From the NCBI GenBank assembly GCA_964106915.2, contig OZ066923.1: a stretch of 64,000 nt of DNA. One strand, written 5' to 3'. The position numbers were made by a program, and so were the translations under genes. Each line of letters begins with the position of its first letter. The first letter of the stretch is position 1. Under the pieces are notes generated by a model. The model saw nothing but the letters and a program-made list of their open reading frames with translations. It did no database searches and was not told the DNA's origin. Shown here piece after piece: positions 1 to 64,000 of the stretch. The stretch comes from Podarcis gaigeae. Taxonomy: Eukaryota.

Positions 1-127
1 ACAATTCAACCGTTACGTTGCATGTTTTTCTATGACCATTCTGCAATGTTTCTGCTAGAGGTTTTGAATGCTTCACAGTTCTCTTTTGGACAACAGAAGC
101 CTCCTTTGGTAGAGTTAGAGAAAGTTG

Positions 128-241
128 CAGTTACAGATAGGTAGCCGTGTGTATCTGAAGAAGTGTGCATGCACACGAAAGCTCATACCAAGAACTAACT
201 TAGTTGGTCTTTAAGGTGCTACTGGAAGGAATTTTTTTTGT
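128..241 (+). mobile_element. Short Penelope-like (PLE) pseudo-LTR-derived insertion
   Basis: Flanked by a perfect 13-bp direct repeat TTAGAGAAAGTTG (115-127 and 242-254). Internal sequence CTGAAGAAGTG...CACGAAAGCTCATAC...TTGGTCTTTAAGGTGCTAC resembles reptile Penelope pLTR ends (recalled). Confidence 0.8.
151..188 (+). ncRNA. Minimal type I hammerhead ribozyme (PLE-type)
   Basis: Stem I GTAT(151-154)/ATAC(185-188); core CTGAAGA 155-161 plus an extra A; stem II GTGTG-CATG-CACAC 163-176; GAAA 177-180; palindromic AGCT mini stem III; predicted NUH cleavage after CUC at 184. Confidence 0.75.
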
Positions 242-291
242 TTAGAGAAAGTTGGTGTGGTTTGGATAAACCTGCTAACTTTAGTGTAATA

Positions 292-518
292 CAGTGGTAC
301 TTTGGTTGTTGAACTTAATCTATTCCAGGAGTCCTTTCGACTCCCAGAACTGTTAAAAAACCAAGGCGTGGCTTCTGATGGGCTGCAGGAGCTTCCTGCA
401 CTCAATTGGAAGCTGCGCCGGACGTTCATCTTCCGAAAAAGGTTCACAAACCAGGTTTGCGGCATTCGGGAGCCGATTTGTTCAACAACAAAGGTGTTTG
501 ACTACCAAGGTACCACTG
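292..518. mobile_element. Tc1/mariner Tigger-like MITE
   Basis: TIRs CAGTGGTAC...GTACCACTG with TA on both sides (290-291, 519-520). Confidence 0.85.
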
Positions 519-705
519 TACAGTTTCCATATGATACTCCTGGACAGGGGCCCCTGACAGGCATCCTAAAAAGTGAATATGTTATGGATGCTTTCCCCAC
601 ATTGATGCTGCATTCTTTTGTGGAAATCAGGGCTCTAAAAGAAGGACCATGATTTACTTAATGATATGCTGCAGAGAATTCTCTTAACCAAGAAGAGAAA
701 AAGGC

Positions 706-871
706 TCAGGTTCCATAGCTTGTTAGGTAGTATGCAGAAGTTCCCAGGTTCAGTTCCTGGCATCCCTAGGTAGGGCAAGGAGAGACCTCTGTCTGAAACC
801 CTGAAGAGCTGCTACCAGTCAGAGTAGACCGTACTGGGCTAGATAAGCCAAAGGTCTGAGTCAGTACAGTG
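706..871 (+). mobile_element. Squam2-type tRNA-derived SINE, 5' part, interrupted by hAT; remainder at ~4450-4472
   Basis: ATGCAGAAGTTCCCAGGTTCAGTTCCTGGCATC...GCTAGATAAGCCAAAGGTCTGAGTCAGTA continues as TAAGGCAGCTTTC after the hAT right TSD. Confidence 0.7.
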
Positions 872-3800
872 CAGGGGTCTGCAACCTTTAAGACAAAAAG
901 AGCCACTTGGACCCGTTTCCGAAGAAAAACAACAACTGGGAGCCGCAAAAACATTGCAACATTTAAAACAAATATAACACTGTATATATTGTTTCTTGCC
1001 TTAATGCTATATATACAGGATCGTGCAGTCAGCTGTCAATCTCAAGAAAAAAGGACAAATTAATAGCTAATTAAAATATTTAATTTACAACCAGGTAACC
1101 AGGTTAATGGGACTTTTGCTCCTGAACCTCAGTGCTCAGTGTCTGCACATCAGGGCTGTAAGACGTCACCTTCATTTTCACACAGGCTTGCAAGCTGTCA
1201 TCTGTGAGGCGTGATCGATGTTTGTTTTTAATATAGTTCATGTTGGAGAAGACCTGCTCACATACATATGTGGAACCGAAGATCGACAGGACTCCAAATG
1301 CATACTTTTTCATGTTTATATAAGTGTTGGGGATGGCATTCCATGTTTCAAATACAAGTTTGTCCTGTTTGGGAAGGTTTTCAATATCACTCCATTTATG
1401 ATTCTGAGCCAGAATGGCCTTCTGATGGGCAACATCCTCAAGAGTAGCGGTCAAGCATTTGAACTTGGACACCCATATATCTTTGTCGGCTATATCGGCC
1501 AGTTCCAGCTCAAGATCAGGTTGACTTACACCTGGAAATGCAGTCATATTCAATAGGGATGGATCGATCGCCAGGGGAGTGACAGGGAAGGATAATGTGT
1601 TTTTTTCCTCTCTGAAACCACAGAATCGTTTCCCAAACGAACTTTGCATTGCGGTGATTGCAGACTTGAAATATTCCAAATTTATCGTATCATGACTTTG
1701 TTTGAACTCTCTCAAAGAGGGAAAGTGAGACAGTGTACCTCTCTGGAAATCTTTGACAAACACTGTCAACTTGCGCTCAAATGCCAAAACCTCCTCCAGC
1801 ATGTGCAGGGCTGTGCCTCCTTTCCCCTGAAGGGTTGTATTTAGCGTGTTTAGATGGGCTGTCATGTCTACCATAAAATGTAATTTTTCCAGCCACTCTG
1901 GCTGTTCCAGCTCAGCAAAGGTAAGCTCTTTGCTGGCCAGGAAGGTTTTTACTTCTTCCAAACATGTGACAAAGCTTTTTAGCACCTCGCCTCTGGACAA
2001 CCACCGGACCTTGTTGTGGAGCAGGAGGTCCGAATATGTGCTTTCCACCTCATCCAGTAGCAAACGAAACTGGCGGTGGTTTAAACCCTTTGCCATTATC
2101 TTATTAACAATCTGAATGACCACATCCATCACTTTTGTGCATTCGGGGGGAAATGTTTGAGCACACAATGCCTCTTGGTGCAGGATGCAATGAAATGACA
2201 GCAGCGTTCTACCCAGTGCCTTCTGCAGTAGAGCCACAAAGCCCTTCTGTGCTCCTCATGCTTGGTGCCCCATCAGTAGCCACTGAGACCAGGTGGTTGG
2301 TGTTTATTTTTTTAGCACTTAAAAAGTCCAGGACAGCCTTACAGATATCCTCACCCCTTGTTTGGTCTTTTAGTGGTATCAGCTCAATCAGTTCTTCCTG
2401 TGGCCCAAAAGAGTTCACATATCGGCAGAACAGTGCTATTTGTTCAATATCACCTTTATCTTTGGGCTCATCACAGGTGATGGAGTACACCACAGCTGAA
2501 TTAATGTCTTGAATTTGCTGTTTGCTAATGTTTTCTGCCATTTTTAGGGTTCTGTCTTTAACAGTCTTCGCAGACAGAGGCATGTCTTTGATTTTCTGCA
2601 CAATTTCATTCTTGTTTTTGAAGTCCATGTATAGATGTTCCGAAACCTTAATGAATGCTTCTTTTATATACTCTCCATCTGTGAACGGCTTCCCGTGCTT
2701 GACTATTTCCTGAGCGGCTACAAAACTAGCATACGTTGTGGAATTTGCAGACTTCACCCAATTCTTGAAATTATTTTTGCTCCTATCAACCTTCCTCATA
2801 AGTTCTGCAACGGCTTTTCGTCTCTCATCTCCATCTGGATATTTTTCAGCAAAGGCTGCGTGTTTATTCTGGAAATGTCTTGCAATATTTGACTTTTTGT
2901 TGTTTGCAAATTTCTCACCACATATTAAGCATACTGGTAAACCAGTCTTGTCAGTAGAGAATGCAAATGATTCTGTCCATGTATCATTAAACATTCTGTT
3001 TTCTTCAGAATTTTTTCTTTTCTTGCCTTTATCCATGGCTGGCCTACCGGGGGTCCAAAACAGGGACGTAATTAGAAATCAGAGGGCTCCATAGCAAAAT
3101 TTGCTATGCCCGATGTCAGGGAACTGACATCAGAGCGAGAGGCGAAGGGGAGGCTCCCAGATTATGCTGGCGAAAGACCCAGCACCAGGGGGAGAAGCAG
3201 CTCGGTAGAGGGGGAAGGAAATCAGCGCAACACCAGGGATAAAGGGGGGCAGATGGGGGAAGCGGAGAGAGAGCTCCGGGATTCTTCTCTGGACATCAGT
3301 GAGTAGAGCACAGGTCCTCCACTACCCACGCCCTCACAAATTCCACGCGACCGCGACTTGCTATGCCCAATAATCAATGCCCAAAATGCCATAGAAAATT
3401 AATCAGGGCCCCAGTGTACCATAAATCATAATCAGTGCCTGATGTAAATAATAATTAATAATGAGGGCCCAATGTCATCCTCGTCATTATAAAAATACCT
3501 TTTTTGACACTTTTTATTATTTATTTGTTTGACCCCTCAGAATTACTCCTCCTCATAGAAATAAACATTACATTAACAAGTTACCTTTTTTTGAGTGTGT
3601 GTTCTTCACTCCCCTTCAAAACAGTGACCAGTGTATATGCCCCCTTTCAATGCAGCCTGCTTACAAAGGCGGGACGACAAAGACCAGCAATAAGCTGTTG
3701 CATAACGTTCCCCAAGGAAAGCGTTAGCTATTCACCAAACTTTCCCCTGCTTAAGTTTAAAAAGGGGCTTCAAGCAACTAAAAAGGGGCTTCAGGCAACT

Positions 3801-4441
3801 AACTCCCACGTGGAATTGCCTATAGTAAGATGGCGGCCGCCTCAGAAGACCACATGGGCAGATAAGATGGCTGCTGGGGCGATCTCAGCAACAGCACAGC
3901 TGCTTCCGATGCTTTTAAAAGCAGCCGGCAAAGCAAGCGTTGGAGCGCCGAAGCCATCTCACCCCCACAAGGAGAATGCTGCGCATGTGACCAAATAGCG
4001 AGGACTTTGCTAGAGACAAGCCCCCGACGCTACCACAAGCCTCCCTCTCTTCCCGCCGCCCAGCCTCCCAAGAAAAAAAACCCCACTTCAAACGGTCACA
4101 AAGCACAAATTCCACGCGACCACGACTTGATCCGCCCACAACTTGATCCACCAGGCGCGCCGAGTCCTCCCCAGGAAAGGTAAAATGTGGCGATGAGCTT
4201 GCGTAGCGCGCTGGGCTCCCAGCAGCGAATCGACTTGGATAGGCAGCAAGCAATCCAAACGGAGAGGTTTGTGGCGCGATCAAGGCGCCCCCAGTAGATA
4301 AGGGAGTGATCCAATCATAAGCGGCTTTTTGCGTGTTTCCGCCCAGAAAATGCGCCTCCTCCCCTCGCCTCCGCCCCGGAGCCGCAGCAAAGGCGTTAAA
4401 GAGCCGCATGCGGCTCTGGAGCCGCAGGTTGCCGACCCCCG
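872..4441 (-). mobile_element. Full-length autonomous-type hAT DNA transposon (Charlie/Buster/SPIN-like clade), 3570 bp
   Basis: TIRs CAGGGGTCTGCAACCT (872-887) and revcomp CGGGGGTCGGCAACCT (4426-4441), 14/16 identical. Perfect 8-bp TSD GTACAGTG (864-871, 4442-4449). Subterminal GAGCCRC motifs. Encloses the transposase. Confidence 0.95.
1104..3036 (-). pseudogene. hAT transposase (GTF2IRD2/EPM2AIP1/SPIN-like), ~643 aa, single frameshift at ~2253-2256
   Basis: ORFs 2209-3036 and 1104-2237 join at ATDGAPSMR/AQKGFVALLQK. BED-like finger CLIC...RHFQNKH; DDE motifs CDEPKD, ATDGA and STYVCEQVFS; HCILH (CxxH); RWLSRG; C-terminal dimerisation motif KHRSRLTDDSL. Kozak GCCAGCCATGG. Confidence 0.92.
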
Positions 4442-5994
4442 GTACAGTGTAAGGCAGCTTTCTTACACTATGTTTCTGTGTAGTCCCCCTGCTTTTCACA
4501 CTGCTAGTTCCCCATCCCAGATTACTTCACTGCTTTCCTTAATAAATTCTGAAGTGAGCCAGCCAGCTCCTTGAGTCTGTAGTGCACATGTCCTCATATT
4601 AAATGATAATTGAGATTTTCCATAGAAGTTAAACTGTGAATGACAACATTCGTTAAAATTTCTTGCCGCTGAGCAACTTAGAAACGTCAGCACATGAAGT
4701 GATTAAGACATATTAATAATTAGGAAGATGAAGTACATTCACCTTCAGAAATGAAATGGGTGCTAAATTTAGTGGTATCAGCCATTTCTAGAAACTTGGC
4801 AATTATTACACTGTGGGTTGAAGTAACTGAGGTAGCCGAATAAGGGGAGTTTAATTGTGTCCTTTTCTGCTGTTCTCAGTGGGAGGAGCAATGATGTGTG
4901 TTGATTTCAGAGCAGCACATCCACTTTGAGGACTGAAGCATATAGCTGAAATGCTTCCTTGTCTGAATGGATTTCAGGGTATAATGTTAGCTCCTCTGGA
5001 ATCACACAGGAAATGTCTTGGATGTTTCCCTAAGCTTCTTTAAGGAGGCTAATTTTCTTTAGATGTTTAAAGGTTTAAAAAACCACAGTTTGTGTCATCT
5101 TCCTTTGAATCCAGGCAGAAATGGATTACCAGTGAGTCTTGTCTAGCAAATGGACTTGCAGTACCTGCAAATTAGTTGACATCCCTTCCTAGCACAGCAC
5201 AGTACAAACTTTAATTTTAGACTCCACCTGCCTACAGAGAAAGTAACAAAGCAATATAGCTGCAGATCAAATGCTTATCAGGAACCAGCAAACTTCATGT
5301 GTTGGATATCTTTCACTTGCTCTTTCATTTTTCTTTTCTTTTTTACATGTCATGTGCCCTTTGATTACCAACACAATACATCTGCATTTTTGTATTCTAC
5401 TATAAGATATGCCCTTAAACATTTTGCTTTAGGAGAAGTGGACACTTAAGCAATTTTAAGAGGTCATTGGAAAGTCAGAGTGCCCAAAGATCTCCCTTCA
5501 AGAAGTGGTGTATTATTTTTTGATTATAAAAATTATGGTGTTCAGCATCCCATATATTTCAGATTCTGGTGTAGTCTTGGTCCATAAAATGGCAGTGTAG
5601 TCAATTTCAATACAATAGTATGAGCAGGAGACAAAATGAATAATTCACCCTGGCCTCTTGCTTTCTGAGATAGCGGGAATGTTGAGAACAGTGTGGCAGC
5701 AATGTATTTAACCCCAGGCTCATGGGCACATGACTTGTCGTTGCTGACAAAATGCAACTTGACAATCAGCTACTGACATTTGTGCTGAGTTTGTCATCCA
5801 CTGCATTTCACCATTAAGTATATCCAACAACCCCCCCCAAAAAAACCTGAATTACATTTTCTGTTTTACAGGGTTGATGATGCAAAAGAGATCTGAACAA
5901 AGAATTCAGCCCAGCGACAGGCAGAATAGATCATTTATATTGCAGGTTAAACTCTCAGTTAATTAAGGGCTAAGTAGTAAGTGCATGTGAAACC

Positions 5995-6466
5995 CGTCAG
6001 AGCAAGATGGTGAAAATCTAACTAGGTAAACAAGAATGCTATTCATTGTGAAGGTTTTCTCTAGACTAATGGAGGTTCAGAATCAGAAAATGAAGCAAGA
6101 GAGGAGGGAGACCAAGAGGCATAGATGAGTCAGGCTGGTGAAGAAGCCAGGGTGTCTCCTCCTGCTGCTGTGACAGGTTCCACTTCCCCCTGTTCTCCAT
6201 GGACCAGAAGAGGTATGAAGAGAGAGGAGCAGAGACAGGCACTTTGGCAGAGGCTCAGATTGCTTAGGAAGGGCCCAGGGGAGAAGGAGATTTAGGCAGC
6301 TGTGAGAAGAAAGGGCTCTTCAGCCTCTGCAACTGCTTCACAGGGGCAAGACCTACTGAGAAGAGTTGCTGTGCCTATTAGGCCTGGCTCCCCTGAGTAG
6401 GTTTCTGCTAATAAAGAGTTAACCTCACATACTCCATGTGATTAATTACTGGCTGGTTCACTGACA
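5995..6466 (+). mobile_element. Probable solo LTR (Gypsy-like)
   Basis: Ends (C)GTCAG...CTGACA, AATAAA at 6410-6415 near the 3' end, ~470 bp purine-rich body. TSD not evident. Confidence 0.5.
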
Positions 6467-7050
6467 GTACATTTGCTCTGTATTGTTACTTCTTTTGTCT
6501 TTTTAATTTTTTTTGGGGGGGGAGGGGGGAGTCCTTGTGCTTTGGGTTTTTTTCTGCATCACTTTGGTATTGTCTTTGTGTAAAAATCTATACCGTATTG
6601 AAATAATCACCATATTTGCAGTAAGTAAAAAAACCTCCACAAAACCTAGTATGTATTAGCATTATTTTGCATACACCTTTCCCTGGCAGCCATTTGCTGA
6701 GTTGCTGTACACAAAATGTAACCCCTTTGTTAAAGGACAGTCTCTCTCTTTCTCCCTGCATCTCCCCTTATTTCTCATTGGACTTAATTAGAGATTAATC
6801 TGCAGTAATTCTATAATTTAATTGGTTGAACAATTAAAACAGAAAGGCAAAAACAGCCCCCTGGGGTTATTTAAAATGTGCATGTAGATAGCATCTGTTA
6901 TATGTAATGGGCCTATGCTTCTTAAGATTAACTGAGAAAATTTTATTGAAGACCATGTTCTCTTTACATTTATTCTAAATTTATTTATTTTCCCCAATGT
7001 AGCCAAAATTTCTATTTCGGGATGCAACTTTTGCCTTCTGTGATTTAAAT

Positions 7051-7083
7051 TATTATTATTATTATTATTACTACTACTACTAT
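7051..7083. repeat. (TAT)n(TAC)n microsatellite
   Basis: Directly visible tandem triplets. Confidence 0.85.
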
Positions 7084-10000
7084 GTGCTACATTGTTAAGA
7101 GGTGTGGGTTTTTTTAAAAAAAAAATCATTGATGTATTCCTATTCTGTGGAACATGTTGACATTTATTACAACTTCCTTTATTCAATAGTTAATCCTGAT
7201 AACAGTTAATCCTGACATCACGCACAGTGCCTCTGGGCAGCTATGTCCCCATACTTAAACTCTGACATGGTCCGCTGGGGCTGATGCCTGACTACCTGTT
7301 GCCCTGGTAGCTGTAAGCTGATCTGGTGGCAGCAACTAGGCCTAGAAAACAGCCTGCCATTCTCCCACAGTTTCCTGGAGAGCACAATGTAGTGTTGCTT
7401 CAGGGCACCGTGGGAGCTTTAAGTGACTGACAGCTTATCAGAGCCAACCTCTTCCACCATGTAAGCCTGCTGCTTAGGGGCATTTTGAGGGGCATTTTGC
7501 TGTAGGGAGCCCAAGACCTGAAACTGACTCCGCCTTACAGTATAAATGCTGTATCAATACAGACTCTTTAACATTTATTTATGTTTTATGCTCTATTCCA
7601 AAATAAATAAATAAAAATCTCATAATAGTGTTTAATTAAAATAATATATTACTGAAGTCTTCAAAGTAAAGAGTAATTTCAATTAAACTTAATTAAGTTT
7701 AAACTCAATTAAACTACTTGTTCAAAATATATACACAGCACTTTTGAATAGATATTTATTTCCCCCTTCTCCAATGACCATCATGGATGGGTGGGAAGGA
7801 CCAGCCACATGCCAAACATCTGATGACATGACAGATGGGCAGTCCCACCCACTTGTCAGAGTTGGCCAGCAGGGCAGGAAAAGGAGACTGCATTGTCAGC
7901 ATATTCCCTAGGATTGAAGTGGGCTACTGCTTTGGCTGCATGCCCTAGCCCAAGAGCTGATTGACAGATTGGCATGGTTTTAGAGAAATTGCCTTGGACT
8001 TGGAGGGCCAAATTGAACCCCCTGGTGGGATAAGATTGGCCCATGGGCTGGAGCCCCCATCCCACCCCTGACATAGGCTAGCAATAATGGCTCATGATGT
8101 AAACGTGAAGGGATTCTTCTTTCAGTAAAAAGCCAATTTTGTTGGTGCTGGGTGAAACAAAGCTCTTAGAACCCTATTGCACATAGAATTATTTCTCTCA
8201 ATTGGGGTTTGTTCTGTTACTATGAAGTGGCTTTTTTGTTTTTATATTTTTTGAGATAAGTGTAATTTCTTCACAGGTTATTTTACTCAACACACCTCCT
8301 CCCTCCTTTCCATGCTTAACAACCAGTGTCCAAAAGTTCCTTCACCCAATTCTGTCTATTGTATCAACCGAGGCTCATTTACAGCTTTTTTATGAAGTGT
8401 ATTGGCCTTTACACATTTCATTTCCTATATTTGAGCATAGGCATGATCCACTGCATCTCCTAATCAAATCAACTGACTCTTATTTCTAAGCTTCCTTTTT
8501 CCCTTGCATGGATGGATGCGTGCAAAAGCCTCCTGGACTTCCAACCCAGCTCATGATTTTGTCGGCTCGGGTCTCATCTTCCATGATTGCTCTGTGCGAG
8601 CAGAACTTTGATCTTGTTAATGGGTTCATACATTTGTAGCCCCTACCCCAGGCCTTCTGCAGAGATGAGACAATACCCAGCTTTCTCATTAGCCTTGTAT
8701 GAACCAATAGGGTAACATGAAAGGAATCTTTAGTGCAAAAGAGAGAAAGAAAAGGAGCACCACAAAGTCCAAGATCCAAAGTGCTCCATGTGCACACACA
8801 AAGCATTTCTGTACACATGGTGGTGGCTTGTTTTTTTTTACTTCTAACATAATCCCTTCATGCTTCATAGGATAAAGATTTGAGGGTGGATTTAAAAGGA
8901 TTTGAGAGATTGGTGTCAGGAGTGAGAAACTGAGAAGCCCCCATCAGTGCAACACTTTGGGATCCTGACCACTATAACTGATTCTTGAATGCAGGAAGAA
9001 AGCATTTTATGTTTTAGACAAATATTTTACCCCTGCTCAGTTCATCTATAGTTTTATGTTTTGTTCCTGTGCTTTAATTCCAACCAAGAAAGCAAGTGAA
9101 TCTCTATTAAAGCTGTTACATGGATTTGAGTTATTCCATGTGTGGTCCATTTGCTCCACTTACACTTGGTCCAGACTTGAAGGGCATGTAGCCCCTCTTC
9201 CAGTGGTTAAATCATAAATAATCTTGGTCTGGTTGTAGATTTCTACCTTGAACAATTAGATACAGTATTCCCAAGACACATAAGAAACAAAGGCAGTCAT
9301 GTTTTGTCCATAAGAAAATTCCATGCGACCAATAGGTGATACTACTTTGATTTTACTGTTAAAGAGGTTGAATGTTGAGAGATTCCAGAACATGGTCTAA
9401 TCCTGCTTTGTTGAATGAATTTCAGTTGATGTGCCTTGAGGATGTGGACAAGGCGCTTGGATTGGTGTGAGCAACTATTTAGTGTCATTAACTGTTTCTT
9501 CTCTGTACTCAATGACAAATAGAAAGAGACTGGTTTCTGTCAGAAGGATTAGTATTATATTTTAAAGTAATCCCTCCAGTTTATTGAAATCCTAAAGTCT
9601 TGATCAACTTAGTGTTGCAAATACTGTTAACTTTTTTCACTGAGAAACACATTCTCTGACTTCTTATGGTGGCAGTTGGATAGATTTGAGGCACATCCAT
9701 TTTGGGTGCTACTTTTTAACAGAAAGTAGTGGAATGAACTAGTCTAATAGAGGGGAAATCGGTCAGAAGCCTTATTTTGCATTCCACATTCCATAAATCA
9801 AACTGTGTGGATGCAGTGGGCGTTGAAGCAGGAAGGAGAAAATAAACGAATACATGCTAGCCACAGAAGACATGCATTTTGTTTGTGTGGATGGTAAATA
9901 CCTAGCGTGGAGGTATGGACACTTGCAAAGCCATGTGTATGATGGAGCATAAATTTGAGTTTTTTATCTCTTTGCTTCTAGTCATCTTTAGTTTCCCCTT

Positions 10001-11145
10001 GAAACCGAAACATTGTGATCCTCATCATTTATTTATTGACAAAAGAACTTCTGACTGCTGTATTGTTCTTTGAATTTCTTTATACCATTAGCTTAAAATT
10101 TTTATAAGCAACATTGCATTTGATTAGATGAAAATAAAGCAGGGAATACTGTTTCTGGAGAAGCAGAGGATGACCTGCGAAGCAGTTCAAACATCAAGTT
10201 TTATTCAACAACTTCCACTCGTTCCATTTTCTTTTAAAGTTTTCAGGGCCAAAGTATACATTATGGGGAAGCCATGTTTGTTGCCTGTGCTTGTTTCTGT
10301 GCTGATCGAGTTTGTGTACAAAATGTTTCAATTTTACAATCTCAAACCTTTTATTGGCATATAGACAAAATCCCAAAAGTTCAGTGCAATGAAACTGCTC
10401 CACAAAATATGGATCTAATAATTAAAATATTCTTGTATAACATTCACGGATCCTCATTGCGTGTTGCAGAAACCTGGCTACCATCTTCATTTTATCCCCA
10501 TCCTGGGTAAACTTTAGGAAAGCTGCCTTAAATTAATCTGACTGCCATTCCCAGCTAACTGATGAAGAACTTAATTGTCTGATACAAGGGGCAGTGCAAA
10601 AGAACATGCGCAATTGATTCTGTATGATTCTGTCCACTGGCGCATGGTCTCTCTGCGAGTGGTATTTGCTGGAATCTTCCCTGTAGTATTTGCTGATGGC
10701 AGCACATTCAGTCTCGCTAGCATGTACGCCCTTTGTTGATTCAGGTTTAATTTGAGAGAATCACCATTGCAAAGACACTGTTTCTGATTTGGCTACTACG
10801 TTCTTGAAATTCGTTGTCTAACAATCTGCGTTTAATTTTCACAAATGCAGGATTTTCTTATAAGCTGGTATAAAAAGTGTTTCTGAGACAGTTTCTGACC
10901 CTGCTCTTTCTTAGCTCCCCTGAAGGAAAAGAAAAACAACTTTGCAGAATTTTCTCAAACTATTGATCAATCAATCAATCAATCAATGTTTTCTTTCTGT
11001 GTTGGCTTCAACCCCACCTGTCTACCCCAATGCTCTAGAACAATTCCTGATCTGGAGCATTATGAAGGATACAAATTGGTAGTTGGCCTCAAACACAATT
11101 GCTGTAGCAGCACCAGCAAAACATAAGTCCCTAGGACAGGAAATA

Positions 11146-11382
11146 CAGTGGTACATCGGTTTTTGAATGTCTCCATGGACTAACATTTCGGTTTTCAAAC
11201 GCCGTAAACCCAGAAGTAAATGCTTCAGTTTTCAAACACGCCTCAGAAGTTGAACATGCCACGCTGCTTCTATTGACTGCAAGATCCTGAGCTGTCGGCT
11301 ATTGAGTTTTCGGTTTTCGAACATTTCAGAGCTCGGAATGGTCTTCCAAAACGGATTACTTTCGAAAACCAAGGTACCACTG
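11146..11382. mobile_element. Tigger-like MITE
   Basis: TIR CAGTGGTACATCGGTTTTTGAA / TTCGAAAACCAAGGTACCACTG, TA TSD on both sides. Confidence 0.85.
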
Positions 11383-12320
11383 TAACCTGTGCTACTACCA
11401 CTACAAATGGGGACACCACTCCCAAACTGTGCTTCCTCCAATTGCATAAATTTGGCAAAATGCCCCATACCAATTCTTCTACCTAAAAATTAGATGGAGA
11501 ATTTTGAGACCTCATTTGTGCACACTTCAGGTATAAAGTACAGTCTGGTCTAGTACTTAAATCAAAAGATACAAAGTTAAGTTGTGATAAATCCCTCCCA
11601 CCTTAGGGAGCTGCTTATTGGGAGAAAAGAGACTGCAATGAACTGGGATTAACTGGGGCAGGGATTGCCTGGAGCAACAGAGCACAGCAGGATAATGGCA
11701 GAAAAGAAAGGTTTCCCTTCATTTGTTGTAAAAATTAGAGCTCTCACACTTATTTGTGAAAAGTGCATTTTTAAAAACCCAGCACTGCAATTCCTCCCCA
11801 TATCTCGTTTGGCCTACAGCTATGCACTCCTCCATAGCTGATATTATGCATGCACAAAACAGAAAAGAATTTTTTTACTGTACTAGTAAGTTTATTTATT
11901 TATTAACAAATTGGCGTTGTTTCCAAAGCAGTGTTGTGCTTTTTTTGTAGCACAAAGGTCATAAGGACTTGCAGAAGTAATTGTGTTTTTCTAATTGAAT
12001 TGAAAATTAATGATGTGCTTTTAGCAGACTTAGAGGGATGTTTTTTCTACAAACTTTTTTTTTTTAACTAGACTAAAGTAATGGATAGTGAATTACTTTA
12101 AAATATTTCATTATTTTTTTACAACCACCTTTAAAGAGAAAATGTTAGGGGAACTAAAAAACATAGGTTTTCCTATCTCTTCTTAAAGCTGATATTAGTT
12201 TAACAAGTGCTAGGACATGGAGTTAGAGCTTTGCATAGACTCTTTCTGGTCTTAGCTATCAAGTGCCTACTGCTACTGGATAAATTTTTCTCCTTTTCCA
12301 CCTGAAGGCATCTATCTATC

Positions 12321-12321
<1 letters not shown>

Positions 12322-12353
<32 letters not shown>

Positions 12354-12354
12354 A
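12322..12354. repeat. (GC)n(AC)n microsatellite
   Basis: Alternating purine-pyrimidine tract. Confidence 0.85.
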
Positions 12355-13133
12355 TGCATAAATATTGCTTAGCTGTCTAGATAATTTAAATTTAAGCCTA
12401 TATTTGATTCACTTAATATCTGACTCATAATTCTTTCTCTTCTCCCAAAAGGTCTCTTAATATGCCACATAATAAAACACATGACCATGCATAAATAATT
12501 GATGCATACATTTAAATATAATTTAAGGTGGTGGTTGTTATTATTTTTTTTTAAAAAAAGCCTAATCCACATATATTAGAGCATAACAACTTTATTGAAA
12601 CAGATGGTACCCACTTCACCACAAAAAAATGACAGTAACATTTGCATTCCTTAATGTGTTTGCTGAAAAAAAAATGCAAACATCATCATTTCAATGTGTT
12701 CTATTACAGAATTATCAAGCTGGAAAGATGGTCACAGAAGTAGACTGCTAGGAGCCTATAGGATGGTATATAAATTTTAATAAATGGATTTAATTCAACC
12801 CGTCTTATTTATATTTAGGCCTCTGGGGAAAGGGGAAGACAGCCTGTAAAACCTAGACCTATGTTGGTTTTTTTCTTCCTTCTTACTCATGGTGATAACT
12901 GATTTGTAAAGGCTGAACTGAATGTTCTGTAAAACATTTTTTTCATGTGAGAAGTATAGTCTTTGGGTGCTAAAATGTTTCCTCTAAGCGCTTCAAAGGT
13001 CTCCGTTCTGCACGTCTGTTTGTGGTGCTTGGCTGTTAACCAATTGGCTGTTAATTCAGCACCAAATTATTTTTTAAAAACATGAGGCATCACTTAGCAA
13101 ATCAGTTTTGGCTATACTTGAAAATCAAAGTTA

Positions 13134-13391
13134 CCATATTTTTCGCTCTATAAGACACACCAGACCACAAGATGCACCTAGTTTTTGGAGGAGGAAAACA
13201 AGAAAAAATATATTCTGAGTCTCAGAAGCCAGAACAGCAAGAGGGATCGCTGTGCAGTGAAAGCAGCAATCCCTCTTGCTGTTCTGGCTTCTGGGATAGC
13301 TGCGCAGCCTGCATTCACTCCATAAGACACACACACATTTCCCCTTACTTTTCAGGAGGGAAAAAGTGAGTCTTATAGAGCAAAAATACGG
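13134..13391. mobile_element. pogo/Tc1-mariner-type MITE
   Basis: TIRs CCATATTTTTCGCTCTATAAGAC / GTCTTATAGAGCAAAAATACGG. TA on the left, mutated (CA) on the right. Confidence 0.8.
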
Positions 13392-13637
13392 CAGTTCACG
13401 GTCAGGGTGATGTCCATTAGGCATTGAATAGCAGCTGTCTCCATCTCATAGAGGCAAAAGGGCAGGTAGATGTGTTCCCTGCTGGCTCAGGCCACTCGCC
13501 CATCTAGTCCAGTGTGCAACAGATTTCCATGGGAAGCCCTGGAAAATGGTCTTATTCTGTTCCCTGCCTCTGTTTTTCACTTGCCTCTGCAAAAATGGGG
13601 AACAAAAGCATCAGCTGCTTCCCCTCTGCTCCCTCCC

Positions 13638-13881
13638 GAGCCAGTGTGGTGTAGTGGTTAAGAGCAATAGACTCATAATCTGGGGAACTGGGTTCATGTC
13701 TCCGCTCCTCCAGATGCAGCTGCTGGGTGACCTTGGGCTAGTCACACTTCTCTGAAGTCTCTCAGCCTCACTCACCTCACAGAGTGTTTGTTGTGGGGGA
13801 GGAAGGGAAAGGAGAATGTTAGCTGCTGTGAGACTCCTTAGGGTAGTGATAAAGCGGGATATCGTCCAAACTCCTTTTCTT
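13638..13881 (+). mobile_element. Squam3-type (MIR/Ther1-derived) tRNA SINE
   Basis: GAGCCAGTGTGGTGTAGTGGTTAAGAGC head with A/B-box-like motifs, CORE-like GGGTGACCTTGGGCTAGTCAC, CTT-rich tail. Similar to copies at 24770 and 54607. Confidence 0.85.
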
Positions 13882-14405
13882 TCCCCATTACCATTTACCA
13901 ACCTGCCTGGGTGGATGAGTGACCAGTGGCAAATAGCCATTGAGCTTTTCTCAGTCTTTGCAGTGTATAGGGGAGAAGACGTGCTCTCTGGATGACATCA
14001 TGCTGGGGGCAGAGAATGATCCAGCTTAAACAAAACTTCTACCAGAGGCTGTAAACATTGGAACTGGCAATAGCTGCTGCTCCTGCTGCTGCTGCTGCTG
14101 CTGTAGCAGTAGTAATCATTAAAGCTAGAGAGACATCAAATTGTTAATTTCTCAGAAGTATTTGGGATAACATTATCTCTCATATTGTCAGCTATAGAAA
14201 AACACATTTTTCACCCCCAAGTATCCTAGGAACATTAGTTTACCTCTCACAAAGGTGCAATTCACAGCAAACTACAGTTCCCATGTTTCTTTCATTGGGG
14301 TTGGGGTGCTTTAAAATGCATGGTGTATACACCGCCTAAGATAAGGACAGGCAGACCAAAAAGGAGCAGGGGTTATATTAGCTGGAGCAACTCTTTGAGG
14401 GAAAA

Positions 14406-14743
14406 CTATGGGTTAAACCACAGAGCCTAGCACTTGCCAATCAGAAGGTCGGCAGTTCGAATCCCTGCGACGGGGTGAGCTCCCGTTGCTCGGTCCCTGC
14501 TCCTGCCAACCTAGCAGTTTGAAAGCACATCAAAGTACAAGTAGATAAATAGGTACCATTCCGGTGGGAAGGTAAACAGCGTTTCCGTGTGCTGCTCTGG
14601 TATGCCAGAAGCAGCTTAGTCATGCTGGCCACATGACCCAGAAGCTGTACGCCGGCTCCCTCAGTCAATAAAGTGAGATGAGCGCTGCAATCCCAGAGTC
14701 GGCCATGACTGGACCTAATGGTTAGGGGTCCCTTTACCTTTAC
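14406..14743 (+). mobile_element. Sauria SINE (Squam1), slightly 5'-truncated
   Basis: GGGTTAAACCACAGAGCCTAG...GGACCTAATGGTTAGGGGTCCCTTTACCTTTAC; matches three other copies in the window. Confidence 0.9.
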
Positions 14744-14974
14744 GCACTAAATGCAGCCAACAGAGCCAAATGCTATTGTTGCTAAGAGTTCTAGTAGGGT
14801 GCGGTGTGTGATTTTAAGCACAAAAGTGATGTGTGCTTAATCATTTCCCTTCCAGATACTTTCCCATGCCAAATCAAACACATACCAAATTGGTTTTCAT
14901 TCCCCTCTTCAGTTCAAGATGCATATTTGTGACTAGCCTTAAATATTGTTGCACAGAAAATTGTAGAAGGTGCA

Positions 14975-15050
14975 TGAAGATTTATTGAACCAAGTTAAGC
15001 ATTCAATATCTGAGCACGTTTCAAGCTGTAAAGTTCTTCTTCAGGGGAAA
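14975..15050 (-). mobile_element. Decayed Penelope-like remnant with degenerate hammerhead core
   Basis: Minus strand reads CTGAAGA-A-GAACTTTACAGCTT-GAAA-CGT..., followed by AATAAA ~35 nt downstream. Confidence 0.45.
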
Positions 15051-15379
15051 ATTATTTGGCAAGTGTAGCTACATAAAAACATTCATTAAGCGTAACTCTT
15101 TTAAATTCAAGCAGTCCACTCTGATATATGAATCAGAAGATAGTTTCCTGGGCCAAGCAAGGCACTTTTGAAAATAATTTCGGAGTACTGAATGGGTGAC
15201 TTTTTTTTAGGACATGGATTCTCTGATGTTGTTAACAATGGATCATTAAGTCCAGGGAAACAGTAAATGCAAGTATTACACACTTTGAATGCAAGGCACT
15301 GCAAAACTGAGCCTGGAATACTAATAATTGGCCTAAAGAACTTCTAATATTTCTCTTCCTTCAGAAAAGTTATGTTTGT

Positions 15380-15680
15380 TCTATTTCTGCCTCATTTTGC
15401 ATTTTTTTAAAATCAACTTGTATTTCCTGTGCATTTTTGCTAATACACTCTTGAAAGCAATTTTATCTAATGTAATGCATTTTTAACATTATATTTACAA
15501 ATATACACACTTCCCCATCAACTTTCCCCTAATATATATGATTTTTTTAGTATTAATTTTTTGGTTGGAGGACAGCATTGAAAAATTCAGAGAATGCAAA
15601 TTTCAAATGACATTTGAGGTTTGCTTTGTGTTTTGATTTAGGAAGTGTGATTTGGGTAAGCTTGCTTTAAAAATGTGAAA
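15380..15680 (+). repeat. Unclassified interspersed repeat, homologous to 23560-23970
   Basis: Shares TAATGCATTTTT, TTTCCCCT-ATAT and TGGTTGGAG-AC-G-ATTG-AAAATTC blocks with the 23.6-kb copy. Confidence 0.55.
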
Positions 15681-17868
15681 TGAAATAATATCTTTCCAAG
15701 CTCTAGGAATGACAACATTGTTTTTTGGGCCAAAGTGGATAAAATTTATAGGCACAAGAGTCCCATGAGAAAATTGATTTAAGTCTGCCAAATTGCAAGC
15801 AAATTAGTCCATGGGCTTTGTGTGAAGGCAGTAAGACATACTCATTTCCCTCCACAATCCCTTGGCAAGGGGTTGCCTCTTGCTCTTCCTTACCTTAAAT
15901 AATTAAGAGGTTGCCAAGTGATTTGTGTTCTTTCTTGTGTATTTTAAAAATAATAATTTTATCTTCACACTGATTCTTTCCTTTCGGGTCCTTATGTCCT
16001 CTGATAGGTTTGCAAAATGTTGCCTGAACAGTTCTGGTGTTGTTAAAAGAGCAATGTATGATTTATTTATTTAAAAAATGAAGCTTTCTAAAAATCTCCA
16101 GTACTGTGTTTTAACAAACAACAATAAGGAACTTTTAAGTGCTCCTCAGGCAATATATTGGTCAACTTCATTTTGTGCAAAGCCCATGGACCAGAGGAAC
16201 AAAGAAATGGGGGAGGGGGAAAACCAAAGGATGCATAAAATGACAGAAATGGCAGAGTGGCATGATGCTTTCTGAGGGCCTTGATTTGAGTCGGGTGTTT
16301 ATTGATATCATGCTTGGGAGGGAGAGAGAGACTCCCAAATCACTCAAATTTGCATCATTGTTTGGGCTCCACACAGCCCACCCCCCTTCTACTGCATAAA
16401 TTCCCATGTTCAGATAGGGGGGGGGGAACTATTGTTTGAAACCTGTCAGTCAGAGTTAACAGTTCTAAACCAGATGGACCAGCAGCTTTCTATGTTCACC
16501 CTGAATATTTTTTAATTTTTTTTGAAAGGGAGAATATAAATTTATTAAATTATATTTTACAGTATTGCAACATATTCAACTAAAATTTTTTTATACTGTT
16601 TTTAGTTGTTTATTTTGTCTATGTGTATGTTGATAATATACAAGTATTTGTATGACTGAATTTAATCCATGGTGTTATAATAATAGTGAGGAAATAAAAA
16701 TATAAATGGATCATATTTATAAACTCAGTTATTGAGTAATGCAAATAAGTAAATGGCTCCATCTTCTATATTTGTTTTCCAAATTTGCACTGCTACTGTG
16801 GTGCAATATTTCAAATGAATTACTGCTTTGCTAAGATAGCATAAACACCCCTTGAGTAAATAAGACAAGGGCATTTTTCTTTTTGATGTGTAGATGCACT
16901 CAAAGCAAAAACTGATGAACAGGGACTTGCAGTAGTTAATGATCCTTTCCTATAAAGCTACTATGTGTGTTCTTTGGCTGTAGAAATGTAAATGCTTCTC
17001 TATTATGATAAAGTAAGTATTAAAAGCTCTTAGGAAACACATATTTCCTGATCTGATTCAGTGCTCAGTACAGCCATATGATGTGTATGTTTGATTGGTA
17101 TGGGTGGTTAAGTTAGGCTTTGACCAGTATCATGTGATACTGCAATAGTAAGCACAATCTTACCTTGCTGGCCAACAGATTCTCTAAAAGAGTGACTAGC
17201 AAACTAAGCCAATTTATCCATCTGTGAAATATTTCAAGGTCAACATTTTATTGGCTACAAGATTTCTAGCTAAAAAGACTGAGGACGACAGTTTGGTAAT
17301 GTTTGCTTACTGAGCGTGAAATGAAATTTAACAGTATGGCATGCCTACATTTGTAAATTTATTGTGGTTGTTTAGACTTCTTAGAAAATGAAATGTCAAA
17401 CAGTCATCCTTAGCTTCCAAAAAGCATTGTGTTGTAAACCCCTACAGCTCAGCTTATTCTTTTTACCAATATGAGATTATTTCCTCTTCACTAGAGTTTT
17501 TCTCATTTAAGGCTACTATTGTAGAAAATCATGTTTAAAACTGAAACATGGCAACCAGGTTGTTGACTAAGATCCTGATATTCCAGCATCAATATCTAAG
17601 TATTTATGGACACAAACAATACCTACTTAATTTCAGACACTATTATTTTATCATGAATATTATGATCTAAACTGAATGCAAAAAACCAACAATCCATTTG
17701 TAGCTCTCTCAGTTGGGTAGTGAAGCTTGAAAAGTTGGTTTGTGTTTACCTTAAGCACTTAAAATCAAGTGCAAGTAAGAAGTTTTTGAATATATCTCTA
17801 TGCAAGGGTCCTATTTCTGAGGTATCCTAATTCAGGATTTATAAGCACTTGGAGCTAACACCTTGGGG

Positions 17869-17871
17869 ACA

Positions 17872-17926
<55 letters not shown>
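17869..17926. repeat. (AC)n(AG)n compound microsatellite
   Basis: Directly visible. Confidence 0.9.
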
Positions 17927-17929
<3 letters not shown>

Positions 17930-19193
17930 TTATTAATGCTCAGGGTCACTGATGCATGCTTAAGACTAAACCAGTAGGCATATAAAATTACAGATCAGCT
18001 GATTCCTGGATGAGAGTTGACACTGGCACTTCACTTCTGCAGCTGTAAATTGTAACATTGCAATGATTCACACTAAGGCTGCACACCGGGAAACTGGTTG
18101 AAGCACTCTTTATAAACCAGGATGGTAAACTAGAATCAAATTGTATTTTGCAGTCGTAGTCTGTGGAGTGCTCTTAAACAACATTTCCTAAGTAAGAATG
18201 TTAGGAGAAACTCATTTAGCAATCCAGGGAGTCTCTCTGCAGTTGGGTGCTTGAGAGGAGTAAGGCAGGAAGGAGAAGGAACCACTGGTGCTTATTGGAC
18301 ATTCTCACTGCAGCAAACCATGGTTTGTTAGACTAGGAACGTAACACATGAACTGAGCTGCTATGTGACAGCCTGTGTTTCTCAAATTGTAAGTCATCTC
18401 ATACTTCTTTCAATATCAGAAAAAAGGCATTGATATTGAGATTTCATAATACAGTATACAAATTTATTTAATACATTAAAAGAGATTATTAACGAACCTC
18501 AATACTTTAGTTTGGTGATATCTGTTTGCTTGCAGGTGACATATAGTAATAGGCACTAAGCCAAAAGCTTCATTGATAGTGCCATGAATTCTTGCAAGTG
18601 CTCACAACTCTAAATTTACTCTAGCACATGCCTGACATTACAGACTGTACTATTAAATTGGTTTCTGATAGAATTGTGCTTTCAGAGTACGTTCTGTATA
18701 TTTCTGCTCAGAAGTAAGTCCTATTAAGTTCAGTGGGACTTACTGCCAAGTAAGCATTTCAGGGGTGTAGCCAGTGTTAATCATATTCAGAGTAGACCCA
18801 TTGAAATAAATGGATATGACTAACTTTGGGTCATTAAGTTCAGTGGGTCTGCTGTGAGAAAAGCTTGGCCCCCTCAGTTTCAAGCATCTAATTAGCAAGT
18901 CACACCTACATAGGCAAAAATGGCCATGATTGTAATCATGTAATCCTGGTTTCTAAGAGTGGTTTATAAACATAGCAGAGGTTGTCGTCCGTGGAAAGCG
19001 ATAAAGCCTTCTAGTGAAAATCATTTTCTCTCCCCTCCCCCACTTAGGGGAAGATAGCTCAACAGCTCAAAAGCAACAAAATATTTCATTTGACACGGCT
19101 ATGTTTTAAGAACATCCAAAATAGAATCACCCTTTTTCGCTTCCATACAGTATTGTTTCCATTGCTTGCCCCCGGTCCCACCCAGCGCGCATG

Positions 19194-19196
<3 letters not shown>

Positions 19197-19232
<36 letters not shown>
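19197..19232. repeat. (AC)n microsatellite
   Basis: Directly visible. Confidence 0.9.
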
Positions 19233-19235
<3 letters not shown>

Positions 19236-19247
19236 CAAGCTCCTACT

Positions 19248-19721
19248 TGTAAGGAAGAAAAAGATCTTTATTCATACAACTAACAGTCCAGTATTGGCAG
19301 CAGGCACAGTGTTCAGGAGTCATGATTCAGAATTTTAGAAGCATGGCAAGAAGTTCAGAATTGGATGGAAATGCCAAAGATGTCCCAACAAGCTTCCCTG
19401 CTCTACCTGCCAAGCTTTTTAAAAATGATGCATGGTGTGCTCACTTGTGGGACTTGTGGGAATGCTAAGATTGGAAATGCACACTCTGTGGGGTTGTATG
19501 TGTGCGGGGTCTGGTTCCATCTGTGAAGCTGGAACCTGCTTCTAGATGACAAGACTGCATCCTTCTATTCCATCTCTGGTTTAGCCTCCCCCTGGGGTGA
19601 TCAAATTCTCCTCCAGCCTTCACTGAGGCTTCCTGCTCCACAGGAAGGTCAGAGGGAAAATCTAGCATCCCTGTTGCCCTTTCTGCCTGAGATCCTCTCC
19701 GCTCCAACCAAGGTCCCAACA
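19248..19721 (-). mobile_element. Possible solo LTR
   Basis: TG...CA termini with imperfect inverted ends (TGTAAGGA / TCCCAACA), minus-strand AATAAA at 19267-19272 just inside the 3' end, ~474 bp. No TSD seen. Confidence 0.4.
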
Positions 19722-20044
19722 TTTCAACCCCCTTTCCTGTTTCTTCCTGCATAAACAACTTTTCAACATATATATATATAGGCTATTTAAACAGGGTGCC
19801 CCACCTATGCTTAGTTTTTGTTATTCTGTAATTGGGATTGCAACTGTTGTATTGGACAATGGACAGTTTCCAGTGCCTGAGTTGAACAACATCCTTGGCA
19901 GCTGCTGGTGCTGGCATGAAGACTCTTAATGCAACTGCAGCAATCTGCATGACCTAGCTGGTTGTGTGGAACAGCCACCATGTGAAGGGTGTTTCAGGCA
20001 ACTTCCAGGTGAGAGCTGTAATATTGTTGATTGGATGGTAGATA

Positions 20045-20304
20045 CAGTAGATGCTCGGGTTGCGAACGTGATCCGTGCGGGATGCACGTTCTCAACTCGC
20101 AGCGTTCGCACCTGCATCACCGCATCTGCGCATTTGCGGGTTACAATTCAGTGCTTTTGCGCATGCACAAAGAGTGATTTAGCACTTCTGCACATACGCA
20201 ACCGCCGAAACCCGGAAGTAACCCGTTCCAGTACTTCCAGGTTTTGGCGGTCTGTAACCCCAAAAAAATGCAACCTGAAGCGGCTGTAACCCAAGGTATG
20301 ACTG
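20045..20304. mobile_element. Tigger-like MITE (CpG-rich subfamily)
   Basis: TA-CAGTAGATGCTCGGGTTGC ... GTAACCCAAGGTATGACTG-TA imperfect TIRs. Confidence 0.75.
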
Positions 20305-21605
20305 TATAGAACTTTCCGACTGCAAGAGCAGTTGGTCAATAGAAAAAGATTACTGAAAGGATTGTGGTATTGATTTTTTTTTTTAAAAAAGGGAGACAGT
20401 GGATGGATGACTGTCAAGAATTGTTTGTGACCCATAAATCCTTTCACTGTATAAAAAATTGGTTCAGATGGCCTTGGAGGTCAGACTTATCTCTTAACAC
20501 GCTGAGAAATACTACAGTGTGAGAAATGGGTAAGATGCAATGGCTTTCAGTGGACTGTGCTATCTGGCTGATGACTGAGGTTGTCAGAACAGAGTAATAA
20601 CATGCATTTACATATATTTGGATGTTTCTTTGCCTTTCTGGGGTTTTTCAGCCATCATTACTTTTTAAACTTGCTTTCCTTGTAGAACTTACAAGGATAA
20701 GAAAAGTCTTAATTCCAGTGCATTTATTTTGTAATTAGTAGGATGGAAATAATTAGTGGAAAGTTTAAGTACTTCCAGTGTGAGTTAATAAACTTTAGAT
20801 CCTTGCTTTGTTATTCATATGAAGCGTCAGAAAAGCTGAGGTACTTGCAGTGCACTAAGAATATGGGTATATATTTGTCCTTTTTATTACTAACCAGAAC
20901 TTACTTGTTTGAGCTCGCCGGCAGTAAAATCCTTCTGTTCATCATTGTTATCTTCATGCAGCAATAACTGGAAGACGCTTTATGACTACAGACTGCTTTC
21001 GGCTTTCGGGAAGCTTTTTGGGTTTTATCCAGTGCTTTAACTTTGGTCCTATAGTTCTCTTAAACTTTTTGATATTCTCTATACTAAACAGAATATAATA
21101 TTTTTTTTTAAAAAAAGAAATTCTTCTAGAGGTAACGTTTGCAATAGAAACTGAATTTTCACTTGGATTTTTGAGGATATTATCATTACATATTATCTAT
21201 TAAATTTCTGTATCGCTCTTCAACCGAGGATCACAGGGTGGTTTTCAATATTAAAACACAAACAAAAATACCACAGTAACAAACAAAAGCAGAAACCCAC
21301 AGTTTAAAAGACCAAAGGTATTATTATTTATTAAATTTAAGATTTAAGAAGAATTGCTTAGTTGCTCCAGCAAGGCACCGGTTAACTTTGCCTCACAGGG
21401 ACACTGAGGAGAAGCAGTTCTATCCGGTGAGCCATGCAAGGGCAATAAAGCTTTAAATCAACTTAATATATTGTTGGACCACCTAATGTTTCAGAAGACT
21501 AATATGCTAATAATTGCCGGTAATGTATTGTGAGGGAGACTGAAATTCACTTACCACATGGATGGCTCAGTTTCAAGAACCCATCTGACTTATATTCTAG
21601 CACTA

Positions 21606-21830
21606 CAGTGGTACCTCAGGTTACATATGCTTCAGGTTACATACACTTCAGGTTACAGACTCCGCTAACCCAGAAATATTACCTCGGGTTAAGAACTTTG
21701 CTTCAGGATGAGAACAGAAATCGGGCTCCGGCGGTGCAGTGGCAGCAGGAGGCCCCATTAGCTAAAGTGGTGCTTCAGGTTAAGAACAGACCTCCAGAAT
21801 GAATTAAGTTCTTAACCCGAGGGACCACTG
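21606..21830 (+). mobile_element. Tigger-like MITE (same family as 45495 and 63382)
   Basis: TA-CAGTGGTACCTCAGGTTA ... TAACCCGAGGGACCACTG-TA. Confidence 0.88.
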
Positions 21831-21832
21831 TA

Positions 21833-22125
21833 CATAGAATTGTAGAGTTGGAAGGTACCCTGAGAGCCCCCCTGTAATGCAGGAATCTCAACTAGATCAT
21901 ACACGACCGGTGGCCGTCCAACCTCTGCTTCAAAACCTCCAAGGAAGAAGAGTCTACTGCCTCTTTGGGGAGTCTCTTCCCTTGTCGAACAGCTCTTACT
22001 TTCAGAAAGTTCTTCCTGATATTTAGCTGGAATCTTCTTTCTTGTAACTTGAAACCATTGGTTTGGGTCCTAGCCTACAGAGCAGGAGAAAACAAGCTTG
22101 CTCCACCTTCCATGTGGCAGCCCTT
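21833..22125 (-). mobile_element. CR1 LINE 3' fragment
   Basis: CATAGAATTGTAGAGTTGGAAGG tail; body homologous to the CR1 copy at 39384-39909. Confidence 0.8.
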
Positions 22126-23559
22126 ATCTGAGAAATAGGTGGGGCCCCGCTGGCTCACCTGCTCACACAAACATTTAACACTTGGGACCCCAAACGAGCC
22201 CCTACACTACACTGTAGACTTGGACATCCCCTTTCTAGGCCCCAGGCCTAGACAGAAGGCAGGCCTGATGGGAGATACAGGAGGAGCCTACTCAAGAGGA
22301 AGAGGTGCCAAGTGAAACTTGTAGCCCAGCTGAAGATCAGTAAAGGGTGGATCTGTTTGTACTAGCATAAAACCTCTCAGCCTCTTTCTATTTTAGTGTG
22401 ATCTTTTGCTTTTAATGATCCCACATCCTCTTATGTAGCTACTGTTTGGTAACTATGTAATTAAGTAGCCCCACCACCCTGTTCCAGTGACAGAAATATA
22501 TGTTAGCATGAGTAACTGAAGGGAGTGGTTACAGGATCCACTGATCAAAGCTTGCAATGGAATTAAAATATTTAATTGAACGGACTGCAAGGCATGTAAT
22601 AAAAATATTGGATACTGGATACTACGGCAGAATATAAGTGAGGACACAATAATTATACGGTCTGTATCAGAATATGTCTAACTTATTGTTTGATATTGCA
22701 TTTAAATGGTTTCACTGCAGGCTCCTCTGCCTTATGAGCAGATATTTTCTAAACATATAATGTTGCAACTGTCACATCTCTTTGACTTAGAGCATGTATA
22801 ATTGGCTGTGGTTTACTCTTTCTAGCTTCCATCCTTTCGCAAAAGAACTTATGCTGCAGAAACCATGTGTGGCGTTCACAAAATGTCATGCAGATCATTA
22901 GACATCTAATTAGCTTTCATTCTTCACACTAAACATTGTGTAGAGATGATCTCCTGGGAGTCCATAAATTTATTTTATGTTTTCAGACTTGAATTATTCT
23001 CCTTGTTCTCTGTTACCCTGAAATATGTTTCAAAACATATTTAATAGTATAAATAGTTGCTGTCATACATCATGCGTGAATAATGGATTTCTTTTCCTTT
23101 CTTTACACTGCTGGCCCAACAGAGCAAAATATTTTGCTCATGAGATTCAAATAGAATCAAGGGGTTCAAATTACACATGCATCTTTCAAAAAGAGGAAGG
23201 TAAGTCCTTGATATGATTGTAGACAATAAGGCAAAGTATTCCACTTCACACAGCATGGCTGACACGATGGCATTCAGAATGCAATTTTGCTGTGACTTTC
23301 AAGCATTTATCTTAAAGGGCCAGCCCCTTATTTACATGTTTAATACAAATACGTATGCCTCTGCACCACAGTTGGCCTCATGGCTTTCAGCCAATCAAAG
23401 CATCTCTTGGAATAGAGAGGGAAACATGGTGACAGGAGATATGGGCCGGGTTTTAGGACCAAAACAAAAAAGGATAAGAGTTGGGAAGGTGATTTCCTGG
23501 AAAAAGAACATTGAAGGACTGGCAATGTGAATTATGCATCCTATGCAGTGGGATGGAAT

Positions 23560-23662
23560 GATCTATCAATTTTGGTTCTCCCCATTTCATCTTGCAGCAA
23601 TTTGCATTTTTTTTTGAAATTTCATGAAAATTCATCAGAATTTTATGTGAATTTGTACTAAT

Positions 23663-23695
<33 letters not shown>

Positions 23696-23970
23696 GTTTT
23701 GCATAACATACACATTTTGCAAACAATTTCCCCTGATATAATGCATTTTTGTATGCTATTTTCAGTAATATCTTCATTTTATGCATAATTTCCCTTAATA
23801 CATGCATTTTTGTAAACACTGGCTGGTTGGAGAACTGTATTGCAAAATTCGGATCAGTATGAATTTCAAGGGATAGCTATGTTTCAGTTCCCATATTATT
23901 TCAGAAAATGTGAATTGGATGAATTTGGCACCAAATGTGAACAGAAACCAGCTTTTCCTCTATTCCTAGC
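23560..23970 (+). repeat. Unclassified interspersed repeat containing (AC)n at 23665-23692
   Basis: Internal repeats of ATGCATTTTTG / TTTCCC-T-ATA; homologous to 15380-15680. Confidence 0.55.
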
Positions 23971-24244
23971 TATGCATTACAGTATAAATGTCTTTGGGTA
24001 TACAGCTTTCATACTAAAGAATATGCAGTGATACCCGTATACCTTACCGTCATCTGCAATCAACCAGGTATCTTTGACCAAGCTGCAGAGCCTCTTTCCC
24101 TCTCTTGCATCTTCCATTGGTTTTGCCTGCACAGTACTGTATAATAAGGATGCAGAGCAGCTTGTGAGCATGAAATCTGTTGGCAGCAGGTGATGTTTCC
24201 AGGGTTGTATGGGGAGGTTGGGGCCTGGCAGACCCAGCAACTGA

Positions 24245-24416
24245 GGAACATATGAAGGCATCTTCTACTTGATTGGTTCATCTAGCCCAGATGCTGATGA
24301 GCAGTGACTCTCCATCCTTTCAGGCAGGAGTCTCTCCCAGTCCCAGCCCTGCCTGGAGATGCCAGGAATTGAACCAGAAACACAGAAGCATGTGTTCTAC
24401 CACTGAGCTACAGCCC
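24245..24416 (-). mobile_element. Squam2-type tRNA SINE
   Basis: Revcomp begins GGGCTGTAGCTCAGTGGTAGAACACATGCTT...GGTTCAATTCCTGGCATCTCCAGG and ends ATGTTCCT. Confidence 0.75.
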
Positions 24417-24754
24417 AGCATGCTGCCTTTCAGCTTGCTTACCATCAGGTCCAATATATATTTCAGTATGCTGATATGTCCATAACACTCTTAATGGCAT
24501 GAGAAAGTTAATGTGGGCTGGGAGTTGCAAGTCAGGCCCTGACCTGTGGTTCCGCCCAAGTCCTATAGGTTAGTGAGGACTCTCTCTATACATGTAGGCT
24601 GACCAGGGAAGAGGCTCTCACCATGACATTAATGCCCTTTGCCTTTTGATGCACCCAGGTCCTGCACAGGTTCTATTTATACAAAACATGGCTTCCAAGC
24701 AAGCTTGAGTTACGAATTTCTTTTTAGCAAGTTAAAACAATTCTTTCAGGTTAG

Positions 24755-25002
24755 AAGAGAGTTTGGAGTTTGGATTTGATACCCCGCTTTATCACTACCC
24801 TAAGGAGTCTCAAAGCAGCCAACAATCTTCTTTCCCTTCCTCTCCCACAATAAACACTCTGTGAGATGAGTGGGGCTGAGAGACTTCAGAGAAGTGTGAC
24901 TGGCCCAAGGTCACCCAGCAGCTGCATGTGGAGGAGCGGAGACGCGAACCCGGTTCCCCAGATTACGAGATTACCGCTCTTAACCACTACACCACACTGG
25001 CT
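24755..25002 (-). mobile_element. Squam3-type SINE
   Basis: Reverse complement of the 13638/54607 family. Confidence 0.85.
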
Positions 25003-26783
25003 CTTAGGAAGATTCCATCCTATGTTGCCGTATAAGGAGTAGCAGTGATGGGCAAAGATGCTAGTAAGATGTGACAGCAAGTGATACCCAAGTGAAGGCT
25101 TGCATATCCTGCTACAGATTCTGGGCTGAGCTCTGAAACTGAAAGCAAGAACTTGGGGTGATCCTTTCTGAGCTCTGGCTCAAATTCAGCATTCAAATAG
25201 GAATGGATGATGAAGAGCTGGTCAGTTCAGAGTGCTGGATTTATATGCTGGGGTTTCCCAGAAAAGATGAATCAGTCAAGGACTCCTTTACTGTAAATTA
25301 AAGCCTAGCTGAGTTCACTGTCCAGTTTTAGAATGACACTATAATTTTATTTTAACAGGAATTCTAAGCAATTTCCACATAATGCGAGGACAGCCATTCT
25401 TTTCTAGTTCTAAGATAAGGTCATAATTTGGTTGATACATGGCGATGACGATGATAGGGCAGAGGGCAGTGAAATGGCTTCAAGTGCTAACCATTGACCA
25501 AGGGAGAAGTATATACTATATTGGTGGTTGTTGCTGATATGCAGGGGTAGTGTGGATACTGCTAAGGAATGGCCGGGAGCACTTTGTGTGACCCAACAAT
25601 GTTTGCCCATGCCTGTGTATTGCTTGCACAATATTTCCTGAACTGAAGTATGCTATACTCTGCTGCCTTTCAGTGACCACCAATACAGGTCTGGAGCCCT
25701 CACCCCAGTGGTCAGTGCTCTGTATCAGTGACCATGCAGTGCACTCACTTCCCACCTTGTTCCCACTTCTGATATACTAATTGCATTCCACTCTTACATC
25801 TCAAACTGATACTTCCTAGTGATAAAGGATCCCCTCCCCCAATTTTGCTAGAGTAGAGAGGGTTGCAAAATCATTTCTGGCAAATGTTATTCTGATTGGA
25901 CTTAAATCAACATGCCTTGGGTTTTTTGTTTTGTTTTTTTTTGCTGTAAAAGAGGCTTTGATTTTGTTAGAAATTCCTTTCTTATCTTAGCAAATGCTTG
26001 TGGAATGGCATTCAAGCAGAACACATTGATAATTCTTTCAAGCTCTGAAAGTAGGTTTAAAGGAGAACATACACAGCTCACGTGTTTTCTTAAGTTTGAA
26101 AACTCACCCAAAATTTTTTAGGATGCGTTAGTTTAAAACACTGAGGCATATGCTGTGTGTATGATGTAGCTTCCTTTGTTTGTTCGCTTGATATAAGTAT
26201 GCTTTGCTTAATCTGTAAGGAGTCTTTCTATGTATTGCAATATTTAGTTCGCATAATGATTGAAATATATCAATGCCCAATGGGTAAATGTGTCATTTAG
26301 AAGCAGCTGCCAAGGTTTCTCCCCGCTGCTCCAATTAACACATTCAGTACACGCTTGCCAGTGAGTGGTCTGTGTGTATGGATTAAACCACTTTTCTGTT
26401 TGTTCAGGCTGCATTGTATGGTATCCAGAAATGATGTGTTCATTGTTCATTGTGCTGCAAACCAAATAAGAGAAGACAAGAGAGAAAAACCACATGACAT
26501 TTGAAGGTGTGCAGCTGCAAACAACAAGGTAGTAAATACTAGGTTGCAGAAAACCTCTTCTACTTTCAGAGGTGGTTCAGTCCATTGAGTAACGTTTATC
26601 TCCGCCCCTCTGTCCCCTCTTCAAATGATGGAGACACAGAATAGTGAAATTCTAGTGCTGGGATTCCTCTTGCTGTCAGGCAGATCTTTTGAACTTTGTT
26701 CTGTTTATTTATTAGAGCGTGTTTGACACGAAGAGCATACCTTTTCAGCTGATGGTTTTCTCTTTATAAATATTTGTTTTCAG

Positions 26784-27019
26784 ACTGAAATGGTCTCTTC
26801 GGTTCTTTCTGTTCAGGATCTGGCAAAGGTAGCGCAGCGAGTGTCCTTTATTGTCAGAGCTTAAACTGATTTTTGAATGGTGCCAAGCTGGCTGGTCAAA
26901 GGGGCCAGTTCTCCTGTATTTGCTGCTCATTCATGCTCAGGCTGCTTTTTGTGAAGTGCGGCTGTTGGCCAGAACCAACAAAGGGCACACAGACCTGATA
27001 TTGTGGGCTGCTGAATGAG
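26784..27019 (+). promoter_or_regulatory. Putative 5'UTR of the 27020 exon, with candidate acceptor and uORFs
   Basis: Pyrimidine-rich tract ending TTGTTTTCAG (26783). Repeat-free sequence. Upstream ATGs, including an out-of-frame overlapping uORF at 27015-27053. Confidence 0.4.
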
Positions 27020-27152
27020 ATGGAGCGTTTCTTGGGCTTTGTCAAGCAGATAAGAAGATCGAGGAGAAGAAAAGGCAAAAAGTACCGGCCAGAGGAGGAT
27101 TATCATGAGGGTTATGAGGATGTCTATTATTACGCCTCGGAACACTTTCCAA
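27020..27152 (+). CDS. GRIP1: Alternative first coding exon, probably glutamate receptor-interacting protein 1
   Basis: Strong Kozak GAGATGG; 44 codons MERFLGFVKQIRRSRRRKGKKYRPEEDYHEGYEDVYYYASEHFP plus 1 nt, then donor GTAAGC at 27153. The phase-1 end fits joining to the GRIP1 exon starting (A)AT-ESPYTKS. Identity is recalled from non-mammalian GRIP1 isoforms, not searched. Confidence 0.7.
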
Positions 27153-30028
27153 GTAAGCACTGTATAAATGTGTTTTCTGTTGCTGTTACAAATGTCCACT
27201 ATTGCATTTAGGCATGAAATGCTAATGCAGACCAGAATACTACTGTATTTCACACAGGTATTAAAGCATTTCAGAAACACTGTTGATTTCTGCATAGATG
27301 TACCGGCAGATTTTAATTTTTTTTAAAAAAGCTCTTATGATCTTGTAGGATGAAAGAAAGGCAGGGTTCAAAGCCATGGTTAATATTTCAGGTGCAGTTA
27401 ATTGATTTCTGTTGTTGCAAGCCTTTTATTAAAGCACTTTAAGCTGTAAACTGATATTGCAGACCTTTTCTAATAGTGCACGTGTACAGTATGTCTGCAT
27501 CTCTCTCTCTTTCTCTTTTGATGTGTGTGTATTTTCAATATATATTATGTGTGTGTCTGCGCGCACACACACACATACACACCCCAGCAATTTTAAAGAA
27601 CCATTTATGGTAGTTGCACTCATACATAAATTTAGAAGTTGAAGTTAAACATAAAGGTTGTTGAATGCAAGTCAGCCCTTTGTAGATACGTTTTTGCTTC
27701 GTTCTTTCTAGGAGAAAGTAGCTCAAGTTTATTTTCTCTGGTGCTGGTTGAAAAATTAACTAATTATGTTGTCAGTGTATTCTGTCGCCAAGTATTCTGC
27801 AGCTGCAGTTTATAACAAGGCAACAAAATCATGCTTAGGATCTGTGCAAAATTGTATTTGAAAAATGTAATGTGCTCAAAATATTCTCTGTACCTGTAAG
27901 CTCTCTGAGTTCATGCTTTGTCTTGTACCTATCCCAAAGGATTGGAGATGCCCAGAAGTGCCTGAGGGAACAATGGTTTGGGGAGCTACATGTAGGCATT
28001 GCTGAGTCTATTATGCCATGCTTTAAGCTGAAGGTGTTGACAATATAAGCAGCCAGGCACAAACAGATGTATAACATGGTGCTATTAATTTAAAATATTT
28101 GCAGCAAATAGTTTCCTGTCTACTGCATCCTGAGCATTTATCATTTAAAAAGGCACAACAATTATATTTTAATTTAAACAACTGTGTGTTTTAAGTAGAG
28201 TGGCTATAATCTAATGCATAGTGTGCTGTAGCATATCTCCCTTTCCTTGGAGGAAAAAAAAAGTTAAATTGCAATTTTGGAAATGTACATGGCTGTGCCA
28301 ATGAAAAATGATTTAACATCTAACCATTTCTCTTTCGCAGACATTTCTTTTGTAGAATATTTATTGTGCACTTTGTGGAGTGGAGTGGAGTTAACCATAT
28401 CTGCTAAAAACCCAAATGTAGACCTTAATTTTTACAACATGAGGATTAAGTAATTTGATCCTAATTTTGATTCTCTATGCCCAGCGTGCGCCTATATTTC
28501 AAGCAAGAATTTCATAGTAGCATCAGATACAAAACCTTAGTCAAACTAACCTGCATATTACTGTACAAAATGAACATGATTAAAATAGCAACTTTGGCAA
28601 CTTTGGTCCTTGTTCCACTTTCCAGACCATGCAACTAATCAAACAAGGTTTCCCCTTGAATAATGCACTTCAATAGAAATTAAAGGAAAGCAAAGGATAC
28701 AAATGGGTAAGACAAAATTCTGTGGAAAATGGCACTGAGCAAAGGTGTGAATAGAGTTGTCCTGTAAGGATGTCTCATTGTCCACCTAGAATGAAATGAT
28801 AGACTCTTCTCTGGATCTTCCAGCCTCCCAAGGTATATCAGATAGTAATTTCATTCTGGTGTTTTACAGCTGGTAGTGTTTAGTCTCTCAAAAATGTTGA
28901 ACTTGGAAAACACTTTTGCCATTTATCATAGATTATATTACTACCAGTAGAGTAGCTGCTTCACCTTCAGATATAATGATCATGTATGGTGTTGGGAATG
29001 CCTTCTGGTTTCAAAGTTGGAAGAAAAAGCTGCTTAATAAAGAAATGAAATTCCAACAGATAACCTATAAGCATCTGGTTATCAGTGGTTTGGGAGTTGT
29101 TGTACCAGTAGCATCTCTTATAATTTCTTTTTTCGCAATTTTTGTCTGATCTTGGAGTGCATGACTTGCTCTGTTCTAGTGACTAGAAAAGTGGAACACA
29201 TAGTAATTGCTGCAGAAGGGTGTCCTATGGAGTGTTGCTGTTTCTCAAACTTGAAAGTTGTCTGTATTATCATTAAGTGTGGTTACTTTGACCTCTTGGT
29301 AGCTATTGCTTTCTATATGTGAAGCAAACCATCTTTCGTCTTTTGTTGTTGTTGAATGGAAGTTCCAAAGTAATTTTTAAAAGTGGGGGAAGATTTTCAA
29401 AGAAACATAATAGCAATACACCTACATTCCTTTGTTATACTTAGTAAATTGGGTGCTTCTGTTCTGTTGGAAATATTTCTGTTAAATTCTTTGACCTTTC
29501 CCCCTATTCCCACCCCCCATCCTGTTGGGAGTTCTGCATAAAGGCACTTGTAGGAAAGTACAGCCATGTATATCTGAGTATGAAGTGTTAGGGCTTCATT
29601 AGAAGTAAACCCAGGAAGACACAACAGCACAGAAACAATAACTAGTAGAATGAATTGTCTTAGGCAAAAAGTGGCCATACATGTTTAATACCTCTGGGCA
29701 CGACTGCATATTGCGCCATGCAAGCATATAATTTGATATTGGATCCATGATGTAGCATCCGAAGAAACTAAGTTTAAATTATTCAAGGTATCTAACTTAA
29801 AGATGGCATTTCTAAACTAAAGATGAAAAATATTTTGAAGAGCTTGCAGTCATGAAGAAACTTGGAGAAGACATTTGCTGCTTCTGTTCCCACTCCAGTT
29901 AGCAGTAGGCTGAAGAGGAAGATGTGTTCTCAGCCCCTTTAACCTTGCTTTATGTCAAATTTACAGTAGCTGGGAGGAAGGAGGGGTACGCTTTCCTTTC
30001 ATTTGGAGCTCTAGAACAGGAACATGTG

Positions 30029-30509
30029 TCCGAGACGTGGGAGAAGAAACAACTGAGGAGGATTGGGAAAAGTTTAAGGACTATTTGAAAAAACACTATA
30101 AGCTGTATGAATGTTAAAAAAAAATGCACCTTTCAGGAAATTCTAGCTTCAGCAAATGTAAGTTATTGGAATGAAAATTAAGACACAAGAATTCAGAGGT
30201 AAAATAATGAAACAACTTTATTGTGTTTAATATAAAACGCACAAGAATTGAGTTACAGTATATTTGAAATCAGGGAACATGATAAAATGGAAGATACAAT
30301 AAGTTTTGAAATAAGTTAACAAATTGCTGATGCTTTATAAGACAGAGAACGCAGGGTTCGGAGGATGTGGGGAAGTCCTATAGGTTAGATGGAAAAAGAA
30401 TATGGAAATTTGTTATTTTTATCTCTCTTTCTTATAACCACTCTTTATTCTTTTTTCTGTATTTCTGTACTTTTAAAAAAGCAATAAAAAAATGTTTTTT
30501 TTAAAAAAA
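30029..30509 (+). mobile_element. 5'-truncated L1/Tx1-like LINE 3' end
   Basis: Perfect 17-bp TSD TAGAACAGGAACATGTG (30012-30028, 30510-30526); AATAAA at 30483-30488 and A-rich tail. Confidence 0.7.
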
Positions 30510-30526
30510 TAGAACAGGAACATGTG

Positions 30527-30622
30527 GCCCTCCTTATGTTGTTGGACTACAACTCCCAGAACCATTGCCCGTTGGCCATGTTGGCTGTTGAAGTCCAGCA
30601 ATAACTGGACAGCCACAGGTAC
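30527..30622. mobile_element. Palindromic hAT-like MITE (GGACTACAACTCCC family), interrupted by the L1-like insertion
   Basis: TGTTGTTGGACTACAACTCCC...AGTCCAGCAATAACTGG. Related copies at ~34935-35050 and ~57040-57150. Confidence 0.55.
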
Positions 30623-30905
30623 CCTAGAATACTCCACAGTGGGCCAAATGAATAATATATATATTACAGATAAGCTGCTTATTTTTCAGAACCCATAACC
30701 ACAGACATTGCAGCAGTGTCTTCGTAGGGATTTCATGATTGTGCCAGCATAATTTTCAGTATATGCATTAACAGTACAGTACTAACTTCTGGATAGTTAC
30801 TGCTGCTGTCTTAGCAAATGTATTGTGTGTTCTCCAATAGATATAAGAGAACACTGCAAGGAGAAAATTTTTAACACCTGAAATTACTATTAGTAGCTTT
30901 AAAAT

Positions 30906-30994
30906 CAAATTGCGAGAGGCAGTGGAAGACAGGAGTGCCTGGCATGCTCTGGTCCATGGAGTCGGACACGACTAAACGACTAAACAACAACAAA
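30906..30994 (+). mobile_element. Bov-B (RTE) LINE extreme 3' fragment
   Basis: GAGGCAGTGGAAGACAGGAGTGCCTGG...GACTAAACAACAAC; TSD AGCTTT(A/G)AAAT. Confidence 0.85.
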
Positions 30995-32199
30995 AGCTTT
31001 GAAATGTTAAGTTTGCAAAGGCACCCGTAACCGAGTTACATACTATTGATTCCTGTGCTCTGTGCAGATGCCATTTTATGACACTTTAAACCCTCACACA
31101 CTTGGCTTCTGCAAGTTTAGCAGTGACAACCACATGTTATAATCACTTCTCCCAAACTGTTCCTCAGTCCAGCTGTTGAAAAGCCGTTCCAAAGATAGAC
31201 TCAAAAATCTTGTGTGGCAGGAGATAAAAATGTGAATTATTTTATTAATAGTTTTGACAAAAATGAGCATTTGGGATGAGCAATTCATTTGAAAAAGACT
31301 GAATGAATATATAGATATATATAAGAGGCTGAGCAGGCTAGGCTAGTTACTATTTCTTCTTTTAATCTGTTGTCAAATTTGTATCCCATCCTTCCTCCAA
31401 GCTGGTTGCCCCATCTTAACCTTGCAACAATCCCATTGGAGAATAAGTCAAGCAAGGATGTGAATCAAGGTTTCCATAGCTGATGAGCCCAGCAGTGTTG
31501 TTTGTATTTTCAGTGAGAAAGGAACAGTTGGCTGAACCTGACACTTATTGATTGAGTAGCTGTAGATAATCATAGACTCAAAAAGTGGAATATATTTGCA
31601 AGCTATTTATTTTAGTTCCCTGCTGTAATGCAATTCAGAATCCTGTGCAACTGGGAATCAATGCTATCCAGCTTTGAATTATGGGAATCTAACAGGTAGG
31701 GCCATTTAATTCTGTTGGCACTCAAGATCCCAAAATGACTACCTCTGCAGAATGAAACAGGTAAGCAGAATCAGGGGAAGAGCAGGTAGGTGGCTGCCAG
31801 CAGGCATTCCTGTTACCTCTTACTTACTAATCAGGGATTGAAAACTATTTCCTATAAGGGGCCATTATAGGCCACTGTTGGGGGGGGGGGAGTCATTCTG
31901 TGGCATCAGCCAATGTTGCGGGGGGGGGGGGAGCAGAGCCAAATGTATGTGGAGGTTGTAGCATTGCAGGATTAAGTAGTTCTTTCTCTCTCTTTTGTGC
32001 TCTGTTCCTGCCTCTGTACTACCTCATCTATGTGGGCTGCATGAAATTAAGACAAGGGCTGCAGGTTCCCCACCCCACAAAAGAGTTTTGAACGAGAAGA
32101 GTGGGCAACCTGCCCAGCCATGTTATGCTTTGATGGCCTCCCTGTCTGAAATTAGCATTTGTCAAGGAAAACCTATAGTCTTATTGCTGTGATCCTGTG

Positions 32200-32565
32200 T
32201 ATGGTGCTGGAGGAGACTCTTGAGAGTCCCATGGACTGCAAGAAGATCAAACCTCTCCATTCTTAAGGAAATCAGCCCTGAGTGCTCACTGGAAGGACAG
32301 ATCCTGAAGTGGAGACTCCAATACTTTGGCCACCTCATAAGAAGAGAAGATTCCCTGGAAAACACCCTGATGCTTGGAAAGATGGAGGGCACAAGGAGAA
32401 GGGGACGACAGAGGACGAGATGGTTGGATGGTGTTCTCGAATCTACCAGCATGAGTTTGACCAAACTGCAGGAAGCAGTGGAAGACAGGAGTGCCTGGTA
32501 TGCTCTGGTCCATGGGGTCACGCAGAGTCGGACACGACTAAACGACTAAACAACAACAACAACAA
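32200..32565 (+). mobile_element. Bov-B LINE 3' fragment
   Basis: Encodes LRVPWTARRSNLSILKEISPECSLEG...; (CAA)n tail. Confidence 0.93.
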
Positions 32566-34400
32566 TATTTAGCTAGCTGCCCAGGCACCTGCACTGGTGC
32601 CTGCCCTGGTCTTTCCTCTATCCCCTACCCCACAGCCCAGTCTTGTGAGCAGCATTGGGCAGCTGAGTTACAGCTGCCATTCAAATTCCCCTAACATAAC
32701 CTTGCTCTACAACATTGAAGTACATTTAAATAGCAGCTAGACCCACCTGTTTGGAGCGCTGGCTGCCCTCCACTGCTGGGTAAACTCACCAGTTTCCAGT
32801 AATAAAGGCATAAGGTCAAAAAGGGTGGTGACTGATCAAGAGCAGCTAACCCCACCTTAAAACCCCTGAGCTTGAGCCCACATTCCCCTTTTGCCTGGTA
32901 TCCGCATACTGTGGCTTGACCCCACTGCTGCAGTCCACAGGAGAGAGAGAGTGAGTCACCTTTTTTCAAGCAATTTCCTATAGAAGTGTTCAGGCAGGTC
33001 ACCAAGAGACACTATTGCTCTAAATGACCTTTGTTCCTTGAAACTGGCCAACCAGGACACAATTATTTCCTTCAATTTTCAAAGAATGATTCGTTCAGGA
33101 CCAACTCCCACGACGAATCTACTGCGAGCACTTCAAAACACACACACATACACACACCAGTTTTATGTTGATTGGTGTACTTGCACCAATCAGAATTCAT
33201 TCAGGCAGGATTCTTTCAACTGATCACATACCCTCTGCAGTCTGTTCTGAGAGAAGCATTGCACTTCAGAGGCCGGGAGGGAAGCAGTAGGCAGGCAGGC
33301 GGTGTTGCTGTGGTTTCAGGCAGGGGCAGGGAACCATGACAAGATAGAAAAGGACTTCCTTTTCTGCAGTGCAGAGCAAAAAAGCTCACTCCACATCCCA
33401 TAACCTCTCTATGTCTATATCTTCCCAACCCTTTGTCTTGCTCCCCCCCCCCCACACACCTTCCACTCAGACCTTATTGTTTCTTGATCTCCCAGACCCT
33501 AGACTTCTTCTTTTCCCTCAGTGTTAATCATCTCTTCTGGTCCTTGCCGTATTTCTTTCTCCTCCATCCTTTAACCCCTGTGTTTCTTCAACCTCCCAAG
33601 CCCACAGTCTTGTGCTGGTGTCAAATTTGTGTTGCCTATTGTGACCTCTGGCTCTGCCCACTCCTAGTTTCACCTTCCCTTAGCTGCCCACCAGACCCAG
33701 GCGGCATCTGCAGCCACAGGATGGAGAAGGGGGCTCACCTGAGAGCATTTTGCCCCCTCAGCCCACTCAGATTTGGAACTGGCCCTGGCAAGTTACTCTC
33801 CTGCATGAACTCGTATATGATCACAGTGCATTAGCTTAAATTTAAAAGCAGTGTCTTAGATACTGAACACTATAATTGAGAAAACAAAGCAGACTGTGGG
33901 AGGGACATGGCACCATGCCAGCAACAGCTATCCTGGTTTTCTGAAACGCATTCCTGAGCATGCCAGTCTTCTCAACTTGCGTTGATGATAGTGTGATGTC
34001 GGGAGCCCAAGTGTTTTATAGAGCTTACAAAACAGTATCTATTAATAGTTAAAAGGCTGAATAGGCTTCTATACATGCCACTATATATGATGTGTCAAGG
34101 GTTTTAAGAACTAGAAATGTGTCATCTTTTGAACATTTTCAGTAGAGAAGCTTCTTTCTGAAGGATGATGACATTAAAGTAGCTGAGTTTGGCAAATGAA
34201 AGCTTAGAGGTATATTTCTGGTATGTCATTATTATACTGTCTGAACAGGACCCAAACTTGGATTATTTCTTCACTATTTAGGCAGGGTTTCAGTAGTCCA
34301 CCAGGACAGAGCTCCTGGGATATTGCAACATTCTTAAGGATGTTAAGAGAAGGAATTATCCAGAAAACTGGAGAAAAATAGCAGCGCTGCCACTCCCTAG

Positions 34401-34730
34401 GTAAAGGTAAAGGGACCCCTGACCATTAGGTTCAATCGTGACCGACTCTGGGATTGCGGCGCTCATCTCGCTTTATTGGCCAAGGGAGCGTACAGATTCT
34501 GGGTCATGTGGCCAGCATGACTAAGCCGCTTCTGGCAAACCAGAGCAGCGCACAGAAACGCCGTTTACCTTCCTGCTGGAAGGTAAACACTTTGACGTGC
34601 TTTTGAACTGCTAGGTTGGCAGGAGCAGGGAACGAGCAACAGGAACTCACCCCGTCACAGGGATTCGAACCACCAACCTTCTGATCAGCAAGTCCTAGTC
34701 TCTGTTATTTAACCTACAGAGCCACCCGCG
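34401..34730 (-). mobile_element. Sauria SINE
   Basis: Revcomp of the family; 13-bp TSD TGCCACTCCCTAG (34388-34400, 34731-34743). Confidence 0.92.
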
Positions 34731-34934
34731 TGCCACTCCCTAGTACTTTCCTTTTACTGTTTCCTGCTTTCTGTAGGATAGACATGAAGCAGTCAGTTGT
34801 GAACCATCTATGGTAGTGGGAAGGCTTTGCCCCAAAAAACTGTATTTAAGCAAGGGATGGCGAATTCCATGGAGTTTAACAAGACCCACATTAGTAGTGT
34901 AGGTTAGATTAAATCCAGAGTAAATAATATGGTT

Positions 34935-35050
34935 CTCTCCAAATGTTGATGGACTCCAGCTCCTGTCAAGCCCATCCCACATGGCCAGCGATCAGAGATA
35001 ATGGGAGTTGTAGTCCAGCAACACCTGGAGAGCACAACATTGCCTACCTC
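34935..35050. mobile_element. Palindromic hAT-like MITE
   Basis: CTCCAAATGTTGATGGACT ... AGTCCAGCAACACCTGGAG imperfect inverted arms. Confidence 0.5.
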
Positions 35051-36120
35051 TAGAAGAACTATTGGGTTTCTTACTAATAATTCTCATCTTGCATTTATGT
35101 TACTATATATTAGGTGTGATTGTATAATTTCATCTTCTTCACCTTAATCCTATTGGTTTGAAATGTTTTGTTACATTTTTAAAAAAAATATGATGGTGTA
35201 TTTTGATATTTATTTGATATCTAGGCTGTCCACCATGGAAGAGTGGCATATAAATAAACTAAACATTGGCTAGTACTGCTAAAGCTCTGTTAACCTAGGA
35301 TATCTCTTGGTATAACTTCACTTTACCTATCCTGCTCTTTTCTTGTCTGTTGAATATCTGGATTGATCAATGAATGTTGGAACTGCATTAAATGTGAACA
35401 GGATAGCTCCTGATGCTGTGGCTCTTCATTTGTACAGCACTTCAATGTGGACAGCGCCTCATTGTTTTCTGACAACAATCTTATTGATGGGGAGTGCATA
35501 ATTAATGGTGAATCTGCAAAGATCAATACATGCCTTTTTGTTGTGAGTTACTTGTGTTTAAAAGTACAAGACCCTGCACCAAATCTCCAGGTTGGCTTTT
35601 CCACAAGGCAGAGTGAGGCAGCCATCTCAGGTAGCAGATTTTGGGTGTCGTGAAAGGGCAGCAAGTAGTTAGTTATTCGTTTATAATTATTGTAGTTTTC
35701 CTGTGAGGTAGGGGAAGAGGTGCTTGTAGGACTTTCTGCCTCAGATGTCAAAATAACTTAGCTGGCCTTGGGTATTATGTATCTTGACTTGTGGGAGGGT
35801 GCACCATTTGCAGTTCTTCCTTGGGCAGAAAAATGACTTGACCTAGTCCTGCCAGATTTATTTTTAAACACACATCCTCTCCATAATGAAACACGGTGCT
35901 TCTCATGCCTCCCACTACTATTGCAAATGGCCTCTAATGCTGCTTTCATACGACCTGTTTCAGCATGAACTTCCTCACAGATGAAAAGATGGGCTGCCTG
36001 GTGCTGCCTGGACCATGCAGAGATTGACGTTACCAGGATGTATCTGCGCATATTTGGTTATGCATGTCTTTATCAGGTCATCATGTTCGCTTCTGGCATT
36101 CCTCAGTAGGATCTGAGGTT

Positions 36121-36576
36121 GTTGTTGTTTAGTCATTTAGTCATATCCGACTCTTCATGACCCCATGGACCAGAGCACACCAGGCACTCCTGTCTTCCAC
36201 TGCCTCCCTCAGTTTGGTCAAACACATGCTGGTAGCTTTGAGAACACTGTCCAACCATCTCGTCCTCTGTTGTCCCCTTCTCCTTGTGCCCTCAATCTTT
36301 CCAAGCATCAGGGTCTTTTCCAGGGAGTCCTCTCTTCTCATGAGGTGGCCATAGTACTGGAGCCTCAGCTTCAGGATCTGTCCTTCCAGTGAGCACTCAG
36401 GGCTGATTTCCTGAAGAATGGATAGGTTTGATCTTCTTGATCAGTCCATGGGACTCTCAAGAGTCTCCTCCAGCACCATAATTCAAAAGCATCAATTCTT
36501 CAGCGATCAGCCTTCTTTATGGTCCAGCTCTCACTTCCATACATCTCTACTCGAAAAACCATAGCTTTAACTATAC
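36121..36576 (-). mobile_element. Bov-B LINE 3' fragment
   Basis: (GTT)n tail and RT C-terminal homology; 12-bp TSD GGATCTGAGGTT (36109-36120, 36577-36588). Confidence 0.93.
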
Positions 36577-37544
36577 GGATCTGAGGTTAGGCACCTGTAA
36601 AATGTGGTTTTGAAGTGTTGCATCTCAGTTTCCCATATGCAATCCTATATATATAAAACCAGTAATATGCCCAGAAAGTGCTAGTCGTGTGATAGTGACC
36701 CGAGGAAAGTATTCAAGGAGTTGTAGGGGCCAAAACTAAGCCTACAGGAGAGGGTCACACGGTCTTTTTGCCCCTGAGGGCTACGTGAAATGAAGGTACG
36801 TCATCAGTCATTGAGATAAATGCCAGTAGATCTGACAGGGCCTGGGCTGACGGGTGGAGTAGAAGCCATTCACATCCACAGGCAGAATGTGCAAGGTAGG
36901 AATGACTATGCATCACTCTAACTTTTAGGTCACCAAACAGTTGTTGGGGGTGGCTGAAAGGAGCACAATTTACATGGGGCAGATAGTTGTGAGCTTAAAG
37001 GAACGGGAATTTATCGGGAAGGCAGCAAAAGGAATTGGTGGAGGGGCGTAGCTTGGGCACCTGTGTGAATGCATTGAAGGCTTCCCAGGACCACATGCAG
37101 TCCAGAGGGTCTAGGATTTTATGTGTGGATATAATGGGACAAAGGGAAAGGTCTCAGTCTAAGATTATGACTTAGGCTGAAATTTTAGCTCCCACCCCTT
37201 ACAGTAGAGTGGTGGAGCCCCTACTGCATTGACATCATGGCTGCTCAAGGTAGCTGTTGTGGAAGGTGTGGGGCTGGACCATCAAACTTTGTCATTGAAC
37301 TAGGTCCAGGCTGGCACAGAATTTGGGTCCAGATTGGGGATGCTGATGACATTACCTGATGGCAGTGATACTGGCTCAGGACACAACAGATCACAAACCA
37401 GTTCACCTTTTGGGGCTTTCCACCAGGCTCTGCTGGCAGGTATATTGCTACTGGGCTTCTACTCACCACAACTTTCAGCAGAGCTTAGAGGAAGGAGACC
37501 TTTTATCAACCCACACATCCCCGCCCAGAAGGGTTTTTGGATTG

Positions 37545-37698
37545 NNNNNNNNNNNNNNNNNNNNNNNNNNNNNNNNNNNNNNNNNNNNNNNNNNNNNNNN
37601 NNNNNNNNNNNNNNNNNNNNNNNNNNNNNNNNNNNNNNNNNNNNNNNNNNNNNNNNNNNNNNNNNNNNNNNNNNNNNNNNNNNNNNNNNNNNNNNNNN
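37545..37698. other. Assembly gap (N run)
   Basis: Run of N. Confidence 1.
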
Positions 37699-38312
37699 TA
37701 TCTAGTTTACATTTGATGCTAGGCTACATTGGTACTATGTACACACAAGTCAGTCAGGGAATTATTTCTCAAAAACAGCAGACAAAGATCACAGGTGTAA
37801 GTAAAGGAGCACAGTGGCATCTAAGCCATATTGCGCCACACACCAGATGACAGTTCAAGCAGCTGTCTCTTCACTTCCATTCAGGTCATGCGTAAAATTG
37901 TCTTCCTGTAGCAGCCAGCCTCTTCAGTTCCCAAGGTCTTAAAAAGGCGGAGGACAACCAGCCTATTGTCTTTATGAATGTGAAGAAAGCAAATTAGTAT
38001 CTTCAGTCAGAGAACACAGGGATGAAAACGTGCCTCTGGACCATGCTACTAGAGACTGGAGCGTTCGTGATTGAATGCTCCTCCATACAAAGCTTTCTCC
38101 TGTACACAGGAAACTGCATGTCAGGGAGAAGAGTTGATGGAAAATATTTACTGGAAGGCCACTGACTCACATGAGTCTATGCCTGTGTTCTGAACTGGTA
38201 CAGCCCTGAACTATGCCTTCCCCAGCTGCTTAGGAGATCTAGGCTTCTGGTGTGCCCTTATTACAAACTTGTTGAAATACAAGTGGGCATCCATTTGCAT
38301 GTACCCTTTATG

Positions 38313-38828
38313 CATAGCTGTCAACCGTCCCTTATTTGGCGGGAAACTCCCTTATCCCAGCGCTGTGTCCCGCTGCTGTCCCTTATTGATGATGTCCCTT
38401 AAATTTTCTGGGTTTCATGCTCGCCCGGCTCGGGAGGGAAGCAGCAGCTCGGGGTCCTCTGCTGGAAGAAGGAGTGCACGCTGGTGCCGTCATCCTGGTG
38501 CGAGGAGTTCCATCGGCCCTTCCCCGCCCGAGGGGGGGGAGGGAGACTCTCGCCCATGCCACCCGCGAGCCCAGAGGCGGCAGCGATGGTGGCAGCTGAG
38601 GAGGCGGCCTGAGGGAAGAGGAAAAGGAGGGGATGGGAGGGACGCAGACGGGTGGCGCTTCAATGGACGCCGCAGCGCCGCAACCGCCTCATTCTGGATT
38701 GACAGATGCTGTCAATCCTACCAAGGTATGTAACTCTTTACAATAGAAAATCCCTTATTTTGGCTGCTGATCCCTTATTTTTGAGGCTGCTGGTCCCTTA
38801 TTTTCAAATCTGTAACTTGACAGCTATG
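38313..38828. mobile_element. Non-autonomous hAT element (MITE), 516 bp
   Basis: TIRs CATAGCTGTCAA / TTGACAGCTATG; perfect 8-bp TSD CCTTTATG (38305-38312, 38829-38836); repeated subterminal TCCCTTA(T) motifs at both ends; CpG-rich interior. Confidence 0.92.
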
Positions 38829-39383
38829 CCTTTATGAGATTTGTCTGAGTCCTGCTCAATTCAACTTTATTATGCGGTAAACTTCCTTGAGCCCCTGTGA
38901 GAGAAAGGATAGTATTGAAATATAATAAATAAAAACTCTTCAGCATTTGCAATGTTCCACTTGTTAATTTCCAATGTGATTGACCTTTAAGACACTGGTG
39001 CTTTCAACGGCAAAATAGTTAATGTAGTAGCGAAGTATATTCCTGATGGTGAGAAGGAAACAAGTTACGACAAAATAGGATTAAAAACGTGCAGGAGGTG
39101 GGGAGACGCATGAACTGAGCTGATCAGCATGCATTAGAGAAGTAAGTTGAAGGGAGGAGAGTTTTTGAAGGTGTTTAAATGCTCTTTTAAACATCAGCAG
39201 TGAGAGCTTGTTCTTAGGATGAAATAGTCTGTTGATGAAGGCCAAAATATATGTACTCACTTCCTTTTCACAACTCAGGATATCACTTAGCAAATGAAAG
39301 GAGTAATCTGATACTAATAGAACAAGTTGCTCTCTTTCACAAGCTTTTACATGAGTGGTTCCACGTGACAGAGATTTGCTGTT

Positions 39384-39909
39384 ATAGAATAATAGAATTG
39401 GAAGGGACCCAACGGTCATCTAATCCAACCACCTACAATGCAGGAATCTCAGCTAAAGCATCCATGACAGATGGCCATCCAACCTCTGCTTAAAAACCTC
39501 CAAGTAAATAGAGTCCACAACCTCCTAAGGGAGAACGGCTCTTACTGTCAGAAAGTTTTTCTGTATGTCTAGTTGGACTCTCGTTTCCTGCAACTTGAAG
39601 ACATTGGTTCGAGTCCAACCTTCCAGAGCAGGAGAAAACAAGCTTGCTCCGTCCTCTATGTGACAGCCCTTCAGATATTTGAAGATGGCTATCATATCTC
39701 CCCTCAGTCTCCCTTTTCTCCAGGCTAAATATACCCAGCTCCTTCAACCATTCTTCATATGGCTTGGCTTCTAGACCCCTGATCATCCTAACTAGGGTTC
39801 CAGCTTGTCAACATCCTTTTAAAATTGTGATGCCCAGAACTGGACACAGTATTCCAGGTGTGGTCTGACTAAGGCAGAATAGAGTGGCACTATGACTTCC
39901 CTTGATCTG
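39384..39909 (-). mobile_element. CR1 LINE 3' fragment
   Basis: ORF 39490-39786 MIRGLEAKPYEEWLKELGIFSLEKR is the CR1 ORF2 C-terminal motif; ATAGAAT tail; [11 protein letters not shown]-like region upstream. Confidence 0.9.
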
Positions 39910-41275
39910 ATTATATTCGGAAACAATCAGTTTTTCCAAAAGAGCAAGCAAACAGACTGCCTCGCCTCTTCTGTAATAACAACTTCAGTGTTTGTTTTCC
40001 ACTGCATCAACTTCTTTCCAATATTCATGTAGGACACACTTTCAGTAAGGCCTTGAAATAGCCAACTTCATCTGGGTTCAACCCTTTCTAAGTAAACTTG
40101 GGCATGAGGATTGGTTAGCTGCTTCCACCCTCAGCTGCCCTTGCTAGTACCTCTCCCTTCTTGGTCAGCATTGTTGTATCTTAATCCATAAACAATTATT
40201 GCAGTTCACCAACCTATGCTTGTATTTAGATGAGGACCAATTGGCTGTGCTTTCAACTCCAGTTAAGATCCCTTGATTATTTTGCCTCCTGATAATTTAC
40301 ATCTTTCCTCATTCCTTTACCCACTATATTTCTTGAGCTACAAAGGCATATTTATCAAGATTCTGCTGGAAAATGGGAAGTTCTTCACCTGCTTCTGCTG
40401 CAGCTTGCAACAAGGGGCTGCCATTGGTGGTTTTTTAGTCATCATTCAGTAATGTTGCTGGCCTTCATTTATGTATCATGTATCAAGGAAAAAAATACAT
40501 GTTTGATGCAGAAAATTGCAGGTCTGAAAATTCTATACGTGAATGTCCTTGGATTTCATAGGCTGACTAGATGGAAAACTAATTTTGAACACTGACAGGT
40601 TTGCTCAAGTCCTTCATCCTTAAAATGATATAACTATAACTCTAATGACATCTAAATGAAGAAAGGTGAGATACTTGGACCATGCCCTCTCAATTTATAT
40701 AAATTCTTATTAGATTTGCAGAGTCTTTCCAACAGAGCACAGAGAAGAATCAATCCATGCATTACTTGAGTGGTAGGATTTCATTCTCATGAGCAATCTC
40801 TTTTTAATCACTGGTTTCATTCTCAGGCTAGTCATGGCATAAAAGATTTTCTTAAGTAGTACTTACTCATCATAATGGATGTCTTATATATCAGCTCTTG
40901 AAAACTGAACTTTTCCCTGCTTATCATCTTCTTTTTAGATATACTTTATTATTCCAAAAGATACTTATTTTAAAATCAGCTCAGTGCAAATTAAGATAAA
41001 TTTCAGCAGGGTTTAAAAAGTCATTTCACAATAATGACTAAGGACGTGATCCAGTTCTAGCCTGCATCAGTGAGTGCACACTGCTCTCTGCACATGGGAA
41101 TGGGAAGATTTGGTAGAGAACTGGCTTGTGATATGAATAGATCAGATTTAAAAATAAAAAAACCTCACAGAGCTACAATTATCCACATCCTTACAGTTCC
41201 CAATATTTTTTTGGAGGGAAGCAAATGTGCTTTTACATGTATAGAGCAAAACCCAAAGCAGTATATTCTTTTAAG

Positions 41276-41277
<2 letters not shown>

Positions 41278-41317
<40 letters not shown>
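41278..41317. repeat. (GT)n microsatellite
   Basis: Directly visible. Confidence 0.9.
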
Positions 41318-41319
<2 letters not shown>

Positions 41320-43290
41320 TCAAATGACTTTTCCCCTTGCTTACCCTAGAGCAATGAATGAATGAATTAAAAAAAAAATGAAGACCATATTTTTCCTTGT
41401 TAGTTGGCTTCCCTTTGCATTTACTGGTCCCCTCCAAGTTAATAATCACAGACACAGCCTGTGTTTCACAGCCTGCTGCTTAAGAAACCATGTATATGCC
41501 AGCCTCTAGGCTACCCATCAGAAAGAAAAAAAGCTTTCAATAACCACTTTAAAAGCAGGTGAAGACTGCCTTAGTACAACAGCATGGGGAGGCATTCTGC
41601 AGTGTACTAAAATGCTGTTTTCTGTCCCTTTCCTGCATCAGATTGCTTATCTTCACAGTATGCCTTTGTCCTGCCTGCCGCTTACCATTTCTTGCAAAGC
41701 ATGAAATAATGAAGCTTGAACAAACTCAAAATATATATGCTTCCAAATTGTTGACTTTACATGATCATGCTTCAGCCAATCAAGGCAGTAAATATAACAC
41801 AATATCTCTGTTGTCTCTGTTCTGGAGGTAGGGGAAAGGAGTCCAGTAACCTGACTGTGCTCCTTCTCTTTTATTATGTACCCTCCATAGTTTCTAAAGA
41901 CTGTGTCTTAAAAAATGAGACAAGATAATTTTTGTGAAACAGACAACATAATTTTTGTCTTGCCTAGAAAGCTTTCTGTTCTCTTTCCACAGATCCCCCA
42001 AAGCCTGCATGTTTGCCAAATTGCATGCTGATTTTAGGCAAACAAACCATGTCAACTGTGTGCATTTGCATCTGACATTTACTATTGTGTTCAAAGTAAC
42101 TGTAGAATCATGTGCAGTTTTGTTTCATTGTAATGACACGTTGGGCACACACTAGTTGTGACAAAAGAGAGATTATAATTGGGTCGTTTCACTTTATTAA
42201 AAGGGTTATTCCACTCTATTTCCCAAGGACCATCTTGTCCTCACCAAGATCACCCTGGTAAACTTAAAATGCATTTGAAAATGATGCTTGGTCATGTCTG
42301 CCCTACCCGTTTTTGCTACATTTGGATGTTCTGGCAGCAGGGTTGCTTGCTTGTTGTTGTTGTTCCATTCACCAAACACTGTTGTGGTTTGGGTTTGCCT
42401 GCCCCATTCATCAAACACTGATGGGGTCTTGGTTAGTTCTAGATCAAAGTGATTGTCTGGAGTACATAAAAGAGTATGTTTAGCTCATTGGCAACTTACT
42501 CCCCACCGTCAGCCTCTGAGTCCTAGCTCTGTAGCTCATCTTTAAAGGCTGCCTTTCCTATGTTACGGCTATATCTGTTGTGGTGATAAGATATTAGGCA
42601 TGGATTTTGGAATACACACATTCTAGTTAGATTAAGAAGCTTGTACGTATGGTGGTTCTGTGTTACTATGCCTGAGCCTTATCTGCACTATATGGTGGTT
42701 CTGTGGCCATTCGGATGTTGAATTACAACATCTTTGGTGACCTGCTGAGCTGTTGTAGGTAATTCAAGCTTGCCTCCCTCAAATCCTTACAGGTCCTGCT
42801 TACGGTTTTCTCATAGGCGTCTGGGTGGCTTTTGTGGGACCAAGCTGCTTGACTAGACTGGCTTTTCTTTTTAGCCAGCATAACTCTTCTTGTGTTGTTT
42901 GCAAAGGTGTAATACCTAGCAGAGCCTCCATAATGATTCTCTAGTGATGGGACATTATTAGAACATCCCACCCACATCACCTTTAGTAAAGTTCCTGAGG
43001 CTTTCAACAGATAAAGCCAGAGTTTTTCTTAGGGGGGGTAACAATGGGACCTAGAAGGAAAACAGCAAGCTGGAGATAGGGGCCATGTTTGAAATGTTTG
43101 AAAGCGATGCTTGATTTCTGTTTGAATCCAAGGATTGCACTCTGCACATGTGTAATGACACAATTTCCTATGCAAGTTCCATAAAATTCCTATTGTGATG
43201 AAAGCAGAAGTTTAAAAATAGCAGCTCTACCACTACATGCAAAAATCTATGGGTGCAATGAAGAAAACGCAAAATGAATTTGAAGAATCA

Positions 43291-43427
43291 NNNNNNNNNN
43301 NNNNNNNNNNNNNNNNNNNNNNNNNNNNNNNNNNNNNNNNNNNNNNNNNNNNNNNNNNNNNNNNNNNNNNNNNNNNNNNNNNNNNNNNNNNNNNNNNNNN
43401 NNNNNNNNNNNNNNNNNNNNNNNNNNN
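43291..43427. other. Assembly gap (N run)
   Basis: Run of N. Confidence 1.
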
Positions 43428-43807
43428 TGCCCAGTATAAAATGTCCTAATAAGAATGTGCGTACTTCTGCTAGAATTTCCATTCTGTTAGAAGTCTATTG
43501 TGTCGTGAACAGAGTTGACCTGAATATAAACTCTTGAATATGCCTTGTTATATAAACAGCCCAAAACTGTGTCATTCATCTCAATCCATACCTTCTCCCA
43601 ACAAAAAAGATTTAATCTGTCTTCTTTCCATTAGAAAGTATTTCAGTCTGGGGCATGACCAGAGAACTAATGGAATTATGAGTTTCTAAGTAACTAAAAC
43701 CAGCTGAAGCTGTACTGCAAGGCTTTTTAAATTTTTATTTAACCTCCATTAAAGTCTGGCTCAAAATGCAGATTATGTACTTCCAGACAGCAGTTGAAAT
43801 GAACTAG

Positions 43808-43881
<74 letters not shown>
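43808..43881. repeat. (TC)n(TG)n compound microsatellite
   Basis: Directly visible. Confidence 0.9.
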
Positions 43882-43882
<1 letters not shown>

Positions 43883-44316
43883 CTTTATTAAATTATACAA
43901 ACTTTTAAAAATCAAGTTTCTGCCAGTTTTCTACAACCAAGCCTATGCAATTTTGGACAAATAGAAAATAGGTACAGATTTGGGTAAAGCAGGATGATTA
44001 ATCAGCAGAGATTGCTTATTATGGGGATGTGTTAGGAGGTGCTGTGCTTTACATGTGGAAATGGGGCACAGCTGTGGTGTAATATGGCTAGCCAACATAC
44101 ATTTATAAACCATAATGTAAATACTAACCTACATCTGCAACCAGTAATATGTATTAATATTATTATTGTATTAATACAAGTAATATGCCTTCACCACTTT
44201 TAGGTATATATTCTTCGGGCAAAGAAGGAGAGGCAAAAACTCGCTGCCTTAATCAGAAATGGTCACAGCTGCCAAGGTTCCTTATATGATGAGGGATGGA
44301 GTATTCCATTTTTAAA

Positions 44317-44710
44317 TGTTGTTGTTGTTGTTGTTGTTGTCGTTTAGTCGTGTCCGACTCTTCTTTGGACCAGAGCACGCCAGGCACTCCTGTCTTCCAC
44401 TGCCTCCCACAGTTTGGTCAAACTCATGCTGGTAGCTTCAAGAACACAACCATCTCGTCCTCTGTCGTCCCCTTCTCCTTGTGCCCTCCATCTTTCCCAC
44501 CATCAGGGTCTTTTCCAGGGAGTCTTCTCTTCTCATGAGGTGGCTAAAGTATTGGAGCCTCAGCTTCAGGATCTATCCTTCCAGTGAGCACTCAGGGCTG
44601 ATTTCCTTCAGAATGGATAGGTTTGATCTTCTTGCAGTCCATGGGACTCTCAAGAGTCTCCTCCAGCACCATAATTCAAAAGCATCAATCTTCTTTATGG
44701 TCCAACTCCC
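44317..44710 (-). mobile_element. Bov-B LINE 3' fragment with small internal deletions
   Basis: (GTT)n tail; 11-bp TSD CCATTTTTAAA (44306-44316, 44711-44721). Confidence 0.9.
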
Positions 44711-45494
44711 CCATTTTTAAAATAATTATATCGATTTCCTTTATTTTCCTTACTAGTTCATATTTGAAGTAGATAACTTCCATATCACTACCTGATTAGG
44801 TTTTTGGCCTGACTTTCAGCTTTCAATGCCATGTGTCCTTTTCACTGTAGGGGATTAATTTGAATGTTGTGTTCCTGAAGTCTTATGGTTTCTGGGTGGA
44901 ATTCTGATATGTCTTGGGAATTTTCCCAAGGCGTCTAGTGCTCCTGCTGACACCCTGGGAGAAATGGGGGAGAGAGAAAGACAGAGGGCATGGCAGAGAG
45001 GAAGAGAAGTTTGAACGCAGTGTGTGGAATACTCAGGGCAATTCCACATCACACTTAAATCTTGAAGACTGTGGTCCTGTATAGGTGCCAGCGATCACTT
45101 AACATAAATATATAAGCTCTCTTAATCAGCCTAAAATGCCCAGGGTTCTTTTGATGAAACAGCAGAAGTGGTTTACAACTAAGGGTGGGGGAGAAATTTG
45201 GCTTGGTTCACATTTCACTGCAAGCCTTCTTGTCACCCTTCATGAAATAATATGGCATGGAAAACTTTCAAAGTTATCCTTTGCAAGTCTCACCTCTTTG
45301 AATTTTATAATGCAAGTCTCCCAATCACCACTACAATGGTTTTTCCTGTGCAATATTCTTGTATTTCACAACACAATAGTAGCAACAGCTCTATCTAGGG
45401 ACATCCTCCTCCTGGTAGACATCAACATGCAAGAAGGAATTTGGATTATACTGAGTAGCCCTTCTCCCCATGTCCCATATGTAGAATGGAAATA

Positions 45495-46249
45495 CAGTGG
45501 TACCTCGGGTTACATATGCTTCAGGTTACATATGTTTCAGGTTACAGATTCCGCTAACCCAGAAATAGTACCTCAGGTTTGTTGTTGTTTAGTCGTTTAG
45601 TCGTTTCCGACTCTTCGTGACCCCATGGACCAGAGCACGCCAGGCACTCCTTTCTTCCACTGCCTCCCGCAGTTTGGTCAGACTCATGTTTGTAGCTTCG
45701 AAGACACTATCCAACCATCTCGTCCTCTGTTGTCCCCTTCTCCTTGTGCCCTCCATCTTTCCCACCATCAGGGTCTTTTCCAGGGAGTCTTCTCTTCTCA
45801 TGAGGTAGCCAAAGTATTGGAGCCTCAGCTTCACGATCTGTCCTTCCAGTGAGCACTCAGGGCTGATTTCCTTAAGAATGGATCGGTTTGTTCTTCTTGC
45901 AGTCCATGGGACTCTCAAGAGTCTCCTCCAGCACCATAATTCAAAAGCATCAATTCTTCGACGATCTGCCTTCTTTATGGTCCAGCTCTCACTTCCATAC
46001 ATCACTACTGGGAAAACCATAGCTTTTACTATACGGACCTTTGTTGGCAAGGTGATGTCTCTACTTTTTAAGATGCTGTCTAACCTCAGGTTAAGAACTT
46101 TGCTTCAGGATGAGAACAGAAATCGTGCTCCGGCAATGTGGCAGCAGCAGGAGGCCCCATTAACTAAAGTGGTGCTTCAGGTTAAGAACAGTTTCAGGTT
46201 AAGAACGGACCTCTGGAACAAATTGAGTACATAACCAGAGGTACCACTG
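45495..46249 (+). mobile_element. Tigger-like MITE split by a Bov-B insertion
   Basis: TA-CAGTGGTACCTC...GAGGTACCACTG-TA; the two halves match the intact copy at 21606-21830. Confidence 0.88.
45580..46082 (-). mobile_element. Bov-B LINE 3' fragment nested in MITE
   Basis: Open 153-aa frame LPTKVRIVKAMVFPVVMYGSESWTIKKADRRRIDAFELWCWRR...; 10-bp TSD ACCTCAGGTT (45570-45579, 46083-46092). Confidence 0.95.
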
Positions 46250-48659
46250 TATTTGAAGGGAGGAGGAATTCTTAATGTGTAGGGGTTCCCACCCAGTGTG
46301 GAACTCTGATTGCTTACCCTTCCAAATTGTGTGGGAGCCTGCATGTGTGAAGGCTCTCCTCTTCAGACATTCGTATTCTTTGGACAGGCACTCAGCATCA
46401 TTCTGTTTCCCACTCATGTGTTGGCAGAAACACCCAAATGGGGCTTTGTGTACAACCTCTCCTGGTTGGGTAGAGACACCTATGATACTGCTCCAACTAT
46501 CTTTATGAACCAAAACAAAATACTACTGTAAGAGCTGTTGACATTTGCTACTCACTCTGGGCAATTTCTGCTTGCCCTAGGTAAAGAAACATGTGGCTAA
46601 TCGCACAGTTGGCTCACATGTATCAGAATTCTTTTTGAGAAATAAAAGGAATGAGTTTAGCACAACTGGTATAGGAGTTCTGAACAGATCCAGTGGGATT
46701 CTAAAATAAAGAACAATAATTTTCTACTGGGTAATAGTGGAATTTCACGTTTGTCGTTAAGGTGCCACTGTTAGATTTAACGTTGAAGGAAGGATTGCTT
46801 GCTGAAACCTGGAAACTCATGCTCTGTATTTAACAACAGTTAAACCTGTTCATTAATTATTAAGGCAGCTTCCACAAAAGCTACGATCATCAGATATTCT
46901 TGTAGTTCCAGGTAGTGTTTTTGATATATTTCATTTTTTTAAAATTCTCTTTAGTTTTGGTTAATAATGAATTCATTAAACACAAGTAAAAATACAATAA
47001 AATAACATTAAAGAGTAAAATACATGGAGATAAGCAGAGATAATTGAAGATGTATGACATACATTCCTTAAATTCCAAATGAACTGTACCAGAATCAGAA
47101 TAGCTGTGATACATTTCACATTACATTAGTAAATTTCCTCATTGTTTAAACTCTTTTACATGTTACAAGAACAAGAATTTCAAACATTCTTTTCCTGAGA
47201 GCAAAGCAAAGATAGTTTTGGTTATGGAATTAAAAAGAACAGAGACAAATGGTAATGTTATAACAATATTAGAAAATATACAAGAAAGATTTTCAACCTT
47301 AAGAGATGCTTTTAAAATATGGCATAGAAGAGTCAAAAACATGCCACTTTTTATTATAAAGGACTAATACTTTGACGTCTGAATTACTCAGAATTTAAAT
47401 AGGGCTGTGAATTCGATAGGATGGATTATGTGTCACAAAAATTATTTCCAGAGACTGAACAAAATAGTGTAAGGTCATTGTTGCAATCCAAAGGACTCAT
47501 GGGCCATTATGTTTAAATGAGAAACTGCTCATTGAACAAACACACACATTTCTGTTCACAATGACTGACTTTCTAGAATAATAGCTAAATGTATTATTAT
47601 ATTATTGTTGTTTTAACTACCAAAGGTGCCAGTTCTGCTTTATGAAATCAGTTGGAGGTTTACTGTTGGAATTCTCTCAAATAGTGCCATGCAAGTTTTT
47701 GTCATGCTACTAGCAGACTTTTGCCTTGCTCTTTCAGTTCTGGCATTTAGGTGGTCCTTGAGGGTCTTCCTCTTCACACTTCCCTTTAACTAATGCTCGA
47801 AGTAGCTTGTATCTCCACAGCAGATTCTCAAATTAATCTGCAGAACTGTTCTGGTGTGACTGCTTTTCTGTTGCACCTCATCTGTCCATTTGTATGTCAT
47901 TTTGTGAGGGCATGGCTACCAAAAGCAGCTTAAAGTACTTTAAACAAAATGGAAAACAAATAACACTATTTGTTTTAAATATCATACAAAATAAGAGGTA
48001 GAAATGAAAGATCCCTATCCTATTCATTCTCCAAAGTCTTTAAAATTGGTCATAGTGTCTGTGTTAAAAGGCATGATGCTTTTGTATTCCTGCTCATGCA
48101 TGACGACAACAAAATACGGGATTTCTGAGGGATGTCGTCAACTTGATTTGCATCAGGTCACCCCTCCCCAAAAGTATGAAACATTCAAAAAACTGAAGCT
48201 CTTTACTGAAAAAAGGTGCTGCAGAAAAGGGCAAGAAAATGTTAAGCTGAAGAATAACAAGCAGAACACATAGGCATTTGAATGCAGGACTCAGCTAAAT
48301 TCAGCTCGCTCTATGTCACAGTATCACTGTGATGTGCTACACAGTAATTGTCTGTGACTTTACAATTTTTTAAAATTTGCACTGGGCCCTGTGGGTTTAG
48401 CTGACCCAGTTGTTCTTTCCGTAGTATAATCTTTTTGATTCCATGAATATGTGTGTGGCTCATTAAAATGAATTGCATTAAAGTCATATTTGGGCTATAG
48501 CTGAGGTGTGTAATAACTCTGCACTCTGAGCATGGTATATAAAAAAAATGGAGGGCTGAGAAAGCAACCAGATAAGACTTTTTGCTTATTGGTGTGATAT
48601 GCAGCTTGTGACATTGTAGGGGGCAGAGCTGTCTTTCCCATTGGGCTTAGTGGTGCATT

Positions 48660-49400
48660 GTGCCAGGGCGCCGGCCTCTCAGGGTCTCCCCAGCAAGTGG
48701 GGGAGCTGTGTGGCTTTGCCGGCGGCCTCCCCTTTCCCTGCTCGCCTGCCAGCTTCGCCCCGCCAACCATATGGCTGGCGGGTGTGCAGCTTGCCTCCCA
48801 AGCCTCAATGGGAACAGAGCAATCCTCGCAGAGGCCTAGGATGGAAGCTGCACCCTGACAACTATAATGTTCAAAACTTGGTGTGTGTTTTTGTGTGTGT
48901 GTATAACAGTTATTCTCATGTGGGCGCCCTCATACCCCCCACAGCCTTTCCTGTCCCCTCAGGAACAGCAGCGTGAGCCCCACCAACCCGCCGTTCATGC
49001 CCAGGCCACCTCCTTCCCCTCGACATAGCGATGGTTGCCACCCACTCCAGGAGCCGATTGGGCGGCCAGCCCACTCCTCCTGCCCTGATTGGCACATGTC
49101 TCTTTCCTTCCTACCCTCCTTGCCCCGCCCCCCTCTGCGGCGGGTGTGGGCGGGCGCCTTGGTGCTGCTGCTGCTGCTTGTGCTGCTCCTTCTGGGCGGG
49201 CCACAAACTGGCCGCATTCGCCTCCCGTCACGCGCATCCATCCTGCCTCCCTGTCAAGCGGCATGGAGAGGAAGCAGCTGTCATCTGAGGAAGCAGCCCC
49301 CACCCCCACTTGGTGGGCATTGCCATTCAAATGGGGTGTGTGTGTGCGCCATGTCCTGTGATGGATTATGTGGGGTGGGGCTTGGCTTGTTTCATTAGCC
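48660..49400. promoter_or_regulatory. GC/CpG-rich island, putative promoter or enhancer
   Basis: Sharp GC and CpG rise against the AT-rich background; two ATTGG (reverse CCAAT) boxes at ~49056 and ~49088; GC boxes CCCCGCCCC and GGGCGGG. No TIR/TSD or recognised repeat. Confidence 0.5.
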
Positions 49401-49566
49401 ATCGGATGCCTGAGGAGCTGAAGTCCCGTTAAACTCAGTGGGGTCTGGCTTCAGAGTCAACCTGCCCAGGAGGATCAAGCTGGAACCCTAGTGCTACCAG
49501 TTCCTCCCATGCATGTTGACTTGGAAGCAGGTTCCACTGAGTTCAGTGATGCTTAATTCTCAAGGC

Positions 49567-49567
<1 letters not shown>

Positions 49568-49617
<50 letters not shown>
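49568..49617. repeat. (ATT)n microsatellite
   Basis: Directly visible. Confidence 0.92.
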
Positions 49618-49618
<1 letters not shown>

Positions 49619-50950
49619 TTAAAGGAAGCTTGCAAGGTCCTGCCTGGAGGCTTGCAACATAAAAAATGTTGAACTCAGTAAAGTAGATGATAGCCCACTG
49701 ACATGGAAAGGCATAAACACTTTTTGAAATATGGCAACCCTAACCTGGGGCAGCTGGGAATGCCTTGACTTAAGGCTGGGGAAGTAGTTAGATTTACAGA
49801 GAAACTGAGCAGAATGTGAAATTCAAACTAAGATTTGCAAATTCAGCACTTTATTCACAGGCTCTATAACCTGTGACTAGTTTCTTAATTGTCTCTCCAG
49901 ATGCAGTGGAAACCTTTTTGTTAAAATACATACATCTTGCCTAATGAAAGAATCTAGGTTATTTCAGAGGGTAACACTAATGATAAATCTTGCCTTACGC
50001 TATATTGAAATGTTCTTCTCAGACTGCAGGGAATATTTTATTCTGTTTCATTAGTAGCTAGTATTGCACCTGTTGGAAGTTGTTTCTCATCTGTAAAGTT
50101 TATACCACAATATAGTGTTTTTCTTTAATATAAAACTATCCTGCTGGAATTTAACACAAGATTTCCAAAAGTGCATTTTCTCAGGTCCCAAAGGAATGGA
50201 ATAAGGTTTGAGGATGTTTAAGCCTCCTGCTTAATCACAAACCTGGCAGAAAATATGTAGGAAGGAATTGTAAAATTGAAAATGGGAGTTAGGAGACACC
50301 AACATCTATTCTGTTAAAAATGCATGGAAGCAGATATCTCCACAATACAAAAGTGGTGGGACAAGCTACACACCACCTAGGTATTGTAATGTATATTTAA
50401 AATACACACTTATATATTTAGGTATTATTGTATTGCCTTTACAGGCTAAACGCCCTCTCAGGGTGGTTCACAAGTAGCATAATAGAACAATATGAAATGT
50501 ATTGCATTTATATCCTTTAGTGGACATTGAACTCATTTCACGGTAAGTGGACACTGAGGCAAAACAATAGTTGATTTGTCCAAGATCAGGTCACATGTTA
50601 TTACTATATTATGTGAATACATGACAGATAAAATAAGGGTGGAGTTTAATAAATGTGCATCTGATCAAATGAACAATTATTTTTGCTTCAATACCAAGAA
50701 AGAGGTAGGGACAAAGTTTTGGCCATAGGGCCAGATCAAATAGTGACCAACCCTCTCTGCAGGCCACATTTGACAGATGGGCAAGGCTTCACTGAGAACT
50801 CAGGCCCCATTTGCATTATACATTAAAAGCAGATTCATGCAACAGAGCTACAATTCCCAGATTTCCCTGGGGAAAGGTATTAACTATTAAACCACTCTGA
50901 GAATTGGCTCTGTGAGGGCAATAGGGGTCTCCTAACAACTCGTAACAAAC

Positions 50951-51274
50951 CACAGAGCCTAGGACTTGCCGATCAGAAGGTTGGCGGTTCGAATCCCCGT
51001 GACGGGGTGAGCTCCTGTTGCTCCGTCCCTGCTCCTGCCAACCTAGCAGTTCAAAAGTACGTCAAAGTGCAAGTAGATCAATAGGTACCGCTCTGGCGGG
51101 AAGGTAAATGGCGTTTACGTGCGCTGCTCTGGTTCGCCAGAAGCGATTTAGTCATGCTGGCCACATGACCCGGAAGTTGTACGCCAGCTCCCTCGGCCAG
51201 TAAAGTGAGATGAGCGCTGCAACCCCAGAGTCGGTCATGACTGGACCTAATGGTCAGGGGTCCCTTTACCTTTT
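50951..51274 (+). mobile_element. Sauria SINE, 5'-truncated, nested in an older repeat (~50805-51362)
   Basis: Family match; 18-bp TSD TAACAACTC(G/T)TAACAAAC (50933-50950, 51275-51292). Confidence 0.9.
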
Positions 51275-53170
51275 TAACAACTCTTAACAAACTACAGTCC
51301 CCTGGATTCTATATGGCAAGCAATTACTGTTTAAAGTAGTATGATACTGTTGCAGATGTATAGTCAAGGCTTTTTTCTGGGAAACTCACAGAAACTCAAT
51401 TCCGGCACCTCTCAGGTGGGCATTCTAAGACAATGAGTGAGTTCATGGTGAGTTCCAGCACCAATTTTTCTCGAATAATAGCAGTTCAGGTTTAGTGGGT
51501 TGGATCCAGAATATCAGTTCTGTAAACAGAAGGGCTCCTTACATTTTTGGAAGTGCCTCAAATCCAGCAGAGTCCTCAGACCACCTTGTGTTACTGTAAA
51601 TTTGAGAATATGTCCTCCCCTCCCCAACCACATAAATGCAGAAAATATAAATTAAATTTAAAGTAACTCAGACTCAGATTACTGAGTTGGTAATCAGATT
51701 ACAGAAAACATAAAATGAGATGCATCTAAGAGCATTCTGAGAATTCTGGTCTGAACTAACTAATGTTGAGTTTTGGTGAATAACTGAATGATAATTACAA
51801 CATAATTCTAAATGGGTTTTTTTTATTTAAAAAACCCTGTTATCTAGGCCAGTTAGATTTTATTATTATTTCATGCTTTCTTTTCCAGGAAAATAAAGCA
51901 TTTGTTTATAAAGCAGTATACACAGAAATGTTTTAAATAAATCTGTGCTTTCGTATACACTGTTTTGCTGTATTTTCAGTTGGCTTTCAAGTGAGACTTG
52001 AAAAGGAAAGAAATAGTTTATTATTTCTGCATTTTATTTCAATTCATGATTCCAACCTTGTTCATTAAAGCTGAAGTGAAAATCTGTGTTTGAAGGACCT
52101 TTGTTGACAGAGAAACTGGCCTCCAGCACAAAATTCAATAAACATTGATTACCCAGTCTAATGCAGTTTATTGTTGATTTCTTTTCTTTCAAAAAGTAAT
52201 TTACTCTTGCCAATACATTTTTATGCATGAGGCCATCATCTAGAAATTAATTAACATTTTAGAGTGCAATAACCTAATATGAATGTCAAATGAAACATCA
52301 TTTTCTTTGACCAAAACATGGTGGTGAGTTAGCATATGAGGGAAAGTGATCTCTTTTTATAATAAAGTGCTATCATAGCATTTTCAGAATTTCAAAGAGT
52401 AAAGTTGACATCCAGTCATTTCTAGTGCTGTAAGTGATAATTTCTGAAATAGATTTTATTTACATGGATTTATTTAATCTTCCCATTGTGAGCGCTTGAG
52501 GAATATAAATCTCTGCTCAGCAAACCGTATTCAAGCCAGTGTTGCCACCAGAACAGCATGATAACAATTACTTCAATCCTGTGTGAAACAGGGTCAACTT
52601 CTTCACAAACATCCATATTTCCTGGGATGATATTACACAGGTGGGCAGTCAGCAGTTCTCTGTGAAAACTAGAAGAAAACTTGCAATATATTTTTTCTGA
52701 GATTCTAACAATCAAAAAGAACAAAGCCTTGAAACACACTGATAATCAACAAAGCAGCCACGAGGGTCGGAAAATGAAGTTCAGCCACCTGCTCTTCATT
52801 TCAAGGCAGCAATAAAAACCACTTATGAAGCATCAAAAGCCTTACATTTTTACCATATCATCAGACTAGCGTGCTTCTAGTTTGATGTGGATATAGGATG
52901 TTCTTGATCCTTATTTTGAAAAGAAAGTGTTCACCACTTCAATGCGCACCTTCTGTATTTATTAATATATAATGGAATACACTGTCAGTACCATGGGCTT
53001 ATATGGGGCTAGGCAGCATTTCATAAGTAGAAAAAAAAGACAGTTCCCAGTTCCCAAGCAGCTTACAATGTAAATTTTGACTGAGAAGCAGCAGAAAACA
53101 GAGAGGGCTGGGCTGCGGTGAGCTCAGGATGCTACTGGTGCCTGAATTAGCCTGGGCTAGTCCTGCCATT

Positions 53171-53494
53171 AGGGACGCGGGTGGCGCTGTGGGTTAAACC
53201 ACTGAGCCTAGGACTTGCCGATCAGAAGGTCGGCGGTTCGAGTCCCCGCAACGGGGTGAGCTCCCGTTGCTCGGTTCCTGCTCCTGCCAACCTAGCAGTT
53301 CGAAAGCACGTCCCAAGTGCAAGTAGATAAATAGGGACCGCTCCAGCGGGAAGGTAAACGGCGTTTCCGTGCGTTGCTCTGGTTCATCAGAAGTGGCTTA
53401 GTCATGCTGGCTAATAAAGCGAAATGAGCGCCGCAACCCCAGAGTCGGCCACGACTGAACCTAATGGTAAGGGGCCCCTTTACCCTTTACCTTT
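53171..53494 (+). mobile_element. Sauria SINE, both ends intact, ~35-bp internal deletion
   Basis: Starts GGGACGCGGGTGGCGCTGTGGG, ends CCTTTACCTTT; 13-bp TSD TAGTCCTGCCATT (53158-53170, 53495-53507). Confidence 0.93.
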
Positions 53495-54606
53495 TAGTCC
53501 TGCCATTGAGATGGGGGGGTGAAGCCAGCACCAGTGGGCTTTGTTTTAGGTAGAAAAAATATTTGGGGTAGAGCATGTGGCTCACATTACATCTCTTCTA
53601 GTTTTCTGTTCTCACCAAATTACACACTCTTAATAAATTGAACAAGACCACTGTGGGCTGCAAGAATTCCCTGTGATTGGAGCACTTAATCAAGAAACCA
53701 GTTTTATTAACATACACAAGAACAAGCCGAGTTGCTGTGAAAGAAATATAAAAGCCTTCTTATTAATTATTTTTTTTGCAGTAAAAATTGTGCTAGAATT
53801 TATAGCTCTCGTAGCTGCAGAAGATCCATGACTCGACACAGTAATTCCTTAAGTCTGAAATCAATGTTTCGCTTCTGTTTCTTTTGCAAGGGGGGCAGGG
53901 ATTTGGACATTCATTCAGCAGAACTGAAGCTTGAAAGACAGTTGACTGTGTATTTATGTATGAGGTTTATCTGGGAGCTATCTCTGGGGTCAGCTCTCCC
54001 TGCTGGAAGATGTCTCTATGAGTTGTTATAACAAAAGTGAAGAAGTATCAAAACACTCACTGAAACCTATAGCAACATAAAGTTAAGAGGAACTCAAGCA
54101 GCATCCCATATAGATATACCTTCCAACATCTTTCAACAGAAAATTGAGATGTATTTCAGCCGGCTGGCTGGCTGGTTCACACACACGGGAACATGGTGCC
54201 AAAATACGTGTGAGTCCACTGGTTGCCTCTCCAGTCACAACCCCTACCTAGTAGCTGTTCAGAAAACTTTAAACCCCATTAACTGAAAAAAATGAGTGGG
54301 GGTGCCACTCATGTGACAGAATTTGGGGCAGTGTCCTGGCATACAGTTATTTCCTATTCATTAAAAATTTAGCTCAACATGGCAGTATATTGATCAAAAA
54401 GCCACTGTACCATAGCACATCAGATGCTGCAGTGTAAAACAAATATTAGAAACTGAAACAGAAGCATTGGCATTATGAGAGGTAAAACTCAGACAGTAAA
54501 CCTTCTGTCTGAACACAGCCATAGAAATATACATGCAGCCTGGCTTCTTACTAATGAAATGAGTTTTAAGTTTACAGGCCCTGTTTAATCCAGACAGCTA
54601 CTACTT

Positions 54607-54862
54607 GGGAGCCAGTGTGGTGTAGTGGTTAAGAGCGGTAGACTCGTAATCTGGTGAACTGGGTTTGCTTCCCCGCTCTTCCACATGCAGCTGCTGGGTG
54701 ACCTTGGGCCAGTCACACTTCTCTGAAGTCTCTCAGCCTCACTCACCTCACAGAGTGTTTGTTGTGGGGGAGGAAGGGAAAGGAGAATGTTAGCCGCTTT
54801 GAGACTCCTTCGGGTAGTGATAAAGCGGGATATCAAATCCCAACTCCTCCTCCTCTTCTTCT
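54607..54862 (+). mobile_element. Squam3-type SINE
   Basis: GGGAGCCAGTGTGGTGTAGTGGTTAAGAGCGG head to CTC/CTT tail. Confidence 0.88.
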
Positions 54863-56138
54863 ACTAATGCCCCAAATGAATGTTTTGTGTGACTGCTTGC
54901 ATTCTTAAAGCTTCAGGCCCCTGAGCCTTATTTCAGCTTTGCTGTTCTTCAGCCGTAGAAGTATATGCACAAAGGAGGTCTCAAATGCCTATTTTTTTTG
55001 TTTGCATCACATGTTCCATCCCCTAAATGGTGCAGGAACAAGCAGAATTATTTTGATGTCAAGTGTAGAAGTACACGTTTCGCAAGATCTGCCAGCCTTC
55101 TCCATCCTGGCGCCTTCCGCCTGATGGGAGTTGTAATCTAAAAACCTCTGGAAGGTACCAGGTTTTAAGCTAGGCAGCCATGCCACAGAGCATGTCTTAT
55201 TCCCTGTACTGATTAGAGTGAGGAGCTTGGTCCCGTCCGGGTCTGCAGGCCAATGTCCGCCTTCTAACATCTTTGAGCTTGATTTTTAGCAGGAATGCTG
55301 AGTCAAAACTTAATTTGCTCCTTCTGTTCCAGCAGTAGCTGATATTTCTGACTGAGGTACAAAGGGCATGATCTCCTGATCTCCCTCTGAAACAAAGGAA
55401 TTTCAAAGAAACGTTAAGGGCAGCTGCACGTATCCCAGACGAGGCTTTGGGGAGTATGCTTTCTTTTTGTCCTCCTCAGCTTCTGATGGAATAAGGTCTG
55501 CTGGGTTTCTCTGCTGCTTTAGCATTAGAATGAATGGGTTTTAAAGGATCTTTGATGCCTCAGCAGTACCTTCTGTTCTCAGCTTCCCAGGACATATTTG
55601 AAATTCTGTTGAAAATCTAGGAAACCATTTGTGCGATAAAGTGCCTCATAACCAGTTCTAACTTTTTTAAACAGTACTTTCAGGTTAAATGACTAATGAG
55701 ATCCATTCAGATTGATCCTGTGTGGGTCATGCCCTAACCTAGGGAGTGAGAAGTGAGTGACAGAAGAGACATCCCTGTGGTATAAAGGGGGCAGAATTTT
55801 CATCTGTTTGTAGTTCTGCTTTCTGCTGTGTGAAAATGCCTTGATTATTGGACATAGCTTCAGTTGTCTTAAAAAAAAAATTCCTATATGAAAATTTTAA
55901 TTTCCTATATGAAAATTATCACCTCTCAGTCTGACTTTACCAGATGCCATGATACCCTTCTTGGTAGTTTAAATTCATCAAAATTAGAATATAGAAATGT
56001 ATTTTGAGATAAAATATGCATTTAACTACTATTTTGAGAGGATTGTTTTGAAATGAAAGATGAATATGGAAACCGAATATGGACTTGATAAAGATGAGGA
56101 ATAGATTCATTCATTCCTATCCTCAGCAGTAACAACAA

Positions 56139-56800
56139 TTTTATTATTTGTACTCCACCCATCTGACTGGGTTATACCAGCCACTCTGGGAGGCTTCCAG
56201 CAAAATATAAAAACACCATAAATCATAAAACATTAAAAACTTCCCATACAGGGCTGCCTTCAGATGTCTTCTAAAAGTCATATAGTTATTTATCTGTTTG
56301 ATATCTGATGAGGGACATTCTACAAGGTGGGCACCGCTACTGAGAAGGCCCTCAGCCTGGTACCTTGTAACTTTACTTCTAGAGCTAGATCTCAGTGTCT
56401 GGGCTGAATGATGGGAGTAGGCATGTTTCTTCAGGTATACAGGGCCGAGGCTGTTTAGGACAGTAAAGTTCAGCACCAACACTTCATATACTGGAAACCA
56501 ATGTAGATCTTTTAGAATCAGTGTTATATGGTTCCGGCAGCCATTTCCAGAAACCAGTCTAGCTGCCACATTCTGGATTTGTTGTAGTTTCCAAGTCACC
56601 TTCAAAGGTAGCCCCATGTAGAGCGCACTGTAGTAGTCCAAGCGGGAAATAACCAGGGCATGTTCCATTTTGGCAAAACTAGGCAAGTAGGGTCTCAGCT
56701 GGTGTGCCAGATGGAGCTGGTAGACAGCTGCCCTGGACACTGTGCCTCCATGGACAGCTGTGAGTCCAAAATGGCTCCCAAGCTGTGCACCTGGTCCTTT
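56139..56800 (-). mobile_element. L2 LINE 3' fragment
   Basis: Translates HALVISRLDYYSALYMGLP...LQQIQNVAARLV...HITLILKDLHWFPV...FRRHLKAALY, the L2 ORF2 C-terminal motifs; (AAT)-type tail. Confidence 0.88.
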
Positions 56801-57039
56801 AGGGCAGTTTGTATAAACTGGCAAAGGTGTGCCAAGATATAGTTTTAGAACATGGCCCGTAATACCATGCAAACTAGTGCCTTTGAATGTGTGCAAAATA
56901 ACCCCCCTAATCAAGCAGCTTCAACCTGTCTCTGAAGAGGTTGGATTAAAGTAACACTTTCAATTTCAAGACAGACTTGAGCTCTGGCACCTAATATTGC
57001 ACAAACTTAGCCTTGGATTGTTTATCTAATTCAACCTTT

Positions 57040-57150
57040 ACTAACCTGGCACGCTCTAGATGTTGTGGACTAAAGTTGCCATCAGCTTCAGTCAACCTGG
57101 TTGTGCTGGCTGTATCTGATGGGAGCTGTAGTCCAGAACAGCTGGAGGGC
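57040..57150. mobile_element. Palindromic hAT-like MITE
   Basis: CTCTAGATGTTGTGGACTA...TAGTCCAGAACAGCTGGAG inverted arms. Confidence 0.5.
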
Positions 57151-58325
57151 TGTTGATGAAGGCTGATGTTATTTTTCTGGCTATTTCCTGATTTGTTGGA
57201 CGTTCAGTATAAAACACACGCAGGTCAATTAGATATATCAGCACTGTGTGAAGCCTTTCGTGTTCCTCACTATCCTCCTTTGATGACATGGAAAACTCAA
57301 TAACCTTTATTAAGTAATCTGAAGGTGTACATTAAACCACTAGTTCTACAAGGTACAAAACTTTCATTTTTATCTGTTGCAAATATTATACCTGGACTAC
57401 TTCATTATATCCACTGTGCTTAGATGCTAGATTAATTCACACAAATTATATTACATGCACTAAATTGTTAAGCTTAAATAGATTGGGGTTTTTCCCCTCC
57501 TTTTTTGAATATCTTAGATTTCCTCTCTGAATATTCCAAATTGCTTTTTAATGGATTTCTTCCTATATGTGCTTTTGTATTGAGAAATTGGCAGGGCACA
57601 TTGCATGAAATTAAATTTGACTCAGAGTTTGATGGTATGGAAGAAATTGGTGCGGAAATGAAGACAACATTTTGAAAGTCTAATATGCAGCCAGCTGGCT
57701 GTACTAAAAATGTTGTATTTTCTAGATAGCTCTTAATGCTTTCACACCAAAACAGAAAGAGGACAAGAGACCACATAAATAAGGCAGCTAAGAAAAATAT
57801 GTCATTTTCCTAAGTATCCAGTGGCAAAAACTGGGCATGGGAATTAATTTGCTGATAGGAATGCTAGTTCCTTTGAAATGTAACAAGGGTGTTTTAGCAG
57901 CTTAATGATTAATCAAATCATTTATACTGAACATGATGTTTCCCCAACATTTTTTTCTTAATTTATGTTCAATGTTGTAATGACAACCACACAAATTGTC
58001 ATTAATGTCATAATCTGTTTCTTATTTCAATGGTTTTGAACTTACGTTTCTGAAGACTGTGTAGTACTATGTCCATAGCACTTGATTTTTGTACACTCAC
58101 TCTGTCACTGAAAATTATTGTGAGAAGTCAGAGCAGGGTGATAAGCGGCTGCTGCTATATCCACTACAAATTAGTTAAGAATATATTCAGAATATTGATC
58201 TGATGGCTGGACCTCTGCTTTGCTTCTTCCTCTGTCGTTCAGGCAGCAGCTTTTGGGCTCCATTGAGGGCCAAATTTGGCAGGTGGGTAGGAAGGGGTTT
58301 CAGGCGGCGCAAAGCCCTGCTATAA

Positions 58326-59076
58326 CAGAAAGTGAGGAGTAATTAAAGAACCTTTTAATGAGGGTGAAAGAAGAGAGCGCAAAATATGGTTTGAAGCTCA
58401 ACATCAAAAAAACGAAGATCATGGCAACTGGTCCCATCACCTCCTGGCAAATAGAAGAGGAGGAAATGGAAGCAGTGAGAGATTTTACCTTCTTGGGCTC
58501 CATAATCACTGCAGATGGTGACAGCAGCCACGAAATTAAAAGACGTCTGCTTCTTGGGAGAAAAGCAATGAGAAACCTAGACAGCATCCTAAAAAGCAGA
58601 GACATCACCTTGCCGACAAAGGTCCGTATAGTTAAAGCTATGGTTTCCCCAGTAGTGATGTATGGAAGTGAGAGCTGGACCATAAAGAAGGCTGATTGCT
58701 GAAGAATTGATGCTTTTGAATTATGGTGCTGGAGGAGACTCTTGAGAGTCCCATGGACTGCAGGAAGATCAAACCTATCCATTCTGAAGGAAATCAGCCC
58801 TGAGTGCTCACTGGAAGGACAGATCCTGAAGCTGAGGCTCCAATACTTTGGCCACCTCATGAGAAGAGAAGACTCCCTGGAAAAGACCCTGATGTTGGGA
58901 AAGATGGAGGGCACAAGGAGAAGGGGACGACAGAGGATGAGATGGATGGACAGTGTTCGCGAAGCTAACAGCATGAGTTTGGCCAAACTGCGGGAGGCAG
59001 TGGAAGACAGAAGTGCCTGGCATGCTCTGGTCCATGGGGTCACGAAGAGTCAGAAACGACTAAACAACAACAACAA
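58326..59076 (+). mobile_element. Bov-B LINE 3' fragment (~750 bp, longest in window)
   Basis: RVKEESAKYGLKLNIKKTKIM...YGSESWTIKKADC*...LRVPWTA; in-frame stops; (CAA)n tail. Confidence 0.95.
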
Positions 59077-61158
59077 ACAAAGAGAAGAGGGGGGCTCTCT
59101 TCTGCAGCCCAGAAATGTGAGATTCTTTGCCCTTGTAGATGCTTTGGGAAGAGGGTTTCCCCAATTTTAGGAAAAGGTTAACAGGAGCCTGACCACTTCA
59201 TGACAATACTTTAAATAGTTGAAAATTCAGAAGGAGAGAAAGTGCGGGGAAGAGTTACTGTAACTACAAAAGGGAGCAGTTTTCACCAGCAGGCTTCAAT
59301 GAAAATTCTCCCTGTATAACTTCGAGATTGTAATCTGTAGTGGCAGCAGATCCCATTCTTCTCAGACCTGTGTATCACCCTACCCTGCCACTTTTAGAAG
59401 TGTTGAAAGCTGGATAGTAGCAAGGGAAAATGTTAAGGAAGATGTATTCAGGAATTAAGCTAAAATGCAGAACAACAGTGCTTTTCAGAACAGTTTAAAA
59501 CATGTGATTACAAAGGGGCAAAGCCAAATAATGCTAATATATTTTGAGACCACAATGCATTGGGAATAGCATTCACATCAAGTGCTTGCTAAACATTTTA
59601 TTCATAGCAGGTTGTGTAACATTCTAATGGCAGCCAGTGAAAAACTAAGCATTTCTTAAGCCAACCACGTTGTAGTTGCATCATGACGGACTGTTTGTGG
59701 TCATTTCTAAAACAAACGATATATATATATATGTGCACAATATTTGTATGTGCAGTTAAAGAAAGGAACCGGGGGGGATGGCTGTGGGAGAAGTGATTAG
59801 GTACACATGAAATGCTTCCCTTAATTTAAATATTGGAAATGGCTTAGAGAAATCAACCCAGATGGATCCTACTACAGTAACAAGACTTATTTTCTGTAGC
59901 CTTTGGAAAGGATTTTGGGCTCTGAATGCATAGCAGCTGCCAAAGCCTCAATTTGTCCATGCCTGGAAGAGTTGAATCTCTGCTTCCACAGCCCCTTTCC
60001 TGCCTTCAGCAACAATGACTGCCTGCAATTGTCATACCTGACCTATTTTCCAGTAATTTCCCCAAAGGTAACAAACATCTTGCCCAACATCTTTGCCTAT
60101 GGAAGGAACAACTACACAGATCAGACCTCTTTTTTAAGGACAAGTATGTATAGGCCAGTGCATATGTGCACACACCAATTATATTGGGTCAGAGAATTCA
60201 AAATTCTTAATAGCATTCTCTTTCTCTGCATGTTTAGAATGACCTATTTTAAAATCACACCATGATATTGAGTGATTCTATTAACACATGCACTAAAATA
60301 CTTTAAATAGTCATTTTTCTTGAAAGAGCAGAACGTTATGCTTATCATCAATTTATTTCCATTTAAAATTTATATTTCCATCCAATTTTCAGAAAAAGTC
60401 AATGTGACTTTCAACCCCAAACACAACAACAGTAACAAAATATATTGTTACAGGCCACCCCATTCTCTGAGTGGCGAAAGATTTCAGGGTTCTTGGTGCT
60501 TAATCAGGATTTGTGTTTTCTCTGGAAGTGAGGCACAGTGGAGACTATGCTGTCTTCATAATATATAGTTTTATTTGCACATATATGCAACCTTGAGTCT
60601 ATAGTGGAGGAATTTCCAGCACTCACATCTCAAGAGGGACTTGTTTCCTACAGAAGCACAGCATTGGATTCAAAGGTTGCCAAACAGCAAACTCTGTGTC
60701 TCTTTTCCAGTTTATCCCAGCTAGCCCACCAGAACTTCTGCCAGGTCCACTTCTCCCCAGTTTTTCAAACCTTTTGCAAGATGCCACAATTTTCCTTCAG
60801 CCTATATCAGGGATAGCCAACTTAGAAGAGACTGCAATCTACGCACACAATTATAAACTGGTAGTGATCTACCCATTTGTGGAACGCCCCATTCATAGAG
60901 GGGTTCAGGTACTTTTTCAGGGAATCAGGGCAAAGGAATAAATTTAAAAAGTCGCTTGCCAAGTGATCACTAATGAAACAGTCAGCCTCACAACGAGAGC
61001 TCCATATAGCGATCTAGAGGGTGGGGCAAGGGGAGGGGCCGGGTGGAGGAGCCAGCGATTGACCGCGATCTACCAAAACCTCCCAGGCATCAACCAGTAG
61101 ATCATGATTGACCTGTTGGACATCCCTGGCCTATATCACCAAAGCTGAAAGCTTAAAC

Positions 61159-61372
61159 CAGTGGTGTCCAAACTTTTTTCAAAGAGGGCCAGATTTGATG
61201 AAATGAAGAGCCGTGGGGGCCGACCAAAGGGCCAACCAAAGTTGCTGAGGTTTTTTTAGGATTGAAGTTGTTGAGGTTTTTTTTTACCTTGGGAAATAAA
61301 CTGGCGCAGGGGCCAGATTGAACCGACTGGCAGCCCAGATTAGGCCCCCGAAATGGACTTTGGACACGCCTG
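61159..61372. mobile_element. hAT (Charlie-like) MITE
   Basis: TIRs CAGTGGTGTCCAAA / TTTGGACACGCCTG; 8-bp TSD GCTTAA(A/G)C (61151-61158, 61373-61380). Confidence 0.8.
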
Positions 61373-63381
61373 GCTTAAGCACTTTCTTTCCCTGCCCACA
61401 CAGCTGGAGGAGGAGTCTTTCTTCCCCTCCTTGCCCTCCTTGCCTGGCAGCCTTGCCCCTCCCCGCATTGTTTCCTTGATAGCCTATCACTGGCCCATGT
61501 CCACTGCTAACGGCTTGTCTTAGTGGTTATGGCAAGTTGGCCTGGGTTGTTAGCATAACTAAATCCAGGGAGTTTTCAACTTTTGGCACAATTTAATAAA
61601 ACTTTGATTAATTCTTACTTTTCCTAAATCCAAGAGTTATGGGGTTTGCCCCACCACCCACAATATCATGATCTCCCTTCAGATCATGAAAGCCAAAATC
61701 CAAAACAGCTATCAGAACACCTCACTTGGCAAGGCATTCCACACATGGAAGCCACAAAATAAAATGCCCTAGCCCTGTTCACCACCAGATGTGATTCATG
61801 GAGTTGCGGGATCTAGAACAAAACATCATCTGAGGATTGCAACATGCAGGGAAGAACATACAGAAGAATGCATTCAAATAACATATTACAAACAGCAGTT
61901 TGAAAACAGCAACAGCCCAGAAACGCTGAAAGCCCAACACTAATTGCTGTAAATCGTCATCTGCATCCCACAGTCAATTAGCTCAGGGTTACTATAGGCA
62001 CTGACAGAAGAAATGAACCTTTCACCATAATGTTCTAATAGTGCAGCTGTAATTTTGCAGTTGTTTGAATATCCTTGATGGTTAACTCAACCTTTCTATT
62101 GATGAAATTTTGAAGTAGATTCCTGTCCTAGTGAAATACTTCTGAAAGCAAAGGGATTTGTTAATTGGCTGGCAGTAATTGCTTGGAGAGGAAAGTAGTA
62201 TTTGAAGAGTTTGAAAGAGTACTTAGAGTAGCTAGATTGACTGGTTTGGTTTGGTTACTAGTTAAGAACTGAGAATGTAGTTTGAGTTGTAATTTGGAGC
62301 CAAGATTTTCAAGGATCAAGAGAGAAATTGTTCAGTAAATGTACACAATTGCTATTGAAATTTAATAGTTTAATTTCAAAGTGTTGGACTAATGGGAATG
62401 AAGTGCCAAACACTTTCACATTTGAAAGCTACCACCATAAAAAGGTTTATTTGTAGTTCTGTAGGGAAAAGGGGCAATCCAGAGCAAACTAAGTGAAGCC
62501 TTCAATAGGATAAATGTGGGGGGGGGGCTCCCAGCTAATGGGGTGGTGCTTGAAAACAACTTTGGCAAAATACCAACATTTGATTTTCATTTTAACCTGA
62601 AAAAGGATCTTCTGAAAACATAGTAAAGTAATACACACAAATGCACATAACTGTATTCAGTGCTGAGAGCAAAGTTCTTAATGTGCTGAACTCAAAGGAC
62701 TGGGATTATGTAGTTTCTTATCTAAGAAAAGTAAATGAACTTCTTGATCAATACATATATAAAATCTGATCATTAAAGCTATAAAAGTCAAATCCAATGT
62801 AGTCTGAGTTCAGCAAAAGTAGTTCAGCCCAATATAATATAATTGTTTGAGATCATGACCAGGGGTCAACAAAAGACCATGTTCTTTCTGTGATTGTGGT
62901 TTTTGTTATTGTTATGGGGGGGGGGGGAGAGCCTATATATATTTGCATGACAAAGAGACTCAAAAGGTTCTCCTTTATTTTCGGTTTCGAAAGGAAGACC
63001 CAAGCATTCCACAATATAATTACTTCCGATACACATTAAAATCATCACATGACAAAGATCCAGAGTGGATTTTTTTAAAAAAAAAATCTGCATCAAGCAC
63101 CAGTTATATAGAATAAAGATGGAAGGAACACACATAGTGTCAAAATCTATTTCCAAGAAGAGAATAATTGCTGTGCCAAAGATCAGAAATTAAACTTTTC
63201 TTTGTGCCTTGCCAGCTACAGATCTCTTGTATTCTCTGCCTTCCCAGGTGACATATTCTTTCAATGGGTTGTTCTGGCCATTAACATCCCATTTACAACA
63301 ATCTGTGGTGAATTGTGTCTTATGAAGACAGCTGTTGTAGTGGAAATGACTTCTGCCCGAGTTACACAAAGGTCACCATTA

Positions 63382-63602
63382 CAGTGGTACCTCGGGTTAA
63401 GTACTTAATTCGTTCGTGAGGTCTGTACTTAACCTGAAACTGTTCTTAACCTGAAGCACCACTTTAGCTAATGGGGCCTCCTGCTGCTGCCGCGCCACCG
63501 GAGCACGATTTCTGTTCTCAACCTGAAGCACTATTTCTGGGTTAGCAGAGTCTGTAACCTGACGTGTATGTAACCTTAAGCGCATGTAACCCGAGGTACC
63601 TG
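63382..63602 (-). mobile_element. Tigger-like MITE (inverted copy of the 21606 family)
   Basis: TA-CAGTGGTACCTCGGGTTAAG...TAACCCGAGGTACC; right TIR damaged. Confidence 0.85.
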
Positions 63603-64000
63603 CGAGTATTATGAATAAAGCACCAGAACCATAAGACTTGCTTATTCAACACCCAATTTACAATGCTTTGTGCATGGCAGGAAGCACTGAAGGGTGTGCA
63701 CTTTTGAAGCTTATTCTTGGAGATGCCCATGTCCTTACTTCACACAAGAATACACTGGAAGCACAAAAAGGAGATATATGAAGCACATGTTTTTCCAGCG
63801 CATAGTATAATAATGTGCTGTGCTGCTGTGGAAAGGGAATGTGAAGCAGCATGGGCTGGAGCCTTATGAGTATATGCACAGCCTTTGCAAATTCAGTGTA
63901 TACAACAAGTAGGCTCCTGCAACAGAATGTTTTTTTGTTTTATTTAAAATTATATCTTACTCTACTTCTCTATGAAGATCAGAACAGCGTTCACTAAGAA

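Follow-up and report, generated by a model that had tools for sequence, protein, structure and literature searches.

A 114-bp hammerhead-containing insert in a lizard GRIP1 intron is a stub of a young Penelope-like retrotransposon

A 64,000-nt stretch of Podarcis gaigeae DNA (assembly GCA_964106915.2, contig OZ066923.1; hereafter, the window) carries near its start a 114-bp insert that contains a hammerhead ribozyme motif and lies within GRIP1. The locus raises the question of what kind of insertion this is, how it was made, and whether it acts on the gene that holds it. A first-pass annotation of the sequence had taken the insert to be essentially a hammerhead of Penelope type, placing a latent self-cleaving RNA in the GRIP1 pre-mRNA. 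Our analysis shows that it is a dead, recent stub of a young Penelope-like retrotransposon (PLE), putatively of Neptune type, and one of more than 11,000 such stubs in the genome.

Anatomy of the insert and its hammerhead motif

The insert spans 128..241 and is bracketed by a perfect 13-bp direct repeat (115-127 and 242-254). This repeat is a true target-site duplication (TSD), since in 4/4 runs, which represent organisms C, D, E, and F, the contigs contain one repeat copy followed by the right flank. Runs of organism A (X1 and X2) and organism B (X4), on the other hand, continue into the insert. Because the site is empty in four of the six labelled organisms examined (C to F) and occupied in A and B, the insertion is recent and lineage-restricted. 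The features of the locus are as follows.

115..127: left TSD, 13 bp; single copy at the empty site in 4/4 runs
128..150, minus strand: inverted arm, the last 23 nt of the element tail (+134 to +112, first ORF codons), by blastn against full-length copy L082
149..150: head-to-head junction; 2 nt assignable to either arm (blastn against L082)
151..241, plus strand: sense arm, pLTR sequence from the putative capped RNA start to the tail-less RT start site (L082 comparison and arm ends)
151..188, plus strand: minimal type I hammerhead motif, predicted cut after 184 (consensus match; features as in PMC4209133)
151-154 / 185-188, plus strand: stem I, 4 bp
155-161, plus strand: core CUGAAGA, followed by an extra A at 162
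163-167 / 172-176, plus strand: stem II, 5 bp, with a CAUG loop; 163-176 as a whole is a perfect 14-nt palindrome
177-180, plus strand: GAAA of the core
180-183, plus strand: AGCU, self-complementary
182-184, plus strand: CUC cleavage triplet, predicted cleavage 184/185
242..254: right TSD, 13-bp perfect repeat
27020..27151, plus strand: GRIP1 exon, alternative first coding exon, matching at 100% across 44 aa in tblastn with GRIP1 N-termini

Positions in the element are numbered from an initiator-like A in the pLTR (+1), which places the beginning of stem I at +4, the predicted cut after +37, the ATG at +101, and the tail end at +134. The insert reads antisense from +134 to +112 and then sense from +4 (or +2) to about +95; the sense arm begins at 151, or possibly at 149, and nucleotides 242-243 are compatible with either the element or the TSD. 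As the antisense tail precedes the sense pLTR, the insert consists of two outward-facing element ends fused head to head.

The hammerhead core is complete (C3-U4-G5-A6-N7-G8-A9, G12-A13-A14, A15.1-U16.1, and H17, at 155-161, 177-180, and 183-184), and the traits of minimal PLE hammerheads are present, namely, the extra A162 after A9, G163-C176 as G10.1-C11.1, a palindromic 15.2-16.2 (G181-C182), and a 4-bp helix I. The metazoan PLE pLTR hammerheads described in PMC4209133 likewise have a full core, an extra base between 9 and 10.1, G10.1-C11.1, a 4-bp helix I, a palindromic 15.2-16.2, and thousands of solo copies, and that source mentions reptiles among the hosts. The lizard motif differs from that description in that its 5-bp helix II sits in a perfect 14-nt palindrome and that it apparently starts at the first base of the RNA; its activity here is a prediction. 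An Rfam scan of window positions 1-1000 gave no hammerhead family match at E<=10. A loose hammerhead pattern occurred in the window at chance level (8 versus 7.1 expected), and the folding z-score of the insert was an uninformative 0.29. Nonetheless, the motif is not a chance occurrence, because a genome-wide count found the exact 34-nt core at 11,151 sites and its reversed control at 0. On re-check against the sequence, all motif coordinates, the perfect 13-bp TSD, and the Penelope-type minimal hammerhead of the first-pass annotation held. That the insert is essentially a hammerhead is true in part: a minimal hammerhead is present, but it takes up only 38 of the 114 nt, and the insert opens with a 23-nt inverted fragment of the element, which that annotation leaves undescribed.

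Several other features of the window were recorded. A MITE-like element begins 35 bp to the right of the insert, with a 25-nt inverted repeat pair (84% complementary) at 290-520 inside a high-depth repeat. A fairly young DNA transposon lies 0.9 kb from the insert; at 1104-3078 on the minus strand, it has two adjacent open frames of 289 and 383 aa for a hAT/Spin-like transposase (zf-C2H2_12, DUF4371, and Dimer_Tnp_hAT). CpG-rich patches at 3750-4500 and 38250-38800 contain no recognised exon and resemble repeat interiors.

The parent element

Besides the 11,151 exact cores, the genome contains 14,070 copies of the downstream 21-mer and 3,851 copies of an older variant, and near-identical arms of the family number more than 14,000. 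When the longer copies were traced upstream, a GIY-YIG ORF and long open frames came to light. Locus L082 comprises a pLTR, an intact 910-aa ORF, and a second pLTR, and its ORF encodes RVT_1 together with a GIY-YIG domain at the C-terminus, both over the Pfam cut-offs; a sequence comparison of the parent ORF with solved structures gave no match. Two cysteines lie between GIY and YIG in the translated copies L083 and L085-L088, forming the CCHH motif that PMC8557442 gives as a criterion for EN+ PLEs. All eight long ORFs fetched have a CX4CxxC linker between RT and EN; according to PMC8557442, a CX2-5CxxC linker is of Neptune/Nematis type. The parent is thus an EN+ PLE, probably of Neptune type, the Neptune label being drawn from the linker motif and the vertebrate host. 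The long copies L081 (2652-3569, minus strand), L083, and L084 are located adjacent to a 7tm_3 receptor exon, within a LINE-like element, and alongside an LTR-retrotransposon-like pol frame.

EN+ PLEs are described as carrying an inverted 5'-truncated pLTR, a 30-40 nt tail at one end, and a TSD (PMC3846280, PMC8557442), and the lizard family has an inverted 5'-truncated copy, a 30-40 nt tail at one end, and a TSD. It also shares with them head-to-head arms, a parent with RT and C-terminal GIY-YIG, and a TATA sequence in the pLTR, which was located about 30 nt upstream of the putative RNA start in the 22 long arms inspected. Judged by its sequence, the insert is a miniature of this published inverted pattern. 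It differs from the copies described in those sources in its extreme size, 114 bp, in having as its inverted arm a part of the tail, and in the lack of overlap between its arms.

Formation of the stub

Arm ends were called by script for the first 100 arms of contig C1, which had been selected through an anchor lying outside the hammerhead. Outer ends fell at two fixed points about 38 nt apart, with 48 at +84..+100, 51 at +122..+139, and 1 elsewhere. The insertions from this sample comprised 48 two-armed and 28 one-armed rows (n = 76), and 46 of the 48 two-armed rows combined one tailed and one tail-less end. When the 7 two-armed rows with ends off either start site were dropped, exactly one tail was present in 40/41 insertions (P = 2e-11 versus free choice). 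Of the 59 rows whose repeat was at least 8 bp long, 35 had a TSD of 12-13 bp, and the median length of two-armed insertions was 211 bp. The family is divided roughly 50:50 by a variant at +50, and in all 26 scorable insertions both arms agreed at this position, an outcome expected alike from one RNA or from two RNAs of one source locus.

The inner ends were less regular. Among 40 insertions, the arm extending further 5', by more than 5 nt, was the tail-less one in 21 and the tailed one in 8, and the two ended within 5 nt of each other in 11; the arms were disjoint in 3/40, as they are in the window copy. Because the tail-less arm so often reaches further, and the window arms do not overlap, neither arm is a simple copy of the other. 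The inner junctions of these 40 insertions were blunt or microhomologous in 15 and contained filler in 25. At L030, L248, L259, and similar loci, the junctions often hold short repeats of nearby element sequence, which we take to be as expected for polymerase-theta-type end-joining.

Inner ends accumulated near the pLTR start, where 34/100 fell at +1..+8 (4.25 per nt versus 0.67 and 0.22 on the flanking sides); in older subfamilies, 8/30 fell in this interval. Both arm types contributed to the pile-up (16/52 tailed and 18/48 tail-less). Genome-wide, 3,460 arms broke exactly at the first base of stem I (+4), the base immediately preceding it being foreign to the element, whereas the corresponding counts were 165 for the cleavage site and 122 for a control site; since the +4 pattern also picks up older subfamilies (3,851 more arms), the ratio of 3,460 to 165 is inflated by up to about 1.3-fold. 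The base before +4 in the first 100 of the 3,460 arms was G in 71, A in 17, and C in 12, and the partner arm failed to explain 16/18 G cases among 30 fetched arms. This extra G led us to replace the initiator-like A (+1) with +4 as the RNA start. A splice-acceptor origin of the inner ends, suggested by an upstream pyrimidine tract ending in AG, was rejected: the peak is at +4 and not after the AG, 20/28 arms ending at +1..+5 are preceded by an antisense arm, and there is no common upstream exon. An accumulation of cDNA termini where the hammerhead would cut, taken as a fossil of in vivo cleavage, was likewise set aside. The excess there is marginal at most (165 versus 122, P = 0.013; 2/100 locally), although 18 of 30 inspected breaks are true junctions.

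Taken together, these data make it likely that the stub was made by the element protein, which would have extended the two ends of a staggered cut by copying a single capped, uncleaved RNA. The hammerhead of the stub is predicted to misfold at its site in GRIP1. The pLTR promoter, with its TATA about 30 nt upstream, would start a capped RNA at the first base of stem I (+4), as judged from DNA, so that the hammerhead would form the first 38 nt of the mRNA. The endonuclease would cut both strands 12-13 nt apart. One 3' end would then prime at the tail-less start, its cDNA running off the capped 5' end (91 nt in the window copy), and the other would prime at the tail end (23 nt in the window copy); each cDNA would either run off the capped end or terminate early. 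Finally, host end-joining would fuse the two cDNA ends head to head. Under such a mechanism, most insertions would be tiny and contain the hammerhead, and the ribozyme would owe its presence to its position between the RNA start and the RT start sites, not to selection at the new site.

Parts of this scheme have counterparts in known systems. In vitro, the protein of Poseidon PAc, an Anolis PLE, cuts and extends both strands, dispenses with hammerhead cleavage, initiates RT at a pair of internal positions delimiting the tail, and is predicted to be dimeric (PMC11167929). The two start sites bounding the tail are shared with the lizard family, as, in our scheme, would be the cutting and extension of both strands and the copying of RNA without hammerhead cleavage. 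The lizard parent differs from Poseidon PAc in its CX4CxxC linker (Neptune/Nematis type) and in a tail that starts just before the ATG, whereas the PAc tail has its start some 110 nt inside the ORF; the main text of PMC11167929 mentions neither strict one-tail pairing nor an extra G. Twin priming, which accounts for L1 inversions (PMC11702581), also has a second target end priming a second cDNA; the inversion that results shows a discrete TSD, and its inner junction is end-joined (PMC11702581, PMC4859970). The second start of L1 varies and lies upstream of the first cDNA, while the lizard family has two fixed starts, separated by 38 nt, and cDNAs that usually overlap. An untemplated 5' G has been taken as cap copying in L1 and SVA (PMC4859970).

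An alternative that we consider improbable keeps the same element and stub but derives the inverted arm from fold-back or self-priming of a single cDNA (or from an antisense template), later trimmed at the apex, as proposed for rotifer Penelope elements in PMC3846280. It predicts variants common to both arms, which agrees with the 26/26 shared at +50, and it fits the 11 insertions whose inner ends nearly coincide and the 8/40 in which the tail-less arm is nested in the tailed arm. However, in 21/40 insertions the tail-less arm has sequence missing from the tailed arm, the disjoint arms of three insertions and of the window copy are hard to obtain from one folded cDNA, and both arm types accumulate at the RNA start; extension of both strands by the anole protein also speaks against fold-back.

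The exact junction of the window copy occurs at seven places in the genome (L229-L235), each with its own TSD, and 6/6 scorable copies carry the same +50 variant (background, 41/89). Such sharing would suit the view that the 114-bp unit is itself a nonautonomous mini-element, resembling a retrozyme or a SINE and re-copied whole, and a preprint (10.64898/2026.07.22.740005) derives animal retrozymes from PLE pLTRs. We nevertheless find this reading very unlikely. Such copies number only seven in a family of more than 11,000 arms, the positions of their tail ends differ within the usual start-site range and adjoin different TSDs, and the unit lacks the TATA region. Moreover, the preprint describes a non-LTR retrozyme as head-to-tail tandem units with a hammerhead in each, whereas the window copy and the seven shared-junction loci each consist of a single head-to-head unit, with no head-to-tail array. 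Extension of both cut ends on one capped RNA therefore remains our preferred account of the window copy.

The insert in GRIP1 and in its family

To place the insert relative to GRIP1, first scans for PDZ-like motifs and short ATG exons were made, without finding a GRIP1 exon, whereas the GRIP1 N-termini of 120 proteins pointed to two first coding exons: 62 mapped to the alternative exon at 27020-27151 and 21 to that of another isoform, which lies 70.5 kb upstream of the window. The plus strand also carries PDZ exons 204-246 kb downstream, and a GRIP1 exon 224 kb downstream matches lacertid proteins at 100% identity. Given these two first coding exons, the insert lies in sense orientation in intron 1 of the upstream isoform, in keeping with the same-strand placement of the first-pass annotation. 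A second stub of the family is located about 12.3-12.4 kb upstream (contig C21); it has a 39-nt inverted tail and a sense arm from +5, and its hammerhead is sense to GRIP1. As the family has a density of one per ~135 kb, two copies in 154 kb are unremarkable.

The latent ribozyme of the first-pass annotation would cut the GRIP1 pre-mRNA as a cis or trans dimer and thereby affect the gene. The sense placement, the intact core, and the second intact sense copy in the same intron are in its favor, and the anole motif is protein-assisted (PMC11167929), so an element protein could help. Folding predictions, which leave aside tertiary contacts and proteins, point the other way. The probability of stem I is 0.001 in the window context compared with 0.6-0.7 in the element's own transcript, and that of stem II is 0.07-0.10 compared with 0.95 in the element's own 5' context, as the head-to-head junction is predicted to pair with the stem II palindrome in a competing hairpin. 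Stem I likewise has a predicted probability of 0.0007 in the upstream GRIP1 copy and of <0.01 in 45/52 sampled copies within their own flanks. A catalytic dimer would be held by a 4-bp interface (-2.5 kcal/mol), against -25.2 kcal/mol for the predicted noncatalytic RNA-RNA duplex of the 163-176 palindrome, and minimal hammerheads are reported to be inactive as monomers and weak as dimers (PMC4209133). With the site also empty in most of the organisms examined and G12 unprotected across copies (see below), this reading is extremely unlikely. Misfolding of the window hammerhead within this intron is thus predicted, so the insert likely does little to GRIP1 RNA, and we hardly expect it to have a functional effect on the gene. 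The stem II palindrome may act as a dimerization signal.

Decay of the core across copies was also examined. G12 is the most mutated hammerhead position (6/64 young arms), so the excess conservation of core nucleotides that the first-pass annotation looked to across copies was not found. G12 lies within a CpG and decays like any other, with 6/64 changed in young arms and 4/19 in older arms, compared with 5/49 for a tail CpG; genome-wide, G12-to-A changes numbered 764 and changes of the adjacent C to T numbered 584. Catalytic G12 is therefore unprotected in the copies. Across subfamilies the core is kept, in line with its having a role in the parent element rather than in the copies. The excess of sense-strand G-to-A over C-to-T is family-wide (P = 1e-6 for the G12 CpG; 5 versus 1 at the tail CpG) and may reflect either deamination of first-strand cDNA with a strand bias or mild selection against copies whose core is intact.

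Hammerheads, inverted pLTRs, and tails of PLEs are already published, and the window copy is an ordinary member of its family. It is also a discriminating case, because its arms come from nonoverlapping parts of the RNA, which is hard to reconcile with fold-back. Our search of the literature, mostly outside subscription journals, found no published account of PLE inversions by twin priming or cap run-off. We give about an even chance to the broader proposal that PLEs insert by a fixed asymmetric twin priming, in which a protein dimer would extend the two sides of a 12-13 nt staggered cut by copying one capped RNA from two starts 38 nt apart. Inverted arms, one-sided tails, and hammerhead-sized stubs would then be products of one mechanism, and the hammerhead would be a cap-proximal mRNA domain, uncut in copied RNAs, serving as a decapping switch and not as a processing step.

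PMC8557442 states as an open question how the tandem and inverted structures and the tails of PLEs are formed. The family counts reported here, that is, the one-sided tail in 40/41 insertions, the same variant in 26/26, the extra G, and the few ends at the cleavage site, bear on that question. They also bring a caution against taking intronic minimal hammerheads in reptile genes for host regulators: at a density of one per ~135 kb, large genes will contain such hammerheads by chance.

Follow-up and report, generated by a model that had tools for sequence, protein, structure and literature searches.

The described hAT transposons closest to the element analysed here are SPIN_AC and hAT-HT1/2/3_AC of the lizard Anolis, and the Busters. 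In the accessible parts of PMC3014272, the Anolis families are 2.2–3.0 kb long and have terminal inverted repeats (TIRs) of 14–16 bp plus an 8-bp target-site duplication (TSD) of the NTCTAGAN type; they comprise few autonomous and many non-autonomous copies (1–13 ORFs per family) and show lateral transfer among tetrapods. There, lizard cases of active DNA transposons rest on low divergence: hAT-HT2_AC is extremely young (0.14% pairwise) and families below 0.5% are termed 'certainly active'. Busters, in the accessible text of PMC3499496 and PMC12637253, have an 8-bp TSD of consensus nnnTAnnn (the Buster/Charlie definition of PMC3499496), 14–16-bp TIRs and a 597–677-aa transposase with a BED-type finger and DDE triad; those active in human cells have a profile of 7–22 intact young copies per genome, and the natural Busters of PMC12637253 come from arthropods and ray-finned fish. 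Hermes (PDB 4d1q, 8edg) belongs to the Ac family and not to the Busters; it has asymmetric subterminal repeats and its BED site has been reassigned from GTGGC to AAG(T/C) (PMC10368747, accessible part). In amniotes few DNA transposons have been demonstrated to be active; for mammals, piggyBat is termed the only known active one in the part of PMC11707139 available.

We analysed a 64,000-nucleotide stretch of Podarcis gaigeae contig OZ066923.1 (the window), which contains a hAT transposon of 3,570 bp (872–4441). The window copy is likely dead; it belongs to a Buster/Charlie-type family with 18 complete insertions that was very recently mobile and was likely acquired by recent horizontal transfer that also involved salamander, frog and bat lineages, a reading to which we give a probability of about 0.86. 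A single broken copy is ordinary, and the informative object is the family.

By its sequence features the family is a further Buster/Charlie hAT, of the same kind as SPIN and hAT-HT1–3. It shares with the Anolis families of PMC3014272, as far as these are described in the accessible parts, a lizard host, the TIR and TSD format, the few autonomous and many non-autonomous copies and tetrapod transfer; it is set apart from them by TIR sequence (3–4 mismatches in 16 to each of SPIN_AC and hAT-HT1/2/3_AC, Table 1), length (3.57–5.2 kb), counts (18 complete insertions) and transfer partners (axolotl, Discoglossus, Pelobates and Pipistrellus), and identity with any of the four was rejected on TIR sequence and element length. 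It resembles TcBuster and other Busters by description in TSD, TIR length, transposase size, finger and DDE triad, with a reptile as host. No paper on this family was found in the literature searched, and two end motifs had no match in the searched part of one supplement of PMC10162687; Repbase, Dfam, Guan 2022, Novick 2010 and most supplements may contain it.

Structure of the window copy

The features of the locus are as follows.

864..871, + strand: target-site duplication copy 1, GTACAGTG; this 8-mer is single at the empty site (run X7)
872..887, + strand: TIR, right (3') end of the element; inverted match to 4426–4441
900..946 (900–906, 940–946), + strand: two subterminal GAGCCRC motifs of the right end, with a putative transposase-binding role
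1104..2255, − strand: transposase C-terminal half, residues 262–644 and stop; C284xxH287 (2189–2178), R345W346 (2006–2001), E594 (1259–1257)
within 1104..2255, − strand: hAT dimerisation domain (Pfam); substitutions R355S and R538H (homolog comparison)
2254..2258, − strand: frameshift, a 2-bp deletion private to the window copy in a short GA-rich run (copy comparison)
2257..3036, − strand: transposase N-terminal half, residues 1–260; zinc finger C36/C39...H59 (2931–2860), D189 (2472–2470), D255 (2274–2272)
within 2257..3036, − strand: substitutions I9N, A183V, A187T and S191P (copy and homolog comparison)
3037..4441, − strand: 5' non-coding region, 1,405 bp, heavily rearranged between copies
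3044..3070, − strand: likely splice acceptor, a pyrimidine tract with AG at 3045–3044, 7 nt before the ATG (sequence context, RNA reads, KRAB fusions)
4353..4377, − strand: two-unit seed of a G-rich 13-bp minisatellite, expanded in young-tier copies
4379..4425, − strand: four subterminal GAGCCGC/GCGGCTC motifs of the left end, including a quasi-palindrome, with a putative binding role
4426..4441, − strand: TIR, left (5') end of the element, beginning CGGGGG; inverted match to 872–887
4442..4449, + strand: target-site duplication copy 2, GTACAGTG, a perfect match to copy 1

Both TIRs and the perfect 8-bp TSD reported in the earlier note were thus confirmed (872–887/4426–4441, with GTACAGTG on both sides). 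The 16-bp TIRs are identical at 14 of 16 positions, and since nearly all full copies of the family share these same two ends, the two mismatches are family features and not decay; no further TIR-like match (≤3 mismatches) occurs elsewhere in the window. Of 37 family elements, 34 have a perfect TSD, and 29 of those 34 show TA at positions 4–5, in agreement with the Buster/Charlie consensus and with the earlier assignment to that type; in the window copy these two positions, read on the element's strand, are CA. The 5' non-coding region contains a 35-nt direct repeat (3335–3369/4104–4138) and a 21-nt tandem pair (3758–3799). The four left and two right subterminal motifs are asymmetric, as in Hermes. 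Equating GAGCCRC with the Hermes BED site was dropped, and the motif is kept as a putative binding site only, because the accessible part of PMC10368747 moves that site to AAG(T/C).

The transposase lies on the minus strand with its ATG at 3036; the first frame is open to 2209 and the second from 2255 to 1104. Pfam matches over cut-off were the Spin-doc zinc finger (PF18658, E=1.1e-6) and the hAT dimerisation domain (E=2.1e-6); zf-BED (PF02892, E=0.061) and DUF4371 remained below it. The previously noted BED-like finger, DDE triad, CxxH and RW motifs are present: D189, D255, E594, C284xxH287 and R345W346 are conserved in 54–60 of 60 homologs and finger residues C36, C39 and H59 in 59–60 of 60. 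The predicted fold of L004, an intact copy used in place of the window copy (pLDDT 85.7), matched Hermes in all of its top 10 hits (E 3e-10 to 2e-8), and a C-terminal profile search also found Hermes (E=9e-4), despite only 14–16% identity; a PDB search with the single transposase sequence gave no match, so that matches came from profile and fold only. The 8-bp TSD, short TIRs, DDE triad accompanied by CxxH and a conserved W, BED-type N-terminal finger, C-terminal dimerisation domain and predicted Hermes-like fold (L004) are all hAT features.

By analogy with the Hermes fold, the predicted binding sites of the transposase are the 16-bp ends together with the subterminal repeats, the latter probably read by the zinc finger, and the element would be excised through hairpinned flanks using D189, D255 and E594; insertion would target nnnTAnnn and duplicate 8 bp, the duplication itself being observed.

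The 2-bp loss proposed earlier was borne out, as two extra bases at about 2256–2258 are carried by 28 of 28 other aligned copies and by the four RNA runs examined (4/4). It is not the sole lesion. Among nine substitutions that each occur in at most one other copy, three change highly conserved residues: A187T (A in 58/60 homologs), S191P (S in 59/60) and R355S (R in 54/60), the first two flanking catalytic D189; because of these further changes the view that the copy is one indel from functional is not supported. Frameshift and conserved-site substitutions were probably picked up neutrally after insertion.

Family copies and their age

In this genome, 32 near-full matches to a 701-nt core were found at 96–100%, window copy included. 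An unbroken 644- or 646-aa frame is present in 22 of the 31 others, so the proposal to resurrect the window copy is not supported; 18 are complete independent insertions with both ends, perfect TSD, unbroken frame and all motifs (L053/L054 and L060/L061 are segmental duplicates; L053/L054 was counted once). A 6-nt in-frame duplication four residues past E594 occurs in 9 of the 18.

The copies fall into an older tier of six, to which the window copy belongs (mean pairwise 1.23%), and a young tier of 22 (0.32%; 16 of 231 pairs at ≤0.1%). L034 and L035, which occupy separate sites and have unlike TSDs, do not differ at any of 2,158 nt and are the only identical pair of the 231. These divergences, together with the empty orthologous sites described below, bear out the young age proposed earlier. 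The star-like young-tier tree and the 0.32% mean fit a burst that may be over. Between tiers we counted 2 non-synonymous and 8 synonymous changes, and at the level of individual copies 50 and 29, respectively (Fisher p=0.015), which points to purifying selection between tiers, while the family was active; young-tier tips (29 versus 16) evolve near neutrally. Alleles at 1617 and 2734 were dropped as young-tier markers because an amphibian-labelled run carries both.

The 13-bp minisatellite has two units in the window copy, L047, L057 and L059, and 8–69 units (≤1 mismatch each) in 23 of 23 young-tier copies. A piece of a LINE tail of about 170 bp, which we take to be CR1, ends in ATTCTATG repeats and is found in 19 of 23 young copies. 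A sister of the window copy would have founded the younger wave, with an expanded minisatellite and mostly with the LINE-tail fragment. The hobo_AC composites of Anolis are likewise hAT members with internal LINE fragments (CR1 and Bov-B); unlike this family, they belong to the hobo clade, measure 9–15 kb, are without evidence of transfer and are described without minisatellite expansion in the accessible parts of PMC3014272.

A 33-nt extension of the right TIR has 1,062 exact matches in this genome and a 30-nt extension of the left one 104. Descent of all 1,062 from this exact master was rejected, as 15 of 15 sampled differ at the left end; these left ends begin CAGGGG and match that of the window copy at only 82–97%, and the elements are therefore likely to represent sister subfamilies. 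All 15 short elements examined have an 8-bp TSD. Internally deleted derivatives were probably mobilised in trans by the family.

Two related organisms have the insertion site of the window copy empty: positions 863 and 4442 adjoin in one contig of run X7, and in run X4 they are likewise joined, with 31 letters between; flanks differ at 29 of 1013 and 31 of 954 positions, respectively (about 3%). Both samples of organism A show the filled junction, with contigs reaching 27–28 letters into the element (bridging threshold 31). Contig depth in the frame relative to single-copy flank was about 40–70 (X1), 28–36 (X3), 5–13 (X4) and 3–4 (X7), a spread that hints at differences between species and perhaps individuals but, depth being no copy number, carries no weight in our reading.

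Relatives in other animals

Among the annotated proteins listed (15 out of a cluster of 46), the intact copies are 96–97% identical to four axolotl proteins on chromosome-scale contigs, 93–96% to Discoglossus, 93–95% to Pelobates, 93% to the bat Pipistrellus nathusii and 92% to Phrynocephalus; identity to Tiliqua (a skink), Varanus (a monitor), vipers and a gecko is only 81–84%. The 93–97% identity in axolotl, frogs and bat therefore suggests a recent crossing between these animals. In a tree of 17 rows (LG+G4, with AU tests; an earlier, first tree came from a quick search), the lizard–amphibian–bat clade has support of 100/100 and the copies of this genome group with Podarcis proteins (98/91); within the clade branches are short and support is partly under 80. 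Monophyly of squamates (AU p=1.8e-98) and of amniotes (p=1.8e-79) was rejected. The earlier note had proposed horizontal transfer, and named highly diverged copies with a host-congruent phylogeny as the outcome that would speak against it; divergence is low and the tree incongruent, and horizontal transfer of the family is well supported by the sequences compared, probably with recent entry into the lacertid lineage.

Amphibian DNA was compared through difference tables of metagenome-labelled runs. Across the frame, an RNA run labelled 'amphibian metagenome' has contigs with 76 differences in 2,059 nt (3.7%; 96.3% identity), a difference that takes in non-coding 3' sequence; this puts synonymous divergence from the amphibian-labelled run at no more than about 0.19, given 410 synonymous sites.

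Transcripts and a candidate splice acceptor

RNA runs from two studies contain transposase reads of the lizard type, and in run X23 their strand bias fits sense transcription; both observations concern another or unknown organism. In run X21, 21 RNA reads diverge from the element's sequence behind 3045, at the likely acceptor, and KRAB fusions in relatives of 82–83% identity join at the point matching it. The family may therefore show at birth the KRAB–transposase fusions of other squamates, with whose join point its built-in acceptor coincides. Reads of X21 gave a loose-end motif of 30 nt (consensus agreement 0.69), for which this genome holds no match with two mismatches allowed. A 207-nt joint in RNA reads (2737–2945) was rejected as an intron, as canonical splice ends are present on neither strand; a genomic copy with a deletion is the likelier source.

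Alternative readings and present activity

Vertical inheritance from an early tetrapod, with the lizard–amphibian likeness due to purifying selection or to sorting of old paralogous subfamilies, could draw on the selection seen between tiers and on the 592 related proteins (E≤1e-50) spread over vertebrates and invertebrates, a distribution wide enough for paralogy to scramble a tree. Amniotes and amphibians separated some 350 My ago, a span over which synonymous sites would be saturated; the lizard–axolotl path is only about 0.02–0.03 changes per site, the DNA difference is just 3.7% with non-coding sequence included, and the other sampled squamates have only the 81–84% relatives, which makes this reading highly improbable. 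Even less credence goes to a host gene domesticated in the manner of GTF2IRD2/ZBED5, suggested by homologs automatically named 'GTF2IRD2-like' and by KRAB/SCAN fusions of relatives in a skink and a rattlesnake: a single orthologous locus lacking TIRs, with a frame conserved across species, was not what we found, the copies being dispersed in their dozens with TIRs and distinct TSDs and the frame being broken in the window copy, and the reading is refuted by the empty orthologous site.

That the frameshift is an assembly error, as the earlier note allowed, would make the frame continuous in the animal and leave the conserved-site substitutions in place. The deletion does sit in a short GA-rich run, and the window copy's allele at 2254–2263 was in none of the DNA contigs examined, these being collapsed contigs that hold majority alleles only and lose rare variants; against this, 5 of 28 other copies have frame-breaking indels of their own (one set is common to two copies and therefore inherited), and the window copy has its nine near-private substitutions, as other old-tier copies do, so that we regard an error as unlikely. 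A loss of activity is harder to judge: for a family that is recent yet extinct or silenced here, its unbroken frames being too young for decay, we see an even chance. The near-neutral young-tier tips, the 0.32% mean with few identical pairs and the filled junction in both organism A samples favour it; the substitution-free pair, the 16 pairs at ≤0.1% and the transposase RNA, sense-biased in X23 (from another or unknown organism), speak against it. This question bears on present activity only and is compatible with the recently mobile, horizontally acquired family that we prefer.

From its sequences the family may still be active in this reptile. In the fullest form of this view, which we hold tentatively and below even odds, an undescribed Buster-type element was transferred within the last few My among a wall-lizard lineage, a Mexican salamander and Old World frogs as well as an agamid and a bat, and is still transposing, its latest wave founded by a variant with a hypervariable left-end G-rich minisatellite whose length varies from copy to copy. 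Were it so, the family would supply a reptile gene-transfer tool that needs no construction, and the tuning of a transposon by its end architecture, once it has reached a new host, could be observed live. Its value lies in being a reptile transposon that is intact by nature and may still be active: with 18 insertions in this genome that are complete and unbroken, repair of the window copy is pointless and assays need no reconstruction. Natural variants (2 versus 8–69 minisatellite units; 644 versus 646 aa) allow a test of end function, and the hosts involved (lizard, axolotl, frogs, bat) form near-contemporary pairs with which transfers can be dated and put in order and a vector sought.

Local surroundings

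A Pfam search for a host gene in the window, on 283 stop-to-stop frames of ≥58 aa, gave one weak match, below cut-off. Beta-keratin (PF02422), which marks the host as a sauropsid, has 53 matches over cut-off in this genome, clustered on one contig.

The window copy is a broken member of its family

The earlier note had described an hAT transposon with both ends, a target-site duplication (TSD), a split transposase frame and the diagnostic motifs; this description was correct, with perfect GTACAGTG duplicates, inverted ends of 16 bp matching at 14/16 positions, and D189, D255 and E594 (the DDE triad, numbered on the 644-aa transposase), CxxH and RW all in place.

Transposon features of the window
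872-4441: hAT element, 3,570 bp, flanked by two perfect copies of GTACAGTG
3036 (ATG) to 1104 (stop), minus strand: transposase frame, as two frames meeting near 2255

In the Pfam analysis of the window transposase, two domains passed the cut-off, the hAT dimerisation domain and a Spin-doc zinc finger; zf-BED and DUF4371 were both under it. The predicted fold of an intact copy (pLDDT 85.7) best matched Hermes (E=3e-10).

The two bases missing at the break were present in 28/28 other aligned copies and in 4/4 RNA runs compared, so the deletion is private to the window copy. An assembly error would give the same picture, the DNA comparison being with collapsed contigs; a real deletion is nevertheless very probable, because 5/28 of the other copies are frame-broken by indels of their own and the window copy carries nine further substitutions, each found in at most one other copy. 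Three substitutions fall at conserved residues, namely A187T (A in 58/60 homologs), S191P (S in 59/60; one other copy shares the change) and R355S (R in 54/60). Two of these flank the catalytic D189. With these three additional changes, the proposal that the element is one indel from functional is unsupported. It is a real but ordinary broken member of its transposon family.

Family copies in the host genome

A 701-nt probe gave 38 matches in the host genome, of which 32, including the window copy, were near full length at 96-100%. Among the 31 others the 644- or 646-aa frame was unbroken in 22 and broken in 7, the remaining two being left unscored as the exact start motif was absent. Complete insertions numbered 18, after dropping an altered-finger copy, a copy with an altered E594 motif and imperfect TSD, and a copy lacking its left end, and treating a segmental duplicate as a single insertion. 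TSDs were perfect in 34/37 elements and had a central TA, a Buster signature (PMC3499496), in 29/34. Exact matches to the left 30-mer (104) and right 33-mer (1,062) were found in the genome, with none for reversed controls. Internally deleted derivatives with exact family ends came in two sizes, 1,097 bp and about 1,600 bp, with four copies seen of each, and 15/15 sampled right-end matches were short elements with perfect TSDs and more distant left ends, which are likely to be sister subfamilies.

One 5,945-bp copy (L041, G000:C8:41902587-41911500) is interrupted within its transposase frame by roughly 3.2 kb of inserted DNA. Two copy pairs, L113/L114 (contig C19) and L116/L117 (contig C17), lie within inverted segmental duplications (100% identity over 6.4 kb; 99.6% over 9.5 kb), which may be either real duplications or assembly artefacts.

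Ends, TSD, target preference, dispersed copies and an empty site are direct observations, and the subterminal repeats are asymmetric (four left, two right). By analogy with hAT biochemistry (PMC10368747), the transposase would bind the ends, its zinc finger helping on these repeats; DDE catalysis would drive excision and strand transfer, and deleted copies would be mobilised in trans.

Two waves of copies

The older tier, which includes the window copy, comprises six insertions with a mean pairwise divergence of 1.23%. The young tier is star-like (22 aligned copies, mean 0.32%), with 16/231 pairs at <=0.1% and one pair, at different sites, showing 0/2,158 differences. The transposase showed 8 synonymous and 2 non-synonymous codon changes between tiers; among individual copies the respective numbers were 29 and 50 (p=0.015), as would be expected of a selected master and neutrally ageing insertions.

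At the left end, from position 65 on, 23/23 young copies have 8-69 units of a G-rich 13-bp repeat, against 2 units in the older copies checked. This minisatellite (loci L031-L062) contains CpG and varies in length among young copies; its length differs even between L034 and L035, which are identical over the coding part, so its rate of change exceeds that of point mutation. Ten young copies (L031, L036-38, L043-45, L048-50) have in common an in-frame 6-nt duplication located four residues past the catalytic E594, so this variant has spread, in cis or in trans. Further, 19/23 young copies carry a ~170-bp piece ending in ATTCTATG repeats, which we take to be a CR1 LINE tail and which recurs outside the family.

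Locations of the LINE-tail fragment (ATTCTATG repeats) and of relatives
L033:3251-3440
Window 39384-39526
L112:986-1135

Diverged relatives of this fragment (74-95%) occur elsewhere, the window included. Composite hAT elements with LINE fragments are described from Anolis (PMC3014272).

Insertion age

In X7, a DNA contig set of a related organism, a single contig joins window 863 straight to 4442, an empty site with one target copy; the site is also empty in X4, from a second relative. Flank divergence from the window is 2.9% and 3.2% (X7 and X4). In the best-matching organism, right-flank contigs from two samples enter the element by 27-28 letters with 0 differences; this fits a filled site, but the length is below the bridging threshold. 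Near-private change of the window copy is 0.42%, which would place its insertion at roughly 0.3 of the time since the X7/X4 splits; the young tier would fall at about 0.1 of that time. At substitution rates of 1-3e-9 per site per year, these would correspond to about 1.5-4 My and about 0.5-1.6 My, both upper bounds because of CpG decay. The suggestion of a young element is borne out by the copy divergence and the empty sites.

Horizontal transfer

The host genome has 53 beta-keratin matches; as beta-keratins are, to our knowledge, absent in amphibians, the host is a sauropsid, and likely a lacertid because its copies group with Podarcis proteins in the tree. Identity of an intact copy was 95-97% to Podarcis and Lacerta, 96-97% to four proteins of axolotl, all from chromosome-scale contigs, 93-96% to Discoglossus (86% for one further model), 93-95% to Pelobates, 93% to Pipistrellus nathusii and 92% to Phrynocephalus, whereas Tiliqua, Varanus, vipers and one gecko reached only 81-84%. 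The transposase clade had 100/100 support in a 17-row tree, and AU tests on 17 rows rejected squamate monophyly (p=1.8e-98) and amniote monophyly (p=1.8e-79), in agreement with a 47-row quick tree. The element's candidacy for horizontal transfer, raised in the earlier note, is strengthened by this pattern. An RNA run labelled 'amphibian metagenome' gave contigs that span the frame and differ from it at 76 positions in 2,059 nt (pS at most about 0.19, were all 76 synonymous), and several of their amino-acid states were those of axolotl or Discoglossus proteins.

Two other tight cross-class clades had 100 support in the 47-row tree, one of Erpetoichthys, Leptobrachium, Myotis and Pipistrellus and a second of Acipenser, Ranitomeya and Saccopteryx; in the 17-row tree Sphaerodactylus grouped with Prochilodus (100/99). 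These groupings suggest that the wider family has undergone additional transfers.

Young Charlie-type hATs acquired by lateral transfer are known in Anolis, where one family has a divergence of 0.14% (PMC3014272). The terminal inverted repeat of the present family, a Buster/Charlie-type hAT, differs from that of each Anolis family listed there at 3-4/16 positions. The accessible text of Paulat et al. (PMC10162687) lists no hAT as common to bats and lizards or amphibians. A literature search, which did not take in Repbase, Dfam, Guan 2022 or the majority of supplements, found no publication describing this transposon family.

Expression and host fusions

RNA reads from two 2026 studies cover the transposase frame at low depth, with amphibian-type alleles absent, and strand bias in one run (X23) is compatible with sense transcription. 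Reads of X23 and a second run, X21, splice or run onto an acceptor 7 nt 5' of the transposase ATG; in X21, 21 reads exit the element exactly at this AG (window 3044-3045). A young host-transposase fusion in organism H, the source of such reads, is possible; a motif search of the host genome did not find the upstream exon joined to the X21 reads. Other RNA reads lack 2738-2944, a stretch of 207 nt whose loss keeps the frame but takes out the zinc finger.

In Tiliqua and Crotalus, KRAB fusions of 82-83% relatives have their junction at the matching point, resembling the splice-capture route of Cosby et al. (bioRxiv 10.1101/2020.05.07.082677).

Fusions of KRAB or SCAN-KRAB with 82-83% relatives of the transposase (junction just before R-P-T-M, corresponding to the element's own acceptor)
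P0003: Tiliqua
P0005/P0006: Crotalus

Other features of the window

Window 5871-5944 may be a host exon, judging from its boundaries, in which case the element would lie in or near a gene. Three of the retrotransposon fragments (32162-32545, 45589-46104 and 58300-59170) are presumably Bov-B/RTE-like.

Additional window features
5871-5944: candidate host exon, with a pyrimidine tract and AG at one boundary and GT at the other; no Pfam match
32162-32545, 45589-46104, 58300-59170, 56144-56920: retrotransposon reading-frame fragments; no Pfam match
300-520, 720-850, left flank: high-copy short repeats, from contig depth and loose ends
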